Shown here: piece after piece, positions 1 through 64,000 of the stretch
Layout: every line of letters begins with the position of its first letter
Position numbering within the stretch: the stretch's first letter is position 1
Origin: a virus
Lineage: Duplodnaviria > Caudoviricetes
DNA: 64,000 nucleotides
IMG/VR virus record: IMGVR_UViG_3300025314_000006
Strand: one strand, 5' to 3'
Position numbers and translations under genes: made by a program
The notes under the pieces: model-generated
What the model saw: the letters and a program-made list of their open reading frames with translations, nothing else
Told to the model about the DNA's origin: nothing
Database searches by the model: none

Positions 1-60
1 TTAAAAAAATCCTTATTATATCTTTTTGCCATTTTATTTCCATTCTTTATAATTATTAAA

Positions 61-86
61 AAAGGCAGAGAAAACTCCCTGCCTTT
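61..86 (-). terminator. Probable intrinsic terminator after ORF 113..412
   Basis: Inverted repeat AAAGGCAG (61-68) / CTGCCTTT (79-86), followed by a T-run on the minus strand. Confidence 0.6.
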
Positions 87-112
87 GAACAACGCATTGT
101 GGTTAATTGTTC

Positions 113-412
113 CTATTGCTGTGCATTAAAATGTTCAGCAAGAGCAGTTGTTGATACAACAAATTCTTCTTCTTTTTTTGATTCTTTTTCAGCAGAAGTC
201 ATTCCACTTGGATTTTCAACAATTGTCAATCCTTGCTTCCAGTTAGATAATCTTTTTCGGAAACCCATCATTACACTTTCTTGAATTTCGTTACTTTGTG
301 ATTGTAATTTTTTAGAAAGTTTTGGTATAATGTTTTTATACCCGGCATGTCTCGCTCTTGATTTAAGCTCAAGAAGCTCTAATTCAATTTCTGCTATTTT
401 TTCTTGTTTCAT
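113..412 (-). CDS. Hypothetical protein (99 aa)
   Basis: ORF in a co-oriented minus-strand cluster; no motif recognised. Confidence 0.6.
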   Translation of the reverse strand: MKQEKIAEIELELLELKSRARHAGYKNIIPKLSKKLQSQSNEIQESVMMGFRKRLSNWKQGLTIVENPSGMTSAEKESKKEEEFVVSTTALAEHFNAQQ

Positions 413-423
413 AATATATTTTT

Positions 424-696
424 TTATTTCATTTTTCTACAATCAGTTGGAAAAACCTTTATGGAGTTAGCATAGATGTCATAAGTTGCATGAACTATGT
501 CCAATACATACTTTTGGCCATCCGCATCTGATGTTATACATTTTCCTTCTCCATCCGGATGTCTAAATGCTTTCAACACCTTGGATGTTGCATCGTTAAA
601 ACTTTCCTGTTCTTCATACACCAATTCTACTGGATTCCATTTTCCAGTTGATTTATTAAATTCTGGCGTTTCAAAAGTATACCCTAAATATTCCAT
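424..696 (-). CDS. Hypothetical protein (90 aa)
   Basis: ORF downstream of a Bacteroidota-type promoter. Confidence 0.65.
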   Translation of the reverse strand: MEYLGYTFETPEFNKSTGKWNPVELVYEEQESFNDATSKVLKAFRHPDGEGKCITSDADGQKYVLDIVHATYDIYANSIKVFPTDCRKMK

Positions 697-726
697 ATAT
701 TAAAATTATTTGTTTGTTTGCTTCAA

Positions 727-757
727 CAAAGATATAGAGTAGTATTTAAAAAACCAA
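727..757 (-). promoter_or_regulatory. Bacteroidota sigma70-type promoter
   Basis: Minus strand reads TTG (757-755), N20, TATCTTTG (734-727), matching the TTG/TAnnTTTG consensus, about 30 bp upstream of ORF 696. Confidence 0.6.
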
Positions 758-768
758 GAAATTTTAAA

Positions 769-1212
769 TTATTCTATAATATTAAAAAAGAAATACGGAA
801 TTATTGGGGAATCTTCTCTATAATCACAATCGAAAGTATAACCTTTATAGATAACATCTAAATCAAATTGTCTATGTTCATTTCCTAAACCATCTAAAAG
901 ATATATTTTTATTATATTAACTCTCTCAAAATCATGAATCCATTCTTTAATATGAATAGCAGTACTTATTTTTATTGTTTTTTCATTGTTGAAATTTGAG
1001 ATGAAAAATCCTTGTATATTATCATTATTAATTATTTCATCGTCGATTTGCATTTCTACTATAAATCTATTTTTTCTTAAAAAGTCCATAGTAAAAAACA
1101 ACGGTAATCCATAACGTTTCAACATGCCATCTTTAGAAATGTTGTGACCACAAGAAACCTTTTCTATAAATACTGATCTTTTTCTACCTATATAAGTTTC
1201 ATTGCTGTCCAT
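769..1212 (-). CDS. Hypothetical protein, weakly tail-tube-like
   Basis: 147-aa ORF; pattern 'IKEW...KIYLLDGLG...DCDY' loosely recalls gp19-like tube proteins. Confidence 0.5.
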   Translation of the reverse strand: MDSNETYIGRKRSVFIEKVSCGHNISKDGMLKRYGLPLFFTMDFLRKNRFIVEMQIDDEIINNDNIQGFFISNFNNEKTIKISTAIHIKEWIHDFERVNIIKIYLLDGLGNEHRQFDLDVIYKGYTFDCDYREDSPIIPYFFFNIIE

Positions 1213-2008
1213 TAAACCACTTATCTTTATACTTTAGTATTTTTTGCATCTTTATAGCATCTAATATTAAGCCTTTTCCATTATTCAATGTTATGGTGTA
1301 GTTTTTTGATAAAGCGTTCTCTAAAGCCTCAAAACTAAGTCTTGTTCCCTCTATGGAAAAGCCTCTTTCTGTGAATTTCACATCAAATGGTCTTTGTGAA
1401 GTTTTATCAAATTTAACCAAATAAGCTTTGTTTGAAGGTAATGATTCAGTGGGGGTTTGAACTGGTGCCTGAACTGGCGAACTTTGTTCTGCAAACGTTC
1501 TTTTTATTATTGGTGCTGACATTTTTTTTATTACTTTCTTTATATGTTCTGTTATGGCAGAAGTTTGTGTTGTTGTCTGTGAACTTACATCCGGTTGATT
1601 TGAAATATTTTGTTGCATTTTTGAAAGTTTTATTTTATCTTCCGCTTTTTTCTTTTGGTCTTCGACACTTTTTTTCATTGTATCAAGTTTTTTCATTTTT
1701 TCTTTCTGAGCTTTCATATTTAGACCTTCTGCATTTCTTTTGTTTGGTTCCTTTAATGCACTCATCATTTTCACAGAACCTTGAATAGATAAATTGGATT
1801 GTGTTTTTTCATCATCAATGAAAGAATCCATTTTGTCAAAAGTACTTAATGTTTCTTCATCACTTTTTTCATCATCTTCCTGCTCTTGTTCTTTGATTAT
1901 TTTATTAATTTCAAAAAGAACAGCTTTATCCATATATCTTAAACCAGATTTCATAATAATAAATAGCATTAAAAAAGGAAAGGCCACCATAAACCGGCAA
2001 CCTTTCAA
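1199..2008 (-). CDS. Hypothetical protein (likely start 1933, MDKAVL)
   Basis: Long ORF with charged and Q/P/T-rich low-complexity segments. Confidence 0.7.
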   Translation of the reverse strand: MKGCRFMVAFPFLMLFIIMKSGLRYMDKAVLFEINKIIKEQEQEDDEKSDEETLSTFDKMDSFIDDEKTQSNLSIQGSVKMMSALKEPNKRNAEGLNMKAQKEKMKKLDTMKKSVEDQKKKAEDKIKLSKMQQNISNQPDVSSQTTTQTSAITEHIKKVIKKMSAPIIKRTFAEQSSPVQAPVQTPTESLPSNKAYLVKFDKTSQRPFDVKFTERGFSIEGTRLSFEALENALSKNYTITLNNGKGLILDAIKMQKILKYKDKWFNGQQ

Positions 2009-2031
2009 TTCTACTTGTTTTAAGATTAAAA

Positions 2032-2208
2032 CTACTTTTGACCAAATAGGTCTTTCATATGTTTCTCAAATTTCTTTTCAGCAATTTTCCTGGCATCTAC
2101 CAATTCTTTTTTTCTTACATGCTTAACTTTTTGCGTAGCTTTGAGTCTTTTATTTCTTTTAAGTCCTCTTTTTTGAGTGGCTTTTTTCTTATTAGCTGGT
2201 TTTTTCAT
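2032..2208 (-). CDS. Small Lys/Arg-rich protein (58 aa, below the ORF-track cutoff)
   Basis: Manual translation MKKPANKKKATQKRGLKRNKRLKATQKVKHVRKKELVDARKIAEKKFEKHMKDLFGQK*; fills the gap between co-oriented genes. Confidence 0.6.
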   Translation of the reverse strand: MKKPANKKKATQKRGLKRNKRLKATQKVKHVRKKELVDARKIAEKKFEKHMKDLFGQK

Positions 2209-2259
2209 AATTCTTTTTTTGATAAAAATAAAGCCAAAACAAACTAAAGTAAAGAACTA

Positions 2260-3900
2260 TTATCTACGATTTATTTCATCTCTAACTTGTGCCGCTTTTC
2301 TATAGTCTTCATATTCTAAAGCTTTCTCAAGTTCGATGTTTAATTCATCTATATTCATATCAGTTACATTTTTTGTCGGAGCCGGTCCTTTTTCTTCTTC
2401 TGGAGTTCTCGTTAATAAATCTTCTTGATTTCTACCTAACAAAGCTGCTATTTCATCTTCATGTTCTGGAGGAAACATATCTTCTGGTTCAGGAATTTCC
2501 TCTCCTTGATTCTCATATGCTTCAATTTCACCACTTACAAGTCTTACTATTTGTTTTATTTTTTCTATAGCTCTTGGTCCGTCATGAATTGTGTCATCCA
2601 TTAATGTCATAAATTCGTCAGGTTCCATTGAGGCCATTTTATTAAGAACATAAGCTATTATGGTATAATCTTCACCTTCTTCGACAACAACAAACGATAA
2701 TGCATCATGAAGATATTTCCAAAATTGAGGTCCAATTAATTTTAACCAATGCTCATCATAATAAGAATCAGCCTGTTTAACAACTTCTTTAGCCAAAGGT
2801 TCTCCATGTTTTTCTTGAATGTCTGACAAATGTTGTAAAAACAAGATTTCAACTGCAGCTTTTGCTACTTCATGTAAAAGAACTGGAAATATAATAGCCG
2901 TTGCTTCTGCTTTCACTTCATCTCCTTGAGTATCTAACTTAGAACTTCCCCACATCTGTCTTGCTCCAAATGATTGTTCTACTGGCATTTTCCACATAAA
3001 TATTTCAACATTTGGCATCATTTTATTATATAAAGGATAAAGTCTTGGGTCAATTCCATCTAATGCATTTTTTATTTCATCAAAAACTTTATGTGCTCTA
3101 TATCCGGCACCCATCATAAGAGTATTGCTTACAATTCTCTTATTTACATGTTTTTTTATAATTTCTAATTCTTCTGGAGTAAACTGTTGTGCAACTTCTT
3201 CTTCTGGATCATCGTTATCTTCAGGTGGTTCGATTTCACCTGGGTTTTTTAATTTAGCATCAATCATTTGCATCACTTCATCAGAAAGACCAAATTTTCT
3301 TTTCACAATTTCTTTAGCTAAATTTTCTAATGCCCCTCTATTTCTTCTTTCATAAGTAAGAATCATATTAAGAGCATTTTGAATTTCCATCATGCTCATT
3401 GAACCGACGTCACCTAAAGTTCTTACAATTGATTTAAATTCTTCACTTCCTATTTTTTCAATAGTACTTTGGTCAAGTCTTTGTTTTGAAAATAATTCAA
3501 CATTACCAAAAGGCGTTTCTGATTGTCCTTGAATTCCACTTCTGATTGATGGATGTGGCTCGTGTTCTCCTGGGTCAATATCCATTGGAGCCTCTTTTAT
3601 AAGGCGCTTCATTCTGGATTTTTCTTTTTCTAACTTAGCCATTTTAACCCACTCATTAAGAAATTCTTCTGTTTTTATAGAATTTTGAATTTCTTTCTTT
3701 TTAGCTTTAGGATTTGGCTTTGGAAAAGTTCCGGGCTTAGGTATCTTAATAGGATTTGGACGTCTTTCTCTTTGTGGAGTTATTACCGGAGCTGGCTTAG
3801 TTGTTGGAGCAGGCTGTGCACCATTTTCTTTTAAAAATTTTTTGACTCCCTCTGAAATAAACTTTTGAAGTTGTTTTTTGGTAAGTTTTATGTTTTTCAT
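2260..3900 (-). CDS. Hypothetical protein with C-terminal UVR (UvrB/UvrC) motif
   Basis: 546 aa; ends IDELNIELEKALEYEDYRKAAQVRDEI, a typical UVR coiled-coil motif; preceded by the CTATTTA motif (3924-3930). Confidence 0.7.
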   Translation of the reverse strand: MKNIKLTKKQLQKFISEGVKKFLKENGAQPAPTTKPAPVITPQRERRPNPIKIPKPGTFPKPNPKAKKKEIQNSIKTEEFLNEWVKMAKLEKEKSRMKRLIKEAPMDIDPGEHEPHPSIRSGIQGQSETPFGNVELFSKQRLDQSTIEKIGSEEFKSIVRTLGDVGSMSMMEIQNALNMILTYERRNRGALENLAKEIVKRKFGLSDEVMQMIDAKLKNPGEIEPPEDNDDPEEEVAQQFTPEELEIIKKHVNKRIVSNTLMMGAGYRAHKVFDEIKNALDGIDPRLYPLYNKMMPNVEIFMWKMPVEQSFGARQMWGSSKLDTQGDEVKAEATAIIFPVLLHEVAKAAVEILFLQHLSDIQEKHGEPLAKEVVKQADSYYDEHWLKLIGPQFWKYLHDALSFVVVEEGEDYTIIAYVLNKMASMEPDEFMTLMDDTIHDGPRAIEKIKQIVRLVSGEIEAYENQGEEIPEPEDMFPPEHEDEIAALLGRNQEDLLTRTPEEEKGPAPTKNVTDMNIDELNIELEKALEYEDYRKAAQVRDEINRR

Positions 3901-3956
3901 GGTCTCAGTATTATGATTTACATTAAATAGGTCAAATTAATGTGTTTTCATAATCA

Positions 3957-4046
3957 TTAAAACAATTCTATTTCTCCAAAAGATATTGCTTTTAACAAAT
4001 CATCAATAGTTTGAAGTTGCTCTTTGGTAAAATCCTTTTTTGCCAC
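3957..4046 (-). CDS. Possible small ORF (29 aa, GTG start)
   Basis: Manual translation MAKKDFTKEQLQTIDDLLKAISFGEIELF*, preceded by CTATTTA (4063-4069). Confidence 0.35.
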   Translation of the reverse strand: MAKKDFTKEQLQTIDDLLKAISFGEIELF

Positions 4047-4078
4047 TATAAATTGTTTTTATTAAATAGTTTTAAATT

Positions 4079-4109
4079 AAGAAACCATCTTTTTTAGAGA
4101 TGGCTTCTT
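4079..4109 (-). terminator. Terminator after the RNR gene
   Basis: AAGAAACCATCT / AGATGGCTTCTT stem (one G-U pair) about 20 bp after the nrdJ stop. Confidence 0.6.
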
Positions 4110-4129
4110 TGGTTAACGATAGGTTAAAA

Positions 4130-6700
4130 TTATGAACATTTGCTTGAGGAACAATTTATGCAAACAACGCACCCTTCTTGATAAACAAGTGTATTTTTAG
4201 CATTGCAATTAGAACAGGTTTCTGTACTTTTTTCACCATCTAATATGTATTTTTTTAAAGTTCTACCAATTGCTCTTGCAAAAGATGTTATATTTCCCTC
4301 TGATTTATTTAGTTGTTCAACAATGAATTTTATATCAGAACCATGTCTCAATGAAAGCGAAATCATACGAGTTAAAGCCTCTTGTTCATCAGTTTCAAAG
4401 TGCTCTACAATATTTTCAATTATCATTCCATCTGCATCAAGGTCATATCTTCCTCTTTTCACTTTTGTAAGAGTGCCATTTTTTAATTTTACCGGTAAGT
4501 GGATGGATTTTTCTTTAAAAGTAAAAACCTCATAAGGTTCTTCTGAAAGAAGCCCAACAAGAACAATCCATTTTTTACCATCGGTTGTTACGTGATATAT
4601 ATCACATGGTAGTGTTTTTGGTCTATGTGGAGCTGTTGTTTTATTAATTTTATTTGATTTTTCTTCTTCTTTTTTTTCTGCTGAACCAAGAACTTCTGTC
4701 ATTGTTCCTGCTCTATATGTAGTTCCTCCTTTTACGGTTTTAGTGTTAAATAAATCCATATATAGTTTTTTGAAATTTTCAAATGGGTAATCACTTGGTA
4801 TATTTACCGTTTTACTCATTGCTGAATCAATATATTTAGACATAACCTCCATTGTTTTTGAGTGTTCGTCAATTCCTAACTGAACAGTTGTTGCCGCCCA
4901 TTCAGCAGTATTTTCCCATTTGTTTTTTAATTCAAGGAAACGAACAGCATAATCTTTAACAACAGTTTCTCTTAATAGCCCTCTTGATTTATCAATCTTC
5001 CAAGAATATCCATCAAAATCTGTTTTTAATAAATTTTCATCCCCTTCCTTAATCCATTTCCACGACTGTAAGTTATCTGAATTAAGAGAAGATGGTTGTG
5101 TATTAAAGGCTTTATTCTCCCAATCAATATTGGAAGGCACAACAAGACCTTCTGGTGGATAAGGCATCATTGTCGTTCTTGTATACGTAGGCATAAATAC
5201 TGGTTCTAAACCACCACTTACAACATTTGCAAAAATAGAAGAGTTTCCTGTCGGTTGAATAGAAAGTAAGTGGGAATTTCTGATTCCATATCTTTCAATC
5301 ATAGATTGAGTTTCAGTGGAAAGATTTGAAATAAATTTACTTGCAAGATATTTTTCTTTATCAAATAATGGAAATGCTCCTTTTTCTTTTGCAATTAAAG
5401 AAGACGCCTGATAAGATTCATTTGCTATAAATTTCATTAGATTTTCTGTTATTTCTAAAGCGTAATCAGAACCATATCTTATATTTAACATCATTAAAGC
5501 TGAACCATATCCCATAATTCCAAGTCCAATTCTTCTTTTGCTTTTTAGATTTTCTTTTTGAGAGTCAAGAGGTACACTAGTTATATCATTAACATTATCC
5601 ATGAAACGTATTGCTATTGGTATTATTTCTTTAATTTTTTTATAATCCCAATCTTTTTTTTCAAAATCAATAAATTGCGTTAAATTTATTGAGCCAAGTA
5701 AACAGACACCGCCAGTTGGAAGTAATTGTTCACCACAAGGATTACTTGCTGATATATATTCATTATAATATAAATTATTTAATCTATTAATTGTATCAAC
5801 GAAAAGAACTCCTGGTTCATTTCTGTTATATGTGGATTTCATTATTAAATCCCATAATTCATTTGCATTTTTATAAGTTTTATAAATAATTACTGGATAA
5901 CCTTTTTCTTTCCATTTTTTCAGGTTTCCATCCCACTCTTTATTATATATATCTTTATTAAAATCAAAATCAGGAAATTCCAAATTCCAAGGAAGATTAT
6001 TTTGTACAGATTTCATAAATTCATCCGTTATTAAAAGTGACATATTAAATTTTGTCAACCTTCCAGGTGTTTGTTTTGCTGTTATAAACTCCTCAATATC
6101 AGGATGATAACACGACATTGTTACCATCTGGGCACCTTTTCTTATTTTTCCTTTTGCTTTTTCGTTTTTTGACTTTTTACCACTTCCTTCTGTTATCACA
6201 GCAGATTGTGTATCCCACATATCAAGCATTCTAACAGAACCAGGACTTTCATTCCCAATCCCTTCAATAAATCCACCTCTTGGCCTCATTGTATCAGCAC
6301 AAAATCCATAACCACCTTCAGACTTTAAAATAAGAGCTTGTCTTCTTAAAGCCGACAAGATTCCTTCCATAGAATCTCTGTCTTCTCCAACGAATCCATC
6401 TACAAAACAATTAATATAAGTGGTGCCCTTTATTCCGGTTCCAGCATTTGATGTAATTCTTCCTCCTGGAACGAATTTAAAATCTTCAAGCGCCCACATA
6501 AACTGATTTGTCCAATATTCTTGATTTAATTCTACTTTTGCTAAATCTTTAGCAACCCTCAATTGAGTTTCATCAATTGTTTCATTTAAATATTTATATG
6601 TTTGTTCATAAATTTCTTTACTAAATTCATCTACAAATTTCGTCCCTTTTATTTCTTTTAATTTTCCTTTTGTTTGATTTTCCATTGTTTCTATTGCCAT
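4130..6700 (-). CDS. nrdJ: Class II (adenosylcobalamin-dependent) ribonucleotide reductase with C-terminal TSCPD/Zn-ribbon region
   Basis: Motifs PGGRI, INCFV, NPCGEQ.L...CLLGSINL, SIQPTG, GGTTYR; C-terminal CxxC...CxxC; no beta subunit nearby. Confidence 0.88.
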   Translation of the reverse strand: MAIETMENQTKGKLKEIKGTKFVDEFSKEIYEQTYKYLNETIDETQLRVAKDLAKVELNQEYWTNQFMWALEDFKFVPGGRITSNAGTGIKGTTYINCFVDGFVGEDRDSMEGILSALRRQALILKSEGGYGFCADTMRPRGGFIEGIGNESPGSVRMLDMWDTQSAVITEGSGKKSKNEKAKGKIRKGAQMVTMSCYHPDIEEFITAKQTPGRLTKFNMSLLITDEFMKSVQNNLPWNLEFPDFDFNKDIYNKEWDGNLKKWKEKGYPVIIYKTYKNANELWDLIMKSTYNRNEPGVLFVDTINRLNNLYYNEYISASNPCGEQLLPTGGVCLLGSINLTQFIDFEKKDWDYKKIKEIIPIAIRFMDNVNDITSVPLDSQKENLKSKRRIGLGIMGYGSALMMLNIRYGSDYALEITENLMKFIANESYQASSLIAKEKGAFPLFDKEKYLASKFISNLSTETQSMIERYGIRNSHLLSIQPTGNSSIFANVVSGGLEPVFMPTYTRTTMMPYPPEGLVVPSNIDWENKAFNTQPSSLNSDNLQSWKWIKEGDENLLKTDFDGYSWKIDKSRGLLRETVVKDYAVRFLELKNKWENTAEWAATTVQLGIDEHSKTMEVMSKYIDSAMSKTVNIPSDYPFENFKKLYMDLFNTKTVKGGTTYRAGTMTEVLGSAEKKEEEKSNKINKTTAPHRPKTLPCDIYHVTTDGKKWIVLVGLLSEEPYEVFTFKEKSIHLPVKLKNGTLTKVKRGRYDLDADGMIIENIVEHFETDEQEALTRMISLSLRHGSDIKFIVEQLNKSEGNITSFARAIGRTLKKYILDGEKSTETCSNCNAKNTLVYQEGCVVCINCSSSKCS

Positions 6701-6803
6701 TTGTTTTAATTTATTTTTTGTTGAATTAAATAATAAGTATTTTTCTTAATGTTCAGAGAAAAGAGGATAGTCCTAAAAAGAAATGCTAAAATAATAGAAT
6801 ATT

Positions 6804-7241
6804 TTAATTACGATTTCTAATTTGAGCTTCCATAGTTAACGCCTTAATGCCGGATTTTATATTTGCGTTATTTTCATCTTCTATTTGTATATCTATTTTT
6901 GAAGTGTCAAAGATCATTCTTAACGAATATCCATCTTCTCCATTTCTGTTTTTTAAAACCATCATTGTGGCTTTCTTAATAACTTTATCCTCATCTGGTC
7001 TCGCAATTCCTAAAATAATATCAGCTGTTTGTGCTTTACCAAGGCTTTCAGAGATTGTATCGAGACCGAACTTGTCTTTATTCATTGAACTATTATGAGT
7101 GTAAATGTCATTTGCAAAAAACATATGTGCATCCTCCACTGTTATATCAACAGTTTCTTCTTCTCCAATTAATTCTATGGACATTATTTCATCTTCTAAA
7201 ATGTCTATTATTGACTCACTTACTATATTCTGTTTTTTCAT
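6804..7241 (-). CDS. dnaB: DnaB-like helicase C-terminal fragment: split-intein IntC (50 aa) plus C-extein
   Basis: Intein blocks F/G 'TVDITVEDAHMFFANDIYTHN|S'; the extein has 'ISESLGKAQTADIILGI...KNRNG', helicase motif H4. Confidence 0.9.
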   Translation of the reverse strand: MKKQNIVSESIIDILEDEIMSIELIGEEETVDITVEDAHMFFANDIYTHNSSMNKDKFGLDTISESLGKAQTADIILGIARPDEDKVIKKATMMVLKNRNGEDGYSLRMIFDTSKIDIQIEDENNANIKSGIKALTMEAQIRNRN

Positions 7242-8472
7242 TTTTTATAAAATTTATACATTTTTCTATTATTTGTTTTTTGTCGTTTTTATAATCTAAC
7301 TCTGGTATTCTTAACACTTCATATCCTTTACTAATTAAAAAACAATCTCTCAAAATATCTCTTTCTTTTTGTTTCGTGGATGAATGCCAAAAATCACCAT
7401 CAAATTCTATTATTTTATTTTCAAATTTAAAATCCACACTTATAACATATATATCATTTTGATATGTATAAAAAACATGTTCCTCATTAAGTTCTGCAAA
7501 ATAACATTTACTTTTTTCGAATTCATCAATTTGTTCATATATGCTCCAAAACAATTCTTGTGATATTTTACTATAATTTTTTAAAAATCTTCCATTAATA
7601 ATAAGCTGTGTAAATCGTTCTTGTCTTTTTATGGGACCAACAATTGGACCATACCTTTCTATATAACCCTCAACAGAATTTGAATAAGAAACTTTTTTAC
7701 AATATTCTTCGTATCTTTTTTTGCCATCAACCTCACCGTATCTTTTTTTAAATGCTTTTAAACTTGTTTTATCCATTGATTTGCAATATTTTTCATATTC
7801 ATCTTTACCTTTTTCTTCGCCATGCTTTTCAATATACGTTTCAAGAGAATTCCTTTTTGACATTCTAATTGAATTTTCATTCCAAATTCTTGTACCTTCT
7901 TCTTCTCCATATATCTCAATGCGCCTTTCTAATGTGGACCCATTTTTCCAATCTCCTTTTTCTTTTTTCTTTTGAATTCCGACTCTCCATTTCTCTAAAT
8001 AAGAATTCCATCTTTTTAAACCCTCTTCTTCTCCATATCTTTCGGTCATTATTTCTAATGATACACTTCTTTTACTTTTTCTAATTTCATCCCAAATTTT
8101 ATTACCCTCATCTTCTCCTAATTTAACAATAAGTTTTTCAAGAGTGACAACACATTTTTCATTTTTTTCATCAAATTGCTTTTGACCCTCAACCTCTCCA
8201 TATCTTAATATGAAAGATTCTAATGATGATGAATTTCTATTAAATTTTTCTTTTATTAATTTTATTCTCGTTATCCAATCACATTCTATATTATTTATTA
8301 TAAAGTCTACTATTAATTTAAAATTGTTATGTATAAAAATTTTATTAAATTCTTCTATAATATTTGTTAATTGTTCTTTTTGAAACTCATTAATTTTATT
8401 AACATCTAAACATTTTAAAGATTTAATATTTAATAATTCTTCTATTGTTTTAAACTTTTTTATTTTTTCCAT
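7216..8472 (-). CDS. Free-standing Vsr/DUF559-like (EDxHD-type) homing endonuclease between the split dnaB halves
   Basis: Repeated (K/R)YGEEEG..R/W motifs, C-terminal 'IIEFDGDFWH...RD..L..KGYEVLRI'; likely ATG at 8472, just after the CTATTTA motif. Confidence 0.8.
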   Translation of the reverse strand: MEKIKKFKTIEELLNIKSLKCLDVNKINEFQKEQLTNIIEEFNKIFIHNNFKLIVDFIINNIECDWITRIKLIKEKFNRNSSSLESFILRYGEVEGQKQFDEKNEKCVVTLEKLIVKLGEDEGNKIWDEIRKSKRSVSLEIMTERYGEEEGLKRWNSYLEKWRVGIQKKKEKGDWKNGSTLERRIEIYGEEEGTRIWNENSIRMSKRNSLETYIEKHGEEKGKDEYEKYCKSMDKTSLKAFKKRYGEVDGKKRYEEYCKKVSYSNSVEGYIERYGPIVGPIKRQERFTQLIINGRFLKNYSKISQELFWSIYEQIDEFEKSKCYFAELNEEHVFYTYQNDIYVISVDFKFENKIIEFDGDFWHSSTKQKERDILRDCFLISKGYEVLRIPELDYKNDKKQIIEKCINFIKNEKTEYSK

Positions 8473-8515
8473 ACATATAAATAGTATGAAAATAAAATTT
8501 TGAGAGCGACACAAA

Positions 8516-9865
8516 CTACTTTTTAGAAAATAAAAAATCTCCTTTTGATAATCCGCTTTCTATAGATTTATATTCATTATTTTTTATTGGAAAAAAATGT
8601 TTTGAAGAACATAATATTTCCTTTCCGCTTTTTAGTTTAATTTTATACACACTTTGTTTTTCAATTGGGAAAATATTAATTACTTTTTTAAAACCAAGAT
8701 GTGTCAAAATTAAATCATTAACTTTTAAGTATTGTATTTCTTTTTTACCATCTGGAGTATCAATTAGAGAATTTAACCCTAAACATCTTCCACTCTGAGA
8801 AGCTGTCCAGATTGGAATATTCATTTCCATTGCCATTCCTCTCAGACCTTCATAAATTGAAGTCAGTGCAAATCTTTTTTCTGAAAAACTTGATGTAGCC
8901 TTCATTATGTCAGCATAATCAATAATAATTACATCTGGCACAATACCTTCTCTTTCTAAAACTTTAAGATGCGATTTAATAGTATTTAAAGACGCTGAAC
9001 CAGTTGGAAATTCCTTAATTATAAGATTTCCACCTTGTTTTGAAATTTCTAAAAGAGTTTCTCTTATTACATCAGGATATTCAATAACATCTTTTAAAGG
9101 TAAACCGGTTAAACACGAATCTATTCTATTGCCAATAGCACTTTCCTGTAACTCGAGTGTATAATATATTACTTGTTTTCCTGCCTTTAATGCAGTACAC
9201 GCAAATTTTACTAACATCATGGATTTTCCTCCACCAGTTGGAGAAAGTATAATTCCAAGCTCTCCACCAGCAAGACCTCCACCTATTTTTGAATCAAGAC
9301 CACTCATTGCCGGAATTGGAGTTCTATATTTTTTTATTAATCTCTTTTCCATATCCTTAAGATAATTGTGACCACTACTTTTTGGCTCACCAACCTTAAG
9401 CGCTTCGGAAATTATTTGAGCTATATTTTCATAATCTCCCTTTTCCCAATTATCAACAGCATCAATAAGTCCCTTTTTTAACGATTGTTTACGACAAAAA
9501 TTTAAAGCAATATCTTTTACATTAAGCTTATCAGTAATTCTCTGTTCTTCAATAAGCCGGATTAATTCAATGAGATTGTCTTTTAATTGTCCTTCGAGTT
9601 CTTTTTCGTTTACTATATCTCTAAGAGTTTGATATTCTGGTATAATATTGTATTTTGTAACAAAATCAAGAATATGCCTAATTAATGTTTTGATATATAT
9701 ACCATCAAAATATTCCGGCTTTAAAATATCTATAATTTGTGTTGAGAATTCGCCTTGTTTATCTTCTATTATAACTTTGATTAACTTTTTTTGAAAATTT
9801 AAATCCAGTAAGGTAAGGGGCTGATTAACATTTTTTATTGCACTATTAATTTCAGTATTTTCCAT
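8516..9865 (-). CDS. dnaB: DnaB/gp41-like replicative helicase N-terminal fragment ending in split-intein IntN (89 aa, 8519-8785)
   Basis: Walker A 'SPTGGGKS', 'IIIDYAD', 'IWTASQ', then intein block A 'CLGLNSLIDTPDG' and block B 'CSSKHFF', then stop. Confidence 0.92.
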   Translation of the reverse strand: MENTEINSAIKNVNQPLTLLDLNFQKKLIKVIIEDKQGEFSTQIIDILKPEYFDGIYIKTLIRHILDFVTKYNIIPEYQTLRDIVNEKELEGQLKDNLIELIRLIEEQRITDKLNVKDIALNFCRKQSLKKGLIDAVDNWEKGDYENIAQIISEALKVGEPKSSGHNYLKDMEKRLIKKYRTPIPAMSGLDSKIGGGLAGGELGIILSPTGGGKSMMLVKFACTALKAGKQVIYYTLELQESAIGNRIDSCLTGLPLKDVIEYPDVIRETLLEISKQGGNLIIKEFPTGSASLNTIKSHLKVLEREGIVPDVIIIDYADIMKATSSFSEKRFALTSIYEGLRGMAMEMNIPIWTASQSGRCLGLNSLIDTPDGKKEIQYLKVNDLILTHLGFKKVINIFPIEKQSVYKIKLKSGKEILCSSKHFFPIKNNEYKSIESGLSKGDFLFSKK

Positions 9866-10124
9866 GTCACGTATTTTTATAATACCAATATGATATTATT
9901 CCTGCTTTAACACAAACCTGTGCGTTTGCTCCAACAAACACAGATTCGATTCTTTTATTATGTTGCAAATGTATTTAACTTTTTTCCATTCCAGAGCTTA
10001 ATAAATAAAAACTATTAACAAAATAAAAGATTATTATTAACCAGCTTACTTTATTAAATAGGCTATTATTTAAAGAACAATTTTAAATTCGTTTAGTTGA
10101 TTTTAGACGTTTTTGTGGTGGATA

Positions 10125-10421
10125 TCAACTTTTTTCTATGTCATGATTTTCTGACCACAACTTATCCATTTGTTCTTTTTTAATTTTCTCAAGAATTTCC
10201 TGCTCACTCTTTCTGAGTTCTTCTTGGATTTTTCTAACAAAATCTACCATCAGAAAATGTAAACTACTTTTTTCAATTGATTCCGGCGAGTATTTATCTG
10301 CTGGAAAATCTCTTTTAACAACAATAACTTTTCCATTATATTCAAGTTTTAAAGAGAAAAAGTTAGCTGTTTTCCCAGCCTCGTTTAATTTTTTAATAAG
10401 TTCTTTATCTTTTTTTTCCAT
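10125..10421 (-). CDS. Hypothetical protein
   Basis: 98-aa ORF tightly packed in the replication operon. Confidence 0.65.
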   Translation of the reverse strand: MEKKDKELIKKLNEAGKTANFFSLKLEYNGKVIVVKRDFPADKYSPESIEKSSLHFLMVDFVRKIQEELRKSEQEILEKIKKEQMDKLWSENHDIEKS

Positions 10422-10422
10422 T

Positions 10423-11451
10423 TTAATTTCCTAAAATTTTCCGTGAATACTCAGTTTCTTTGGCAACCAACCTAAAAAATGGCCGGAAGAAAAAATCCAT
10501 ATTTTCTTGCCATACTAATTTATTATAACCATCTTTTATCATCATTTTCATCGCATTTGATATGCTTCTTTGTGTAAAACTGTTGTCTTCTACAATTACA
10601 CATTCTCGTATGGTTTCAATTTCTTCAATAGCTTCTTCTGTTAAAAACGGATTATGTAAATCCATAAGCTTTTTATTACGCTCTATAGTTCTTCTGCATC
10701 CAATTATTTTTTCAAATAATTTTATTTTTTTATTTTGATATAATTCTACCGCTTCTTTAATAAATCGTTCGATGTCGTACACTTCATCAGCAAACCTTGG
10801 AAAGTATTTTAAAATGGATTTTTCAGCCACTCCGTCTACTCCTGGAATGCAATCTGATGTGTCTCCTTCAAAACATTTCATTATCAAAGAATTTTCCGGA
10901 ATATAACCAAACGTTTCTTTGAAGTTATTATATGTAATCAAGAAATTATCTGATGGTCTAAGAACCGAAACTCCTTCTGAAATTAACTGATAATAATCTT
11001 TATCAGAACTGAATATTACAATATTTTCTTCCGGCTCTTTTAAAAGAACATATTTTGCTATTAAATCATCCGCCTCAATCAAATTTACTTCTACTTGCCT
11101 AATATATAATTCTTCTAAATAATTTTTAACTTTTATTTTTTGAGTTAACTGGCTGTATTTTTTTGCAGCCTCATGACCGGTTTCTTCCTCTGTAAGAAGA
11201 TATGATTCTTCGTCCCAGCTTTTATCCCTATTTTCCTTGTAGTGAGGGTAGATATCGTGTCGGAATTTTCCGCCTGCGATTCCGTCCCACATCGCAACTA
11301 CGCGGTCCGGTGACTCTTTGTTTATCACAGCTCGTAGACTTTCTAAAAAACCAAAAGAACCTCCACAGTGTTCGCCTTTAGCAAACATGTTTTCTCTTTT
11401 TTTAAAATTTCTTTTAAGATTCCAATCCGAGTCCAAAATCAACACACGCAT
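10423..11451 (-). CDS. 5'-3' exonuclease / flap endonuclease (T4 RNase H, PolI N-terminal-like)
   Basis: Motifs 'MWDG...FRHDIYPHYKENR', 'EADDLIA', 'SSDKDYYQL', 'GDTSDCIPGVDGV'. Confidence 0.9.
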   Translation of the reverse strand: MRVLILDSDWNLKRNFKKRENMFAKGEHCGGSFGFLESLRAVINKESPDRVVAMWDGIAGGKFRHDIYPHYKENRDKSWDEESYLLTEEETGHEAAKKYSQLTQKIKVKNYLEELYIRQVEVNLIEADDLIAKYVLLKEPEENIVIFSSDKDYYQLISEGVSVLRPSDNFLITYNNFKETFGYIPENSLIMKCFEGDTSDCIPGVDGVAEKSILKYFPRFADEVYDIERFIKEAVELYQNKKIKLFEKIIGCRRTIERNKKLMDLHNPFLTEEAIEEIETIRECVIVEDNSFTQRSISNAMKMMIKDGYNKLVWQENMDFFFRPFFRLVAKETEYSRKILGN

Positions 11452-11466
11452 AATTTTATTTTTTAT

Positions 11467-12624
11467 TTAACTTCTTTTGATATTAGATTCTTTGAAAGTA
11501 TAATTTTGAAACTTTTCTTCATATTTTTCAGTGAAAGTGATGATTTTCTCATCATGTAATTTTTGTAATTCTTCAAAAGAAATTTTATCTATATCTATCA
11601 GTTCGTATGTAAAATTATTAAGTTCACAAAATTTTTCAGCAGCCAATTTTTTAGCAAGAACAGCTGGAGAATTATGTAATTTTTGTGGTTTACATTCAAT
11701 TATTCGTTTACCTTCAATTACAAAATCAGGAAAATAATTTCTTGTTTCACCAGTATAATCAATGTATTCGATTTTATATTTTTGAGATTCTCCTGTTTCC
11801 CATTTTAATTCTTCTTTTTCTATAACATTAATCATATAAGACAATTCTCTTAAACTTCTGAAAAACCAATTTTTATACCAACCAGACCAACCGTTACCGG
11901 AGCCATTTGGAGATGGTTTTCCAAACATTGGATTATTTTCTCCAGACGAATTTTTGCTTTGCAATTTTAACCACTCGTCATTTCTTTTATTTCCTTCTTC
12001 TTCTCCTAATTTTTTTATCCAAATATCTTTCAGAGTCCCTCTACCAAATGCTGGATTGTTTTCACCAGAAAGTTTTTCACTTATTTTTTTTCTAAACTCG
12101 TCTGTTTGTTGTCGCTCTTGAAAATTTGCCCAAGATTCTGATGTTTGATGTGAATTTTGTATTTTATTTATAGTTTCTTGTGAATGTGTTTTTCCATAAA
12201 ATGAATTTTTATCTCCTTTACTACCACAAGATTTACATAATCTTTTTTCTTTTTCAGCCTCATCTCTATCAAATTTTGCGACATATGATATTTCTTCTAC
12301 ACACTCTGGACAGTTTCTGTAATATTTTTGTTCTTTTTTATTTTTATAAAATTCTTTAATTAAAGGCTGTATGGATTTTACGAACTTTTCCCAACGCGCT
12401 CCATTTTTTTGAAATAAAATTATTATTTTATCATTTGTATCTGCGTCAAATTTGTGAAGATAAACTTCTTTCATCTTAATTTCATTTTCTTCAAAAAACC
12501 TATTATTAACACATTTTCTACAGAGTTTTTTCTTTCTTTCAGAATTGTTTCTGTTTTTTTTATTTGTGTAATAAATATTTTCATTACATTGAGGACAATT
12601 TCTTTCAAATTTTTCTTTTTCCAT
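11467..12624 (-). CDS. Homing endonuclease: Zn-finger repeats, NUMOD3 motifs, TnsA-like PD-(D/E)xK domain
   Basis: RNCPQC/RNCPEC fingers, 'FYGKTHSQET', 'GENNPMFG', 'YFPDFVIEGKRIIECKP'. Confidence 0.8.
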   Translation of the reverse strand: MEKEKFERNCPQCNENIYYTNKKNRNNSERKKKLCRKCVNNRFFEENEIKMKEVYLHKFDADTNDKIIILFQKNGARWEKFVKSIQPLIKEFYKNKKEQKYYRNCPECVEEISYVAKFDRDEAEKEKRLCKSCGSKGDKNSFYGKTHSQETINKIQNSHQTSESWANFQERQQTDEFRKKISEKLSGENNPAFGRGTLKDIWIKKLGEEEGNKRNDEWLKLQSKNSSGENNPMFGKPSPNGSGNGWSGWYKNWFFRSLRELSYMINVIEKEELKWETGESQKYKIEYIDYTGETRNYFPDFVIEGKRIIECKPQKLHNSPAVLAKKLAAEKFCELNNFTYELIDIDKISFEELQKLHDEKIITFTEKYEEKFQNYTFKESNIKRS

Positions 12625-12694
12625 GATTTATTTTTATTATAAATAGAATAATTATTCCAGAATCACTTCAACCTAAAAACATTTTTAACACCGG

Positions 12695-13741
12695 CTAATC
12701 ATTTCCATATTTATCCCAGTCTTTTGCAAATTTTAATTCCCAACTATCCTTGTGTTGCTTTTTATATTCATCAATTGCTTCTTTGCTATCCATAATAAAT
12801 CCGTGTGCTGTACAAATTATTTTTGCCTTAACAGAAACATTGGTAATGTGATTTTTTTCCACAACAATTGATGTTTTAATAGCATAAGCCATTTCTACGC
12901 CATCTTTTACCGCATAACACTTTGTTGAATTTGATAAAATTCCACCCATTCTTATTGATAAAGTGGCTGCTTTTAAAACGCCACGACCTCCGTATGGAGT
13001 CAATGTATTAGCCATTGTACCTTGATAAGCATGATTAACAACAAATAAAGTGGCATTATAAGGATATTCTTCTTTTCTTGTATCAGAAATTCTTTTTTCA
13101 ATTATTCGGTGAATTTGTTGTGTTAATAATTTTGCAGTTGCCATAATTGCACTAGTATCACCTTTTTCGTCCGCCCTTAGTTCTGCCCCCGAAATAACGT
13201 TTCCGATAGAATCCCAAACAAACACAATGTCAGTAGGAAGTCTTCCTTCTTTTTGATCTCTTAACCTTTCTTTAATAAACTCACAACAATCTTCTACTGT
13301 CTCTAATGAATCAACATATATCATATTATCTTTATCTACTCCCATAGTTTCAGCATGCTCCCAATTGAACTTTTTTTCAGTGTTGATTAATATTGGAAGT
13401 ATGCCTTTTTTTTGAGCATTTGCCATCAATTCTAATGCTACGCTCGATTTTCCAGAATCTTCGAAACCCCAGCAGGCTATTACCCTCCCTTCTGGGATCC
13501 CCGGTAATTGGGTGGTTTCCATAAATGCTTTACTCATAGGAATCCATGAATCTGGTTTGTAATTTACAATAGGAATTTTAATTTCTTTTTGATAATCCGC
13601 CAAAGAAAAATTACTTTTTGATTTTATTTTAATTTTCTTTGCTTCCTTCTCAGCCGGTTCATTCTCTCCAGAAAACTTTGCTTCCATTTCTGCCTGAGAT
13701 AATCCATCAACTACCTCATTGTCTTTTTTTGTTTTTGCCAT
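12695..13741 (-). CDS. recA: RecA/UvsX-like recombinase
   Basis: 'GIPEGR...GFEDSGKS' Walker A, 'INTEKK', 'VWDSIG', 'TPYGGRG'. Confidence 0.8.
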   Translation of the reverse strand: MAKTKKDNEVVDGLSQAEMEAKFSGENEPAEKEAKKIKIKSKSNFSLADYQKEIKIPIVNYKPDSWIPMSKAFMETTQLPGIPEGRVIACWGFEDSGKSSVALELMANAQKKGILPILINTEKKFNWEHAETMGVDKDNMIYVDSLETVEDCCEFIKERLRDQKEGRLPTDIVFVWDSIGNVISGAELRADEKGDTSAIMATAKLLTQQIHRIIEKRISDTRKEEYPYNATLFVVNHAYQGTMANTLTPYGGRGVLKAATLSIRMGGILSNSTKCYAVKDGVEMAYAIKTSIVVEKNHITNVSVKAKIICTAHGFIMDSKEAIDEYKKQHKDSWELKFAKDWDKYGND

Positions 13742-13768
13742 TTTTTTGCTCCTTATTTTAGTTAATTA

Positions 13769-14104
13769 TTATTCATTAATCTTTGGTTCGAATTTTACCC
13801 AGTCAAGACTTTTGTCATCTTTTGTTGTTAAGTACACCACGCTGGTATCTTTCTTTTGCTTTCCGAAATTCAAAGTTGACTTACATTTTTTACATCTCAC
13901 ATAAGCATATTCAAAATTATCTTCTTTCGTTACATGACCATGCAAGAACAAGTCATCATTTCCACATATTCCACATGTGTCAACGTCTCCAAATGATAAT
14001 TTTGAAGACTCTATTACCACCTCATGAAAAGAAGGTGCGGACAACATAAAAGTATAGACATTCTTGCCTATCTTTTTTTTAACAACCATTTCAATTTTTG
14101 CCAT
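13769..14104 (-). CDS. Hypothetical protein with CxxC...CxxC zinc-binding motif
   Basis: CGIC and CKKC motifs. Confidence 0.65.
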   Translation of the reverse strand: MAKIEMVVKKKIGKNVYTFMLSAPSFHEVVIESSKLSFGDVDTCGICGNDDLFLHGHVTKEDNFEYAYVRCKKCKSTLNFGKQKKDTSVVYLTTKDDKSLDWVKFEPKINE

Positions 14105-14250
14105 TTTATTATTTTAACCGGATAAGACCAGATTTTACATATGCAAATAAAACGAGTAGAAACATAAAAAGCAAGTTACATCACATTATTATTAAATTTA
14201 TTTTAAATGCGTTGTGTTTACTTTTTAAAAATAAAGTTTTTTATTACATA

Positions 14251-14766
14251 ATGGCAATACCAAAAATTAACAGATTTAATTCCAAGCCATTATATTATCT
14301 TCAAATGCTACATGAAGGAAATATTTTCACTTGGAAGATTGAGAACTTTACAATAACATCAACTCCTCGTTTTAATTTTATTTCAACAAATTTTGCCGAA
14401 GTTTCACATAAGGATGAAAATATTATAGAATTGGAATTAAATGCAGAATCATACTTAAATGATACACTTTTAACCAGAATTGTACTTGTAGAAAAAATTG
14501 GTAATAAAAAAGTAGAAATAGGAGACCCTTTGATAAGATGGGCACTTCATGATTTACAAAAAATTCCTTTTATAAATACAAGAGATTTTTTAATTAAAAC
14601 ATTAATAGAATCACCAGTGGAAAGAAAAATATTTTTAGAACAATGTGTATTGTTAAAATACCAGACATCAGATTTATGTGATTACAACCTTGAAGAACAG
14701 TTTGAACAAGTTCCAACCATTATAAAACTTAAATTAAAACCAAAAATCATAATGCAATATCCATAA
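14251..14766 (+). CDS. Hypothetical protein, weakly tail-tube-like (start moved to MAIPK at 14251)
   Basis: ATG at 14251; the upstream extension in the track overlaps an opposite-strand gene. Confidence 0.55.
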   Translation: MAIPKINRFNSKPLYYLQMLHEGNIFTWKIENFTITSTPRFNFISTNFAEVSHKDENIIELELNAESYLNDTLLTRIVLVEKIGNKKVEIGDPLIRWALHDLQKIPFINTRDFLIKTLIESPVERKIFLEQCVLLKYQTSDLCDYNLEEQFEQVPTIIKLKLKPKIIMQYP

Positions 14767-14768
14767 CT

Positions 14769-14796
14769 ACAACAAATGATAGGATTTTTCGTTTAA
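14769..14796 (+). promoter_or_regulatory. ECF-type promoter (AAC-N16-CGT)
   Basis: ACAACA-N15-CGTTTAA, 6 bp before the ATG at 14803. Confidence 0.7.
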
Positions 14797-14802
14797 ACAG
14801 TT

Positions 14803-15249
14803 ATGAAACAATCAACAATCAAAGAAAACCAAGAAAAAATAAAGGATACACCATGGACAAAACTTGGGATAAAGGTAGATTTATGTTCGTTTTTGACGAG
14901 GAAAGTGTTGGTTGAAAAGTTTTCTCCTCAAAAAGCTAAAAAAATAGAAATGCGTAATTTCTTTATTTCGAAGATTGATGGGTGTGAATTATACGTGAAT
15001 GATATCTATCCTTATTACATATTTTACATTAAAAATATCAATGGAAATAATGAGATTTTAATGGAAAAACATGAAAAAAGCAAGACGTTTTGCATAAAAT
15101 ATGATGGCATATGGTCAGTTTTTGAGAGCTTGTACATGCTCCAATATGATGAGATTCAGTCATTTACACAGATTACCTTTGATGAGCTCCTAAAATTACA
15201 AGGGTATAAAACCTGTCTTTTGATTTTCCCTGTTAATTGTTTTCTTTGA
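14803..15249 (+). CDS. Array-associated protein, paralog A (148 aa); C-terminus encoded by repeat 1 and spacer 1
   Basis: Clear paralog of 38516 and 42001; reads in frame through repeat 1 (FDELLKLQGYKT) and stops at a TGA inside repeat 2. Confidence 0.85.
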   Translation: MKQSTIKENQEKIKDTPWTKLGIKVDLCSFLTRKVLVEKFSPQKAKKIEMRNFFISKIDGCELYVNDIYPYYIFYIKNINGNNEILMEKHEKSKTFCIKYDGIWSVFESLYMLQYDEIQSFTQITFDELLKLQGYKTCLLIFPVNCFL

Positions 15250-15414
15250 TGAGCTCCTAAAATTACAAGGGTATAAAACAAAGGTGTTGCAAGATCAAAT
15301 CGTAAAATACTTTGATGAGCTCCTAAAATTACAAGGGTATAAAACGAGACCAGTTATCCGGGCAGGAAGCATAAATGACTTTGATGAGCTCCTAAAATTA
15401 CAAGGGTATAAAAC
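15177..15414 (+). CRISPR. CRISPR-like mini-array A: 4 repeats, 3 spacers
   Basis: Identical 36-nt repeat CTTTGATGAGCTCCTAAAATTACAAGGGTATAAAAC at 15177, 15244, 15310, 15379; unique spacers of 31, 30 and 33 nt. Confidence 0.75.
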
Positions 15415-15420
15415 TTAATT

Positions 15421-17097
15421 TCAAAAATTTGTAAAATCAACCTCTCCTTCTGCTATTCCGCATTCATATAAATTACTACCTTCTGAGGAACCTACTTGGA
15501 GGGAAATATTTGTAAAATCCGACAGAACACTCTTAATTTCTTCAATTATACTAAATTCTTCTGGATGAACATCAATTATGAAAGAGTCGTGTACCTGAAA
15601 TATAAATTTTGATTTTTTGTCTGCAAAAAACTTTCTTATAAGATAAAGTTTTTCTACCAAAATATCAGCAGCCATGGCTGATATAAAATTACTAAATGTA
15701 GCCCATGTTTTTTGTGGCTTAACAATGGTACTAAAACTATTTACTATATATCCTAATTCGTCATAAGAACATTGTATTTGTTTTGAAAATTCTATAATTG
15801 GGTTTAAAAATTCTCTCACTCTTAAAATTGCATCATTAACATCCGGAACTTCTTTTAATATTTTTTTTAACACTTCTTCTCCTCCACCATAAATTAATGT
15901 ATGATTAATAGATTTGCCAATAGAGCGTTCTTTTGCATTCACTTTTTTATTCTTAAAAATAACTTTTGCAGTTTCTTCATGCAAATCTTTATCTTTAAAT
16001 TTTTTTATAAAATCCTTATCCTGAGAAAAGAATAAAGCTAATTTTGTTTCAAAAGAAACATAATCCAATACAACTATTTTTCCGCCCTTAAATCTTGAAA
16101 CAATCATTTTTCTATCATTACTATCCTTTGCTAACATTTGAGGGTTAAACCTTCTATCAACACAGTTTATACGTCCAGTTATTGTTCTTTTATTGGAATA
16201 CAGCAATCTTACATATTGCATTCCATCAGAAGTCTTTTTAAAGTCTATTTTTTCATTTTCATATTTTTTATCGAAAAACAACTCTCTTTTAGAGAGCCAG
16301 TCAGTTATGATGTCTTTTTTATTTAATCTAATGATGTATGATTTTTCATGGTCAGTTATTTCCTGTCTTTTATATAATTCATGCATAACAAATGGAATAA
16401 ACCGGTCAGATTCAGTATCCATAATAAAATCATAGAAGTATTTCTCGGATATTTCTTCAAAATATCTTGACCAAAAAAGATTTTCTATAGTTTCAAAAAA
16501 CGGTTCATGCTTTTCTGTTAGATATGGGCTTACATTAGAATAACTTAAACAAATTGGAGAGTATTTTTCAATAATAGAAGTAACTGATTTTCTTATATCC
16601 ATTCCAAAATATCTCATGCTTTCAAGATTTATTCCTATTATTTTTTTGCAATCTTCTGAATTATACAAGTACATGGCCTTACCAGAAAAATATGCATAAA
16701 ATTTATATGGTTTAATAAAGTTTTTTTCCAAAAACTTGGATAATTTTCCATCCAAAATACAGTCATATGTAATGTATGTATCTGGCAACCAGTTTGATAT
16801 TATGTTCTTTATAAAGGTTTTTGTGTTTAATATAGTGTTCGACTTTTCTTCGGAAGTGCTGTAAGCCCAAGAAATGTTATTTGAAATTTTGTGCTGAGAA
16901 ACTCTCTGAGCCGGAAATAACTTTTTTACATATTCCCATCCAACTATTATAGTTGGTACATTTTCTTCTTCAATTTTTTTTTCAATGTCACAAAGAATAA
17001 TATCGACTCCAGAAGTAGAAAACTCCAAGCTAAATGCCAATAAATCCTCTTCTAAAAAAGTAAGTATTTTGCATATTTTTATTTCTTTGTTTAACAT
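15421..17097 (-). CDS. polA: Family A DNA polymerase (polymerase domain, divergent N-terminus)
   Basis: 'TITGR', motif A 'VLDYVSFE', 'DLHEETA', motif B 'RSIGKSINHTLIYGG', motif C 'QVHDS'. Confidence 0.85.
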   Translation of the reverse strand: MLNKEIKICKILTFLEEDLLAFSLEFSTSGVDIILCDIEKKIEEENVPTIIVGWEYVKKLFPAQRVSQHKISNNISWAYSTSEEKSNTILNTKTFIKNIISNWLPDTYITYDCILDGKLSKFLEKNFIKPYKFYAYFSGKAMYLYNSEDCKKIIGINLESMRYFGMDIRKSVTSIIEKYSPICLSYSNVSPYLTEKHEPFFETIENLFWSRYFEEISEKYFYDFIMDTESDRFIPFVMHELYKRQEITDHEKSYIIRLNKKDIITDWLSKRELFFDKKYENEKIDFKKTSDGMQYVRLLYSNKRTITGRINCVDRRFNPQMLAKDSNDRKMIVSRFKGGKIVVLDYVSFETKLALFFSQDKDFIKKFKDKDLHEETAKVIFKNKKVNAKERSIGKSINHTLIYGGGEEVLKKILKEVPDVNDAILRVREFLNPIIEFSKQIQCSYDELGYIVNSFSTIVKPQKTWATFSNFISAMAADILVEKLYLIRKFFADKKSKFIFQVHDSFIIDVHPEEFSIIEEIKSVLSDFTNISLQVGSSEGSNLYECGIAEGEVDFTNF

Positions 17098-17128
17098 AAA
17101 AACAAAGATAAGAAAATATTATGATTTT

Positions 17129-20100
17129 CTAAGTTGATGGTGTAATTAAATTACTTAAACCTAAATCTGTGTAAAATAATGATGAATTACGCGATTGTAT
17201 TGAGCCTGGAAATGTAGCTGGATTAGACATGTCAGCAAATCCTCCATATGGACCTAATTTTGCTAAATCTGGCCTATAATCGAAATGCCATTCTTCTCCT
17301 TTTACAGTACGAACGAATCCAAATTTCCAACTATTTTGAATTAACCATATATAAGTAGCGTCTTTTAGTGGAGAAGTGTGATTTTTATCAATATTTCTTG
17401 TCCCTGTATTTAAATCTAACGCAATACCATTTCCATGGTTAGACTGACCTGGCGCAGCGACATTAGCAAGGAAATATCCTTGAGTTTTATTTGGTGAAAT
17501 TTGAATGAATTTTTGAGGTTTTAATGTATCACTATCTACATTTACATTAATTCCTTGTGGATTTGTTATATTGTTTTGGTCTGGATAATTAGGTGTTTTT
17601 AAATTTGAAACTCTAAGAGTATGTTGACTTTCAGCTTTTACTAACACGCCTTTAGAAGACACAACGTTAAGATTTCCTCCAAATTGAGGTCTGAAACCGC
17701 TAATAATCCTAAAACTAATACCTTCTTTACTGGCAGCACTTTGCATTGTTAAATATGCTTTAGCTGTGACCATTTCAACGGGTCGACCATCAACTTGAAT
17801 TAATGTTATTGGTTTTTTATTGTTATTCAAGTAAGTTCCAGGTATTAAATCTAAATCTGAATTGTTTGGCACATCCTGAAATGGATTAAGTAATCCTTGT
17901 AAAACAGCTCCTTCAAATGATGTTGGAGAGGTTGTTCCAACATTTGGTTGAATAATTGAACTTTCCTCAGAACAAAGAGCTTTTAATGACTCAAGAGTAA
18001 TTGGTCCAATTCCTTTCATTGAAGTACCGTCAAATCTCATTTTTATTCCCTCAAATGTTGTAGACATATCATTCGGTTTTATAGAATGTGTCACATTCAT
18101 AATTTGATATAATCCAGAAAATATAGGGTGCTTTGCAACATGAAAATATTGCATAGGAGATATTTGTGCATTACCAATTACATCCACTTTCATTTTATAA
18201 CTCCTTCCTTCCATTACAGATAAAATACTACAATCAGTTGTAACCACCTTATTTGAATTGTCTTTATCAACTAATCTTTGTAAATTTAAAATACTTTCAG
18301 CAGTAGGTCTTGATTCATCTGTAGAAACATCTATGTTTTTGACCACTGGATTATCTGGTGAACCAAAATTAATTTCAAAAGCATCCATTTTTGAATTTTG
18401 TGCAACAGAAGTTAAACTTAATGATGTTCCATCATTTTCTTTTGTTCTATTTTCTGGAGTTGGAGTAAAGAGAACATGAAAAACATTGCCAATTTTTGGT
18501 TCTACATTATTTGATGGTTTAAAAATTTCAGATATGTTAGAATAATCAATATTTCCAGGAATTGGAATAAACATAAAATTGTTTTTTGTACATAATTGTT
18601 GAATTATGTTCAATAAAGTTGTGTTTGCATTTGGTTTATAAAGCGAGTCAATATTTATTATTGAATGGGCGACATTTGTTAATATAGCCGGTGGATTTAT
18701 TTTCTCCATCGGAAAATCATACTTAAATCCAGTTGATGAAGTTAATGTACCTAATGATGATTTTTCTCCAGGTAAATCTTCAACACTTCTCGATTTGGTT
18801 ATTTTTCCACCTTCAATTTCTTCGATTATTGTACCATATTCTTTTTCTAAAGTATCAGCTATTGTTTTAGGTTCTATTGGTTGATTTTTAGGTTTATTAG
18901 AGCCATCAGAAGACTTATTTGTATTAATACTTACGTTATCCATGCTATACCCCAAAACACCCCATTGGTGGAATATGTGATGCATCTGAATGTATAAAGA
19001 GTTTTCATTAGATTGAGCCCTACCAAGTACTTGACTTAAAATATTGTTTTTCTCATCTTCAAGCTTGCTCATTCTATTTTCAATATCAACACATATTTTT
19101 CTTAAAAATATTCTTTGGTTTTTGCCTCTAACATCAGTTGCGTTTTGTTTTGGTAAAAATAATCCCCACGTTAATCTCGGACTATTATCATCTGTAATTT
19201 GAGAATAAGCAAGATATGTTACTCCATTTCCAATATTATCTTGATCTATAATTTTATAATAATAAACTCCTTTACCATCATTTAACATAGAAACATCCGG
19301 ATAGCCATCTAATAAAGGAATTGATTTTAAGTTTTGCAATTTTGAATAATCAAATACGGTACAAAATGGTATATGCGAATTTATTGTTTTTACTCTTTGA
19401 AATTCGTCTTTATTTTGTTCTTCATCAGAATTTCCATTAGATATTTTTACTACTCCTAACGGCTCTTCTGTTTCTTTGTGCTTTTTATCACTAAACTCTG
19501 AATCAGTATCACTATTTTGTACACCATCTATTGCTCCTTGATCAGATGATTTATCAAAAATAACAAAACTATATTTTATTTTGTTTAAAGGAGTGTCTGA
19601 TAATGGATTTAAAAACGAATCTATTGACGTCAATGTTTTGTATGCGTCAATATCTGGAATCATCCATAATGTATTGTTGTTATATAAATATTTAGCGGTG
19701 AAATCATCATAATTTATACTGTCAGAAATTTCTCTTGTATATGTTGCATCACTTCCTGGATAAAAAATTGATTTTGTATTTCCTGTTCCTAAAAAATTTT
19801 TAAACATAGAATCTACAGTTCCTAAAAATTCTTTTGACTCTCCAGTTCCTTTTGCAATAACTGCGTGTGTCTTTATTGTTTGTATTGGAGTTTTTGATAC
19901 TTTAACTATTTCGGTTTCTGTATTAGAATTTATTCCATACATATAAAGTCCTTCCCCATCTGAAGTAAGTAAATTATTTATAAATCTACAAAACTTTTTA
20001 ACATAACCATAATCTTCTGTTGTTAGGGATGAAAGAATCACATCTGTTATGTTTTTTAATTCTTTATCCGCAAGTTTTTCTATTTGATCTGGACTATCAT

Positions 20101-21739
20101 CATCTAATCCTGATGTATTATAATCCCCAGGTTGATTAGAATCAAATGAGCGAGTTATAAAAGCTGCTATTCCAGAACGCACTAAAAGAGTTTCTAAAAA
20201 TTGTTGTCCACTAGCATCTTTATATGGATTTGGACTTATAATTTCAAGATTATTAATTCTTGATATTATTTTATTTTCACTATTATTTAATGCATCTTGA
20301 TTTTGGCTTGATTGATTTTCTGCAATACCTTCACTAATTGCCGTTAAAAACCTTCTCACAAAACTCATTTCACATCCTTCTGTTTCTATTCCAGCTTCAG
20401 TGGCTGGAACTTGCTCTCCTTTACTATCAATAGTTAATGGAAAAAACTTACCAATCAACTTATCGCCATTAGGTAATTTATTTAAAATTCTTACTTTTTC
20501 ATTTAGATTATAGCCATTATATCCAGCATCAAGTATTGAACCTAAAATGTACCCTCCGTCAGCAGCTAATCTTGAAAATACTTCTGAAATAGTGACTGCC
20601 CCCAATTGAGTTTCTGACGTTTGAAATAATCTCCTTTTTTTCTCAACTTCAATAAGATTAAGATTATCATCTATTTTTTTTAAACCAGCTTTTACATCAT
20701 TTTGAAAAGAAGTTGCAGAAGCATCAGCAAATTTTCCAGTTAAAGTTCCATTAGAATCGCTTCCTAAAATAGTCATATTTTTGGCAACACTATCCGGATT
20801 TCCTATTAATGCTATAATTTTTCTATGTTCAATATTTGATTGAGTAGGATTTCCCTTTAAAGATTTAAGAACCTCTTGAAATTTTGAACTGTTACCGGAG
20901 TCTTTTTCAAGACTTGGTGGAAGTTTAATTGTTATTATGGAAAATGCTGGCAAATCATTTTGTCCAGATACATTTTTTACTCTCGCTATTGTTGGTCTTC
21001 CTGCTACTTTTCCATTAATAACATCTCTTGGTTCAAAATCTTTATTAATTAAACCATCTATAGAGTTTATTTTTAATATAGAAAGTTGTTTTTGTAATTT
21101 ATCATATTCTTTTGTTACTTGTTTTGTTTTTGTTTCTATAGTTTTACCTATTTTAATTATATCAAATATAGATTCAATTTTATTTTGTTTAGGAAGAATA
21201 TTAGTGTTAGAATTAGCTTCGCCATTAACATCTCTTTTTAATCTTTTTTTTGCAAGAAGATATAAAAATGGAATATCCGCTAGGAATCCAAATTGGTTAG
21301 GCACAAACGACGCCTTTATTTCATAACTTCCATCAGAAGAATTATATCTTGTATGAGTTTTTTTTAGATTCATTATCCAAACAACCGGCTTACCAAGATA
21401 ACCTTTAAATGTGAACCTAAATTTTGGTGGTGGCCAATCAAATAAAAGAGAATAGTCTAATTCACTTCCATTTCCATCAACATTATCTAATTTTTCAAAA
21501 ACAGTATTTCCATATAAATCCTTAAAGGTGATATCAATTATTGGTTGTAGAGACGTTTTTGTTTCTACTTGAATATCTATTATCCCAAAACCTTTATTTT
21601 CTCTCATCATTCCAACAGAAAAAGTTTTACTTCCCATTAAATCAACCACGCTATTTTTTAACAAAGGAATTGCCTCAAGCCTTATATCTAAATAAAGTTT
21701 GTCCATTTCTAAAAAAGTTGGAAGAGGTTGAAAGCTCAT
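17129..21739 (-). CDS. Large baseplate hub / tail-associated protein with C-terminal M15 (VanY-like) peptidase
   Basis: 1536 aa; gp27-like segment 'MKVDVIGNAQISPMQYF...GLYQIMNVTHSI'; M15 motifs 'SGFR', 'AAPGQSNHGNGIALD', 'EEWHFDY'. Confidence 0.75.
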   Translation of the reverse strand: MSFQPLPTFLEMDKLYLDIRLEAIPLLKNSVVDLMGSKTFSVGMMRENKGFGIIDIQVETKTSLQPIIDITFKDLYGNTVFEKLDNVDGNGSELDYSLLFDWPPPKFRFTFKGYLGKPVVWIMNLKKTHTRYNSSDGSYEIKASFVPNQFGFLADIPFLYLLAKKRLKRDVNGEANSNTNILPKQNKIESIFDIIKIGKTIETKTKQVTKEYDKLQKQLSILKINSIDGLINKDFEPRDVINGKVAGRPTIARVKNVSGQNDLPAFSIITIKLPPSLEKDSGNSSKFQEVLKSLKGNPTQSNIEHRKIIALIGNPDSVAKNMTILGSDSNGTLTGKFADASATSFQNDVKAGLKKIDDNLNLIEVEKKRRLFQTSETQLGAVTISEVFSRLAADGGYILGSILDAGYNGYNLNEKVRILNKLPNGDKLIGKFFPLTIDSKGEQVPATEAGIETEGCEMSFVRRFLTAISEGIAENQSSQNQDALNNSENKIISRINNLEIISPNPYKDASGQQFLETLLVRSGIAAFITRSFDSNQPGDYNTSGLDDDSPDQIEKLADKELKNITDVILSSLTTEDYGYVKKFCRFINNLLTSDGEGLYMYGINSNTETEIVKVSKTPIQTIKTHAVIAKGTGESKEFLGTVDSMFKNFLGTGNTKSIFYPGSDATYTREISDSINYDDFTAKYLYNNNTLWMIPDIDAYKTLTSIDSFLNPLSDTPLNKIKYSFVIFDKSSDQGAIDGVQNSDTDSEFSDKKHKETEEPLGVVKISNGNSDEEQNKDEFQRVKTINSHIPFCTVFDYSKLQNLKSIPLLDGYPDVSMLNDGKGVYYYKIIDQDNIGNGVTYLAYSQITDDNSPRLTWGLFLPKQNATDVRGKNQRIFLRKICVDIENRMSKLEDEKNNILSQVLGRAQSNENSLYIQMHHIFHQWGVLGYSMDNVSINTNKSSDGSNKPKNQPIEPKTIADTLEKEYGTIIEEIEGGKITKSRSVEDLPGEKSSLGTLTSSTGFKYDFPMEKINPPAILTNVAHSIINIDSLYKPNANTTLLNIIQQLCTKNNFMFIPIPGNIDYSNISEIFKPSNNVEPKIGNVFHVLFTPTPENRTKENDGTSLSLTSVAQNSKMDAFEINFGSPDNPVVKNIDVSTDESRPTAESILNLQRLVDKDNSNKVVTTDCSILSVMEGRSYKMKVDVIGNAQISPMQYFHVAKHPIFSGLYQIMNVTHSIKPNDMSTTFEGIKMRFDGTSMKGIGPITLESLKALCSEESSIIQPNVGTTSPTSFEGAVLQGLLNPFQDVPNNSDLDLIPGTYLNNNKKPITLIQVDGRPVEMVTAKAYLTMQSAASKEGISFRIISGFRPQFGGNLNVVSSKGVLVKAESQHTLRVSNLKTPNYPDQNNITNPQGINVNVDSDTLKPQKFIQISPNKTQGYFLANVAAPGQSNHGNGIALDLNTGTRNIDKNHTSPLKDATYIWLIQNSWKFGFVRTVKGEEWHFDYRPDLAKLGPYGGFADMSNPATFPGSIQSRNSSLFYTDLGLSNLITPST

Positions 21740-21740
21740 G

Positions 21741-22046
21741 TTATTTATTTTTTAGAATTACTACTTTTTGTTCATATTCTGTTTCTGCATCCCTAAGCGG
21801 AAATGCAACTCTAATTACTGTATTGTTGGGAATGTCAAATTCTAATGCATATTCCGGATTAGCTAATGAAATAAGCCAAGAGTATGTGTCGTCATTGTAT
21901 ATATCAGCAGCAATGGTATCAAATCTCATCTTATCTGAATTATATATAACAAACTTATCAGTATCTCTTTTAGATATGGTAATTGCTGGTACGGTCATCA
22001 TTTCTCTGTTGACAGTGATTAAATGTTTATATCTGCTGGTTGCCAT
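21741..22046 (-). CDS. LysM / tail X / gp53-like baseplate wedge protein
   Basis: 'RFDTIAADIYND...WLISLANP' pattern, located in the baseplate cluster. Confidence 0.7.
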   Translation of the reverse strand: MATSRYKHLITVNREMMTVPAITISKRDTDKFVIYNSDKMRFDTIAADIYNDDTYSWLISLANPEYALEFDIPNNTVIRVAFPLRDAETEYEQKVVILKNK

Positions 22047-22096
22047 TGTTTTAAAATTAACTTATTATTAATTAAAATAAATAATAGAAAACTATT

Positions 22097-25000
22097 TTAT
22101 TTTATTCTTGCTTGATAGAATCCTCCAATATCGTCAGCGAGAGGAGCATTACTTCCACTTGTAGACTCACCCCAATTTCCGACTATGTTGAAACTCAGGG
22201 TCGCAACACACCACATAGGCTGAACTCGGCCACCAGAGCCATCTATAGACCAAGGTGAGTCATCATATGAAAACGAAATATTATTTATAATAACATCATA
22301 GTTGAACCAATCACCTAATTTTAAATGACTTACAGGTGGATATGTAAAAGAAAATCCTTTGCCAGAAGTATTTCTTGATGGTCTAGTAAGTTTGGATAAA
22401 AATTCCATTCTTGTTAAGAAATCTACTTTATCACCGGAAAAGAAAGCTGGCTGAAACATAAGATCTTTTTTCATTTCTTTTAATCTTTCTTTGGTTTCCT
22501 TAGTTTTTAAAGAAATGTCCCCAGAAGAATTAGTTTCTTCTCCACCTTTAATTAATTCTCTATAAATTTTTCCACCTTCATCTCCATATTTACGATTTCC
22601 CACATTTGAAGAATTATCTTTTTGTTTAGCTTCTAAATTTGAAATTTCGGAATTCAATTCACTTATTTGAGATTTTAAAGTAGAAGTGTTTCCAACATCA
22701 TCAGATGCTATAGCTAATAATTGAGCGTTATATTCAGATATTTGTTTCTTCTTATTTTTTATTTCTACTTCAATATTATCATTTGCTGTATTTATTCCAT
22801 TTTCCGATTCAAAATGTTTACTAAAAGTTTCTGAATATGTTGTTGAATCTTCCCAATTAACACCAACATCAACAGTTTGAGAATAATCAGTTAAAACAAA
22901 AAAGGATATGGAGCCTTCTCTATTTGAATTAGAATAAGTATAAATTGGCTCCGGTCTTCCAAGAAAATCTACCTTATTCCAATTTGCACTATCGCTATTT
23001 GAAAAAGACTTAACATATGGAGGAAAACTCATTGTATGATTAAGAGTAGAATCCCCATTTTGAATAGCGTAATTTTTTATTCTCAATTCAAGGGTCCCAG
23101 CATCTTTACTTGGTTTATAGGGATTGGCTATTGTATATCTGGCATAAGCTTTTTTAGCATTTGGGTCAGCACTAATTAAAAATTTTTTAGTTCTTTGATT
23201 ATAATTTTTAGATAAATCTATTCCTTCTGTTCCGGGAGCATTCTTTATTGTATTTATAATATGAGTAACGCCTCTTTCATGTTTATTAAAATCAACAGCA
23301 ATTGCATCTCCTGGAACTGTGTTTGACATCATAGAAATAGCCGTTCCTATTTCTCCATTTGTTGGTTTTAACAATTGTGTAACAGGAGATATTCCATCAG
23401 AATATTCCCCCGGAGATTGTAATCCTACATATGTTCCACCCTTAGCGCTAACTACTCCTGCTGGAGTTGAATTAGTAGATAATACTTTTTCGTTTTTAAG
23501 CGTACTGTTAGATAATGATAACAGCTCTTTAAACCCTCCAGCGTTATGTCCATTTAATATACTGTATCCATCTAATAAATCATCATATCTATTCCTGAAA
23601 ACATTTTTCTGTAAATTATAAAGTTGAGCAGCATTGGTTATTTTCGCTAAAGGAATTCCAGAATCTGGTTTTGTTTCAAGCCCATAAATTGGTTTTAAAT
23701 TTTTGGTTGCGTCAAGTATTGTTCCTTTAAATTTCATAAGCTCTCTTATTGGAGCGCTCATAATTTCTAAATTAGATACACCTACAAATGTGCTTGTTCC
23801 TCCCATCATTAAAGAAGTACCAAGACCATTAGAATTTCCATTTTTTGTTAATAAATTATGTCTAGTAGCATTTGCAATAGTTATTATAGTATTTGGTCTA
23901 TCAACATTTTTAGATAATAGAGAATTTCTTGTACCTACAGAATCAGATTCTAAGCTTAAATATTGAGGAACATTTGCTGATAATAAATCATTTCTTATAC
24001 TTAATGAATTCTGATCTAAATCAATATTATTTACGACATTACTCGCCAATAATGCATTTCTTGAAATTAGTGCATCTCCATCTAAATCAATAACTACAGG
24101 AACGTTTGCAGCAAGAAGAGCTCCTCTCGGAACCGCAGATAAAACATCTAAATCTGTATTTGACGGAACATTACTAGATAATAATGTGTCTCTTAGAATT
24201 ATTGAATTAGCGTCCAAATCAATATTGTTTGGTACATTGCTTGCCAATAATGAATCTCTTGGAATTACTGAATTTGCGTCTAAGTCAATATTATTTGGAA
24301 CATTACTTGCTAATAGCGTGTTTCTTGGAGCAGTTGAGTTCGCATCTAAATCGATATTCACTGGAACGTTGTTTGCCAATAATGTATTTCTCGGAACAGT
24401 TGAGTTTGCATCTAAATCTATATTCGCTGGAACGTTACTTGATAACAAATTTTCTCTTGCAGTTGTTGAGTTAGAATCTAAGTTAGTATTCGCTGGCACA
24501 TTACTTGCTAATAATGAATCTCTTGGAACAGTTGAGCTTGCATCTAAATCTATATTCGCTGGAACGTTACTTGATAACAAATTTTCTCTCGTAGTCGTTG
24601 AGTTCGAATCTAAATTAACATTCGCTGTCACATTTGCTGAAAGTAATCCATCTCTTGTAATTGTTGAGTTCGCGTCTAAATTAACTTTTGACGGCACATT
24701 TGATGATAGTAAACTTTCTCTTGTTACTGTCGACTTTGAATCTAAATTAATATTCGGTGCCACATTTGATGACAATAAACTATCTCTTGTAGCTGTTGAA
24801 TTTGCGTCTAAATTAGCACTTATAGGAACATTTGACGACAACAAACTATCCCTTGAGATTGTTGAGTTTGCGTCTAAATCAATTTTTGATTGTACATTTG
24901 ATAACAACAAGCTATCCCTTATGGCGGTTGAATTTGCATCTAAGTCAATTTTTTTAGATACATTACTCGATAATAAATTATCTCTTGTAGAAACTGCAGA

Positions 25001-25747
25001 TAAATCAAGATTTATGTTTTTCTCTATATTTTTAAATTCCTGAGCTTCTCTGAACTGGGATGAATCTTTGTCGATATCAATTTTACCTTCAATATTTTTA
25101 GATAAGGAAGCATTTCTTAATTTTAAAGACTCATTATCAATATTGATGTTGGACTTAATATTTGAGCCCAACATTTCTTCTCTTGTTGATATTGCTTTTG
25201 ATTCTAAGTCTAAATTAGCCGGCACATTGCTCGATAATAAATTCTCTCTTACGCTAACAGATTTATCATCAAGATTTATCTTTTTCTCTACGTTATGAGA
25301 AATATTTGAATTTCTTGCATCTTTTGATTGAATATCTAAATTTGTTTCATGAGGAATGTTTTTTGATAATAGATTTTCTCTCACTGAGTCAGATAACTCT
25401 TCTAATCCAACAGAAGATTTAAGTAAACTATTTTTTGAAATTTGTGATTGTCTATAATTTTCTCCAGATATGTCTAAATCGATTTGTTTTTCTACATGTT
25501 TAGAAATCATTGTATTTCTGATGTTTGTAGAATTTTCATCAAGATTCGCTGTAAAAGTTGACTCGTTTTTTGCGAGCATTGTTTTTCTCGTTTCTGTATA
25601 CAAAACATCATAAAGATTCTCCGGCCTCTTTACGTTTTTTGACAAAAGGGTTTTTCTAACTTCAGCAGAATATTGTCCAAAGAAGTGTTCTAACTTCTCA
25701 CGAGCTTGTTGTTCTTCAAATGTTTCGTCATAATATTCTGTTGACAT
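22097..25747 (-). CDS. Baseplate / tail-tube-initiator-like protein with a long 22-aa repeat region
   Basis: C-terminal 'FPPYVKSFSNSDSANWNKVDFLGRPEPIYTY...ISF' and 'PPVSHLKLGDWF...IINNISFSY', recalling gp48/gp54-like proteins. Confidence 0.65.
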   Translation of the reverse strand: MSTEYYDETFEEQQAREKLEHFFGQYSAEVRKTLLSKNVKRPENLYDVLYTETRKTMLAKNESTFTANLDENSTNIRNTMISKHVEKQIDLDISGENYRQSQISKNSLLKSSVGLEELSDSVRENLLSKNIPHETNLDIQSKDARNSNISHNVEKKINLDDKSVSVRENLLSSNVPANLDLESKAISTREEMLGSNIKSNINIDNESLKLRNASLSKNIEGKIDIDKDSSQFREAQEFKNIEKNINLDLSAVSTRDNLLSSNVSKKIDLDANSTAIRDSLLLSNVQSKIDLDANSTISRDSLLSSNVPISANLDANSTATRDSLLSSNVAPNINLDSKSTVTRESLLSSNVPSKVNLDANSTITRDGLLSANVTANVNLDSNSTTTRENLLSSNVPANIDLDASSTVPRDSLLASNVPANTNLDSNSTTARENLLSSNVPANIDLDANSTVPRNTLLANNVPVNIDLDANSTAPRNTLLASNVPNNIDLDANSVIPRDSLLASNVPNNIDLDANSIILRDTLLSSNVPSNTDLDVLSAVPRGALLAANVPVVIDLDGDALISRNALLASNVVNNIDLDQNSLSIRNDLLSANVPQYLSLESDSVGTRNSLLSKNVDRPNTIITIANATRHNLLTKNGNSNGLGTSLMMGGTSTFVGVSNLEIMSAPIRELMKFKGTILDATKNLKPIYGLETKPDSGIPLAKITNAAQLYNLQKNVFRNRYDDLLDGYSILNGHNAGGFKELLSLSNSTLKNEKVLSTNSTPAGVVSAKGGTYVGLQSPGEYSDGISPVTQLLKPTNGEIGTAISMMSNTVPGDAIAVDFNKHERGVTHIINTIKNAPGTEGIDLSKNYNQRTKKFLISADPNAKKAYARYTIANPYKPSKDAGTLELRIKNYAIQNGDSTLNHTMSFPPYVKSFSNSDSANWNKVDFLGRPEPIYTYSNSNREGSISFFVLTDYSQTVDVGVNWEDSTTYSETFSKHFESENGINTANDNIEVEIKNKKKQISEYNAQLLAIASDDVGNTSTLKSQISELNSEISNLEAKQKDNSSNVGNRKYGDEGGKIYRELIKGGEETNSSGDISLKTKETKERLKEMKKDLMFQPAFFSGDKVDFLTRMEFLSKLTRPSRNTSGKGFSFTYPPVSHLKLGDWFNYDVIINNISFSYDDSPWSIDGSGGRVQPMWCVATLSFNIVGNWGESTSGSNAPLADDIGGFYQARIK
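23840..25660 (-). repeat. About 27 tandem 22-aa (66-bp) coding repeats
   Basis: Consensus R(D/E/N)xLLSSNVPxNIDLDANSxxx; most regular in the centre; boundaries approximate. Confidence 0.9.
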
Positions 25748-25968
25748 AATAAAAATCTTTTATTTAAATTAAATAGGAATGGATAATTTTTTGAGATTGA
25801 GATTGTTTTAGGAAATTATGAATTGGGAATTTGATTTTTTGATGGTGATAAACAGTTTTTTGGGGATTTTACGGCTCGGTAATGGGTGGATTTTACATTT
25901 TTATTTTGCTGAGCTTGACATGTTAGGATTTTTCTTATATATTTACATGAAACATAAATGATTTATAA

Positions 25969-26172
25969 ATGGAAACTATAAAAAAACAAAAAAGAGTTTT
26001 TAACTTTAATTTACCAGATGATCTAAGAGAGTATCTTAAATATAAAGCTAGTTTAAAAAGAACAACAATATCACAACACATTATTGATTTAATTGTTTCT
26101 GATATGGAAATTGAGAAACAAAAAATAACTAAAAATATTAATTGGGGAATAAACAATGAAAGTAAAAACTAA
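25969..26172 (+). CDS. Ribbon-helix-helix (CopG/Arc-like) DNA-binding protein
   Basis: 'FNFNLPDDLREYLKYKASLKRTTISQHIIDLI' fits the strand-helix-helix pattern; overlaps the HNH start. Confidence 0.6.
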   Translation: METIKKQKRVFNFNLPDDLREYLKYKASLKRTTISQHIIDLIVSDMEIEKQKITKNINWGINNESKN

Positions 26173-27457
26173 ATTCACACTAAATGAAGTATTAGACACT
26201 TTAAAAGAAAAGAAACTCAATAGAGACGAGTATTCGTTATTGTATAGTAGCTATGAAACACAGATTGGCAAAGATGGTTATCTGCAATTCAAATTAACAG
26301 AAAAAGATAATTGGAAAAATGTTCATACGCTCGTTAATCAATATTTTAATTCGGAAGAGCACGATAAAAAACATATAGAGCTAATAGAAACTAAAATCGA
26401 AAAATGTTTAGTGACTCATCATGTTAATTTTTTTGAGAAAGAAAACAAGATAAATAATCATCCGGATAACTTATTGTGGTTAGGACTGGATGAACATAGG
26501 ATTTTACATGAGAAAATAATGTGTGAGGTAGTTGACAAAATGTGGAATCCCGAAAATACTGAATACTGTAATTTTGAAGTGCAGAGAGAAAAAATAAAAT
26601 TAGCAGCATCTGAAAATGGTAGAAAGCATTTTGAAATATTGTGGCACGGAGAAAATAATGAAGAGTTTAGAGCAAAAATATTACCTATTCTAATCGAAAA
26701 TGGTAAAAAAATAATGAATGAAAATTGGCATGGAGAAAATAGTGAAGTGTTTAGAGAAAAAATGAAATTAATCAAGAGTGAAAACAATTATGAATTATGG
26801 CACGGAGAAAATAGTGAAGTGTTTAGAACTAAAATATTACCTACTCAAATTGAGAATGGGAAAAAAATAATGAATGAAAGATGGCATGGAGAAAATAATG
26901 AAGAGTACAGAAAAAAAATGAAATTAATCCGTAGTGAAAATAATTATGAATTATGGCACGGAGAAAATAATAAAGAGTTTAGAACAAAAATGAAACCATT
27001 TCAAATCGAATCTGGCAAAAAAGTAATGAAGGAATTATGGCATGGAGAAAACAACGAAGAATTCAGAGAAAAAATGTTAACTGTTGCTATAAATAATATT
27101 TCTGAACATAATGATACTTTTTGGAATGGTGAAGATAATAAATTAAGAAGAAAAGAGCAGAGCGAAAGAATAAAGGGAATATCAGAAAATTTTTGGTACG
27201 GAGAAAATAATGAAGAAAATCGTAAAAATCATGCAGAGAGATTGTCGAAAAGAAATGCTGACCCAGAACATAAACGAAAAGTAATAGAAGGTAAGATATT
27301 TAAAATTTTCAAAAAAATATTAGAAGCAGGAGAAGAAATCTCAAATGAAACTTTCATTAAATACAAATTTAATGGAGCTCCATACCCAATAACTGTTTTT
27401 GGTTCTATAGAAATTGCTATAGAAAAACTAAAAGATTATCATGAAAAGGTTAAATAA
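26156..27457 (+). CDS. HNH homing endonuclease with WHGEN repeats
   Basis: 'VTHHVNF...NNHPDNLLWLGLDEHRILH' HNH motif; 8 W(H/N/Y)GE(N/D) motifs. Confidence 0.75.
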   Translation: MKVKTKFTLNEVLDTLKEKKLNRDEYSLLYSSYETQIGKDGYLQFKLTEKDNWKNVHTLVNQYFNSEEHDKKHIELIETKIEKCLVTHHVNFFEKENKINNHPDNLLWLGLDEHRILHEKIMCEVVDKMWNPENTEYCNFEVQREKIKLAASENGRKHFEILWHGENNEEFRAKILPILIENGKKIMNENWHGENSEVFREKMKLIKSENNYELWHGENSEVFRTKILPTQIENGKKIMNERWHGENNEEYRKKMKLIRSENNYELWHGENNKEFRTKMKPFQIESGKKVMKELWHGENNEEFREKMLTVAINNISEHNDTFWNGEDNKLRRKEQSERIKGISENFWYGENNEENRKNHAERLSKRNADPEHKRKVIEGKIFKIFKKILEAGEEISNETFIKYKFNGAPYPITVFGSIEIAIEKLKDYHEKVK

Positions 27458-27459
27458 CA

Positions 27460-30400
27460 CTAACTCACAAGCTTAGTATCTTCAATCACGAGATTTTGAA
27501 TTTCGCGCCCGTTGAGGCGTAAGTTTATTGTTATTGGTGCAATTTTTACAGTTTGTTCTGTTTGTCCTTTTTCAGAACTTCCACCAAAAACTGCATTTGC
27601 TAAACCAGAAATAGCTGAAGCGGTTGAAAGACGTTCAGCAGCTGAGGCCATATTATTTAATTTTTCAACATCAAGTCCCTTAACTGCTTCTTTTAATTTT
27701 CCAATTCCTTCTGCCATAGAATTTGTTGCAATAGCTGATATTTGCATTGCTGGAGCTAAAATAACCATAACAGCAGCAAGACTTCCAAGCGCAAATGACA
27801 TCATCAATAATCCAGGAATAGCAAATAAACCAATTCCAGCAAGACCTAATAATCCAGGAAGAATAGAAACCAATGCGCTTCCCATTCCTGAAAATCCATT
27901 CCAATCTACAGTTGACATAGCGTTAAATCCAGATGCAGCAACTAATAAAGAAGCCCCAAATAACATTAATGATAAACCGGCAATTGCAAGAGCTCCTGCT
28001 CCAAAAAGAAAAGCAAGACCAGCAGGAGTCATCATAATTGCACCAATTCCAGCAAGAGCTAACACTGCAAGTGCTGCCATTCCAATAGAAATAAGCATTT
28101 GCGACCAAGGTATTCCTGCCATCATTTGCATTGCAAATGCGAATGGTATTAAAGCAACGGACATAACAAGCATAGCAAAACTTCCTTTTAGAATATCTCC
28201 GGAACTTATTTTCCCCATTATTTTACTCATAATCCACATAGCCCCAGCTAATTCAACTAAAGAGAATCCAAATGCCACTAATAATACTGGATTTATAGAA
28301 GAAAACACAGCAGCTAAAATACCAAGTGAACCACCAATTAACAAAACTGATATTGCTAATGTACCAGCACCTTGTATTATTTTTTTAGAATTAGCTCCAC
28401 CAAATGCTTTTAATCCTGATGCTATACTCTCTAAAAAACCTCCAGGTTTTTTACCTTCCGGAACTTCTCCAGCACCTTTAACTTTTGGCATGCCGTAACT
28501 TCTTGGTTTAAATACTTTTTCAGCACCACCTCCAAATAATTTTCCTGTAATACCTTTAATGCTACCTAATAATTTTGTAAAAGCACTACCTCCAAACGCC
28601 AAATATAAAGCAGCGGTTAGAGCGATTATTGCACCTACAATTTGTCCTCCACCACCAAATATTTCATCCCATCCTTTTTGAAGTAAGGAAAATCCAGAAG
28701 TTATTACGTTTAAAACCCAACCTATACCTTTTAAAACTGGCTCAAACACAGTCATTGTTGCTAAAAGAGAAGTCACAAAACTATCAAAACTTTGTTTCAT
28801 AGATTGATTTGCAATATTTCTCGCTTCTAAATCAGTAGCATCATTTACTGCTTTTTCTCTAGCTATTTTAATCATTTCTGGAGTTAATTTTGATAAATCT
28901 GTAACTCCACCAACATCTAATTTTATTTCACCTTTATCTCCTATACTTGATAAGTTCGTTATAAACTCTTGGTCTTCAGGAGATAACCCCTGAAGTGTTG
29001 AACCTAATAAATCTATTTTTTTATTTTTTAAAGCAGCTTGTGATATATAATTATACATTTCATCAGTTGATAAATGTAATGCTTCTGCAGCCATTGCTAA
29101 TCTTTTTTTATCTACTGGGTTGATTTGAAATTTTCCATCTTTATTAATTTCTCCAATATCTGCCCCTAATTTACTAATCATATCTATCATAGCATCGCCG
29201 CCCTCTTGGGAGGCGCTCATGAGTGAAAAAGGATCAACGTTTGCAAACGATCCTCCCACGAGCTGAAGTTGTGCGGCTGAATCGATCGAATTTTCTAAAT
29301 TCATCTGGAAAGCCTCTGTTACCTTTAGAATAGAGTCCATTGATACTCCCATTTTTTCTGCTTTTACAGCCATTTTAGCTAATGATGCCTCTCCTTCTTT
29401 AAATCCCATTTTTTGCCATCTTGGTAATTCTTTTGCAATTTCAGAAGTCACCTTCGATACGTTTACTCCATAAATTTTAGAAGTTTTTGCTATGTTAGTA
29501 AACATATTTTTAATATCTTCTGTGGAAGAACCCAAAAACTTCATTTGTCCAACTATTCCATTAACTTCTTCTCCTGTAGCTCCAAGAGCTCCTGGAATTG
29601 CTTGAAATTGTTTTGCGAGTTCAGCTACTGCTGGAATATTATTTGTTTTAAGAGTATTAGCTAATTGTTCAACGTTTTTAAAAGATTCTTCAGTACTAAC
29701 TCCAAATTGTGCACCATTAGATACTAAGGATGACATAGACTCAGAAGTCGCTCTAATTTGGTCACCGGTTACACTAAATTTTCTTTGAATGTCTGATAAT
29801 TTATCATCAAACATCATTAAAGTATCAACTATTTTTTGTGGACTTATATTTTGTGCGAAATTTTTTCCAATTTTTGTTAAAGCATTTGATAAAGAGAAAA
29901 CTTTTTTATTGGCTTCTTCTAATTCTGCTGTTGCTTTTTTTAAATCTTTATTAATTTCTATAAGTCCTTCTGGTCCATTTTTTTTAAAAAAATCAGAAAG
30001 ACCGTCTTTATCTTTTAATTTATTCGTTATTTTTTTAAAAGCACTTAACCCATCTTCTCCCCACTTATCTATAAAAGCACTAAAATCTTTTGTTTTTAAA
30101 GCCTCCGCTAAGGCTTTTCCCATGTCTGGCGTTTTTTTTGAAAAATCTTTTACTAATTTTTCTAAGTTCCCAGTATTTCCGTAAATTGCTTTTTTAAAGT
30201 CTTTATTTAAAACTTCTGCAGATTCATTAAAAGCTTCCTTTAATATATCAACCTCTTTTGTCATCTTTGAAATATCTTCAGCAGAAGAATTCATTTTAAC
30301 AAAAAAATCACTTTTATTTATTCCTATTATAGCATTAGATATTGAATTAAAATTTTCGTCTGATTTTTCAATGTCAGCAGAAAAGTCATAACCTGATTTT

Positions 30401-30489
30401 TGCATATCGGACATCAATTTTGCTATCTTAGATGCTCTTTTTTCATCTGATGCACTAAATTTTCCGCTATCGTTATTTTGCTTTGCCAT
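27460..30489 (-). CDS. Tail tape measure protein
   Basis: 1009 aa, helical Ala/Gly/Ser-rich with a long hydrophobic amphipathic C-terminal half; upstream of the baseplate genes. Confidence 0.8.
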   Translation of the reverse strand: MAKQNNDSGKFSASDEKRASKIAKLMSDMQKSGYDFSADIEKSDENFNSISNAIIGINKSDFFVKMNSSAEDISKMTKEVDILKEAFNESAEVLNKDFKKAIYGNTGNLEKLVKDFSKKTPDMGKALAEALKTKDFSAFIDKWGEDGLSAFKKITNKLKDKDGLSDFFKKNGPEGLIEINKDLKKATAELEEANKKVFSLSNALTKIGKNFAQNISPQKIVDTLMMFDDKLSDIQRKFSVTGDQIRATSESMSSLVSNGAQFGVSTEESFKNVEQLANTLKTNNIPAVAELAKQFQAIPGALGATGEEVNGIVGQMKFLGSSTEDIKNMFTNIAKTSKIYGVNVSKVTSEIAKELPRWQKMGFKEGEASLAKMAVKAEKMGVSMDSILKVTEAFQMNLENSIDSAAQLQLVGGSFANVDPFSLMSASQEGGDAMIDMISKLGADIGEINKDGKFQINPVDKKRLAMAAEALHLSTDEMYNYISQAALKNKKIDLLGSTLQGLSPEDQEFITNLSSIGDKGEIKLDVGGVTDLSKLTPEMIKIAREKAVNDATDLEARNIANQSMKQSFDSFVTSLLATMTVFEPVLKGIGWVLNVITSGFSLLQKGWDEIFGGGGQIVGAIIALTAALYLAFGGSAFTKLLGSIKGITGKLFGGGAEKVFKPRSYGMPKVKGAGEVPEGKKPGGFLESIASGLKAFGGANSKKIIQGAGTLAISVLLIGGSLGILAAVFSSINPVLLVAFGFSLVELAGAMWIMSKIMGKISSGDILKGSFAMLVMSVALIPFAFAMQMMAGIPWSQMLISIGMAALAVLALAGIGAIMMTPAGLAFLFGAGALAIAGLSLMLFGASLLVAASGFNAMSTVDWNGFSGMGSALVSILPGLLGLAGIGLFAIPGLLMMSFALGSLAAVMVILAPAMQISAIATNSMAEGIGKLKEAVKGLDVEKLNNMASAAERLSTASAISGLANAVFGGSSEKGQTEQTVKIAPITINLRLNGREIQNLVIEDTKLVS

Positions 30490-30516
30490 ATCTATAAAAT
30501 AAATAACTAAAAATAA

Positions 30517-30543
30517 AAAACCAAGCCTTATGAGCTTGGTTTT
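30517..30543. terminator. Terminator hairpin (possibly bidirectional)
   Basis: AAAACCAAGC-N7-GCTTGGTTTT. Confidence 0.7.
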
Positions 30544-30565
30544 AATTTAAATATATTGCAATATC

Positions 30566-31414
30566 TTATTTTTTCCCATACAACTCTTTTAGCTTGTCGT
30601 ATTTTCCAGATGTAGAGCACATCGAGAGTTGCCCATCCAAATACTCAAAAGCTTCTCTTTCATTGTTTGACATTGGTTTTTGAAAGTTTGAATATGTAGC
30701 AAACCCAGTTTTGCCCATCTCTTCCATTTTATTAGTAGTTGATTTCTGACAAAGGACTCCATCTCTAAATTCAAAAGCTTCTTTTATGTTATTGTAGTTT
30801 CCGTTTTCGAAATTAGAATAATTTTTCATATTAGAATGAGCTCCGGTCAAAACTAATAAAGAAGAGAAAAATCCAATAACTATTGTTATTAATACAATTA
30901 AACTCAATACAATTGAAAGGAATTTATTTAAATATAAATAATTACTAGTAAATTCCAAATATTCTCTTTGGTTATAAAAAACTGTTTGTCCATAATATAT
31001 TATTGCAAAAAACGATACAAATCTAAAAACTCCCAACCAAGGAGAATAAGAATTTGGAAAAGCGAATAATGATTTATAAATGAAAACAAATGGAAAAACA
31101 GGAATAGATTTTATTATTTCTATTATTCTGTCTCTTCTAAGTTCTTTAAGTAATTCTTCTCCTGCTTTTTTTATTTCTTCAGGACTCATTTTTGATGATT
31201 TGCTTGTTTTTTTATTTTCATCTTGAGTATTTTCTGACTTTGTAAATATTCCGGAAAGCAACACATAGATAACATAAAGAGGATAAGTAATAAGCCTGAA
31301 TGTAAACATTAAGGCATACACAAAAGAAAATGGTTCCTTTACAACTTTTTCTTGTGTTTTAGAACGAGGCTTTTTAACTTTTGTTTTTTTAGATATTTTT
31401 GTTGTTGTTTTCAT
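30566..31414 (-). CDS. Hypothetical membrane protein
   Basis: Several hydrophobic segments; preceded by an ECF-type promoter. Confidence 0.7.
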   Translation of the reverse strand: MKTTTKISKKTKVKKPRSKTQEKVVKEPFSFVYALMFTFRLITYPLYVIYVLLSGIFTKSENTQDENKKTSKSSKMSPEEIKKAGEELLKELRRDRIIEIIKSIPVFPFVFIYKSLFAFPNSYSPWLGVFRFVSFFAIIYYGQTVFYNQREYLEFTSNYLYLNKFLSIVLSLIVLITIVIGFFSSLLVLTGAHSNMKNYSNFENGNYNNIKEAFEFRDGVLCQKSTTNKMEEMGKTGFATYSNFQKPMSNNEREAFEYLDGQLSMCSTSGKYDKLKELYGKK

Positions 31415-31434
31415 AATTGTTGTTCTTTTTATGA

Positions 31435-31462
31435 TTAAACGTAAAAATAGAACAAATGTTGC
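31435..31462 (-). promoter_or_regulatory. ECF-type promoter
   Basis: Minus strand GCAACA-N15-CGTTTAA. Confidence 0.7.
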
Positions 31463-31564
31463 AAGATTAATAAATATAAAAAATATAATTAGCCAGCTCT
31501 TTTTTATTTAGTGCTTTTATAGAAAACAATGTTTTTCTGAAGAAATTAAAAGTTAATCTTATAA

Positions 31565-32056
31565 TTAATTTGGAAGTCTATACATTAACATACCCATTCG
31601 GTTAACGTCATTTGTTTCTTCAAAATTAAATTTTTTATAAAATTTTATAAGTCGATTTGTATCAGAACCATAAAAATCAGATGCTCTTAGTTTAATTTCT
31701 AAATTATTTTTATCAGCAAATTTTGTTATTTTTTCAAATAACACCGTTCCACTCCCTCTTTCTAAATCAGTTTTTATGACAAAATCGTCTATCCATAAAA
31801 CATATTGATTATTTTCTTTTTTAATTTTATATTCTATCTTACTTTCAGCTTGTTTATTGATAAAATTATTAAAAAACTCACCACTTATCTCATAAGTGTG
31901 TTCATCATAATTTTCAGTGTCTATTTGTTTATAACCACAATTACTACACCTTTCAGAACCTGTTGGAAAAGAATTTTTCATTCCACAGGTTTGACAAAAA
32001 ATGTCTTTCTTGAAGTTTTTTATAGCATCAATATGTTCACGAATTTCTTTACTCAT
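31565..32056 (-). CDS. GNAT-like acetyltransferase with N-terminal Zn ribbon (likely start 32056)
   Basis: CQTC/CSNC; 'ERGSGTVLFEKITKFAD...RLIKFYKKFNF', GNAT motifs A/B. Confidence 0.6.
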   Translation of the reverse strand: MSKEIREHIDAIKNFKKDIFCQTCGMKNSFPTGSERCSNCGYKQIDTENYDEHTYEISGEFFNNFINKQAESKIEYKIKKENNQYVLWIDDFVIKTDLERGSGTVLFEKITKFADKNNLEIKLRASDFYGSDTNRLIKFYKKFNFEETNDVNRMGMLMYRLPN

Positions 32057-32069
32057 CCTTAATAAATAG

Positions 32070-32585
32070 CTAAATTTTAACAAAAATCTGTTCTTCAATA
32101 AACTCAAAAAGTTCTTTTATTTTTTCTTGTTTGAAATACAGACGGTCTAATTGTTCTTGTTCTGCTCCGTATAATGTTGGCTCAATTTTTATAAGAAATT
32201 CTGAATCACTGTGTGAAACTTCGACTCTGCAAAAATCATTTTCTTTATTAGAAATGGTATGAAAGTTCAAATTATATTTTACCATTCCTATTGATATTCC
32301 TAATTCTGAAGTAATATTACTAAATCTTTTATCACCACTTTCTATTCCTTCATAAAATAGTCCTTTTGAGAAATAGAAAGTAAAACACGCCATATCATTG
32401 AAATATTTCTGGAGCGTATATTTTTCTTTACTTAAGGACGTGTATCCTTTAAATACTGGTATTCTTTCTTTGTTTACCGGATAAATGTAATCCATAATAA
32501 TAAGAAGATTATCGTTTTCTTCAATTAAAATTGCATCTTTTGTAATGTCGAATTTTTCTGCTTGTTTAATTTCTGTTGTTTCCAT
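32070..32585 (-). CDS. Hypothetical protein
   Basis: 171-aa ORF in the 35123->32070 operon. Confidence 0.65.
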   Translation of the reverse strand: METTEIKQAEKFDITKDAILIEENDNLLIIMDYIYPVNKERIPVFKGYTSLSKEKYTLQKYFNDMACFTFYFSKGLFYEGIESGDKRFSNITSELGISIGMVKYNLNFHTISNKENDFCRVEVSHSDSEFLIKIEPTLYGAEQEQLDRLYFKQEKIKELFEFIEEQIFVKI

Positions 32586-32609
32586 GATTTAATTGTTTTT
32601 AAGTTTTAA

Positions 32610-33341
32610 TCAAAAAATCTGACTATTAGCTACATTCGGTCTTAATTCTTGAAGTATTTTTGAATATTCCAGCATTTCATCTGTTGTAGTTTTGTCATTA
32701 AATTTTAAATTAAAGAACAAAGACTTAACCTCATCATCAGTTAATGTTTTATCTTCACAAAATTTCTTTATTTTACTTAAAGATTCAGTAAATGTAGGTT
32801 CTTTTGTTTTTTGTTTTATTTCAAACCTTTTTTTAAAAGACTCTAAAATCAAGAATATTTCTTCTGTTTTGACTTCTGAGATAAATTCTATTTTGGGAAT
32901 AAATTTTATCACATAAACTAGTTTCTCTTTTCTTCCTTCGGTATATTCCGAAGAGCACTCAACATGTCCTATTATTTTGTCGTTGTCTCTAATTTTTTCA
33001 GTATTCACAGTCAGGAAAATGAATCTATCTTTCTTTATAGCAACAACTTCGCAGGTATCTTCATCTACAAAATCCTTAATGTAGTTATCGCCAAAATCTA
33101 ATACAAAAAATTTAGCACCATAACCAGAGCCTTCACTATAACCTGTATTTGGTTTTTTTATTTGTCCGGTACCAAAAAAAGCGATACCATTAAAACATGG
33201 CAAATTTTTATTACCATTAATGTGGTCTTTAACAACAAACATTGTTTCTTTATGATTTATAATTGGCTTTTCACAACCTTCCTTTTCGGAATAACCCATT
33301 AGCTTCATTTTTGAAGCTGTGTCTAAAATATCGTTTTTCAT
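32610..33341 (-). CDS. Hypothetical protein, paralog of 34425..35123
   Basis: Shares 'GCEKPII...FVVKD.I.GN..LPCF.GIAFF' and 'E.IF.I.E.F.K.FEIK'. Confidence 0.7.
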   Translation of the reverse strand: MKNDILDTASKMKLMGYSEKEGCEKPIINHKETMFVVKDHINGNKNLPCFNGIAFFGTGQIKKPNTGYSEGSGYGAKFFVLDFGDNYIKDFVDEDTCEVVAIKKDRFIFLTVNTEKIRDNDKIIGHVECSSEYTEGRKEKLVYVIKFIPKIEFISEVKTEEIFLILESFKKRFEIKQKTKEPTFTESLSKIKKFCEDKTLTDDEVKSLFFNLKFNDKTTTDEMLEYSKILQELRPNVANSQIF

Positions 33342-33352
33342 GATTTTTGTTT

Positions 33353-33661
33353 TTAAAAATTATTTTTTAAAATTTCAACATTCCTATTAACAACTTCAAT
33401 CTCTTCTTTATCTAAATCCAATTCTCTTAATTCAATAATTGTTTTTAAAACATTAATTACATTCTCTATATCAGAATTTTCTAAAAATTTTGTATAATAA
33501 ATAAAATTTCCGATTTCTAATTTATTTGCATAATCATTTCCTTTTTCTGCCGGATGATTCAAACCTTTTAATAAGAATTCTAATTCATTTTCAGTTAGAG
33601 ACTTAAGTCTTTCTGTAATTAATAGAGCATTTTCTTTAATTTCCTTATTATCGTTTTTCAT
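33353..33661 (-). CDS. Hypothetical protein
   Basis: Co-oriented ORF. Confidence 0.6.
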   Translation of the reverse strand: MKNDNKEIKENALLITERLKSLTENELEFLLKGLNHPAEKGNDYANKLEIGNFIYYTKFLENSDIENVINVLKTIIELRELDLDKEEIEVVNRNVEILKNNF

Positions 33662-33722
33662 GATTTTGTTTTATTAAGTTAATATCAAACTCTTGAGTTA
33701 ATTTTGCTTTATCATTGTGCGT

Positions 33723-34121
33723 TTACCTTTGTTTTGCATCAATACTCTTGATAAAATCAAGGAAACCATCTACAATAATTGTATCGTATTTATCTCCTTT
33801 AATACAAAAGCATGTATCAATTAGCACGTAAGGGTCTTTTCTAAAATCCAATCTTAATTTATTGGCTATCCTGTCAAATAATCCAGCTGAGGCATAGCAT
33901 TTTTCATAATCAGAATTCTCAAAAAACGAATCAATTTCATCAACTTTTATATGAATAGTCACATTTGCTTGAAGTTCTGATTTTAATACATGAAAACAGA
34001 ATTGGCGTACAGTTCTATCAAAATGTTCATTTTTTTTATTTAGATTTATCAATTCTTCTTTTGTTAATTTTTTTTCTGGAAAGTTTTCCAGTTGTTCTTT
34101 TGTTAATTTTAAATTTTCCAT
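33723..34121 (-). CDS. Hypothetical protein
   Basis: Co-oriented ORF. Confidence 0.6.
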   Translation of the reverse strand: MENLKLTKEQLENFPEKKLTKEELINLNKKNEHFDRTVRQFCFHVLKSELQANVTIHIKVDEIDSFFENSDYEKCYASAGLFDRIANKLRLDFRKDPYVLIDTCFCIKGDKYDTIIVDGFLDFIKSIDAKQR

Positions 34122-34125
34122 AGGT

Positions 34126-34413
34126 TTATTTTGATTTTTTTATTATTAAATTTTCATTTTCTTTTAAAATTTCTAATCCATTATTTAATATCAAAGGAAA
34201 GTTAATTGGAAAATCCAAATCACTTAATTCAACATCACCAAGTATGACTGCCTCATTTCTTTTGTTTTTAACAGCACAAAATCTCCAATCATTTTTAAAA
34301 TCAAGAACTTTAAAAATTTCTTCTTTTCCTGTAATAAAATATAATTGAGTAATTTCAGATTTTATACTAATTGGTTTACTGAAAAATACCGTCCATGTTT
34401 TTTGGGCTTCCAT
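34126..34413 (-). CDS. Hypothetical protein
   Basis: Co-oriented ORF. Confidence 0.6.
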   Translation of the reverse strand: MEAQKTWTVFFSKPISIKSEITQLYFITGKEEIFKVLDFKNDWRFCAVKNKRNEAVILGDVELSDLDFPINFPLILNNGLEILKENENLIIKKSK

Positions 34414-34424
34414 TTGTGATATAA

Positions 34425-35123
34425 TTATTTTATTTCAAACTGTTTTCTAAAATCTTCAATTATTGTAAAAATTTGTTCTGTTTTTATTCCCAAATTAAGT
34501 ACAGCTTCTTTTGTTGGAGTGAACGTTAATACATACATAAAATCTTCATTTCCTAATGATTCTTTTTTTCTCCCAACATTTCCAACTATACAAGACTTAG
34601 AAGTGTTTTCATAAATAGGAATGTTGGTTACGTTGTCAGATAATCTTATTTGTTTATTATTAAAAAATGCTATACCTTTAAAACAAGGCAGTTCTTCATT
34701 TCCGTCAATACAATCTTTAACGACAAAAACAGTTCCATTTCTACTAATAATTGGTTTTTCGCAACCATCATCTTCAGAATGTCCTAACGATTTAAGTTTT
34801 GTGGCTATAAACAATATTTCTCTTAAAGAACTGCCAGACGGTTTGAGTGCAGATGACATTGATGCCATTTCTTTTCCAGATGAAAAATTTGATTGTTCTG
34901 ATTGACAGTTTTGTTTTAATGTAATAATGTTTTCGTTAACAACATCAATTTCAGACCAACTCAATTCACTCAATTTAGAAATTATAATTCCAATTCTATT
35001 CCATTTCTCAGGAGAAAAATCTTTCAATTTTTTTTGAATGTCAGTTATAAGAGTTAATTCTTTTCTAAAAAGTGGTTTTAAGAGTTCAACCACATCTACT
35101 ACATTCTTTTCTTTGATTTTCAT
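34425..35123 (-). CDS. Hypothetical protein, paralog of 32610..33341
   Basis: Shared C-terminal domain, different N-terminus. Confidence 0.7.
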   Translation of the reverse strand: MKIKEKNVVDVVELLKPLFRKELTLITDIQKKLKDFSPEKWNRIGIIISKLSELSWSEIDVVNENIITLKQNCQSEQSNFSSGKEMASMSSALKPSGSSLREILFIATKLKSLGHSEDDGCEKPIISRNGTVFVVKDCIDGNEELPCFKGIAFFNNKQIRLSDNVTNIPIYENTSKSCIVGNVGRKKESLGNEDFMYVLTFTPTKEAVLNLGIKTEQIFTIIEDFRKQFEIK

Positions 35124-35157
35124 AATTGCTATTTTAATTAATGATTGTTTTTCTTAA

Positions 35158-35185
35158 TTAAACGCAATTATAAGCTAAATGTTGC
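35158..35185 (-). promoter_or_regulatory. ECF-type promoter
   Basis: Minus strand GCAACA-N15-CGTTTAA. Confidence 0.7.
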
Positions 35186-35187
35186 AA

Positions 35188-36228
35188 TTATGGTTTTTTC
35201 TTTGGTACTCTTTTGGCAATTGTAGGTTTAACGATAGGTCTAACAGGTTTTGCAACAGCAGGATTCTTGGTAGTGATAACCTTATTTAAACTTGAAATAA
35301 AGTAAGATAATGTTTTATTATCAGAAATTTTTTCATAATCAGAAGCATTTTCAGCTCTAACAATGGTATTCATATTTAATAAGCCCTTTTTAAATGAATC
35401 AATCATAGCACCGGAAGTATATGGACCTTTTTCTTTTCCTTTCGAAAGGATAAAGTATTTATTATTAATTGGTGATTGAGCAGGAACTTTTGCAGTTTTA
35501 GTAATTTGTTGCAATTTTTGAGTCAATAACTTGTCATCCTTAACAAACTCAGTATTAGCTGAATTCGTTGGTCTTATTATTGTATCTAAAGTAACTTTAA
35601 GATTTTTAAATCCTTTAATTGTTACTTTGTTTTTTATTGATTGCACTATATCGTTTGATGAAAAGGGTCCAAACTCTTTATCTGCTTTTTTAATGAAGTA
35701 TTTAAATTCAATTTTTTTTGCTGTTGGAACATTATCTGCTTGATCATAATTTATTCCCATAAATTTAGAAGATGCTGGAAACCATTTTCCTTTAAAAACA
35801 ACTTTTTTACTACTCTTGTTCCAATCTAATAATTCAGCTTCAAAATTTCCATCAAAAAGCCATCCAATTTTCATTGGGTCTTTTTTTAAATCGTAAGTTC
35901 TTAGTGTTGCTTTTGTAATTCCGGCATTTTCTATAAATGGAGTTATATCTTTTACGTGGCTCCTTTTTCCAGATTTGTCGTAGAAAAAAGCTTCTGAACT
36001 TCCGGGCTCACTTGTAAATCTGTTATTATACTTTCCTAAATCAGATTTTTTAGCATCTACATTTGCAAGGTGTTTTTCAACAGAAGAACTACGAACGTAT
36101 TGTTTGTTTGGTTGCGGTTTGTCTTTATATAACCAATTCTTTGGATGTAACTTACCCCAGTTAAATGCTTCAAATAGATTTTCTATCCTATTGTTTAAGT
36201 CTTCAAATTCTTTTACCGGGTCTTTCAT
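35188..36228 (-). CDS. Protein with two GYF_2 (DUF4339)-like domains
   Basis: 'YFIKKADKEFGPFS...' and 'YFILSKGKEKGPYT...GLLNMNTIVR'. Confidence 0.6.
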   Translation of the reverse strand: MKDPVKEFEDLNNRIENLFEAFNWGKLHPKNWLYKDKPQPNKQYVRSSSVEKHLANVDAKKSDLGKYNNRFTSEPGSSEAFFYDKSGKRSHVKDITPFIENAGITKATLRTYDLKKDPMKIGWLFDGNFEAELLDWNKSSKKVVFKGKWFPASSKFMGINYDQADNVPTAKKIEFKYFIKKADKEFGPFSSNDIVQSIKNKVTIKGFKNLKVTLDTIIRPTNSANTEFVKDDKLLTQKLQQITKTAKVPAQSPINNKYFILSKGKEKGPYTSGAMIDSFKKGLLNMNTIVRAENASDYEKISDNKTLSYFISSLNKVITTKNPAVAKPVRPIVKPTIAKRVPKKKP

Positions 36229-36315
36229 TGTGTTTTTCCGAACATTTTTTATTAAATAGTTTAGAAAAACAATAGTTATTTAAATTACTTTTAAAATCCA
36301 TTATATTTATAGGAA

Positions 36316-37380
36316 ATGCGAATAATGGAAAATTTAAGAAAATTTATAAAAAAAGTATTAAAAGAATCATTTGGAGTTCATGAACCAACTGATGAATTGG
36401 CTGAGTGGTTATCAAATGAATTGATTGCAAACTTAAATTATTATCAAGAAAGAGGAATGTTAGATTCAAAAAAAAATATTATAACATTACCATTTAACAT
36501 TCCCAATGAAATGATGCCAAAAACATTTTTAAATCAAATAAAAGTAAATTTAAATATTTCAGATAAAGGAAAAATAAATTCAATAACTGGAGGTGATTTT
36601 GACACAAGCAAAACAAAAAGATTTGTAAGAAATAATCTATTTGTATATGATATAACAATAAACCTTAATTTTAATTGGGATTTCAAGTTTGATATTTCTG
36701 AAAAGATGACTTCTTTTTTCGAACACGAATTACATCACGCCTTCACTCATATAATTAAATTAAACAAAAAATCTAAATCAAAATATCTAAATATGGTTTC
36801 AAGAATGCCAGTTTATGATTTACAGAACGTACTCGAAGAAAATCCTATTTTAAAAGATTTTGTATCTCATTTTTATTTAGCTTTACCGGAAGAAGTTAAC
36901 GCAAGAGTTCAGGAAGCGTATGGCGATATAAAAATTCATTTAAAAAAATCAGAAGAAGATTTAATGAAAGAGTTATATACAACAAGACCAATGGTTGACG
37001 CTGGAACAATGCTAATATATAAAACAGATAGAATATTTTCTTTACCAAAAGAAGTATTGGAAAATTTCATAAAACAATTTAATGTAAATATGAAGACATC
37101 AATAAATTTAGTTATTGCAAAAGCAAAAAGAGAAAATGATTTGGCGTATGCACATGATTCCGTTAAATATCCACAAACTGACACAACAGCTTTTTTTACA
37201 TTCTGGAGAAGAAGAATAAATAGAGAAGGCAATAAACTATTTAATAAAATCTTAAAAATGGTTAAAAAAGCAAAAAATTCAGAAGATTATAAAATTGAAG
37301 CCATTGCTTATATGGATTCCGCAATTTTAGAAGAGGCGACTGGGTTTAATATAGAAGGATATAATGAACTTGATTTTTAG
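36316..37380 (+). CDS. Putative zincin-like metallopeptidase
   Basis: 'FEHELHHAF' HExxH motif with downstream 'EEVNAR'. Confidence 0.5.
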   Translation: MRIMENLRKFIKKVLKESFGVHEPTDELAEWLSNELIANLNYYQERGMLDSKKNIITLPFNIPNEMMPKTFLNQIKVNLNISDKGKINSITGGDFDTSKTKRFVRNNLFVYDITINLNFNWDFKFDISEKMTSFFEHELHHAFTHIIKLNKKSKSKYLNMVSRMPVYDLQNVLEENPILKDFVSHFYLALPEEVNARVQEAYGDIKIHLKKSEEDLMKELYTTRPMVDAGTMLIYKTDRIFSLPKEVLENFIKQFNVNMKTSINLVIAKAKRENDLAYAHDSVKYPQTDTTAFFTFWRRRINREGNKLFNKILKMVKKAKNSEDYKIEAIAYMDSAILEEATGFNIEGYNELDF

Positions 37381-37751
37381 CTCAAAATCTTAGCTAAATC
37401 AACTTCTCCTTCCGCTATAATTCTTTTTTTAATAAAATTTCTAACAATATTTTCTGATTCATCAAAAACATTATACATAGATAAAGACTCTTCTTCTGTT
37501 AAATCAAAAGATTTATAGTCAACAAGTTCTTTAAATAGGATTTTTCCAACAAATGAACGAATTTCTTTATCTCCATCTTTAGTTGTCATTCTTATAATAA
37601 GAAAAGAAATGTGATTTTCTGAAAATAATTCAAAAAATGGATTAGGCTCTAATCCTGAATAGTTTTTAAAAGATTCTATTCTTAAATTTTCTTCAGATTT
37701 TTTACATTCTTTTTTAAATGTTTCGATAAATTTTTCTTTTGTGATTTCCAT
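37377..37751 (-). CDS. Hypothetical protein
   Basis: ORF with TATATTTG (-7 element) upstream at 37768-37775. Confidence 0.6.
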   Translation of the reverse strand: MEITKEKFIETFKKECKKSEENLRIESFKNYSGLEPNPFFELFSENHISFLIIRMTTKDGDKEIRSFVGKILFKELVDYKSFDLTEEESLSMYNVFDESENIVRNFIKKRIIAEGEVDLAKILS

Positions 37752-37800
37752 GATTTTGTTTTTTTAACAAATATACTAATCAATCAGAAAAAAGTAAATA

Positions 37801-38451
37801 CTATTTTAATTGACCCATTTTTTTCATATCAGAAAAATAATCAAGCTTATGTAGTTTTTGTAAAGTGAATATGAAGCCAGATTTATCATCTTCTGAAGGA
37901 TTGTGTATTCTGCAATAATCTAAAAGCTTATCTTCTGGAATGTTTTTTATCTTTTTGTAGATTTGTTTTAAATCATTGAAAAAATCATTCTTCACAGAAA
38001 ATAATTTATCTTTTGATTTTTTAAGATTAATAAGTAATGGAATCGATTCTTTATCCATATTAAATTCAAAATCATCATCATATAATTGATGGTTCATTAT
38101 TGGATTGTTTTTAATTCTTAACTCTATATCTTTTAATAATTCTGAAAAAAAGTTATAAGGCCCTAATATATAATCGAAATCTTTGCCGGCACCAGATGTT
38201 AAATTTTTTGTTTGTTTTTTCCAATAAACAAATATTTTAGCCCTCCATTTATCATTTTTTTCTGCAAATATTATTTTAAAAGTATAATTAGGAAATTTGT
38301 TTTGAAATTTATGAGAGAACGTCCATTGATTTAATCCATTTTTTTCAAAAAATCCAGTGTACAAAAAATCTTTTAAAAAAGGAGAAAGCCTTTTTATTGT
38401 TTTGGCAACTTTTTCTGCTTGAGTTTTAGTAAATTTATCTATATTGTTCAC
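37801..38451 (-). CDS. Hypothetical protein (GTG start)
   Basis: 216-aa ORF preceded by CTATTTA (38457-38463). Confidence 0.65.
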   Translation of the reverse strand: MNNIDKFTKTQAEKVAKTIKRLSPFLKDFLYTGFFEKNGLNQWTFSHKFQNKFPNYTFKIIFAEKNDKWRAKIFVYWKKQTKNLTSGAGKDFDYILGPYNFFSELLKDIELRIKNNPIMNHQLYDDDFEFNMDKESIPLLINLKKSKDKLFSVKNDFFNDLKQIYKKIKNIPEDKLLDYCRIHNPSEDDKSGFIFTLQKLHKLDYFSDMKKMGQLK

Positions 38452-38481
38452 AATTATAAATAGGAACGTTTTTATCTATTT

Positions 38482-38509
38482 GCAACAAGCATCACAAAAA
38501 TTCGTTTAA
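38482..38509 (+). promoter_or_regulatory. ECF-type promoter
   Basis: GCAACA-N15-CGTTTAA, 6 bp before the ATG at 38516. Confidence 0.7.
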
Positions 38510-38515
38510 ATAGTT

Positions 38516-38962
38516 ATGAACCATTCGAAACTAAAAGAAAAGCAAAAAGAAACTAAGAATACGCCATGGACAAAACTTGGGATAAAGGTAGATTTGTGTT
38601 CGTTTTTGACGAGGAAAGTGCTGGTTGAAAAGTTTTCTCCTCAAAAAGCTAAAGAATCAGAAATGAAAGAGTTTTTTATTTCGAAGATTGATGGGTGTGA
38701 ATTATTTATTCATAATAACTATGAAAATTACGTTTTTTATATAAAAGAAACCAATGGAAACAAAGAAATTTTAATGGAAAAAAATGAAAAAAACAAGACA
38801 TTTTATATAAAACATGATGGCATATGGTCAGTTTTTGAGAGCCGATACATGCTCCAATATGATGAGATTCAGTCACTTACGCAAGGATACCTTTTAGACA
38901 GTTTAAATTCTAAAGGGTATAAAACAATTGGGTATTTTTTTCATAATTGGGGACCCTTTTAG
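38516..38962 (+). CDS. Array-associated protein, paralog B (148 aa)
   Basis: Reads through repeat 1 (LLDSLNSKGYKT) and spacer 1; stops at a TAG in repeat 2. Confidence 0.85.
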   Translation: MNHSKLKEKQKETKNTPWTKLGIKVDLCSFLTRKVLVEKFSPQKAKESEMKEFFISKIDGCELFIHNNYENYVFYIKETNGNKEILMEKNEKNKTFYIKHDGIWSVFESRYMLQYDEIQSLTQGYLLDSLNSKGYKTIGYFFHNWGPF

Positions 38963-39122
38963 ACAGTTTAAATTCTAAAGGGTATAAAACGGATAAATGT
39001 GGATGGAATACATAAGGTTGACTTTTAGACAGTTTAAATTCTAAAGGGTATAAAACGGATAAATGTGGATGGAATACATAAGGTTGACTTTTAGACAGTT
39101 TAAATTCTAAAGGGTATAAAAC
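38891..39122 (+). CRISPR. CRISPR-like mini-array B: 4 repeats, 3 spacers (two identical)
   Basis: 35-nt repeat CTTTTAGACAGTTTAAATTCTAAAGGGTATAAAAC at 38891, 38956, 39022, 39088; spacers of 30, 31 and 31 nt. Confidence 0.7.
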
Positions 39123-39129
39123 TTAAAAA

Positions 39130-40050
39130 TTACCTTTTACTACTATTTTTAGATTTATTTGCAGCATCCTTTTCTGCTTTATTCTGTTTTTCTATTTCTT
39201 CAGATATTCTATTTATTGTCCATCTTCTATCAACTGTAGTCATTTCATAAGCCTGATTTCTTGTTATTCCTTTACCATAATAATAAGCCAAAAAACATTC
39301 TTCATTCACGGTGTTTCTGTGAGTTTCTGGAAGAGATAAAAATTCTTCATCTATTTTAACAATATCTTTTAATTTATAATCACAAGACGGGCAAGTATGC
39401 ATTATTGTCTCTTCAAATCCCGGTTCAACTTTATCCATGAATTCTCTTAAAGACTTAGAATCTTTAATTTTCATAGATTTTAGATAATTGATAATATATT
39501 GTTTATCTGTTTTATCATTAATGGAAGTTATTTGAGTTAAGTATCTACTCATGAGTTGTTTATTTTTCATGAGATGTGATTTATAAACTCTTAATGGTTC
39601 AAAATTTATCTGAATTGGATTTTCTAAAAACAAACTGCTTGGAACTATGTACTCAAATTCTCCATTTTCATTTGGAGGAACATTTATTTCCTTCGCTTCT
39701 ATTTTGGAAATTTTAAATTGACCTTTTGATTTTGTTTCACATTCCGGACAAACAAACTCCATTTCAATTTCATCACCAAAAGTAACAGACCTAAGAAATA
39801 ATAAAATAGCATCCCTATCACACACTAAGAGTTCTTCATATTCCAAATCGGAATTTAGAATAACATTATTCATTAAAATTTTTATAGCATTACCTCTTTG
39901 TGCTAAATATGGAGAAGACAATAAAATCTCATCATAACCAGTAAGAGCTCTTACTTGTATATGCGATGTTCCATCTTTGTAAAAAAGTCCCATCGATGGT
40001 AGATAAATCTCATCAAATGGGACTTTTAATAGTTCAGGTGTAGGTTTCAT
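39130..40050 (-). CDS. T4 gp26-like baseplate hub assembly / tail chaperone, paralog 2
   Basis: 'DEIYLPSMGLFY...LTGYDEILL...DRDAILLFLRSVTFG...CPEC...CPSC'. Confidence 0.7.
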   Translation of the reverse strand: MKPTPELLKVPFDEIYLPSMGLFYKDGTSHIQVRALTGYDEILLSSPYLAQRGNAIKILMNNVILNSDLEYEELLVCDRDAILLFLRSVTFGDEIEMEFVCPECETKSKGQFKISKIEAKEINVPPNENGEFEYIVPSSLFLENPIQINFEPLRVYKSHLMKNKQLMSRYLTQITSINDKTDKQYIINYLKSMKIKDSKSLREFMDKVEPGFEETIMHTCPSCDYKLKDIVKIDEEFLSLPETHRNTVNEECFLAYYYGKGITRNQAYEMTTVDRRWTINRISEEIEKQNKAEKDAANKSKNSSKR

Positions 40051-40070
40051 AAATCTTAACTATTTGAAAA

Positions 40071-40961
40071 TCAGACCTTTGCATTTGGCCAGAAAAGCCG
40101 AGCTGTAATCGGAACCACATCTTCATAAACATGTCCGCAATTTTTACATTCAAATTCGTGATCCATATCAACTCCTGGTTCGATTATTCCAATATATTCT
40201 CTTAAAAAATAACTATCAGAAATTGGCATACCAGCAATTGCATTACTAATATATATTTTATCTCTAACTCCATTCATTTCCATTATTTGAAGAAGATATC
40301 TTTCAGTAAGTAAATTGGAAGTTCCAGTGCTCTTTTTTATTTTTTTCATAGATTCTACTTTCTTAGCAAGATAATCTTCATCTTTACCAGTAAGAAGTCT
40401 GAATTTAACCACCATTTTCATCTTTGGAAGCTTAATTGAAAATTCTCCATTTTGGTCAGGCTCTCCTTCTAAAGTTTTATATTTCAAAGATGAAAGCTTA
40501 ACAGAAGTTTTATATTGCTCAGTACAATCAGGACAAGTCATCTTAACTTCATAATCATCTCCATAGCCGGTAGAACGTAAAGATAATAAAACAGCGTTCT
40601 TATCACCTGTAAGCATATCATTCGGACGTAGAGTCTTATCAATTATAGCATGCTCCAAAAGAACGTCTAACACTTTACCATTCTTAATTAAATCAGGACT
40701 TGTTAAAATATTTTCATCTTCTGCAGTCAAATACTTAACCTTTAATGTTTTTTGACCATTTGGATAGTATTTTCCTTGTGAAGGGAGTTCTATCTCGTCT
40801 GTAGGAACCATAAATTCCGTATCGATAAATTGTGCCGGTACTCCAGAACTGTCAGACATACTTTTAATATGTTCAGCTTGCTGATTAGTATTATTAGTTG
40901 TTTGTGGTGCATCTACACCTTTTTTACCTCCAAGGGTAATTGAATCATTTTTTTCTTCCAT
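40071..40961 (-). CDS. T4 gp26-like baseplate hub assembly / tail chaperone, paralog 1
   Basis: 'DEIELPSQGKYY...LTAEDENILTS...GDKNAVLLSLRSTGYG...CPDC...CKNC...LFWP'. Confidence 0.75.
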   Translation of the reverse strand: MEEKNDSITLGGKKGVDAPQTTNNTNQQAEHIKSMSDSSGVPAQFIDTEFMVPTDEIELPSQGKYYPNGQKTLKVKYLTAEDENILTSPDLIKNGKVLDVLLEHAIIDKTLRPNDMLTGDKNAVLLSLRSTGYGDDYEVKMTCPDCTEQYKTSVKLSSLKYKTLEGEPDQNGEFSIKLPKMKMVVKFRLLTGKDEDYLAKKVESMKKIKKSTGTSNLLTERYLLQIMEMNGVRDKIYISNAIAGMPISDSYFLREYIGIIEPGVDMDHEFECKNCGHVYEDVVPITARLFWPNAKV

Positions 40962-41043
40962 TTTTGTATGTTTTTATAATAGATAGTCTATAGAAATTTT
41001 TTGGTTCTTTAAAATTAACTTACTCTTGTAAAAAAGTGAATAA

Positions 41044-41514
41044 TTGTTTAATTTTAATATTATGAACGATAAAAAATTTGGGATTATAGAAATACGAGAT
41101 GGAGAAACGGTAAGAACTTATGAAGGACTATTTGAAATTCCTAAAATAAAAGTTGATATTGTTGAATATCAAGGATTTTATATGCCAACAAATAGAGCAT
41201 GGGAAGATATTGAATTAAATTTTTTTGATTATTGTGATATTAGAAATCTTATATGGATTGATGAATGGTTGATAGAGCAATGTGATATAGCAACTGGACT
41301 AACGATGCGTGCTGTTGACTATAAAAAGGACATCATTTTTAAAATTGGTGAATACCAATGGAATTTGTACGGTTGTTTTCTTAGAGATGTTAGTGATAAT
41401 TTATTGAAAGCATTGACAAGAAGAGTTTTAGTTGAAAGGATAGGTTATCCAACAATGCAAATTTCAAAAACAATAGTATTAAATATTGATAGAGCTATGT
41501 TAGTAGATATTTAA
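41044..41514 (+). CDS. Tail tube (gp19)-like protein
   Basis: 'WEDIELNF.D...EW...TG...DYKKDI...WNLYGCFL' resembles myovirus tube proteins. Confidence 0.6.
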   Translation: MFNFNIMNDKKFGIIEIRDGETVRTYEGLFEIPKIKVDIVEYQGFYMPTNRAWEDIELNFFDYCDIRNLIWIDEWLIEQCDIATGLTMRAVDYKKDIIFKIGEYQWNLYGCFLRDVSDNLLKALTRRVLVERIGYPTMQISKTIVLNIDRAMLVDI

Positions 41515-41947
41515 ATCTTGACTTTGTTAATTCGTAATTCTTTTTTAAATCATCTTCCCAAACTCTTTCTAATTCATATCCGTTATTTTTTGCTATCGCA
41601 TTTTTTTTAATATCATTGTAAAATGTTCTTTTCTGCATTTGAGACATTTCTTTCAATTCTTTATCTTTTGCATGCCAAAAAATTCCATCCGTTTCAACAA
41701 GCATGTTTTTACTTGGTATATAAAAATCATATATTTTTCCACCAACAATCTTTTGAGTTTCGTATTCAATATTTAATTCTTCTAATAAGCTTGCGAAGGA
41801 TTTTTCCGGAGCTGTAGGATTTTTATCCATTTTTTTGGCCATACCCTCAATATAAGCTTGTTTTTGCTTTTGAGTTCTGGGACGATTTAGAGCATGCCTT
41901 TTAATTCCTCTTAAAATAGATGCTGTAGTTTTTTTCTTCTTTGCCAT
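41495..41947 (-). CDS. DUF559/Vsr-like endonuclease
   Basis: 'PTAPEK...YDFYIP...VETDGIFWH...KN.IAK.NGYELERVWE'. Confidence 0.75.
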   Translation of the reverse strand: MAKKKKTTASILRGIKRHALNRPRTQKQKQAYIEGMAKKMDKNPTAPEKSFASLLEELNIEYETQKIVGGKIYDFYIPSKNMLVETDGIFWHAKDKELKEMSQMQKRTFYNDIKKNAIAKNNGYELERVWEDDLKKNYELTKSRFKYLLT

Positions 41948-41965
41948 CTGTAATAAATAGATAAA

Positions 41966-41994
41966 GAAACAATATGATAGGATTTTACGTTTAA
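41966..41994 (+). promoter_or_regulatory. ECF-type promoter (variant)
   Basis: GAAACA-N16-CGTTTAA, 6 bp before the ATG at 42001; spacer nearly identical to that at 14775. Confidence 0.6.
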
Positions 41995-42000
41995 ACAGTT

Positions 42001-42435
42001 ATGAGTCAATCAAAATTAAGAGAAAATCGAGAAAAAGTTAGTGATACACCATGGACAAACCTTGGTATAAAATTGGACTTATGTTCATTTTTGACGAGGA
42101 AAGTATTGGTTGAAAAGTTTTCTCCTCAAAAATCGAAAGAAATAGAAATGCGGAATTTCTTTATTTCTAAGATTGATGGATGTGAGATATATTTAAACTC
42201 GAAGCATCCGGATTCCGTTTTTTACGTCAAAAATAAAGAGATTTTAGTGGAAAAATATGAAAAAAACAAGGCGTTTTACATAAAATATACCGACTTTTGG
42301 TCAGTTTTTGAGAGCCGATACATGCTCCAACATAATGAGATTCAGTCATTTACACAGATTACCCTTGAAGAGGGTCTAAAATCTAACGGTTATAAAACTT
42401 TCCAACAATTCGAACATACCCCTTATCAACCTTGA
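42001..42435 (+). CDS. Array-associated protein, paralog C (144 aa)
   Basis: Reads through repeat 1 (LEEGLKSNGYKT) and spacer 1; stops at a TGA in repeat 2. Confidence 0.85.
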   Translation: MSQSKLRENREKVSDTPWTNLGIKLDLCSFLTRKVLVEKFSPQKSKEIEMRNFFISKIDGCEIYLNSKHPDSVFYVKNKEILVEKYEKNKAFYIKYTDFWSVFESRYMLQHNEIQSFTQITLEEGLKSNGYKTFQQFEHTPYQP

Positions 42436-42665
42436 AGAGGGTCTAAAATCTAACGGTTATAAAACTCAACCCTATATAGAATGCTTAATTGCAATCCTTG
42501 AAGAGGGTCTAAAATCTAACGGTTATAAAACGTTCAAATTCACGCATGCGGAAAATGAACTGCCTTGAAGAGGGTCTAAAATCTAACGGTTATAAAACCA
42601 GCATCAAGATATTCTTTCAGTGTGAACGTCCCTTGAAGAGGGTCTAAAATACAACGGTTATAAAC
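42363..42665 (+). CRISPR. CRISPR-like mini-array C: 5 repeats, 4 spacers
   Basis: 36-nt repeat CCTTGAAGAGGGTCTAAAATCTAACGGTTATAAAAC at 42363, 42430, 42496, 42563, plus a degenerate terminal copy at 42631; spacers of 31, 30, 31 and 32 nt. Confidence 0.78.
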
Positions 42666-43013
42666 TTAAAATAACTCATTTTTTGTTAAAGATAAAGTTT
42701 CAAATCTTTTTTCGCCGTAAACCCAATATTCTTTTATTCCATTTGGATAAATTATGGCTGGCTTAAAGTGACCTCTGTGAATTTTTCCATGAAAATAATA
42801 TCCTTCAATGCCAGATGAATGTATTGTGGCTGGTTGATCATTGTCTCTGTGTAACTTTCCGTCTTTATCAAAAAAATTATCCAAAGTTCCGTCTTTTTCA
42901 TAAAATATAACTCGTTTTTCTTTCCAAGTATCTTTATGGTACCAAATTTTAGTATGGCCATAATCTTCATAGGGTTGTCTAAAAAATTCAGTTATGACAA
43001 ATCGTTCCAACAT
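42666..43013 (-). CDS. Protein with 'LHR.D..PA' MORN-like repeats
   Basis: 'GKLHRDNDQPATIHSSG..YYFHGKIHR..KPAIIYPNG..EYW'. Confidence 0.65.
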   Translation of the reverse strand: MLERFVITEFFRQPYEDYGHTKIWYHKDTWKEKRVIFYEKDGTLDNFFDKDGKLHRDNDQPATIHSSGIEGYYFHGKIHRGHFKPAIIYPNGIKEYWVYGEKRFETLSLTKNELF

Positions 43014-43336
43014 TATAAAACCTTAAATTCACTTATGTTTTGTTTTTTAAAGGATTTCTCCATCAATTTTGAAGCGTCAAGTCCTTGTTCCTTAAAAAAT
43101 TCTTGAATTGTAGGTACTGCTAAGTCGTAATAATCTTCTAACATTTCTTCATATTTTTCGATTTCAGACTCGCTTAATCCTTCTCTATTTAATTCAAATC
43201 CGCGAACGTATTTAACATCATCTTTATCATAATTTTTAATTGAATTCGAAGATTCTTTTAAGAAAACCGGTCTTAGGATTTCTCTGTTTGATGTAGTTCC
43301 ATCATCCTTTTTGTAGATAAATTTAGCTTTTTCCAT
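43013..43336 (-). CDS. Hypothetical protein
   Basis: 107-aa ORF whose stop overlaps the next start. Confidence 0.65.
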   Translation of the reverse strand: MEKAKFIYKKDDGTTSNREILRPVFLKESSNSIKNYDKDDVKYVRGFELNREGLSESEIEKYEEMLEDYYDLAVPTIQEFFKEQGLDASKLMEKSFKKQNISEFKVL

Positions 43337-43431
43337 AATTTTTTATTTTTTATAGTATTGATTTTGTTGTATTTAGATTGTTTTGCCAGTTTTTATTTTT
43401 TTTCTTTCTAATTATTTAAAAGAACGGAATT

Positions 43432-44019
43432 ATGTTAGAACTTGAAAAAACACCAGTATTTGTTAATGTTGTTAAAGATAATAAAAACAATTCTTATATA
43501 CAAAAAAACAATCTACTTATGTTAGGTTTTTTTAGCTGGAATGATTTAATGGAAAAATTAGTTGGCGTTAAATTTTCATTAATCAATTTTATTATAGCAA
43601 TTTTTGTTGGATTTTCTTCATTTATAACACATTATATTTATAATGATGCTAAGGCAGTTTTTTTTATGTTAGGATTAGTCGGATTAGATGCAATATTTGG
43701 TATTATCAGAGCATTAAAAAACAAAACATTTTCCAGCGCCAGGCTTCCACGCATAATCATCGTCATGCTTACGTACAGCGGGTGTTTGGCTACTGGTACC
43801 GCATTAGCGAAATTTAGCACTTTATATAGTTTTATCCCCGGAATTCTAATTTCCGCATTTTGTACAACTAGCATAGTTTCTATTTGGGAAAATTTACATC
43901 TTTTAAAATTAATATCAGATGATGTTTATAATATGCTTTCAAAAAAATTAAATGCTTTACAAATATTATTGTTTGGAGGATTTAATGTTCTAAATAAAAA
44001 GAATAAAAAGAAAAAATAA
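43432..44019 (+). CDS. Phage holin family membrane protein
   Basis: 3-4 TM segments; 'LDAIFGIIRALKNK.FSS..L...', 'SIWENL', basic C-terminal tail. Confidence 0.65.
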   Translation: MLELEKTPVFVNVVKDNKNNSYIQKNNLLMLGFFSWNDLMEKLVGVKFSLINFIIAIFVGFSSFITHYIYNDAKAVFFMLGLVGLDAIFGIIRALKNKTFSSARLPRIIIVMLTYSGCLATGTALAKFSTLYSFIPGILISAFCTTSIVSIWENLHLLKLISDDVYNMLSKKLNALQILLFGGFNVLNKKNKKKK

Positions 44020-44049
44020 TCACATCTTAATAAATAATATTAATAATAT

Positions 44050-44075
44050 AAGCGTTAATTTATAAATTAACGCTT
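44050..44075. terminator. Perfect 26-bp palindrome: terminator and/or operator
   Basis: AAGCGTTAATTTATAAATTAACGCTT, followed by a T-rich run. Confidence 0.6.
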
Positions 44076-44106
44076 TGTTTTTTTATTTATACTATTTATA
44101 TTTGTA

Positions 44107-44295
44107 ATGACAACAATTTTTCTAAAAATCATGGGACGACAAAAACAAAAAATAACAAGAAACAAACACATTCAGATACGACTGGAAGAAACAATTAAAA
44201 ATGATTATTTTAACATTTGTAAAAAAAACAAAATTAAGTTTTCAAAACACATAAGAGATTTTATTTTAGATACCATTGATAAGGAAATAATTTAA
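44107..44295 (+). CDS. Ribbon-helix-helix-like small DNA-binding protein
   Basis: 'KHIQIRLEETIKNDYFNICKKNKIKFSKHIRDFI'. Confidence 0.55.
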   Translation: MTTIFLKIMGRQKQKITRNKHIQIRLEETIKNDYFNICKKNKIKFSKHIRDFILDTIDKEII

Positions 44296-44309
44296 ACTCA
44301 AAACACAGA

Positions 44310-46094
44310 ATGGACATACAGGAATTAGCACAAAAAATATCAATAGAAAATTTAGATAAATTAAATAAAAAAGAAGTTAAACAATACACTTTGCTTAATA
44401 AAGAATTTCATAAATCATTAAGAAAAATATTTATTGACTTAAATTGTTTTAAAAATCATGGTGCATATGATTATATTTATGTTATAAATTCATTGAATTA
44501 TTCTTTAGAAACATTTGAAGATTTACAGATTTTTATAAAAAAATTTTTAACAAACAAAAAAAGAGATGTGAGTTTCGAAAAGTTAACATTAATTTCAAAA
44601 ATTAATGAAAAAATTTTACCTCAAATAATTAAATTCACAAATAATTATCCATCTGATATTGTTAATGTTGTAAGATGTTCGATGATAATTCAAAATATAA
44701 AAACATTTCCTACATGTTTGCATTGCGGAATTAAACCAGTATATTATTTTCAATCAAAGATAGGAATATACTGTTCTAAGGAATGTGCTTATAATTCTGA
44801 TGGCAGGGCACAAAAAACGTTTGACACTAAACTAAAATTATATAACAATGGACATTATACTAATACAGAAAAAAGCAAAGTAACTATTATAAATAAATAT
44901 GGAGTTAATCACATATCTCATATACCTGGATTTGCAGATAAAGTTAAACAAACAAAATTAGAAAATTTTGGAGATGAAAATTACAACAATAGAGAGCAGG
45001 CTAAAGAAACCTGTATTGAAAAATATGGAGTTGAAAATGTTTTACAATTAAAAGAAACGCAGAATAAAATAAATATAACCAAATTAAAAACATTATCATC
45101 ATTTAAAATTATGAATATTTCAGAGATTGTTGATATTATTTTAAAAAATAAATTATATAATTTTTCTCAAAAAAAGTTCAATAAATACAAAAAACAAAAC
45201 CCGGAATTTAAATTTAATTTTTTGCGACATCGTAAAAACTTTATGTTTGGTCACAATAATTATGATATAGATATAATAAAATTATTTTATTCCATATCTT
45301 ATAAAATTCAAACTTTTGATGAAGTTAAGTTATTTATTAACACTTTTATTATTAACGGCAAAAATCATATTCATGAAAATGTTCTTAATTTTTTTACAGA
45401 AAAATTCCGTCTTGATTTAAAAGATAAAATTTTAGAAATGACCAAAAATTTTCCAAATAAAATATCTATGGTTGGCAGAAGTTTATTAATTTCCAAAAAC
45501 ATAAAAGAGTTTCCTAAGTGTTTAACATGTGAAAAAAATCCAGTTTCTTGGTCAAATTCGTCAAAACTTGGAATATATTGTTCTAAAAAATGTGCGGACG
45601 CATCTTGTGTTAAGCATAATAAAAGTAAAATAACAAACATAGAAAGATATGGAGTAGAAAATGTCATGCATAATCAAAATATTTTCGAGAGAAGTCAGAA
45701 AAATGGCTTTAAAATGTATAAATACAAAGATACCTCTTTAAATTATCAAGGTAAATATGAATTATATTTTTTAGAACTAATGGAAAATGCAGGACTGTTA
45801 AATGAAATTAAAAGAGGTCCAAGTTTCAAATATAAATGGGAAAATAAAATTACTACATATTATTCTGATTTTTTGTTTAAAGAAAGAATAATTGAAATAA
45901 AGTCAGTATGGACATATGATAGTAAAGGGAAAGATATTAAAAAAGGACTGAAAAATGAAGCAAAATGGCAATCCGTAAGAGAGTGTGGTATGGAAATAGA
46001 TATTATAATAGATGATGATAAAAAAATAAAAATCTTAGAATATGTTACAACAATTGCACAAACATTAAATAAAAATTCGGAAGTAAAATCGTAA
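44310..46094 (+). CDS. Homing endonuclease-like protein: duplicated Zn-finger module and C-terminal PD-(D/E)xK domain
   Basis: Two 'FP.C..C...P.....IYCSK.CA' modules, 'KYGV.N' motifs, 'YYSDFL...IIEIKSVW'. Confidence 0.7.
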   Translation: MDIQELAQKISIENLDKLNKKEVKQYTLLNKEFHKSLRKIFIDLNCFKNHGAYDYIYVINSLNYSLETFEDLQIFIKKFLTNKKRDVSFEKLTLISKINEKILPQIIKFTNNYPSDIVNVVRCSMIIQNIKTFPTCLHCGIKPVYYFQSKIGIYCSKECAYNSDGRAQKTFDTKLKLYNNGHYTNTEKSKVTIINKYGVNHISHIPGFADKVKQTKLENFGDENYNNREQAKETCIEKYGVENVLQLKETQNKINITKLKTLSSFKIMNISEIVDIILKNKLYNFSQKKFNKYKKQNPEFKFNFLRHRKNFMFGHNNYDIDIIKLFYSISYKIQTFDEVKLFINTFIINGKNHIHENVLNFFTEKFRLDLKDKILEMTKNFPNKISMVGRSLLISKNIKEFPKCLTCEKNPVSWSNSSKLGIYCSKKCADASCVKHNKSKITNIERYGVENVMHNQNIFERSQKNGFKMYKYKDTSLNYQGKYELYFLELMENAGLLNEIKRGPSFKYKWENKITTYYSDFLFKERIIEIKSVWTYDSKGKDIKKGLKNEAKWQSVRECGMEIDIIIDDDKKIKILEYVTTIAQTLNKNSEVKS

Positions 46095-46098
46095 CATT

Positions 46099-48375
46099 TT
46101 AAAACACTTTTCTAAATTCAGCACTTCCATCAAAAGATAACCATCCTTTTTCTTTTTTAAATTTAGTCACATAAACACTATTATTCTTAAGCTTTGACTC
46201 AAGTTTTTTATACATATTATCCCACATAATAACTTTTTTAACTGTAGCCCCATCGGATAAGTGTAATACATACATTTTTCTTCCTGTTTTAGTTAATTTT
46301 TGTTCTACATTATTTAAACAGAAATAATAATAATTAATAGGATTATCAAAATTTGTTACCGGCTCTAACGCTACTCCATATTCTTCAACAAAAGCATCTC
46401 TGAGTTCATGCAGTTTTTTGAGTAAACCGAGATCAAGATTACAAACTTCTAAAAATTCTTTTTGCTTTATATCATCTGGAGTTTTATTAAATTTCTTATA
46501 AACAGTAACAGAATCCATTCCAAAATTTCCAAATATATCTAATTGCATAACGTTTTTTACTTTCGCAGTTCTCCATGCCATAATTTCCTCTCTGGATGGT
46601 GACCAATCATCAAATAGTCCAGCTTTTAAACACGCTTCAAAACTGCCTTTATTAAATTTTTTAAAAGGTACCGAGAAAAACTCATCCCTCGTTAACGTTC
46701 CTATATTTTTGGCTTTTAATTCTTTAAATGCAATATCTCCCATTCCATTTATTCCAGAAAATCCCATTGCAATTTTTTTATTTTCAATTGATGTCCATTC
46801 CCAATTAGATTTTCTTACAGGAGGGGCAATTTCAATCCCTTTAGACATAGCAGAAAGAAGTGCAGCTTGTAACCATTGTTTTTCTTTTTCTTTATCGCTA
46901 TTACTTTTAGGGTGATTTAAAAGTGCTGTATAGAATTCAGTCGGATAATAGTGTTTTAAAAAAAGGGTTTGCATAGCTATGTAGCTATATGAAGTTGCAT
47001 GTGATTTATTGAACGAATATCCCAAATATTTAATTAACCAGTCTTCTATTTTAGTTACTTCTTCTTCAGATAAACCCTTTGTTTTTGCTCCGTCTATGAA
47101 TTTTTTCCACAAATCAATATAATTTTTATAATTTTTATTTTTTAATTCATCTTCTGTTAATATGTCTCCACGTAATTTTTTTGCAATTATTTTACTAGCT
47201 GAGTCCATATATTTTCTTAAGTTATCACCATCTCCTTCATCCATTCCACCAATTTCCTTAGCAATAAACATTAGTTGTTCTTGATAAATTAGTACACCAT
47301 TAGTTTCTTCTAATAATGGAGCTAAAAGTTCATGTACATATGTTTTTTTTTCTGGATTGAATTTATTTTGTATAAATTCAATATGAGCTCCCATTCCAAG
47401 ACTTCCAGGTCTATATAATGAATTTGCTGCTGTTAATTCTTCAAATGTTTCAATCTGAATTCCTTTTATTAAAGCATTCATTCCCTCAGATTCAAATTGA
47501 AAAATCCCTTGATTATTACCCATTCTAAGTTCTATAAAAAGATTTGGGTCTTCAAGATTCACATAATCAACTTGCTCCTGTATGTCTATTCCTTTGTTTT
47601 CTTTTACAAGTTTTATTGCTGATTTTATAACATTAAGAGTAGTTAAATTTAATCTGTCTAATTTTAAAATACCAAGAGAAGATAAATCCTTTCCACTTCC
47701 AGATTCTTGATAACCTGAAACTATTTGACCTTTACAAATATTAACTGGCATATAATCCCAAACTGGTCCGGGCGTAATAACAATACCAGCAGCATGCTTT
47801 CCTAAATTCCTTATTTGTCCTTGAAGTTTTAGAGTAATACTTAATATTTCTGCATTATCTGGAGAAGTTAACCAGTTTTTAACTCTTTCTGAGCACTGTG
47901 GGTCATTTGGCCATGTTTCGAACCATTCTTGTAAAGAAATATCCCAAGTCGGTTTCGTTGGCATTTCTCTTGTTACAGCAAAAACATCTGACTCAAACCC
48001 AGATTCCCCTCCGAGAGCTTTAACCACATCTTTTATACATCCTTTTTCATTAAAAGTGCCAAAAGTAATTACCGGTATAACTCTTTCTTTTCCATATTTA
48101 TCATACAAAAATTGTAATGTTTTTGCATCTGAACCTGTTTCAAAATCGATATCGATATCAGGAATCGATTTCCTTTTTGTGTTTAAAAATCTTTCAAAAT
48201 ATAAACCAAAACGAAGAGGGTCTATTTTTGTTATATCAAGACAGTATGATAATAAACAACCAGATGCAGAATTATGAACTCCTAAACTTTCAACATTGTA
48301 AGAGTGAGAATTTTCTACTGTTAAATCGTGAACTCTACCTTTATATTTAATTATATTTTTTGATTTTAATTTCAT
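46099..48375 (-). CDS. dnaE: DNA polymerase III alpha C-terminal fragment: split-intein IntC (35 aa) plus C-extein
   Basis: 'VHDLTVENSHSYNVESLGVHN|SASG', then 'LYFERFLN', 'PDIDIDF', 'KHAAG', 'LKLDRL', 'YSFNKSHA'. Confidence 0.93.
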   Translation of the reverse strand: MKLKSKNIIKYKGRVHDLTVENSHSYNVESLGVHNSASGCLLSYCLDITKIDPLRFGLYFERFLNTKRKSIPDIDIDFETGSDAKTLQFLYDKYGKERVIPVITFGTFNEKGCIKDVVKALGGESGFESDVFAVTREMPTKPTWDISLQEWFETWPNDPQCSERVKNWLTSPDNAEILSITLKLQGQIRNLGKHAAGIVITPGPVWDYMPVNICKGQIVSGYQESGSGKDLSSLGILKLDRLNLTTLNVIKSAIKLVKENKGIDIQEQVDYVNLEDPNLFIELRMGNNQGIFQFESEGMNALIKGIQIETFEELTAANSLYRPGSLGMGAHIEFIQNKFNPEKKTYVHELLAPLLEETNGVLIYQEQLMFIAKEIGGMDEGDGDNLRKYMDSASKIIAKKLRGDILTEDELKNKNYKNYIDLWKKFIDGAKTKGLSEEEVTKIEDWLIKYLGYSFNKSHATSYSYIAMQTLFLKHYYPTEFYTALLNHPKSNSDKEKEKQWLQAALLSAMSKGIEIAPPVRKSNWEWTSIENKKIAMGFSGINGMGDIAFKELKAKNIGTLTRDEFFSVPFKKFNKGSFEACLKAGLFDDWSPSREEIMAWRTAKVKNVMQLDIFGNFGMDSVTVYKKFNKTPDDIKQKEFLEVCNLDLGLLKKLHELRDAFVEEYGVALEPVTNFDNPINYYYFCLNNVEQKLTKTGRKMYVLHLSDGATVKKVIMWDNMYKKLESKLKNNSVYVTKFKKEKGWLSFDGSAEFRKVF

Positions 48376-48379
48376 ATTA

Positions 48380-49414
48380 TTATAATGTTTTTACATATTC
48401 AAGTGTCATTTTGTGTAGGAAAATCATAAAATCAAAATTAAATCCTCTATCCAAACATTCTTGTTTCTTAAAATCGTTATTAATTTTACATTTATTATAT
48501 ATCCAAGTGGATTTTACTTCAATTATTTTATTTATTGAGATAATGTATATATCTGGAAAATATCTTCTTACAATGTTATCTATGTCTGTATAAAATATTT
48601 TTCCTATTTTATTTTGTATGTTTTTATTGCCAATTATCAAATCTTCTTCTTTAAATTCTTTTAATAAAATATCTAAAGCCTTATTTTCATACCCTTGCAG
48701 TTTTATAATTTTTCCACTTGGCATTATATATTCTTTAAATTTAAAGCTATTTTTTTGTGATTTTGAAAAAATTTTTTCATTTTGCATAACACTATAAACT
48801 CCATATTTTTCAAAAACAGCATCCAAAATATTTTGTCTATAATTTTCATCTTGCCATTTTTCCAACATTTTATTACTCTGATTTTCTTTATAACCATCTT
48901 TTTTCCAAACTTCTATCATTTTTTTGCTTTGATTTTCTTTGAATTCTGGTCTATTTTTACATATTTTTTGTGCAACAGAAGTATTTTTTAACCAATTAAG
49001 AGATGATGTTACTTTTTTATTTATGCATTTATTACAAATTGGTTCGAGTGAAAAATAATCTCTTTTTATAATATTTCTACATGCTAATTCACTTTTTTTA
49101 TTACAAGCTTCACAACAAAAAGTTATTTTCATTTTGGAACTTTTAAACGCTTCTATTTTCCATTCTCCTAAAGCAATAAAATCACTTAATTCTATTCTGT
49201 TATTTATAGACTTTATATCATAGGCATTTAATAAATTTTCTAAATCTCTATTTTTAAATGGAATTTTACTTTCTTTTAATAATTTTCTAAATAATTTTAA
49301 GTTAATATTAAATTCTTTGGAAAATTTTAATATTTCATTTTTTGTTAAAAATCCATTTTTATTAATAATGACATTTAATATTTCTTTTTGTTCTTTTGTT
49401 ATTTCTTTTTTCAT
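48380..49414 (-). CDS. Free-standing PD-(D/E)xK (TnsA-like) homing endonuclease between the split dnaE halves (likely start 49414)
   Basis: CxxC fingers, 'EKYGV..VMQ', 'LQGYE', 'RYFPDIYI...IIEVKSTW'; own CTATTTA motif at 49431. Confidence 0.78.
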   Translation of the reverse strand: MKKEITKEQKEILNVIINKNGFLTKNEILKFSKEFNINLKLFRKLLKESKIPFKNRDLENLLNAYDIKSINNRIELSDFIALGEWKIEAFKSSKMKITFCCEACNKKSELACRNIIKRDYFSLEPICNKCINKKVTSSLNWLKNTSVAQKICKNRPEFKENQSKKMIEVWKKDGYKENQSNKMLEKWQDENYRQNILDAVFEKYGVYSVMQNEKIFSKSQKNSFKFKEYIMPSGKIIKLQGYENKALDILLKEFKEEDLIIGNKNIQNKIGKIFYTDIDNIVRRYFPDIYIISINKIIEVKSTWIYNKCKINNDFKKQECLDRGFNFDFMIFLHKMTLEYVKTL

Positions 49415-49458
49415 GACTTTATATTTACTGTAAATAGTCAAAAAAAATCCTTATTGGA

Positions 49459-50943
49459 CTAAGTCGGTAAATAATCTACTTCCATAATTTCATCTTCATT
49501 AGTTAAATCATTTGCTTTAACCCAACTTCTATTACTTGTTAGAAACTCATGGTCTAATGTGCATCTTATTTTTATTTTGTTTTCAAATTCTAATTCAACA
49601 ATATCTTCTTCTATGTCATAAGACAAAACATCTATTACTGTTTGCTTATTTCCATAAGCATCTATCACTTCTTCTCCTATATCTATTATTTCTATAGAAG
49701 AATATAATCCATTAGACATTTTTACTCTACTTCCTGGCAAAAAACATCCTCTTCCAGGTCCTGTGGCTATATCATTTTCCTTACAAAACTTAATTAATTC
49801 CCAAACAACCATAAAATAATCAGACACTTTTTTATCGTCAATTACTTTTAGTTCGTAATCAAGCCTGTCCTTATATTTTTGAATAACTTCATCATCAATT
49901 TTTACTAAACCATTTTTTTTATAAATGTTTAATTTTTGTTTTAATTTTGCATGTGCAAGTTTTGTTATTATTTCCTTAGTTCCTGTTTCTTTAAAATACT
50001 CAATAACATCCGGTGTTGGCTCGTATTTTGGAAATTTCTCTACATCCGTTTCAAACTCAAAATTACATTTATCAGCAACTTTTAAAGTGTTATCTAAACA
50101 TTCTTCAATAAATTTATCCGGATAATTATATCCAAATTCTTTATTCATTTTATAAAAATCATCTCTATTAGAATAATACAGATGTCGTGCTTGAAGTTTA
50201 AATGCTGTAGGGTCATCTACAGACTTATGTTGATTAATGGAAATAATCACATCCTGTAAACGATTATTTTCAGGACTCGAATAGTGAACATCACCTGTAA
50301 GTATTGGTGTTAATGAATATTTTTTAATCATTCTTAAAATAAAATGATTATATTTTTTTTGTTGAGGGATTTCATTAAATTGTAATTCTGCCACAAAATT
50401 GTTTCCAAATTCTCGCATTAAAAGTTTTATTCTTTCTTCTGCTTCTTGTTCCTTGCCTTCTTCTATTAACCTTGCCATTTTACTGGCCATACAACTGCTC
50501 GTAATCAAAAGTCCGGACTTATTCTCAATAAGCCATTCTGTTGTTATTCTGCCCCTACGATAATACCCTTCTGTGAAAGAACGATAAGTTAATTTATTTA
50601 AATTAACAAACCCTTCTTTATTCATTATAATAATTGATTGATGAGTATCTTTCCCCTCATAGGATTTTTCTTCATGTTTATCCATTTCATCATTCAGATA
50701 AGCTTCCATTCCAATTATCGGCTTAATTCCAGCAGCTTTACATTTATTATAAAATTCAAATGTACCAGATGCATGACCGTGGTCAATTAAAGTTATAGCA
50801 GGATGATGGTAATCCTTCGCTAAACTTACGTAATCGTCTATCTTCGCGGAACCATCGAGTAAGCTATACGAACTATGTAAATGCAAGTGTACCATAGGTT
50901 TTCTATGTAAACATCCATCATTTTTACAACTACATCTTTCCAT
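49459..50943 (-). CDS. dnaE: DNA polymerase III alpha N-terminal fragment (PHP domain) ending in split-intein IntN (95 aa, 49462-49746)
   Basis: 'HLHLHSSYSLLDG', 'GIKPIIGME', 'TGDVHY', 'GPGRG|CFLPGS...CTLDHEFLT'; likely start 50943 after a TATATTTG element. Confidence 0.92.
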   Translation of the reverse strand: MERCSCKNDGCLHRKPMVHLHLHSSYSLLDGSAKIDDYVSLAKDYHHPAITLIDHGHASGTFEFYNKCKAAGIKPIIGMEAYLNDEMDKHEEKSYEGKDTHQSIIIMNKEGFVNLNKLTYRSFTEGYYRRGRITTEWLIENKSGLLITSSCMASKMARLIEEGKEQEAEERIKLLMREFGNNFVAELQFNEIPQQKKYNHFILRMIKKYSLTPILTGDVHYSSPENNRLQDVIISINQHKSVDDPTAFKLQARHLYYSNRDDFYKMNKEFGYNYPDKFIEECLDNTLKVADKCNFEFETDVEKFPKYEPTPDVIEYFKETGTKEIITKLAHAKLKQKLNIYKKNGLVKIDDEVIQKYKDRLDYELKVIDDKKVSDYFMVVWELIKFCKENDIATGPGRGCFLPGSRVKMSNGLYSSIEIIDIGEEVIDAYGNKQTVIDVLSYDIEEDIVELEFENKIKIRCTLDHEFLTSNRSWVKANDLTNEDEIMEVDYLPT

Positions 50944-50992
50944 TATATTTTGTTTTTTACAAATATAATAAAACAATTCATATTTATAGCAA

Positions 50993-51418
50993 ATGGACTC
51001 AAATAAAAAAATTAGGAAACATATTCAAAAAATATTATCAGAAGATTTTGGTCAAGGAAAAGACTCTTTTGTTGATACAATTAAAGATGTTAATATATAT
51101 GATTTAATTGGAAGACCAAATGAAACAGTTGATAGTGCTGCTGGAACTATAAAATTTACCTTAGAATTAGAAATTAGAAGATGGGGATTAGAAGGGATAA
51201 TAATCGATGTAAGTGATTTTGTTGTTAATCGTGTTGTAATTAATAACGAAACTGAAGAAACAAGGCATGAAACAGTTGCATACATTAAAGATGGAATTCC
51301 AAAAGATAATTTTAAATTAATGATTCACAGAACTTCTGGGAAAAGACATATTGGAGCTTATGAAGTTGAAATAAGTGAAGCAAGAAAAGAAATAGAAATA
51401 TCATTTTATAGCATTTAA
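50993..51418 (+). CDS. Hypothetical protein
   Basis: 141-aa ORF. Confidence 0.65.
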   Translation: MDSNKKIRKHIQKILSEDFGQGKDSFVDTIKDVNIYDLIGRPNETVDSAAGTIKFTLELEIRRWGLEGIIIDVSDFVVNRVVINNETEETRHETVAYIKDGIPKDNFKLMIHRTSGKRHIGAYEVEISEARKEIEISFYSI

Positions 51419-51427
51419 TTATTCGTG

Positions 51428-51458
51428 TTGACTTTTTGAAAAAAACCATTTAGATTTG
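51428..51458 (+). promoter_or_regulatory. Bacteroidota sigma70-type promoter
   Basis: TTG (51428-30), N20, TAGATTTG (51451-58). Confidence 0.6.
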
Positions 51459-51496
51459 TCAATGATTAGATAATTAAATGTCGAACCTAAAAAATA

Positions 51497-52039
51497 ATGA
51501 ATGAACAAGAAGTAGCAAAAAAAATAATCACAAAAAGCGGAAGACCCGGAAGAGAGATAAAAATAGACGGGACGAGATTTGGAAATCCAAATGTTGTCTT
51601 TAAATTAGGAACTGCCGAAGATAAAAATAGACCACACACAGTATATATTAATGCTACATTTTGGGTTGATATTAAAGATAAAGAAGATGTCGAAGGATTT
51701 GACAGAATTATTTCAAGAAGATATTCAAAAGAATTAAAAGATATATATAAAGTTGATTTAAAACCAATGCTTGAAAATAATAGGATTTTCCCACTTTATT
51801 ATGACAATATTTTTATTGCTGAATTTCCTGATAATTTAAATTATAATTCTAAAAAAAGTTTCACATCCATTGAAATTAGTCTTCATACCGCAAATTGCTT
51901 AAATAAAGAAATAGATTATTCTCTAAAAGATAGGGTGGATAACGAATTGTTTATGGAAATGATGGAAATATCGAAAATAATAGCTAATACAGATTTGTTG
52001 AAAAGCAAATTAGGGTTCAGTATACACAAAAACAAATAA
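51497..52039 (+). CDS. Hypothetical protein
   Basis: 180-aa ORF; stop overlaps the next start. Confidence 0.7.
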   Translation: MNEQEVAKKIITKSGRPGREIKIDGTRFGNPNVVFKLGTAEDKNRPHTVYINATFWVDIKDKEDVEGFDRIISRRYSKELKDIYKVDLKPMLENNRIFPLYYDNIFIAEFPDNLNYNSKKSFTSIEISLHTANCLNKEIDYSLKDRVDNELFMEMMEISKIIANTDLLKSKLGFSIHKNK

Positions 52040-52845
52040 TGGAAAATAAAAAAATAATAGGATGGTTTAGTTGTGGTATAACAAGTGCTGTAGCATGTAA
52101 GATGACTGTTGATAAATATGGTAAAGATAATGTTGTATTAATATATTTTGAAATTGACTCTGCTCACGAAGATAATGAAAGATTTATTTTAGAATCTGAA
52201 AAATGGATTGGAGTTAAAATAGAACGTAGGCGCTCAAAAAAATATAAAGACCAATTTGATGTTATAGAAAAAACAAGATACGTTAATGGTCCGGGTGGTG
52301 CCAGATGTACAAAAGAATTAAAAAAAGATGTTCGAGTAGCAGTAGAAAAAGAAATAAAATATGAACATCAGGTTTTTGGATTTGAATTTGCAAAAAAAGA
52401 AATAAATAGAGCTATTCGTTTTTCGCAACAATATCCACATACAAGTCCAATTTTTCCTTTAATAGAATCTAAATTAACCAAAGAACAATGTGCCGGTATA
52501 TTATTAAATGCTGGAATAGCATTACCAACTATGTATACGCTGGGTTTTCATAATAATAATTGTAAAATGTGTGTTAAAGGAGGAAAAGGATATGCCAATT
52601 TGATTAGAACACATTTTCCAGAAGATTTCGATAGAATGGCAAAACTAGAGCGAAAAATTGGAAGAAGTTGTATAAAAAATAAATTTTTAGATGAATTACT
52701 TCCAGAAGAAGGAAGACATGAATCACCAATATTACCTGATTGCGGTACATTCTGTGAAATAGAATTTTCAGAAATAGAAGACCTAAATACAGAAAAAGTT
52801 TTAAACGGAGAAATTACTATAGACGATGTAACTGCTTCACAATAA
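52039..52845 (+). CDS. PAPS-reductase-like (adenine nucleotide alpha-hydrolase fold) protein
   Basis: 'WFSCGITSAVA', 'HEDNERF', 'CTKELKK', 'GFHNNNC..CVKGG'. Confidence 0.75.
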   Translation: MENKKIIGWFSCGITSAVACKMTVDKYGKDNVVLIYFEIDSAHEDNERFILESEKWIGVKIERRRSKKYKDQFDVIEKTRYVNGPGGARCTKELKKDVRVAVEKEIKYEHQVFGFEFAKKEINRAIRFSQQYPHTSPIFPLIESKLTKEQCAGILLNAGIALPTMYTLGFHNNNCKMCVKGGKGYANLIRTHFPEDFDRMAKLERKIGRSCIKNKFLDELLPEEGRHESPILPDCGTFCEIEFSEIEDLNTEKVLNGEITIDDVTASQ

Positions 52846-52873
52846 CTTAATAATACTAATATATTCAACAACT

Positions 52874-52897
52874 AAAGCACCACAATCGTGGTGCTTT
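52874..52897 (+). terminator. Intrinsic terminator
   Basis: AAAGCACCAC-AATC-GTGGTGCTTT followed by a T-run. Confidence 0.8.
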
Positions 52898-52932
52898 TAT
52901 TTTTTCTAAACTATTTAGAAGAAAAAATAATA

Positions 52933-53589
52933 ATGTCAAACGAAGGTAAATATATTATAAGTGAATTTTATGCTTTCAATCCGGATGCTTCTTTAATAAG
53001 AGAAGCAGAAGATAAGCATATGCCTATTGTTTTAAAGGGCATACTTCAAAAAGGAAATACCACCAATAAAAACGGAAGAAAATATCCATTAGAAATTCTT
53101 AAAAGAGAAGCTGATAAATATAATCAACTTGTAAAAGAAAGAAGAGCGCTTGGAGAATTAGATCATCCAGATTCAGCAGTTGTTTCATTATCTAATGTTT
53201 CTCACTTAGTTACAAAAATATGGTGGGAGGGAGAAACTTTATATGGAGAAGTAGAAATTATAGATACTCCTTCTGGAAATATTTTAAAAGGTTTATTAAG
53301 AAGCGGAGTTATGCTTGGTATCTCATCAAGAGGAGTTGGTTCTGTAAAAAGTCATCAAGGCGATGACGTTGTTCAAGAAGATTTTGAATTAATTGCTTTT
53401 GATTTTGTTTCATCGCCATCAACACCTGGAGCATATATGTTCAAAGAAGGTGTAGAAAAGATAGGATTGAAAAAAATTACTAATAATAGTTTTAAAACAT
53501 TAAGAGCTGAAGACGTAGAGTCTGCTTCAAATTTTATAAAAAATAAAAAATTATCTGACATTTTCGGACAAAAATTTTGGACAAAATAA
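52933..53589 (+). CDS. Prohead protease (T4 gp21-like)
   Basis: 'NKNGRKYP', 'LGELDHP', 'VSH', 'GISSRG.GS', 'FDFVSSPS'; likely ATG 52933 after CTATTTA. Confidence 0.9.
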   Translation: MSNEGKYIISEFYAFNPDASLIREAEDKHMPIVLKGILQKGNTTNKNGRKYPLEILKREADKYNQLVKERRALGELDHPDSAVVSLSNVSHLVTKIWWEGETLYGEVEIIDTPSGNILKGLLRSGVMLGISSRGVGSVKSHQGDDVVQEDFELIAFDFVSSPSTPGAYMFKEGVEKIGLKKITNNSFKTLRAEDVESASNFIKNKKLSDIFGQKFWTK

Positions 53590-53662
53590 CAAATAAAGTG
53601 GAATTTGCTTTTTTATCAACTATTTATGTTGAAATAAGCGCTTTTTTAATTCAATAAAAAAA

Positions 53663-55057
53663 ATGAGCATAAAAAAAAGTTTAATACAGCAAGCAATACT
53701 CGAAGTTCGAGATATAGAAAAGTTTGCAACAGAAAAAGCAAGAAAAGCTCTTGAAGAAGAGATGGCGCCAAAAATTAAACAAATCACGAATGAAGCTCTT
53801 AAAGAATTAGAAAATAGTTCTTTAAACGAAGGAATGAATTTAGAAATTCCAGCAGGTGCTGAACTTACTATAAAAATGCCAGAAGGTGAAACAAGTGAAA
53901 TTGAGAACTCTTCTGAAACAGAAATAGAAAATGAAATATCTGATGATAATTCAGAAGAAACAATAAATAACGAAGAAAATATGAGCGATATCTTTGAAAT
54001 CGAAGGTCTAAATGAGGAAGATGCAACTTTGCCAAATGCTGGTACACCTGCAGAAGCTCCGACTCCAACTCCTGATGCAACTGCACCAGTTGATGAAACA
54101 CCAACAGAAGAACCTGTGTCTTTAGAAAGTATTTCTCAAATGCTTAAAGATATGGATGCTAAAATTGATGCTATTTCATCAGAAGAATCTTCTGAACAAG
54201 GAGATAGTGAAGGAAATGTTTCTATTGTAGATGATGAATCTGAATCAGAAATTACTCCAGAAGAAACACCTGCTCCTGAAGCTCCAGCTCCAGAAATTCA
54301 AACACCTGTTCAAGAAGAAGAATATGAATTAGATGAAGAATTTGGTGAAATGGATGAAGTTGTTTATGAAGTAGAAGATGATTGTGAATTAGATGAAGAA
54401 ATGGTAGAGTACGAATTAGAAGAAGAGGATATGTCTGATTTAAATGATGATTCTGTAATGGAAATGTTTAATGAATTAGAAATAGTTGATGAAGATGTTG
54501 AAGAAGATAATACATCAGTAGAAGAAATTCACGGTGTTGGTCATAACCTAAAGCATACAAATACACTTGGTAAACTTCCAAAACAAGGAGTTGAACAAAG
54601 AAATGAAATTAATGAAAGTATTAAAAAAATAAAAGCTCAATATGTGTCGAAATTCGACGGGCTAAGTCAGGAAAACGAAAGTTTAAAACAAACAATTAAA
54701 GAATATAAAGACTCTTTCATTGTTTTGAGAAAACAAATAAACGAAGTACAGATTTTCAACGCAAAATTGGCTTATGCCAACAAGCTATTCACTAACGGTG
54801 GTCTTACAAATGATGAGAAAATGAAAATCGCTGAGGAATTTGATAGTGTAGAAACTATCGAAGAGGCAAAAAAACTCTATAACAATTTCCTTAACGAAAT
54901 GAAAGTTTCAAAATCAGCAAAAACTCCATCTGTTGCAAAATTAAAATCTGTAAATCCGGCAGTAATAAAACCTTCAAACTCTAAAACGCTTTTCGAAAGT
55001 GATGAGATGATAAGAATGAAAAGACTTGCTGGAATAGTTAAAAATAGTGAAGAATAA
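53663..55057 (+). CDS. Prohead scaffold / core protein (T4 gp22-like)
   Basis: Very acidic, with a C-terminal coiled coil 'LNEV..FNAKL.YANKLF'-like; lies between the protease and MCP genes. Confidence 0.8.
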   Translation: MSIKKSLIQQAILEVRDIEKFATEKARKALEEEMAPKIKQITNEALKELENSSLNEGMNLEIPAGAELTIKMPEGETSEIENSSETEIENEISDDNSEETINNEENMSDIFEIEGLNEEDATLPNAGTPAEAPTPTPDATAPVDETPTEEPVSLESISQMLKDMDAKIDAISSEESSEQGDSEGNVSIVDDESESEITPEETPAPEAPAPEIQTPVQEEEYELDEEFGEMDEVVYEVEDDCELDEEMVEYELEEEDMSDLNDDSVMEMFNELEIVDEDVEEDNTSVEEIHGVGHNLKHTNTLGKLPKQGVEQRNEINESIKKIKAQYVSKFDGLSQENESLKQTIKEYKDSFIVLRKQINEVQIFNAKLAYANKLFTNGGLTNDEKMKIAEEFDSVETIEEAKKLYNNFLNEMKVSKSAKTPSVAKLKSVNPAVIKPSNSKTLFESDEMIRMKRLAGIVKNSEE

Positions 55058-55083
55058 ACTTATAAATTAAAAAAACTAAAAAA

Positions 55084-56661
55084 ATGAGTGAATTATTAAA
55101 TTCAGGACAAGTTGGTCTAACAACTCTTAGAAATTTGTCCGAACAAAGAAAAACAATCATCAAGAACTGGGAAAACTCAGGTTTACTTGAAGGATTAAAT
55201 GCTGGCAAGAAACAAAGTATTGCACAGTTACTTGAGAACCAAGCTTCTCACATGTTGAATGAGGTTACACTTGATTCATCTGCTGGTCGTTTTGACACAG
55301 TTGCTTTCCCAATGGTACGTAGAATTTTTTCTCGTCTATTAGCTAACGAAATCGTTTCTGTACAGCCTTTGGCTTTACCTTCTGGTTTGTTATTCTATAT
55401 GGATGCAAGAGTTTCCACTACTAAAGTAGCACCTCAAAACACTGCTAACGGTCAAGCTGGATCAACATTTGGCAACGATTCTGCATATGAAAGATTTTAT
55501 GATAACAGAGGTTATGATGCATCTTTTGGAACTGCAACTACTGCTTACGGAACTGTTATGACTGTAGGTTCTGGTAGTACAACTACAGGTTTAATTGAAA
55601 CAGGTGTTACCCTTGGTACATCATTTGATGTAAATAAAGCACAATCATCTTCTTCTTTAATTATGTCTGCTGTAACAGCTGTTGTTTATAATGGTTCAAC
55701 CGTTGTAGCTGCAGGTAGTAGTATTAGATATTATTCTTCCCTTCAAAGATGGGGTCAAAATCAATTTGAATTAAATGGTGCTGGAGCAACTCCTGCTGCT
55801 GGAATAGTTCTTGACGTTCGTCCTGCAGGTGTTTATGGTGCAAGTTTTAACACTGCATTATTGCAAGACTTTAGTTTTATTCCAAGTTTTGAAGTTTATA
55901 ATGACCTTGAGGCTAAGTCAGAAATGACTGAACTTACAATTCGTTTTTCTTCTGTAACAGTTAATACTTCTACAAGAAAAATGAGAGCACACTGGACACC
56001 AGAGTTAGCTCAAGATTTAGAAGCTTACCACTCTATCGATGCTGAAGCTGAGTTAACAGCTCTTCTTTCAGAAGAAATTGCAGCGGAAATTGACCGTGAA
56101 ATCATCAGAGACCTTGTACAAGGTGCTTTATTTGAAGCTCGTTGGGATTATGCAGGTTTGAAAAATAATGCAAATTTCTTCGGTACTCAAAAAGACTGGA
56201 ACCAAACTCTTATCACTAGAATTAATGAGCTTTCTGCTCAAATTCACAAAGCTACATTACGTGGTGGTGCTAATTGGATAATCTGCTCTGCAGAAGCTGG
56301 TGCAATTTTTGATGACTTGGAATATTTCCACGTAGATTCTTCTGCTTCTCCAGAAACAGAAAAATACAACTTAGGTGTTGAAAAAATTGGTAGCCTTGGA
56401 AACAGATATGTAGTTTACAAAGACCCATACATGCCTGCACAAATCGTTCTTTTAGGACACAAAGGTAATACTTTCCTTGAAGCTGGTTACGTGTACGCAC
56501 CGTATATTCCTCTTCAGTTGACTGCTACTATCTATGATCCGAACGACTTTACTCCAAGAAAAGGAATCATGACACGTTACGCGAAGAAAATGATTAACAA
56601 CCGTTTCTATGGTGTTATCATCTTAGATAACTTGAATACTTACGCACAAGTTTACTCATAA
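55084..56661 (+). CDS. Major capsid protein (T4 gp23-like)
   Basis: 'VQPLALPSGLLFY', 'RKMRAHWTPELAQDLEAYH.IDAEAEL', 'YAPYIPL', 'PRKGIMTRY'. Confidence 0.95.
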   Translation: MSELLNSGQVGLTTLRNLSEQRKTIIKNWENSGLLEGLNAGKKQSIAQLLENQASHMLNEVTLDSSAGRFDTVAFPMVRRIFSRLLANEIVSVQPLALPSGLLFYMDARVSTTKVAPQNTANGQAGSTFGNDSAYERFYDNRGYDASFGTATTAYGTVMTVGSGSTTTGLIETGVTLGTSFDVNKAQSSSSLIMSAVTAVVYNGSTVVAAGSSIRYYSSLQRWGQNQFELNGAGATPAAGIVLDVRPAGVYGASFNTALLQDFSFIPSFEVYNDLEAKSEMTELTIRFSSVTVNTSTRKMRAHWTPELAQDLEAYHSIDAEAELTALLSEEIAAEIDREIIRDLVQGALFEARWDYAGLKNNANFFGTQKDWNQTLITRINELSAQIHKATLRGGANWIICSAEAGAIFDDLEYFHVDSSASPETEKYNLGVEKIGSLGNRYVVYKDPYMPAQIVLLGHKGNTFLEAGYVYAPYIPLQLTATIYDPNDFTPRKGIMTRYAKKMINNRFYGVIILDNLNTYAQVYS

Positions 56662-56691
56662 AACTGAGTAATACCTGAATAAGGATAGAAT

Positions 56692-56725
56692 AAAAAATCC
56701 AGCCACTAAGTGAGCTGGATTTTTT
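56692..56725 (+). terminator. Terminator after the major capsid gene
   Basis: AAAAAATCCAGC-N10-GCTGGATTTTTT. Confidence 0.8.
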
Positions 56726-56785
56726 ATTTAATATTATTTAACTCCAAAGTTTGGAATTTTGAAAATTTGTTATATATTTACAAGT

Positions 56786-58264
56786 ATGAAAAAAATACGA
56801 TGTAAAACAACCGGTAAAGAATTTGGAGACTTAGAAAATAAAAGCGGATGTATAGCAGAACATCTTAATAGCTTAAATATAAATGTTCCAACCTCATTTT
56901 TAAGAAGACAGTTTCTAAAAAAAAATGGTCAAATGTGGCATATGCAATTTTTTGACGTTTTTGAAACAGTAGACAAAGAAATTAAAAAATGTAAATATTG
57001 TGATTGGACAACTGTTGATTTAGATAATAAAAGCGGTCAATACACGTTGCATTTAAAAGATAAACACAACAAAGATATTATACAGTATGTTGAAGAATAT
57101 CCAGAAGAAAAAAATCTATTTAATACATTTTTTAATAAAAAAGAGCTAAAAGATTTTATAAATTCCTCAGAAGATAACTATATTATTTGTAAAGTGTGTA
57201 ATGAGAAATTAAAAAAAATTACCAATAGTCACTTAAAAACTCATAATCTTTCATTATTTGAATATAAACTCAATTTTTCGACTGAAACATTAAGTGAATT
57301 TGCTAGACAAAATTGTATAAAACAATATGAAGAAAATTTAAAATTTATTAAAAGTAATTTTACATCATCTGGACATAAAGAAATTAATGATTTTTTATTT
57401 GAATTAGGATTAAATTATGAAGTGAATAATAAAAGTTTATTAAAAGGAATTGAATTAGATATTTTAATTCCTGACAAAAAAATAGCCATCGAATATAATG
57501 GTTTACTATATCATTCAGAGATATATGGTAAAAAATCTCGTAGCTATCATTTAAATAAAACTAAACAAACTAATGAAAATGGTTATTTATTAATACATAT
57601 TTTTGAAGATGATTGGATTCAAAAAAAAGATATAGTAAAATCCAAACTTAGACACTTACTTGGTTTAAATAAAAACATCATCATTCACGCAAGAAAATGT
57701 ATTATTAAAGAAATAAACCCTACTTTAAAAAATGAATTTTTAAACAAAAATCACATTCAAGGAGAAGATATGTCAAACATTCATTTAGGAGCTTATAATA
57801 ACGATGATTTAGTTGCTGTTATGACTTTTGATTCAAATAGACACATGTCTATAAAAAATATAGTTGAAGGAGAGTGTGAATTAAAAAGATTTGCGACAAA
57901 AATAGATTGCAGAATTCCAGGTATTGCTAGTAAGTTACTGAAATATTTTATTAAAAATAATAATCCTAAAAAAATAATAAGCTTTGCAGATAAAACCACA
58001 ACAATAAACGATGAAAATTTATATACTAAACTTGGATTTATTTGTAAGGAAATAATCGGGCCGGATTATAAATATTTCAATCCAAAAGTATCGAGGAATA
58101 GAAGACTACACAAATTCGGTTTCGGAAAAAACTCTATAAAGAAAAAATTTCCAGAAGTTTATAATCCGGATAAAACCGAATGGGAAATGATGCAAGAACT
58201 TGGTTATGATAGAATCTGGGACTGTGGCAAATTTCGGTATGAAATGGAAATAAAAAATGATTAA
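56786..58264 (+). CDS. Hef-like homing endonuclease (Zn fingers, DUF559-like nuclease, C-terminal GNAT-like region)
   Basis: 'ELDILIP..KIAIEYNGLLYH', 'LIHIFEDDW', 'ARKC', 'ELKRFAT', 'RIWDCG'. Confidence 0.75.
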   Translation: MKKIRCKTTGKEFGDLENKSGCIAEHLNSLNINVPTSFLRRQFLKKNGQMWHMQFFDVFETVDKEIKKCKYCDWTTVDLDNKSGQYTLHLKDKHNKDIIQYVEEYPEEKNLFNTFFNKKELKDFINSSEDNYIICKVCNEKLKKITNSHLKTHNLSLFEYKLNFSTETLSEFARQNCIKQYEENLKFIKSNFTSSGHKEINDFLFELGLNYEVNNKSLLKGIELDILIPDKKIAIEYNGLLYHSEIYGKKSRSYHLNKTKQTNENGYLLIHIFEDDWIQKKDIVKSKLRHLLGLNKNIIIHARKCIIKEINPTLKNEFLNKNHIQGEDMSNIHLGAYNNDDLVAVMTFDSNRHMSIKNIVEGECELKRFATKIDCRIPGIASKLLKYFIKNNNPKKIISFADKTTTINDENLYTKLGFICKEIIGPDYKYFNPKVSRNRRLHKFGFGKNSIKKKFPEVYNPDKTEWEMMQELGYDRIWDCGKFRYEMEIKND

Positions 58265-58301
58265 ATTGATTTTTTAACATATTTATAGTTAAAGATAAAA
58301 T

Positions 58302-58490
58302 ATGGAAACAATTTCAAAAGTAGTAACATCATCTTGCGTGATAAATGGCACAATTCAAGGTTCGCAAATAAATATTACATATAGTCAAACTGGAACAGAT
58401 AAACCATCACAGATTAATGCAAATTGTACAATTCCTTCTATTATAGAAAGTGGAGCCACACAAACTCAAAATATTGATAATAATTTATGA
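58302..58490 (+). CDS. Small hypothetical protein
   Basis: 62-aa ORF; followed by an overlapping ~59-aa ORF (MRPGLAGG...) in another frame. Confidence 0.4.
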   Translation: METISKVVTSSCVINGTIQGSQINITYSQTGTDKPSQINANCTIPSIIESGATQTQNIDNNL

Positions 58491-58662
58491 GACCAGGGCT
58501 TGCTGGAGGAATGATTAATAATGGTACAAACATAAATATGATAATGTACAGCAATGGACAAAAATCAACTTCAATATCAGGAAAATTAACGATGGATGAA
58601 GTGGCATTTATTTTGTCCGAAATTGAGGTGGAGCTTAACGCAATTTTTAATCAATTTACAGT

Positions 58663-59133
58663 TTAATTTAAACCATTTAAACTCTGAAGAACAATTTTTA
58701 CTGTATCGTTTTCTATAACAACCGGTATTCTAATCATGTTTTTTGTAGCATAAATAATTGCTTCATAATTTAAAACAACAGTATCGGTACCAGTTTTAGA
58801 TTTTAATTTTATAGTATAAGCAAATTCCATAGTTTCGTACATTTTACGAATATTTACTGTTCCATATTTTTTAATAGAACCGGAACTTGTGAATTTTAGC
58901 ATATCATCAAATTTTCCAATTTTATACAAGGCTTGGAAATAATTTCCAAATGAAGAGCCGTAAACCAATACTGGATTTGAGTATTGTTTGATTTCTAAAT
59001 CTGTATTAGTTACCGGTCCGTTCTTAACCACTGTCTTAATAATAGAAGTTTCAATATGGTTTTCTTTATTTTTGCAAGAGCTTAAAGCTATTGCTAAAAC
59101 AGATGTAATTAAAATAAATGATTTAGTTTTCAT
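58663..59133 (-). CDS. Predicted lipoprotein
   Basis: Signal peptide with lipobox 'VLAIALSSC'; preceded by an ECF-type promoter. Confidence 0.7.
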   Translation of the reverse strand: MKTKSFILITSVLAIALSSCKNKENHIETSIIKTVVKNGPVTNTDLEIKQYSNPVLVYGSSFGNYFQALYKIGKFDDMLKFTSSGSIKKYGTVNIRKMYETMEFAYTIKLKSKTGTDTVVLNYEAIIYATKNMIRIPVVIENDTVKIVLQSLNGLN

Positions 59134-59151
59134 ATTGTTTGTTTTATTAAA

Positions 59152-59179
59152 TTAAACGGTAAATGAGTTAGATTGTTGC
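59152..59179 (-). promoter_or_regulatory. ECF-type promoter
   Basis: Minus strand GCAACA-N15-CGTTTAA. Confidence 0.7.
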
Positions 59180-59220
59180 AATATTTTTGCTATTTACTAT
59201 AACAATCTAAAAACAACAAA

Positions 59221-59514
59221 ATGGGAACTAAAATGACAATTAGCAATTTAAAGAAACTTGTAAGAGAAGAAGTTGACAGACAAATGACCGCAGAAAATAA
59301 TCTTAATGAAGCAAAGAAAAAACCTTCTGCAGTACTTACTAAGAAAGAAAAATCAACTGTAGTTAAAAAAGCTAAAGCCGGTGAAGATGTTTGTAAAAAA
59401 GGAAAAGAATTTAAAGAGATTGAAAAGAAAGCTAAAGAATCAGGTGCTAAAGATCCAAAAGCAGTTGCCGGTGCAGCTATGTGGAAAAATATATCAAAGA
59501 AAAAAGGTAAATAA
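59221..59514 (+). CDS. Small basic protein, possibly virion-associated
   Basis: Lys-rich 97 aa, preceded by CTATTTA (59190). Confidence 0.65.
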   Translation: MGTKMTISNLKKLVREEVDRQMTAENNLNEAKKKPSAVLTKKEKSTVVKKAKAGEDVCKKGKEFKEIEKKAKESGAKDPKAVAGAAMWKNISKKKGK

Positions 59515-59521
59515 CAAACTG

Positions 59522-59920
59522 TTATTTTAACAATTCAGCTATATCTGAATGAATTTTTTCATTCACCATTGACTTCCATTCATCTGAGCCACTTTTAATG
59601 AAGTTTCTTATCTGAGTGGCGCTGATATTAGCAATAGTTTCAGGTGGCGTGTACATATTTGTTTCATATCCAACTGTTCTGCCCCAATTTACAGATTCTA
59701 TATCTGGAATTATAATAACGGCAACATTTTGACCTTCATAAATTTTTTCCCATAAAAATTTAACCTGCTCCGCAGATAATGGGTTTTTTTCATCCGGAAC
59801 AATATCTCTTATTGCTATTAACACCGGAATTCCTTTATTTAATTTTTGCTCGAACAGCCATTGGTGAGCGAGGGAGCAAGGCTGAAAACGTCCAATAAAT
59901 AGAGCATTAGGTTTTTTCAT
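59522..59920 (-). CDS. Cytidylyltransferase-like (HIGH-fold) nucleotidyltransferase
   Basis: 'LFIGRFQP', 'IAIRD', 'NWGRTVGY', 'ISATQIR'. Confidence 0.7.
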   Translation of the reverse strand: MKKPNALFIGRFQPCSLAHQWLFEQKLNKGIPVLIAIRDIVPDEKNPLSAEQVKFLWEKIYEGQNVAVIIIPDIESVNWGRTVGYETNMYTPPETIANISATQIRNFIKSGSDEWKSMVNEKIHSDIAELLK

Positions 59921-60768
59921 AGTATGTAATTTTCAAGTATTTTTTTCACATTTTTAAATCTATTATCCATTACTAAAATATAATCATATTCTTTTTCTGC
60001 GGCTTCTTTTTTTAATAAATTTATTTCTAAATTATTTTCCCAAATATATGTAGATTTTATCTCAAAAACAATATTACTATTTTTTATTGTAAAATCAGAA
60101 AAATAAGAATGTGTTTTTCCATTTGCATCATTATAGTTTATTATTGGACCACGTTCTATTAAATTTAATAAATTAAAACTTTCAACATATAACAAAAATT
60201 TCAATTCATAAGAACTTTGATAATCAATTTCTTTATATTGTTTTGTAAATATTTTACCCCATCTTTTTCCTGGTTTTTGCCTTCCTTCTTTATAAGATAA
60301 TAATGTTGCTTTGCTTAACTTATCTTTTGTTTCTTGTGTTCTTTTTTTGCCAGTATTAAGTATTGCTATTTTAGCCCAGCCATTTGCTTTTTTTATTTTT
60401 TCTTTCGATGTTTCCCATGTAAATGGATTTCCTTTTTCCTCAAGAAGTTTTTTTGCTGCTAATTTAAAATTTTCATTAGGAGGAACTCCATACATACCAT
60501 TTCTTTTACCTTTATTAAAACATTTATTACAATAGTGAATGGTTTTTTTTGAATCTAAATCACGTATTCTTCTATTATGAACCGCATCGCAATCATCACA
60601 TTTTAATGTTAATTTTAAAGTTCTAAATCTTGTTGTTTTTAGTAATGCCCAATGAACTTTAATTGGTGTATTTAATTCTGGACAATAACCTAATTTTTTA
60701 GTCCAATCACTAAGTCGGCAACTATTAGGTAGTTCTATTTCTAATTCTTCAAATTCTTTAATATACAT
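59917..60768 (-). CDS. Homing endonuclease (NUMOD3 and TnsA-like PD-(D/E)xK)
   Basis: CDDC/CNKC, 'GKRNGMYG', 'GKKRTQETK', 'YQSSYE', 'YFSDF...FEIKSTY'. Confidence 0.75.
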   Translation of the reverse strand: MYIKEFEELEIELPNSCRLSDWTKKLGYCPELNTPIKVHWALLKTTRFRTLKLTLKCDDCDAVHNRRIRDLDSKKTIHYCNKCFNKGKRNGMYGVPPNENFKLAAKKLLEEKGNPFTWETSKEKIKKANGWAKIAILNTGKKRTQETKDKLSKATLLSYKEGRQKPGKRWGKIFTKQYKEIDYQSSYELKFLLYVESFNLLNLIERGPIINYNDANGKTHSYFSDFTIKNSNIVFEIKSTYIWENNLEINLLKKEAAEKEYDYILVMDNRFKNVKKILENYIL

Positions 60769-60826
60769 ATCTCTTTATACATAAATATAAAGAAAAAAGT
60801 AAAAATAAGATTATTGCCACATCATT

Positions 60827-61054
60827 TTAGACATGTCCATTTAATTGATTAAATATTTTTAATAATTTCATTTTTCTTCCGGTAAGATTTCTGACTTTTT
60901 CAACAAGAACATATCTAACAGGAAATTCCGCATCTTGTTCTTCTAATTTTCGTAATGCATCTGAAATTAAATTTGTATGCATTATTCCATTTTTAAATAT
61001 TTCAGGAAATTCTTCTCTAAGTTGATTAAAAATCTCTTCTCTATTTTTTCTCAT
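60827..61054 (-). CDS. Hypothetical protein
   Basis: Co-oriented, translationally coupled ORF. Confidence 0.5.
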   Translation of the reverse strand: MRKNREEIFNQLREEFPEIFKNGIMHTNLISDALRKLEEQDAEFPVRYVLVEKVRNLTGRKMKLLKIFNQLNGHV

Positions 61055-61251
61055 TATTTAAAAAATTTTATTATAGAGAACTTCAATTTAACAAAAAATA
61101 ATGACAAGCGAGAAATAGATAACATAAAAGATTCCCATGTTATAAATAAATCAGCTAAATCAAAATGAGAATGTGCATCCGGACAAAATCCTAATATATG
61201 ATAAATTATTTCCATAGTTAAATTATGTGACCCCAGTTGAATTCGAATCAA
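61054..61251 (-). CDS. Small hypothetical protein
   Basis: 'HILGFCPDAHSHFDL'; the stop overlaps the next start. Confidence 0.5.
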   Translation of the reverse strand: MIRIQLGSHNLTMEIIYHILGFCPDAHSHFDLADLFITWESFMLSISRLSLFFVKLKFSIIKFFK

Positions 61252-61302
61252 CTTGTGTTCTATCCAGCTGAGCTATGGAGTCATTAATTGCAAAATTACA
61301 AT

Positions 61303-61896
61303 TTAAAATTCACACTCTTCAACTTTTTTAATTCTTTTTTCTGGATATTTTTCAAACAATACTTTATATTTTGAAACTTTATTTTTTCCTTCAAATTCAA
61401 GACTTATTTGAATCATTTCGGAAAGAGTAACAGCTTGAGTTCCTCCTTTAAAAATTAAATTCAATTTATTAACTGACATTTTTAAATTTCTTGCCAATTC
61501 TCTTTTTGTAAGCTTTTCATTTTTAATGTGTTCAAGAAGGCACCTTCCAATAAACCAGCAAATTGAATTCCGGCCTTTTTTAGGCGCTTTTAAAAAAACC
61601 ATTTGGCCTTCTTTCCCTATTGTTACTCTTGTATTTATCAAATGAAAAAAACTTCCTACCTCACTTGCAATAAGACATCCACTTTTTTTATAAAAACTAA
61701 AACTTTTAAATGGTAATTTTTTCCCATCTTTTTCAAATTCTTCAATAGGAACAATTAAAATATTTAATCCAACTTCTGATTTTCCTGCCTCTATTTCTGT
61801 ACAAACAAAACAAACAACGTAGTTTAAAGGAGATAATCCTTTCTCTTTCATTAATTCTTTTGTTCTTTTAAAAAAAATATTAGTGGCGTTTATCAT
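61303..61896 (-). CDS. Hypothetical protein with a possible C-terminal HTH
   Basis: 'LTKRELARNLKMSVNKLNLIFKG' resembles an XRE HTH. Confidence 0.55.
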   Translation of the reverse strand: MINATNIFFKRTKELMKEKGLSPLNYVVCFVCTEIEAGKSEVGLNILIVPIEEFEKDGKKLPFKSFSFYKKSGCLIASEVGSFFHLINTRVTIGKEGQMVFLKAPKKGRNSICWFIGRCLLEHIKNEKLTKRELARNLKMSVNKLNLIFKGGTQAVTLSEMIQISLEFEGKNKVSKYKVLFEKYPEKRIKKVEECEF

Positions 61897-62422
61897 TTTT
61901 TGTTTTTGCTTTATTTTGTCTTATCTTTTTTTGCATAGGAGCATTTGTTTGTCCTATATGTTCGCGAAGATAAAGTTCTTTTTTAAAAACTAATTCTTCA
62001 TCTGTATTACGTAAGTATCTTTTTCTTTTCCTGAATTCCGTTAACAATCTTACAGTATCCATTTTCTTTAATCTTTCTGGAACTTCAAGGTTCTCCCAAG
62101 CAATAAAATCTTCTATTCTTTTATCTTCAAAAACTTCTCCCCACTTTTTTTCAAATTTAACTTTATTTTTTCCGCAAACAACGCCTATTTTAGGAAAACC
62201 ATTTTCTGTTTTTATATATTCAATTTCTCCTTTTCTAAAAGTGTTATCAGGTTTTTTAACTCTAACAATCATTCCAACATAAAGAATGTTCTCTCCCCAA
62301 CCATATCTTGAAAGCCCTCCTTTTTCATCAAGATAGAATTCTTCATCCTTATACTTTTTTTTAAGTATTTCAAGCTCTCTTTCTTTTCTTAGTCTGTCTA
62401 ATTTTTCTTCTGATGTTTCCAT
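61880..62422 (-). CDS. Hypothetical protein
   Basis: 180-aa ORF directly after an ECF-type promoter. Confidence 0.65.
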   Translation of the reverse strand: METSEEKLDRLRKERELEILKKKYKDEEFYLDEKGGLSRYGWGENILYVGMIVRVKKPDNTFRKGEIEYIKTENGFPKIGVVCGKNKVKFEKKWGEVFEDKRIEDFIAWENLEVPERLKKMDTVRLLTEFRKRKRYLRNTDEELVFKKELYLREHIGQTNAPMQKKIRQNKAKTKNDKRH

Positions 62423-62428
62423 GGTGTT

Positions 62429-62456
62429 TTAAACGAAATAAACTGAAAGTTGTTGC
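62429..62456 (-). promoter_or_regulatory. ECF-type promoter
   Basis: Minus strand GCAACA-N15-CGTTTAA. Confidence 0.7.
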
Positions 62457-62461
62457 TTAAT

Positions 62462-63373
62462 TTATAAATTTGTTGAAATTTTATTCCATTTTCTTTCTAA
62501 ACAAGGTAGGTTAAATTTTGAGATAATGTCTTTTAATAATAATATTTTATTTCTTCTATATAAATTAATAGTTATTATATTTGTTTTTTTTACACCTTTT
62601 ATAAAAAAATCATTATATAATTTTGTTTTTTTTAGAATTTTAATGTAAAATTTTTTCCAATTTTTGTGAGAAACTATAGAAATTCTATTAGAATTTTTTG
62701 AACCATTTTTAGATATACATCCATCTCCATCTATTATTCCTATTATTAAACATAATAATAATTCAGTATTATATTTAGAAATGCGTTTGAAATTTATAGG
62801 ATTATAAGTTTTTCTATCTTTTAAATTATATTTTCCTTGTATTTCAGGAATTGATATTCTGTTTGAAAATGATATTCTATATGATTGTGATTTATTTCTA
62901 AATTTTATTTCTTTATTAAAATTAATAAATTTAGCAAATTTTTGCAAGTGATTTAAATCTTTTTTCGCTAAACATAATTCGAATTTATTTTTATTTAATG
63001 AACCATCAGCTATTATAAATCCAAGCCAATAAAAACTTAAAAATGTTTCTTCTAATAATTTAGATAGATTATTTTCACTGTTATTATATATATCATTTAA
63101 CTTGTGTTCTTTTTTAAATTTACCGCCATTAATCGAACATTTTTTACATAAACTTTTATTATTAATAGCTACTCTTTTATCAGAAAATCGTGAATAAACT
63201 ATAATATTATCACAATTAGGACAATTTCTATTTAAATTTTTAAATAAATCAATATCATGTTTTCTTTTTGAACATGTTCTACAAGCTCTATTTGCCTTAA
63301 AAATTTAGTTGCAATTTTTTTCAGATGAATGAATTAATTCTTTATGACATTGTGGACAATTTCTTTTATACAT
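62462..63373 (-). pseudogene. Double-motif LAGLIDADG homing endonuclease with an in-frame ochre at codon 23
   Basis: Manual translation from ATG 63373: MYKRNCPQC...CN*(63305-63307)IFKANRACRTC...RNCPNC...YWLGFIIADGS...IIGIIDGDGCI; single frame throughout. Confidence 0.7.
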
Positions 63374-63443
63374 AATTTAATTTATAATAAATATGTATAA
63401 ATTTCCAAAAGCTGGTAAACCGTTATTTAATGTTTTGTTTTTA

Positions 63444-63797
63444 TTAAATCAGACATTTTATTTTTTCAATTAGCACTATTCTTGTTTCACCTAAAAAACT
63501 TACGAACTCCCAGTGTGTATCATGTTTACTGCGTTTCCAAGCTGTTTTTCTGTGTTTAAGCCCACTCGTTAAAACATCACTATAAATTCCTTCTCCTTCA
63601 AGAAGATTTAAAAGTTGATAAGTTTTCATGCACGCATGAAATCCTTCTAAGATACAAAACCTTTCAATTTCAGTATGGTAACTTTCAATAGATTCTAAGT
63701 CTTCCTGAAACCAAATTTCAGCATGTTTGCCAGCTATTCTTATTTTGTGAATGGTTTTTATTACGTGTTCAGACATTATTTGCTTTTTCAATATCAT
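63444..63797 (-). CDS. Hypothetical protein
   Basis: 117-aa ORF. Confidence 0.55.
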   Translation of the reverse strand: MILKKQIMSEHVIKTIHKIRIAGKHAEIWFQEDLESIESYHTEIERFCILEGFHACMKTYQLLNLLEGEGIYSDVLTSGLKHRKTAWKRSKHDTHWEFVSFLGETRIVLIEKIKCLI

Positions 63798-64000
63798 ATT
63801 TTAAAAAATTTTCAAAAAAATCTTCAATACCACAACAACTATAATATTTATTTTGTAATCCCTTTTTATTAACTCCCCATCTTCCAGTAGTATAAAAATA
63901 TTGATACTTTTTATTTCCTATATAAATAAAAATCATATGAGCACTTTCTACAACGAGAAATTTTATATTTTTATCATTTAAAAATTTTTTAACATTTTCA

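Follow-up and report, generated by a model that had tools for sequence, protein, structure and literature searches.

CRISPR systems are known from huge phages, type II systems included, and in the parts of the survey by Al-Shayeb et al. (2020, PMC7162821) considered here their effector is often missing, their arrays have a median of six repeats and almost all of them are reported without Cas1 and Cas2. Among Bacteroidota, arrays with different repeats can be served in trans by a single Cas1-Cas2 pair, as laid out for type II-C and VI-B loci in the portion of Hoikkala et al. (2021, PMC8092290) drawn on here. Viral mini-arrays form another described group and, according to the relevant section of a review (PMC11656645), these hold one or two spacers, have repeats identical to those of the host and lack cas genes. 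Finally, Cas1-Cas2 can integrate off target at genomic sites that resemble a repeat ('neo-CRISPR'), which is presented as a rare and sporadic event in over-expressing E. coli (Nivala et al. 2018, as cited in part of PMC7054753).

The DNA analysed here is a stretch of 64,000 nucleotides (hereafter the window) and forms part of CACVIJ010000001.1, a 503,412-bp huge-phage assembly from groundwater. Its gene content includes a T4-type major capsid protein, baseplate proteins, a family A DNA polymerase (PolA), a RecA-like protein, ribonucleotide reductase and a split PolIII alpha. No relative of the window was found among deposited phages (INPHARED), where the gene-plus-array unit described below was also unmatched at both the DNA and the protein level. 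At least six such units occur in CACVIJ010000001.1. Units A, B and C lie inside the window, unit D corresponds to L001, unit E to L011, L014, L018 and L078, and unit F to L086. Arrays A–E are dispersed in the genome and have no cas genes beside them, whilst array F adjoins cas2-cas1. We consider it probable that these are genuine CRISPR arrays, still acquiring spacers, in a huge phage that has its own type II-family Cas1 and Cas2, and that their leader is a phage-specific gene.

Arrays A, B and C each begin within the final 12 codons of a paralogous gene with a core of 133–137 aa (Table 1). In array A, repeat 1 corresponds to codons 126–137 of ORF A, and in all three ORFs repeat 1 is read in frame and encodes ...GYKT. 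Translation then proceeds beyond GYKT into spacer 1, and the stop codon is provided by the start of repeat 2, which is out of frame. For ORF A, this gives the tail CLLIFPVNCFL, encoded by spacer A1 and ended by a TGA inside repeat 2. The repeat core, AAGGGTATAAAAC, occurred eight times in the window versus 0.33 times expected from shuffles. With repeats of 35–36 nt and spacers of 29–33 nt, arrays A–F fit the generic definition of a CRISPR array, in which near-identical direct repeats of 23–55 nt alternate with unique spacers of comparable length; one spacer is duplicated (B2 = B3). The duplicated spacers of array B (38991-39021 and 39057-39087) are identical 31-mers, i.e. a tandem duplication of one repeat-spacer unit. 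Degenerate terminal repeats were present in C and D as well as in a distant relative (L180); in the fifth repeat of array C, TCTAAC is changed to TACAAC and one A is missing. Directly 5' of the ATG, the motif TTCGTTTAAA(C/T)AGTT was common to 5/6 units, and no Shine-Dalgarno sequence was present before the ATG at these motif sites. As judged from its sequence and position, this motif is a candidate promoter of a transcript comprising gene and array, and may yield a near-leaderless mRNA.

Table 1 Coordinates of the gene-plus-array units in the window and of the features next to them.
Feature	Coordinates	Strand	Details
ORF A	14803..15249	+	148 aa at present; 137-aa core ends GYKT at 15213
CRISPR array A	15177..15414	+	4 identical 36-nt repeats: 15177-15212, 15244-15279, 15310-15345, 15379-15414
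Array A spacers	15213-15243, 15280-15309, 15346-15378		A1 (31 nt), A2 (30 nt), A3 (33 nt)
TTAA after last array A repeat	15415..15418	+	source of the TAA at the gene end in the zero-spacer allele
PolA gene	15421..17097	-	family A DNA polymerase; convergent with ORF A; abuts the ORF stop in the zero-spacer allele
ORF B	38516..38962	+	paralog; 148 aa; core 137 aa; tail IGYFFHNWGPF encoded by spacer B1
CRISPR array B	38891..39126	+	4 repeats of 35/36 nt, 3 spacers, then TTAA (from 39123)
Array B repeats	38891-38925, 38956-38990, 39022-39056, 39088-39122
ORF C	42001..42435	+	paralog; 144 aa; core 133 aa; tail FQQFEHTPYQP encoded by spacer C1
CRISPR array C	42363..42669	+	4 identical repeats and a degenerate terminal repeat, 4 spacers, then TTAA (from 42666)
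Array C repeats	42363-42398, 42430-42465, 42496-42531, 42563-42598, 42631-42665		fifth repeat (42631-42665) degenerate
TTCGTTTAAA(C/T)AGTT motif	14786..14805, 38499-38518, 41984-42003	+ (at 14786..14805)	directly 5' of ATG

Other features of the window were also observed. PolIII alpha is encoded in two ORFs (46099-50976, minus strand) that flank a 353-aa ORF; the first of the two ends in matches to intein and Hint domains. At the end of a DnaB-like helicase (8516-9865, minus strand) there is an intein-splicing match, and an endonuclease-like ORF (7216-8514) comes next. Thirteen tandem 66-nt (22-codon) repeats were located at 23927-24982, within a 1216-aa ORF that had no domain match (22097-25747, minus strand), and repeats of 72, 84 and 156 nt in a neighbouring 433-aa ORF (26534-27216). 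Despite the common 66-nt period, the tandem repeats at 23927-24982 and 26534-27216 are protein repeats unrelated to the CRISPR units.

An earlier note on this DNA, made from the sequence alone, had mapped the three arrays in the window and reported TTAA after the last repeat of each; all coordinates were verified, including those of the TTAA (15415, 39123 and 42666). Its broader proposal, that the array ends preserve an ancestral stop codon, held for part of the units only. Putting the last repeat in place of the first gives AAA ACT TAA (Lys-Thr-stop) in A and B, and F likewise retains a stop (ACT TAG; P0042 ends GYKT), but C, D and E do not follow this pattern. The terminal repeat of array C is indeed degenerate, one A short and still followed by TTAA at 42666, and a collapsed C is frameshifted by the missing A and continues for 32 codons (P0006, L010). 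In D the stop falls inside the degenerate repeat, in E reading continues for 20 codons into the trailer, and in the distant relative L180 the terminal repeat retains its first 23 bases only before its own stop is reached. More generally, the old gene end consists of the last repeat and the sequence after it, as follows simply from insertion with duplication of the repeat. The three TTAA are the homologous trailer of paralogous units and not three independent events. The claim that removal of all spacers leaves a gene ending GYKT-stop was borne out by a 114.8-kb metagenome contig (L081) carrying exactly this allele of A. There, ORF A ends GYKT-TAA two bases from the PolA stop, and the flanking 3,410 and 3,040 bases show 100% identity to the window.

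Within the 503-kb genome, array F and the cas2 and cas1 genes are convergent. The Cas1 protein scored 289 bits against the type II Cas1 model TIGR03639 (cut-off 120) and Cas2 matches TIGR01573. The nearest named relatives of Cas1 (~50% identity) are type II Cas1 proteins of Bacteroidetes/Bacteroidia, and closer proteins (63–82% identity) without names occur on metagenome contigs. A search for Cas9 covered the DNA up to 10 kb from cas1, the window and three related fragments (215 kb in total) and found none; for the large ORFs of the window and of related fragments, PADLOC gave no Cas match. Local alignment and RNA duplex scans for a tracrRNA-like anti-repeat in the window and at the cas locus gave chance-level matches only. 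The only relative of an RNA-guided nuclease near cas1 was a TnpB next to an ISL3 transposase. This region (L171:7256-9763) encodes a 400-aa TnpB (NF040570, 149 bits), an overlapping 53-aa ORF before it and the ISL3 transposase. TnpB and ISL3 occupy the position upstream of cas1-cas2 where an effector is expected; either the effector was displaced by the insertion sequence or the TnpB-like protein has a role. In Rfam, no CRISPR-DR family was matched and the hits were limited to sub-threshold snoRNA-like noise. TIGR-Tas arrays, which this noise brought to mind, were rejected on three grounds: of the repeats, that of A alone contains a C-box-like UGAUGA, unit length is 36 + 30 nt, and the genome encodes Cas1-Cas2.

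The repeat of the phage arrays may resemble those of II-C or VI-B systems. A search for the repeat pattern TAAAWTYWMAMGGKTATAAAAC across 185,579 prokaryote species genomes gave 57 single chance matches and no array, and the host may be lacking from this set. The host-identical repeat expected of a virus-borne mini-array that uses host Cas proteins was not found in these 185,579 species genomes. Within the limits of these searches, the absence of an effector, an anti-repeat and a host array counts against the proposed reading of the loci. A distant homolog of the ORF (P0050, 172 aa) and a Cas1 75% identical to that of the phage (P0203) were each found on a 6,719-bp NCBI contig. This is probably one and the same contig, which would suggest that the link between the gene-array unit and cas1 is kept in another phage.

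We further investigated the gene in which the arrays begin. The dN/dS ratio was 0.18–0.44 in 15/15 pairs of paralogs (0.22–0.37 for ORF A versus its paralogs), and the ORF is therefore a real protein-coding gene. No family was assigned to it by Pfam, PHROGs, PADLOC or NCBIfam. In the search for related loci a single protein gave nothing and an alignment of eight sequences gave matches, and a profile search of 1.8 billion representative proteins identified 397 relatives. Many of these 397 have a motif of 12–13 aa that recurs after about 10 variable residues, and in all relatives fetched from viral contigs (17/17) the C-terminus corresponds to repeat 1 of a 36/30 array. Genomes carry several copies, for example seven within 72 kb of G004. 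A search of 401 sampled Bacteroidota genomes, with the G004 copies as a positive control, gave no member of the family, which is phage-specific. As this layout is kept across a large phage gene family, the arrays are old and not recent insertions into an ordinary gene. Among the relatives, one protein of 760 aa (P0056, on a JGI contig of 148.5 kb) has five tandem gene domains, each with one to three repeat-spacer units, in a single open frame; units arranged head to tail here make up one ORF.

A first AlphaFold2 model, built from a shallow alignment, was unusable (pLDDT 52), and a second from 116 sequences reached a pLDDT of 88.9. In the latter, residues 126–137, which the repeat encodes, make up a short strand and the terminal part of the last helix. 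The predicted fold matches nothing solved (Foldseek versus PDB, best E 0.49; VIA-align wide search, best Z 3.9), and libraries of predicted structures returned matches to uncharacterised entries only, among which the ESM Atlas clusters were 96–100% viral. Identity of the repeat at codon positions 1, 2 and 3 was 0.67, 0.73 and 0.50, respectively (16 units), demonstrating that the repeat evolves like a coding sequence; this counts against the proposed reading of the loci, being unexpected if the RNA or recognition by Cas proteins alone mattered. Synonymous codons were no more conserved in the repeat than upstream of it.

The fusion of gene and array could itself be the function, with the protein acting in cis on its own leader-repeat junction or transcript, or with the spacer-encoded tail being used so that adaptation diversifies the protein. 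This would agree with the retention of the fusion in 17/17 distant relatives examined and in many of the 397 family representatives, with a separate gene copy for every array (six per genome here, seven in 72 kb of G004), with the protein-like constraint on the repeat, and with a family that is phage-specific and has no known match to its fold. However, the tails are arbitrary in sequence and in length (0 to about 60 aa), and genomes that are otherwise identical carry either long-tailed alleles or zero-spacer alleles with a clean stop, so that the tail seems dispensable. We therefore regard a function of the fusion as unlikely. The same applies to the idea that the protein is a new CRISPR-associated factor, its C-terminal helix co-encoded with the repeat, which might for example recruit the integrase or protect or process the transcript, or whose tail is used.

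The reading of the loci as CRISPR arrays that are still growing is supported by their alleles in public metagenomes. Related loci were recovered through homologs of the ORF and the members of their 90% clusters, whose tails were matched to the translated spacers of the window; contigs were then fetched to confirm the arrays. These homologs and cluster members differ mainly in the tail after GYKT. At locus A, the window carries [A1 A2 A3], and P0018 has [A2 A3] followed by GYKT-stop. Locus C has [C1-C4] in the window, [C2' C3 ...] in P0039 and [C4] in L084. At locus E, the full allele [E1 E2 E3] was present in three IMG/VR contigs (L011, L014, L018) and in the reference genome, and [E2 E3] in contigs of 64 and 110 kb from two samples (L082, L083). 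For locus F, about seven contigs carry [F1 F2 F3], and [F2 F3] was found in a single sample, on two contigs (L085 and L173) that approach the array from either side. Zero-spacer alleles, which the earlier note had anticipated, were found in public metagenome contigs at A (L081), C (L010, with the degenerate terminal repeat alone), E (P0004 and P0030, whose tail is trailer sequence) and probably F (P0042). One further candidate, P0010, ends GYKT-stop and was not counted, as 132 nt (two units) precede PolA in it. Logan contigs were fragmented across the arrays and the alleles are not shown by them.

At four loci (A, C, E and F), the distal spacers were held in common between related contigs and differences were located solely at the ORF-proximal end. 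Such a combination of shared distal spacers and differences at the leader end is an accepted sign of leader-end acquisition in cellular CRISPR loci. The suggestion, made from the window alone, that spacers are added on the ORF-proximal side and rewrite the C-terminal tail of the protein is thus supported by nested alleles, by cas1-cas2 at F and by older terminal repeats. The repeats themselves provide a second line of evidence, independent of allele polarity. In D, the three newer repeats on the ORF side equal the present ORF end, whilst the terminal one belongs to the older C/E type, and the same arrangement was observed in P0048 (ORF-side repeats equal to the ORF end, older terminal repeat). 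This indicates that repeat 1 served as the template for the newer repeats once the gene end had taken its present form.

Many of the metagenome ORFs combine segments of two or three paralogs (P0003, P0021, P0024, P0027, P0028, P0032, P0037 and P0041), for example an ORF with the N-terminus of D, the middle of A and the repeat of B. Such mosaics reflect either units that often recombine or undergo gene conversion with one another, or chimeric assembly where sequence is shared.

Any single short allele could be ancestral or could be derived by deletion between repeats, and alleles found through the tail of the ORF protein reveal proximal differences alone, which is an ascertainment bias. It could accordingly be argued that these are true CRISPR arrays whose growth has ended, that short and zero-spacer alleles come from homologous recombination between identical repeats and that the polarity is an artefact of the tail-based search. 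Protein-based look-ups see solely what comes after the ORF, the identical 36-nt repeats and frequent paralog chimeras show recombination or assembly mixing, and the zero-spacer allele of C retains the degenerate terminal repeat, exactly the product expected of a crossover within the repeat's first 20 nt. Three observations speak against an end of growth and, in our view, make it quite improbable. Firstly, in a less biased set of arrays, found by repeat pattern or via Cas1 and completed with the complete arrays of short alleles, none of the complete arrays lacked an internal or distal spacer (0 among about 20, a small set that comprises tail-independent arrays of E in three contigs and F in about seven, as well as [E2 E3], [C4] and [F2 F3]). 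Secondly, Cas1 and Cas2 are intact. Thirdly, the three newer repeats of D copy the present ORF end and require acquisitions after that end had changed.

The content of the spacers also bears on the nature of the arrays. Mean spacer GC was about 0.38, reaching 0.53, versus 0.29 in the phage genome. About 200 kb of the phage's own genome (window and related records) contained no match to any of the 19 spacers, and the arrays of G001, G004, G005, G007 and G008 had no match in their own IMG/VR records. The exact A2 spacer occurs in run X1 on a contig of 240 nt and 1.8x depth (the phage is at ~9x), between unrelated flanks, with ...GGTTTTCTT before it and AAAAAGGTAAT... after it. This contig carries a protospacer of A2, which probably belongs to a different and less abundant element within that community. 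The only protospacer found was that of A2, although a similar loose end suggests one for B2. The 90-nt context of the A2 protospacer gave no meaningful phage match, and IMG/VR held no targets for the cores of A3, D2 and E1 or for the A2 protospacer junction. The length of the repeat-spacer unit was not a multiple of three in 8/19 cases; the frame is not maintained and translation of the spacers consequently looks incidental.

That the units are not CRISPR at all but a coding tandem repeat (12-aa motif plus 10-aa variable linker) expanding by slippage at the C-terminus of a phage protein might be read from the modal 66-nt unit (22 codons), the in-frame read-through of several units in P0002 (200 aa), P0069 and P0056, the codon-like conservation of the repeat and the place of residues 126–137 in a confidently modelled part of the fold, but it is highly improbable and already largely refuted by the frame breaks in those 8/19 units, with ORFs A, B, C, E and F ending in or just after the first spacer, and it is further opposed by spacers that are mutually unrelated and unlike the phage in GC, by the matching protospacer elsewhere for one of them, by cas1-cas2 adjoining array F, and by the degenerate terminal repeat and polarised alleles, which are hallmarks of CRISPR.

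For CRISPR arrays that continue to acquire spacers, we propose the following mechanism. The leader is a conserved, phage-specific protein-coding gene whose leader-repeat junction lies 12 codons before the natural gene end, so that repeat 1 is the 3' end of the gene itself. Insertion of a spacer by Cas1-Cas2 at this junction would duplicate repeat 1, and the old copy of the repeat, together with everything downstream including the original stop, would shift one unit away. The ribosome would then pass from GYKT into the newest spacer and stop within about 10 codons, or continue further where the repeat-spacer unit is a multiple of three. The last repeat would thus mark the original gene end, which would be why the array collapses to ...GYKT-stop. 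The insertion is presumably performed by the phage's own Cas1-Cas2 pair, and the changing protein tails would be a tolerated by-product and not the purpose. The crRNAs would be expected to act against competing elements via a host Cas9 or Cas13b, or via a phage protein elsewhere in the genome.

If correct, this provides population-level evidence of natural spacer acquisition by a phage-borne CRISPR system with its own Cas1-Cas2, in which the leader is a translated, conserved gene and the integration site lies within a reading frame. With the integration site placed there, the repeat must meet the constraints of the protein, the integrase and the crRNA together. The units therefore offer a natural system in which to ask what Cas1-Cas2 needs at the leader-repeat junction, show a route by which new arrays may arise at gene ends, and raise the question of a new array-associated protein family in huge phages. 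Were the tail to be used after all, CRISPR adaptation would be a generator of protein diversity.

Comparison with the described systems places these units closest to those of huge phages and of Bacteroidota. As in the data of Al-Shayeb et al. (2020, PMC7162821), from which the accession comes, the carrier is a groundwater huge phage, the arrays are compact (4–5 repeats here versus the median of six there) and a type II component is present in a phage; unlike most phage systems in the parts of that survey considered here, both Cas1 and Cas2 are present. Within the same parts of PMC7162821, no mention was found of a protein-coding leader or of a repeat 1 inside a gene. Nor did the literature searched, as far as the portions at hand extend, contain a description of a protein-coding leader whose last codons are repeat 1. 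The units share with the II-C/VI-B loci, as covered by the sections of PMC8092290 drawn on here, repeats of 36 bp, spacers of ~30 bp and a type II-family Cas1, whose nearest named relatives are in Bacteroidetes, as well as several arrays with different repeats, presumably served in trans by one adaptation module, polarised acquisition and a degenerate terminal repeat. They differ from those loci in that no Cas9 or Cas13b was found in the regions scanned here and in that the leader is a translated gene, whereas theirs is AT-rich non-coding DNA. Similar to the viral mini-arrays in the relevant section of PMC11656645, they are short arrays on a virus, presumably for competition between mobile elements, but they have 3–4 spacers per array, six arrays, their own Cas1-Cas2 and a coding first repeat, and no host array with this repeat was found among the 185,579 species genomes. 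Neo-CRISPR integration (Nivala et al. 2018, as cited in part of PMC7054753) offers the closest parallel for the insertion itself. There too, insertion beside a repeat-like sequence duplicates it, and what originally lay downstream ends up behind the last copy; the preserved stop codon follows the same logic. In contrast to neo-CRISPR, as that part of PMC7054753 describes it, the identity of gene end and repeat is conserved across a phage gene family, and what is an accident there is the normal state here.
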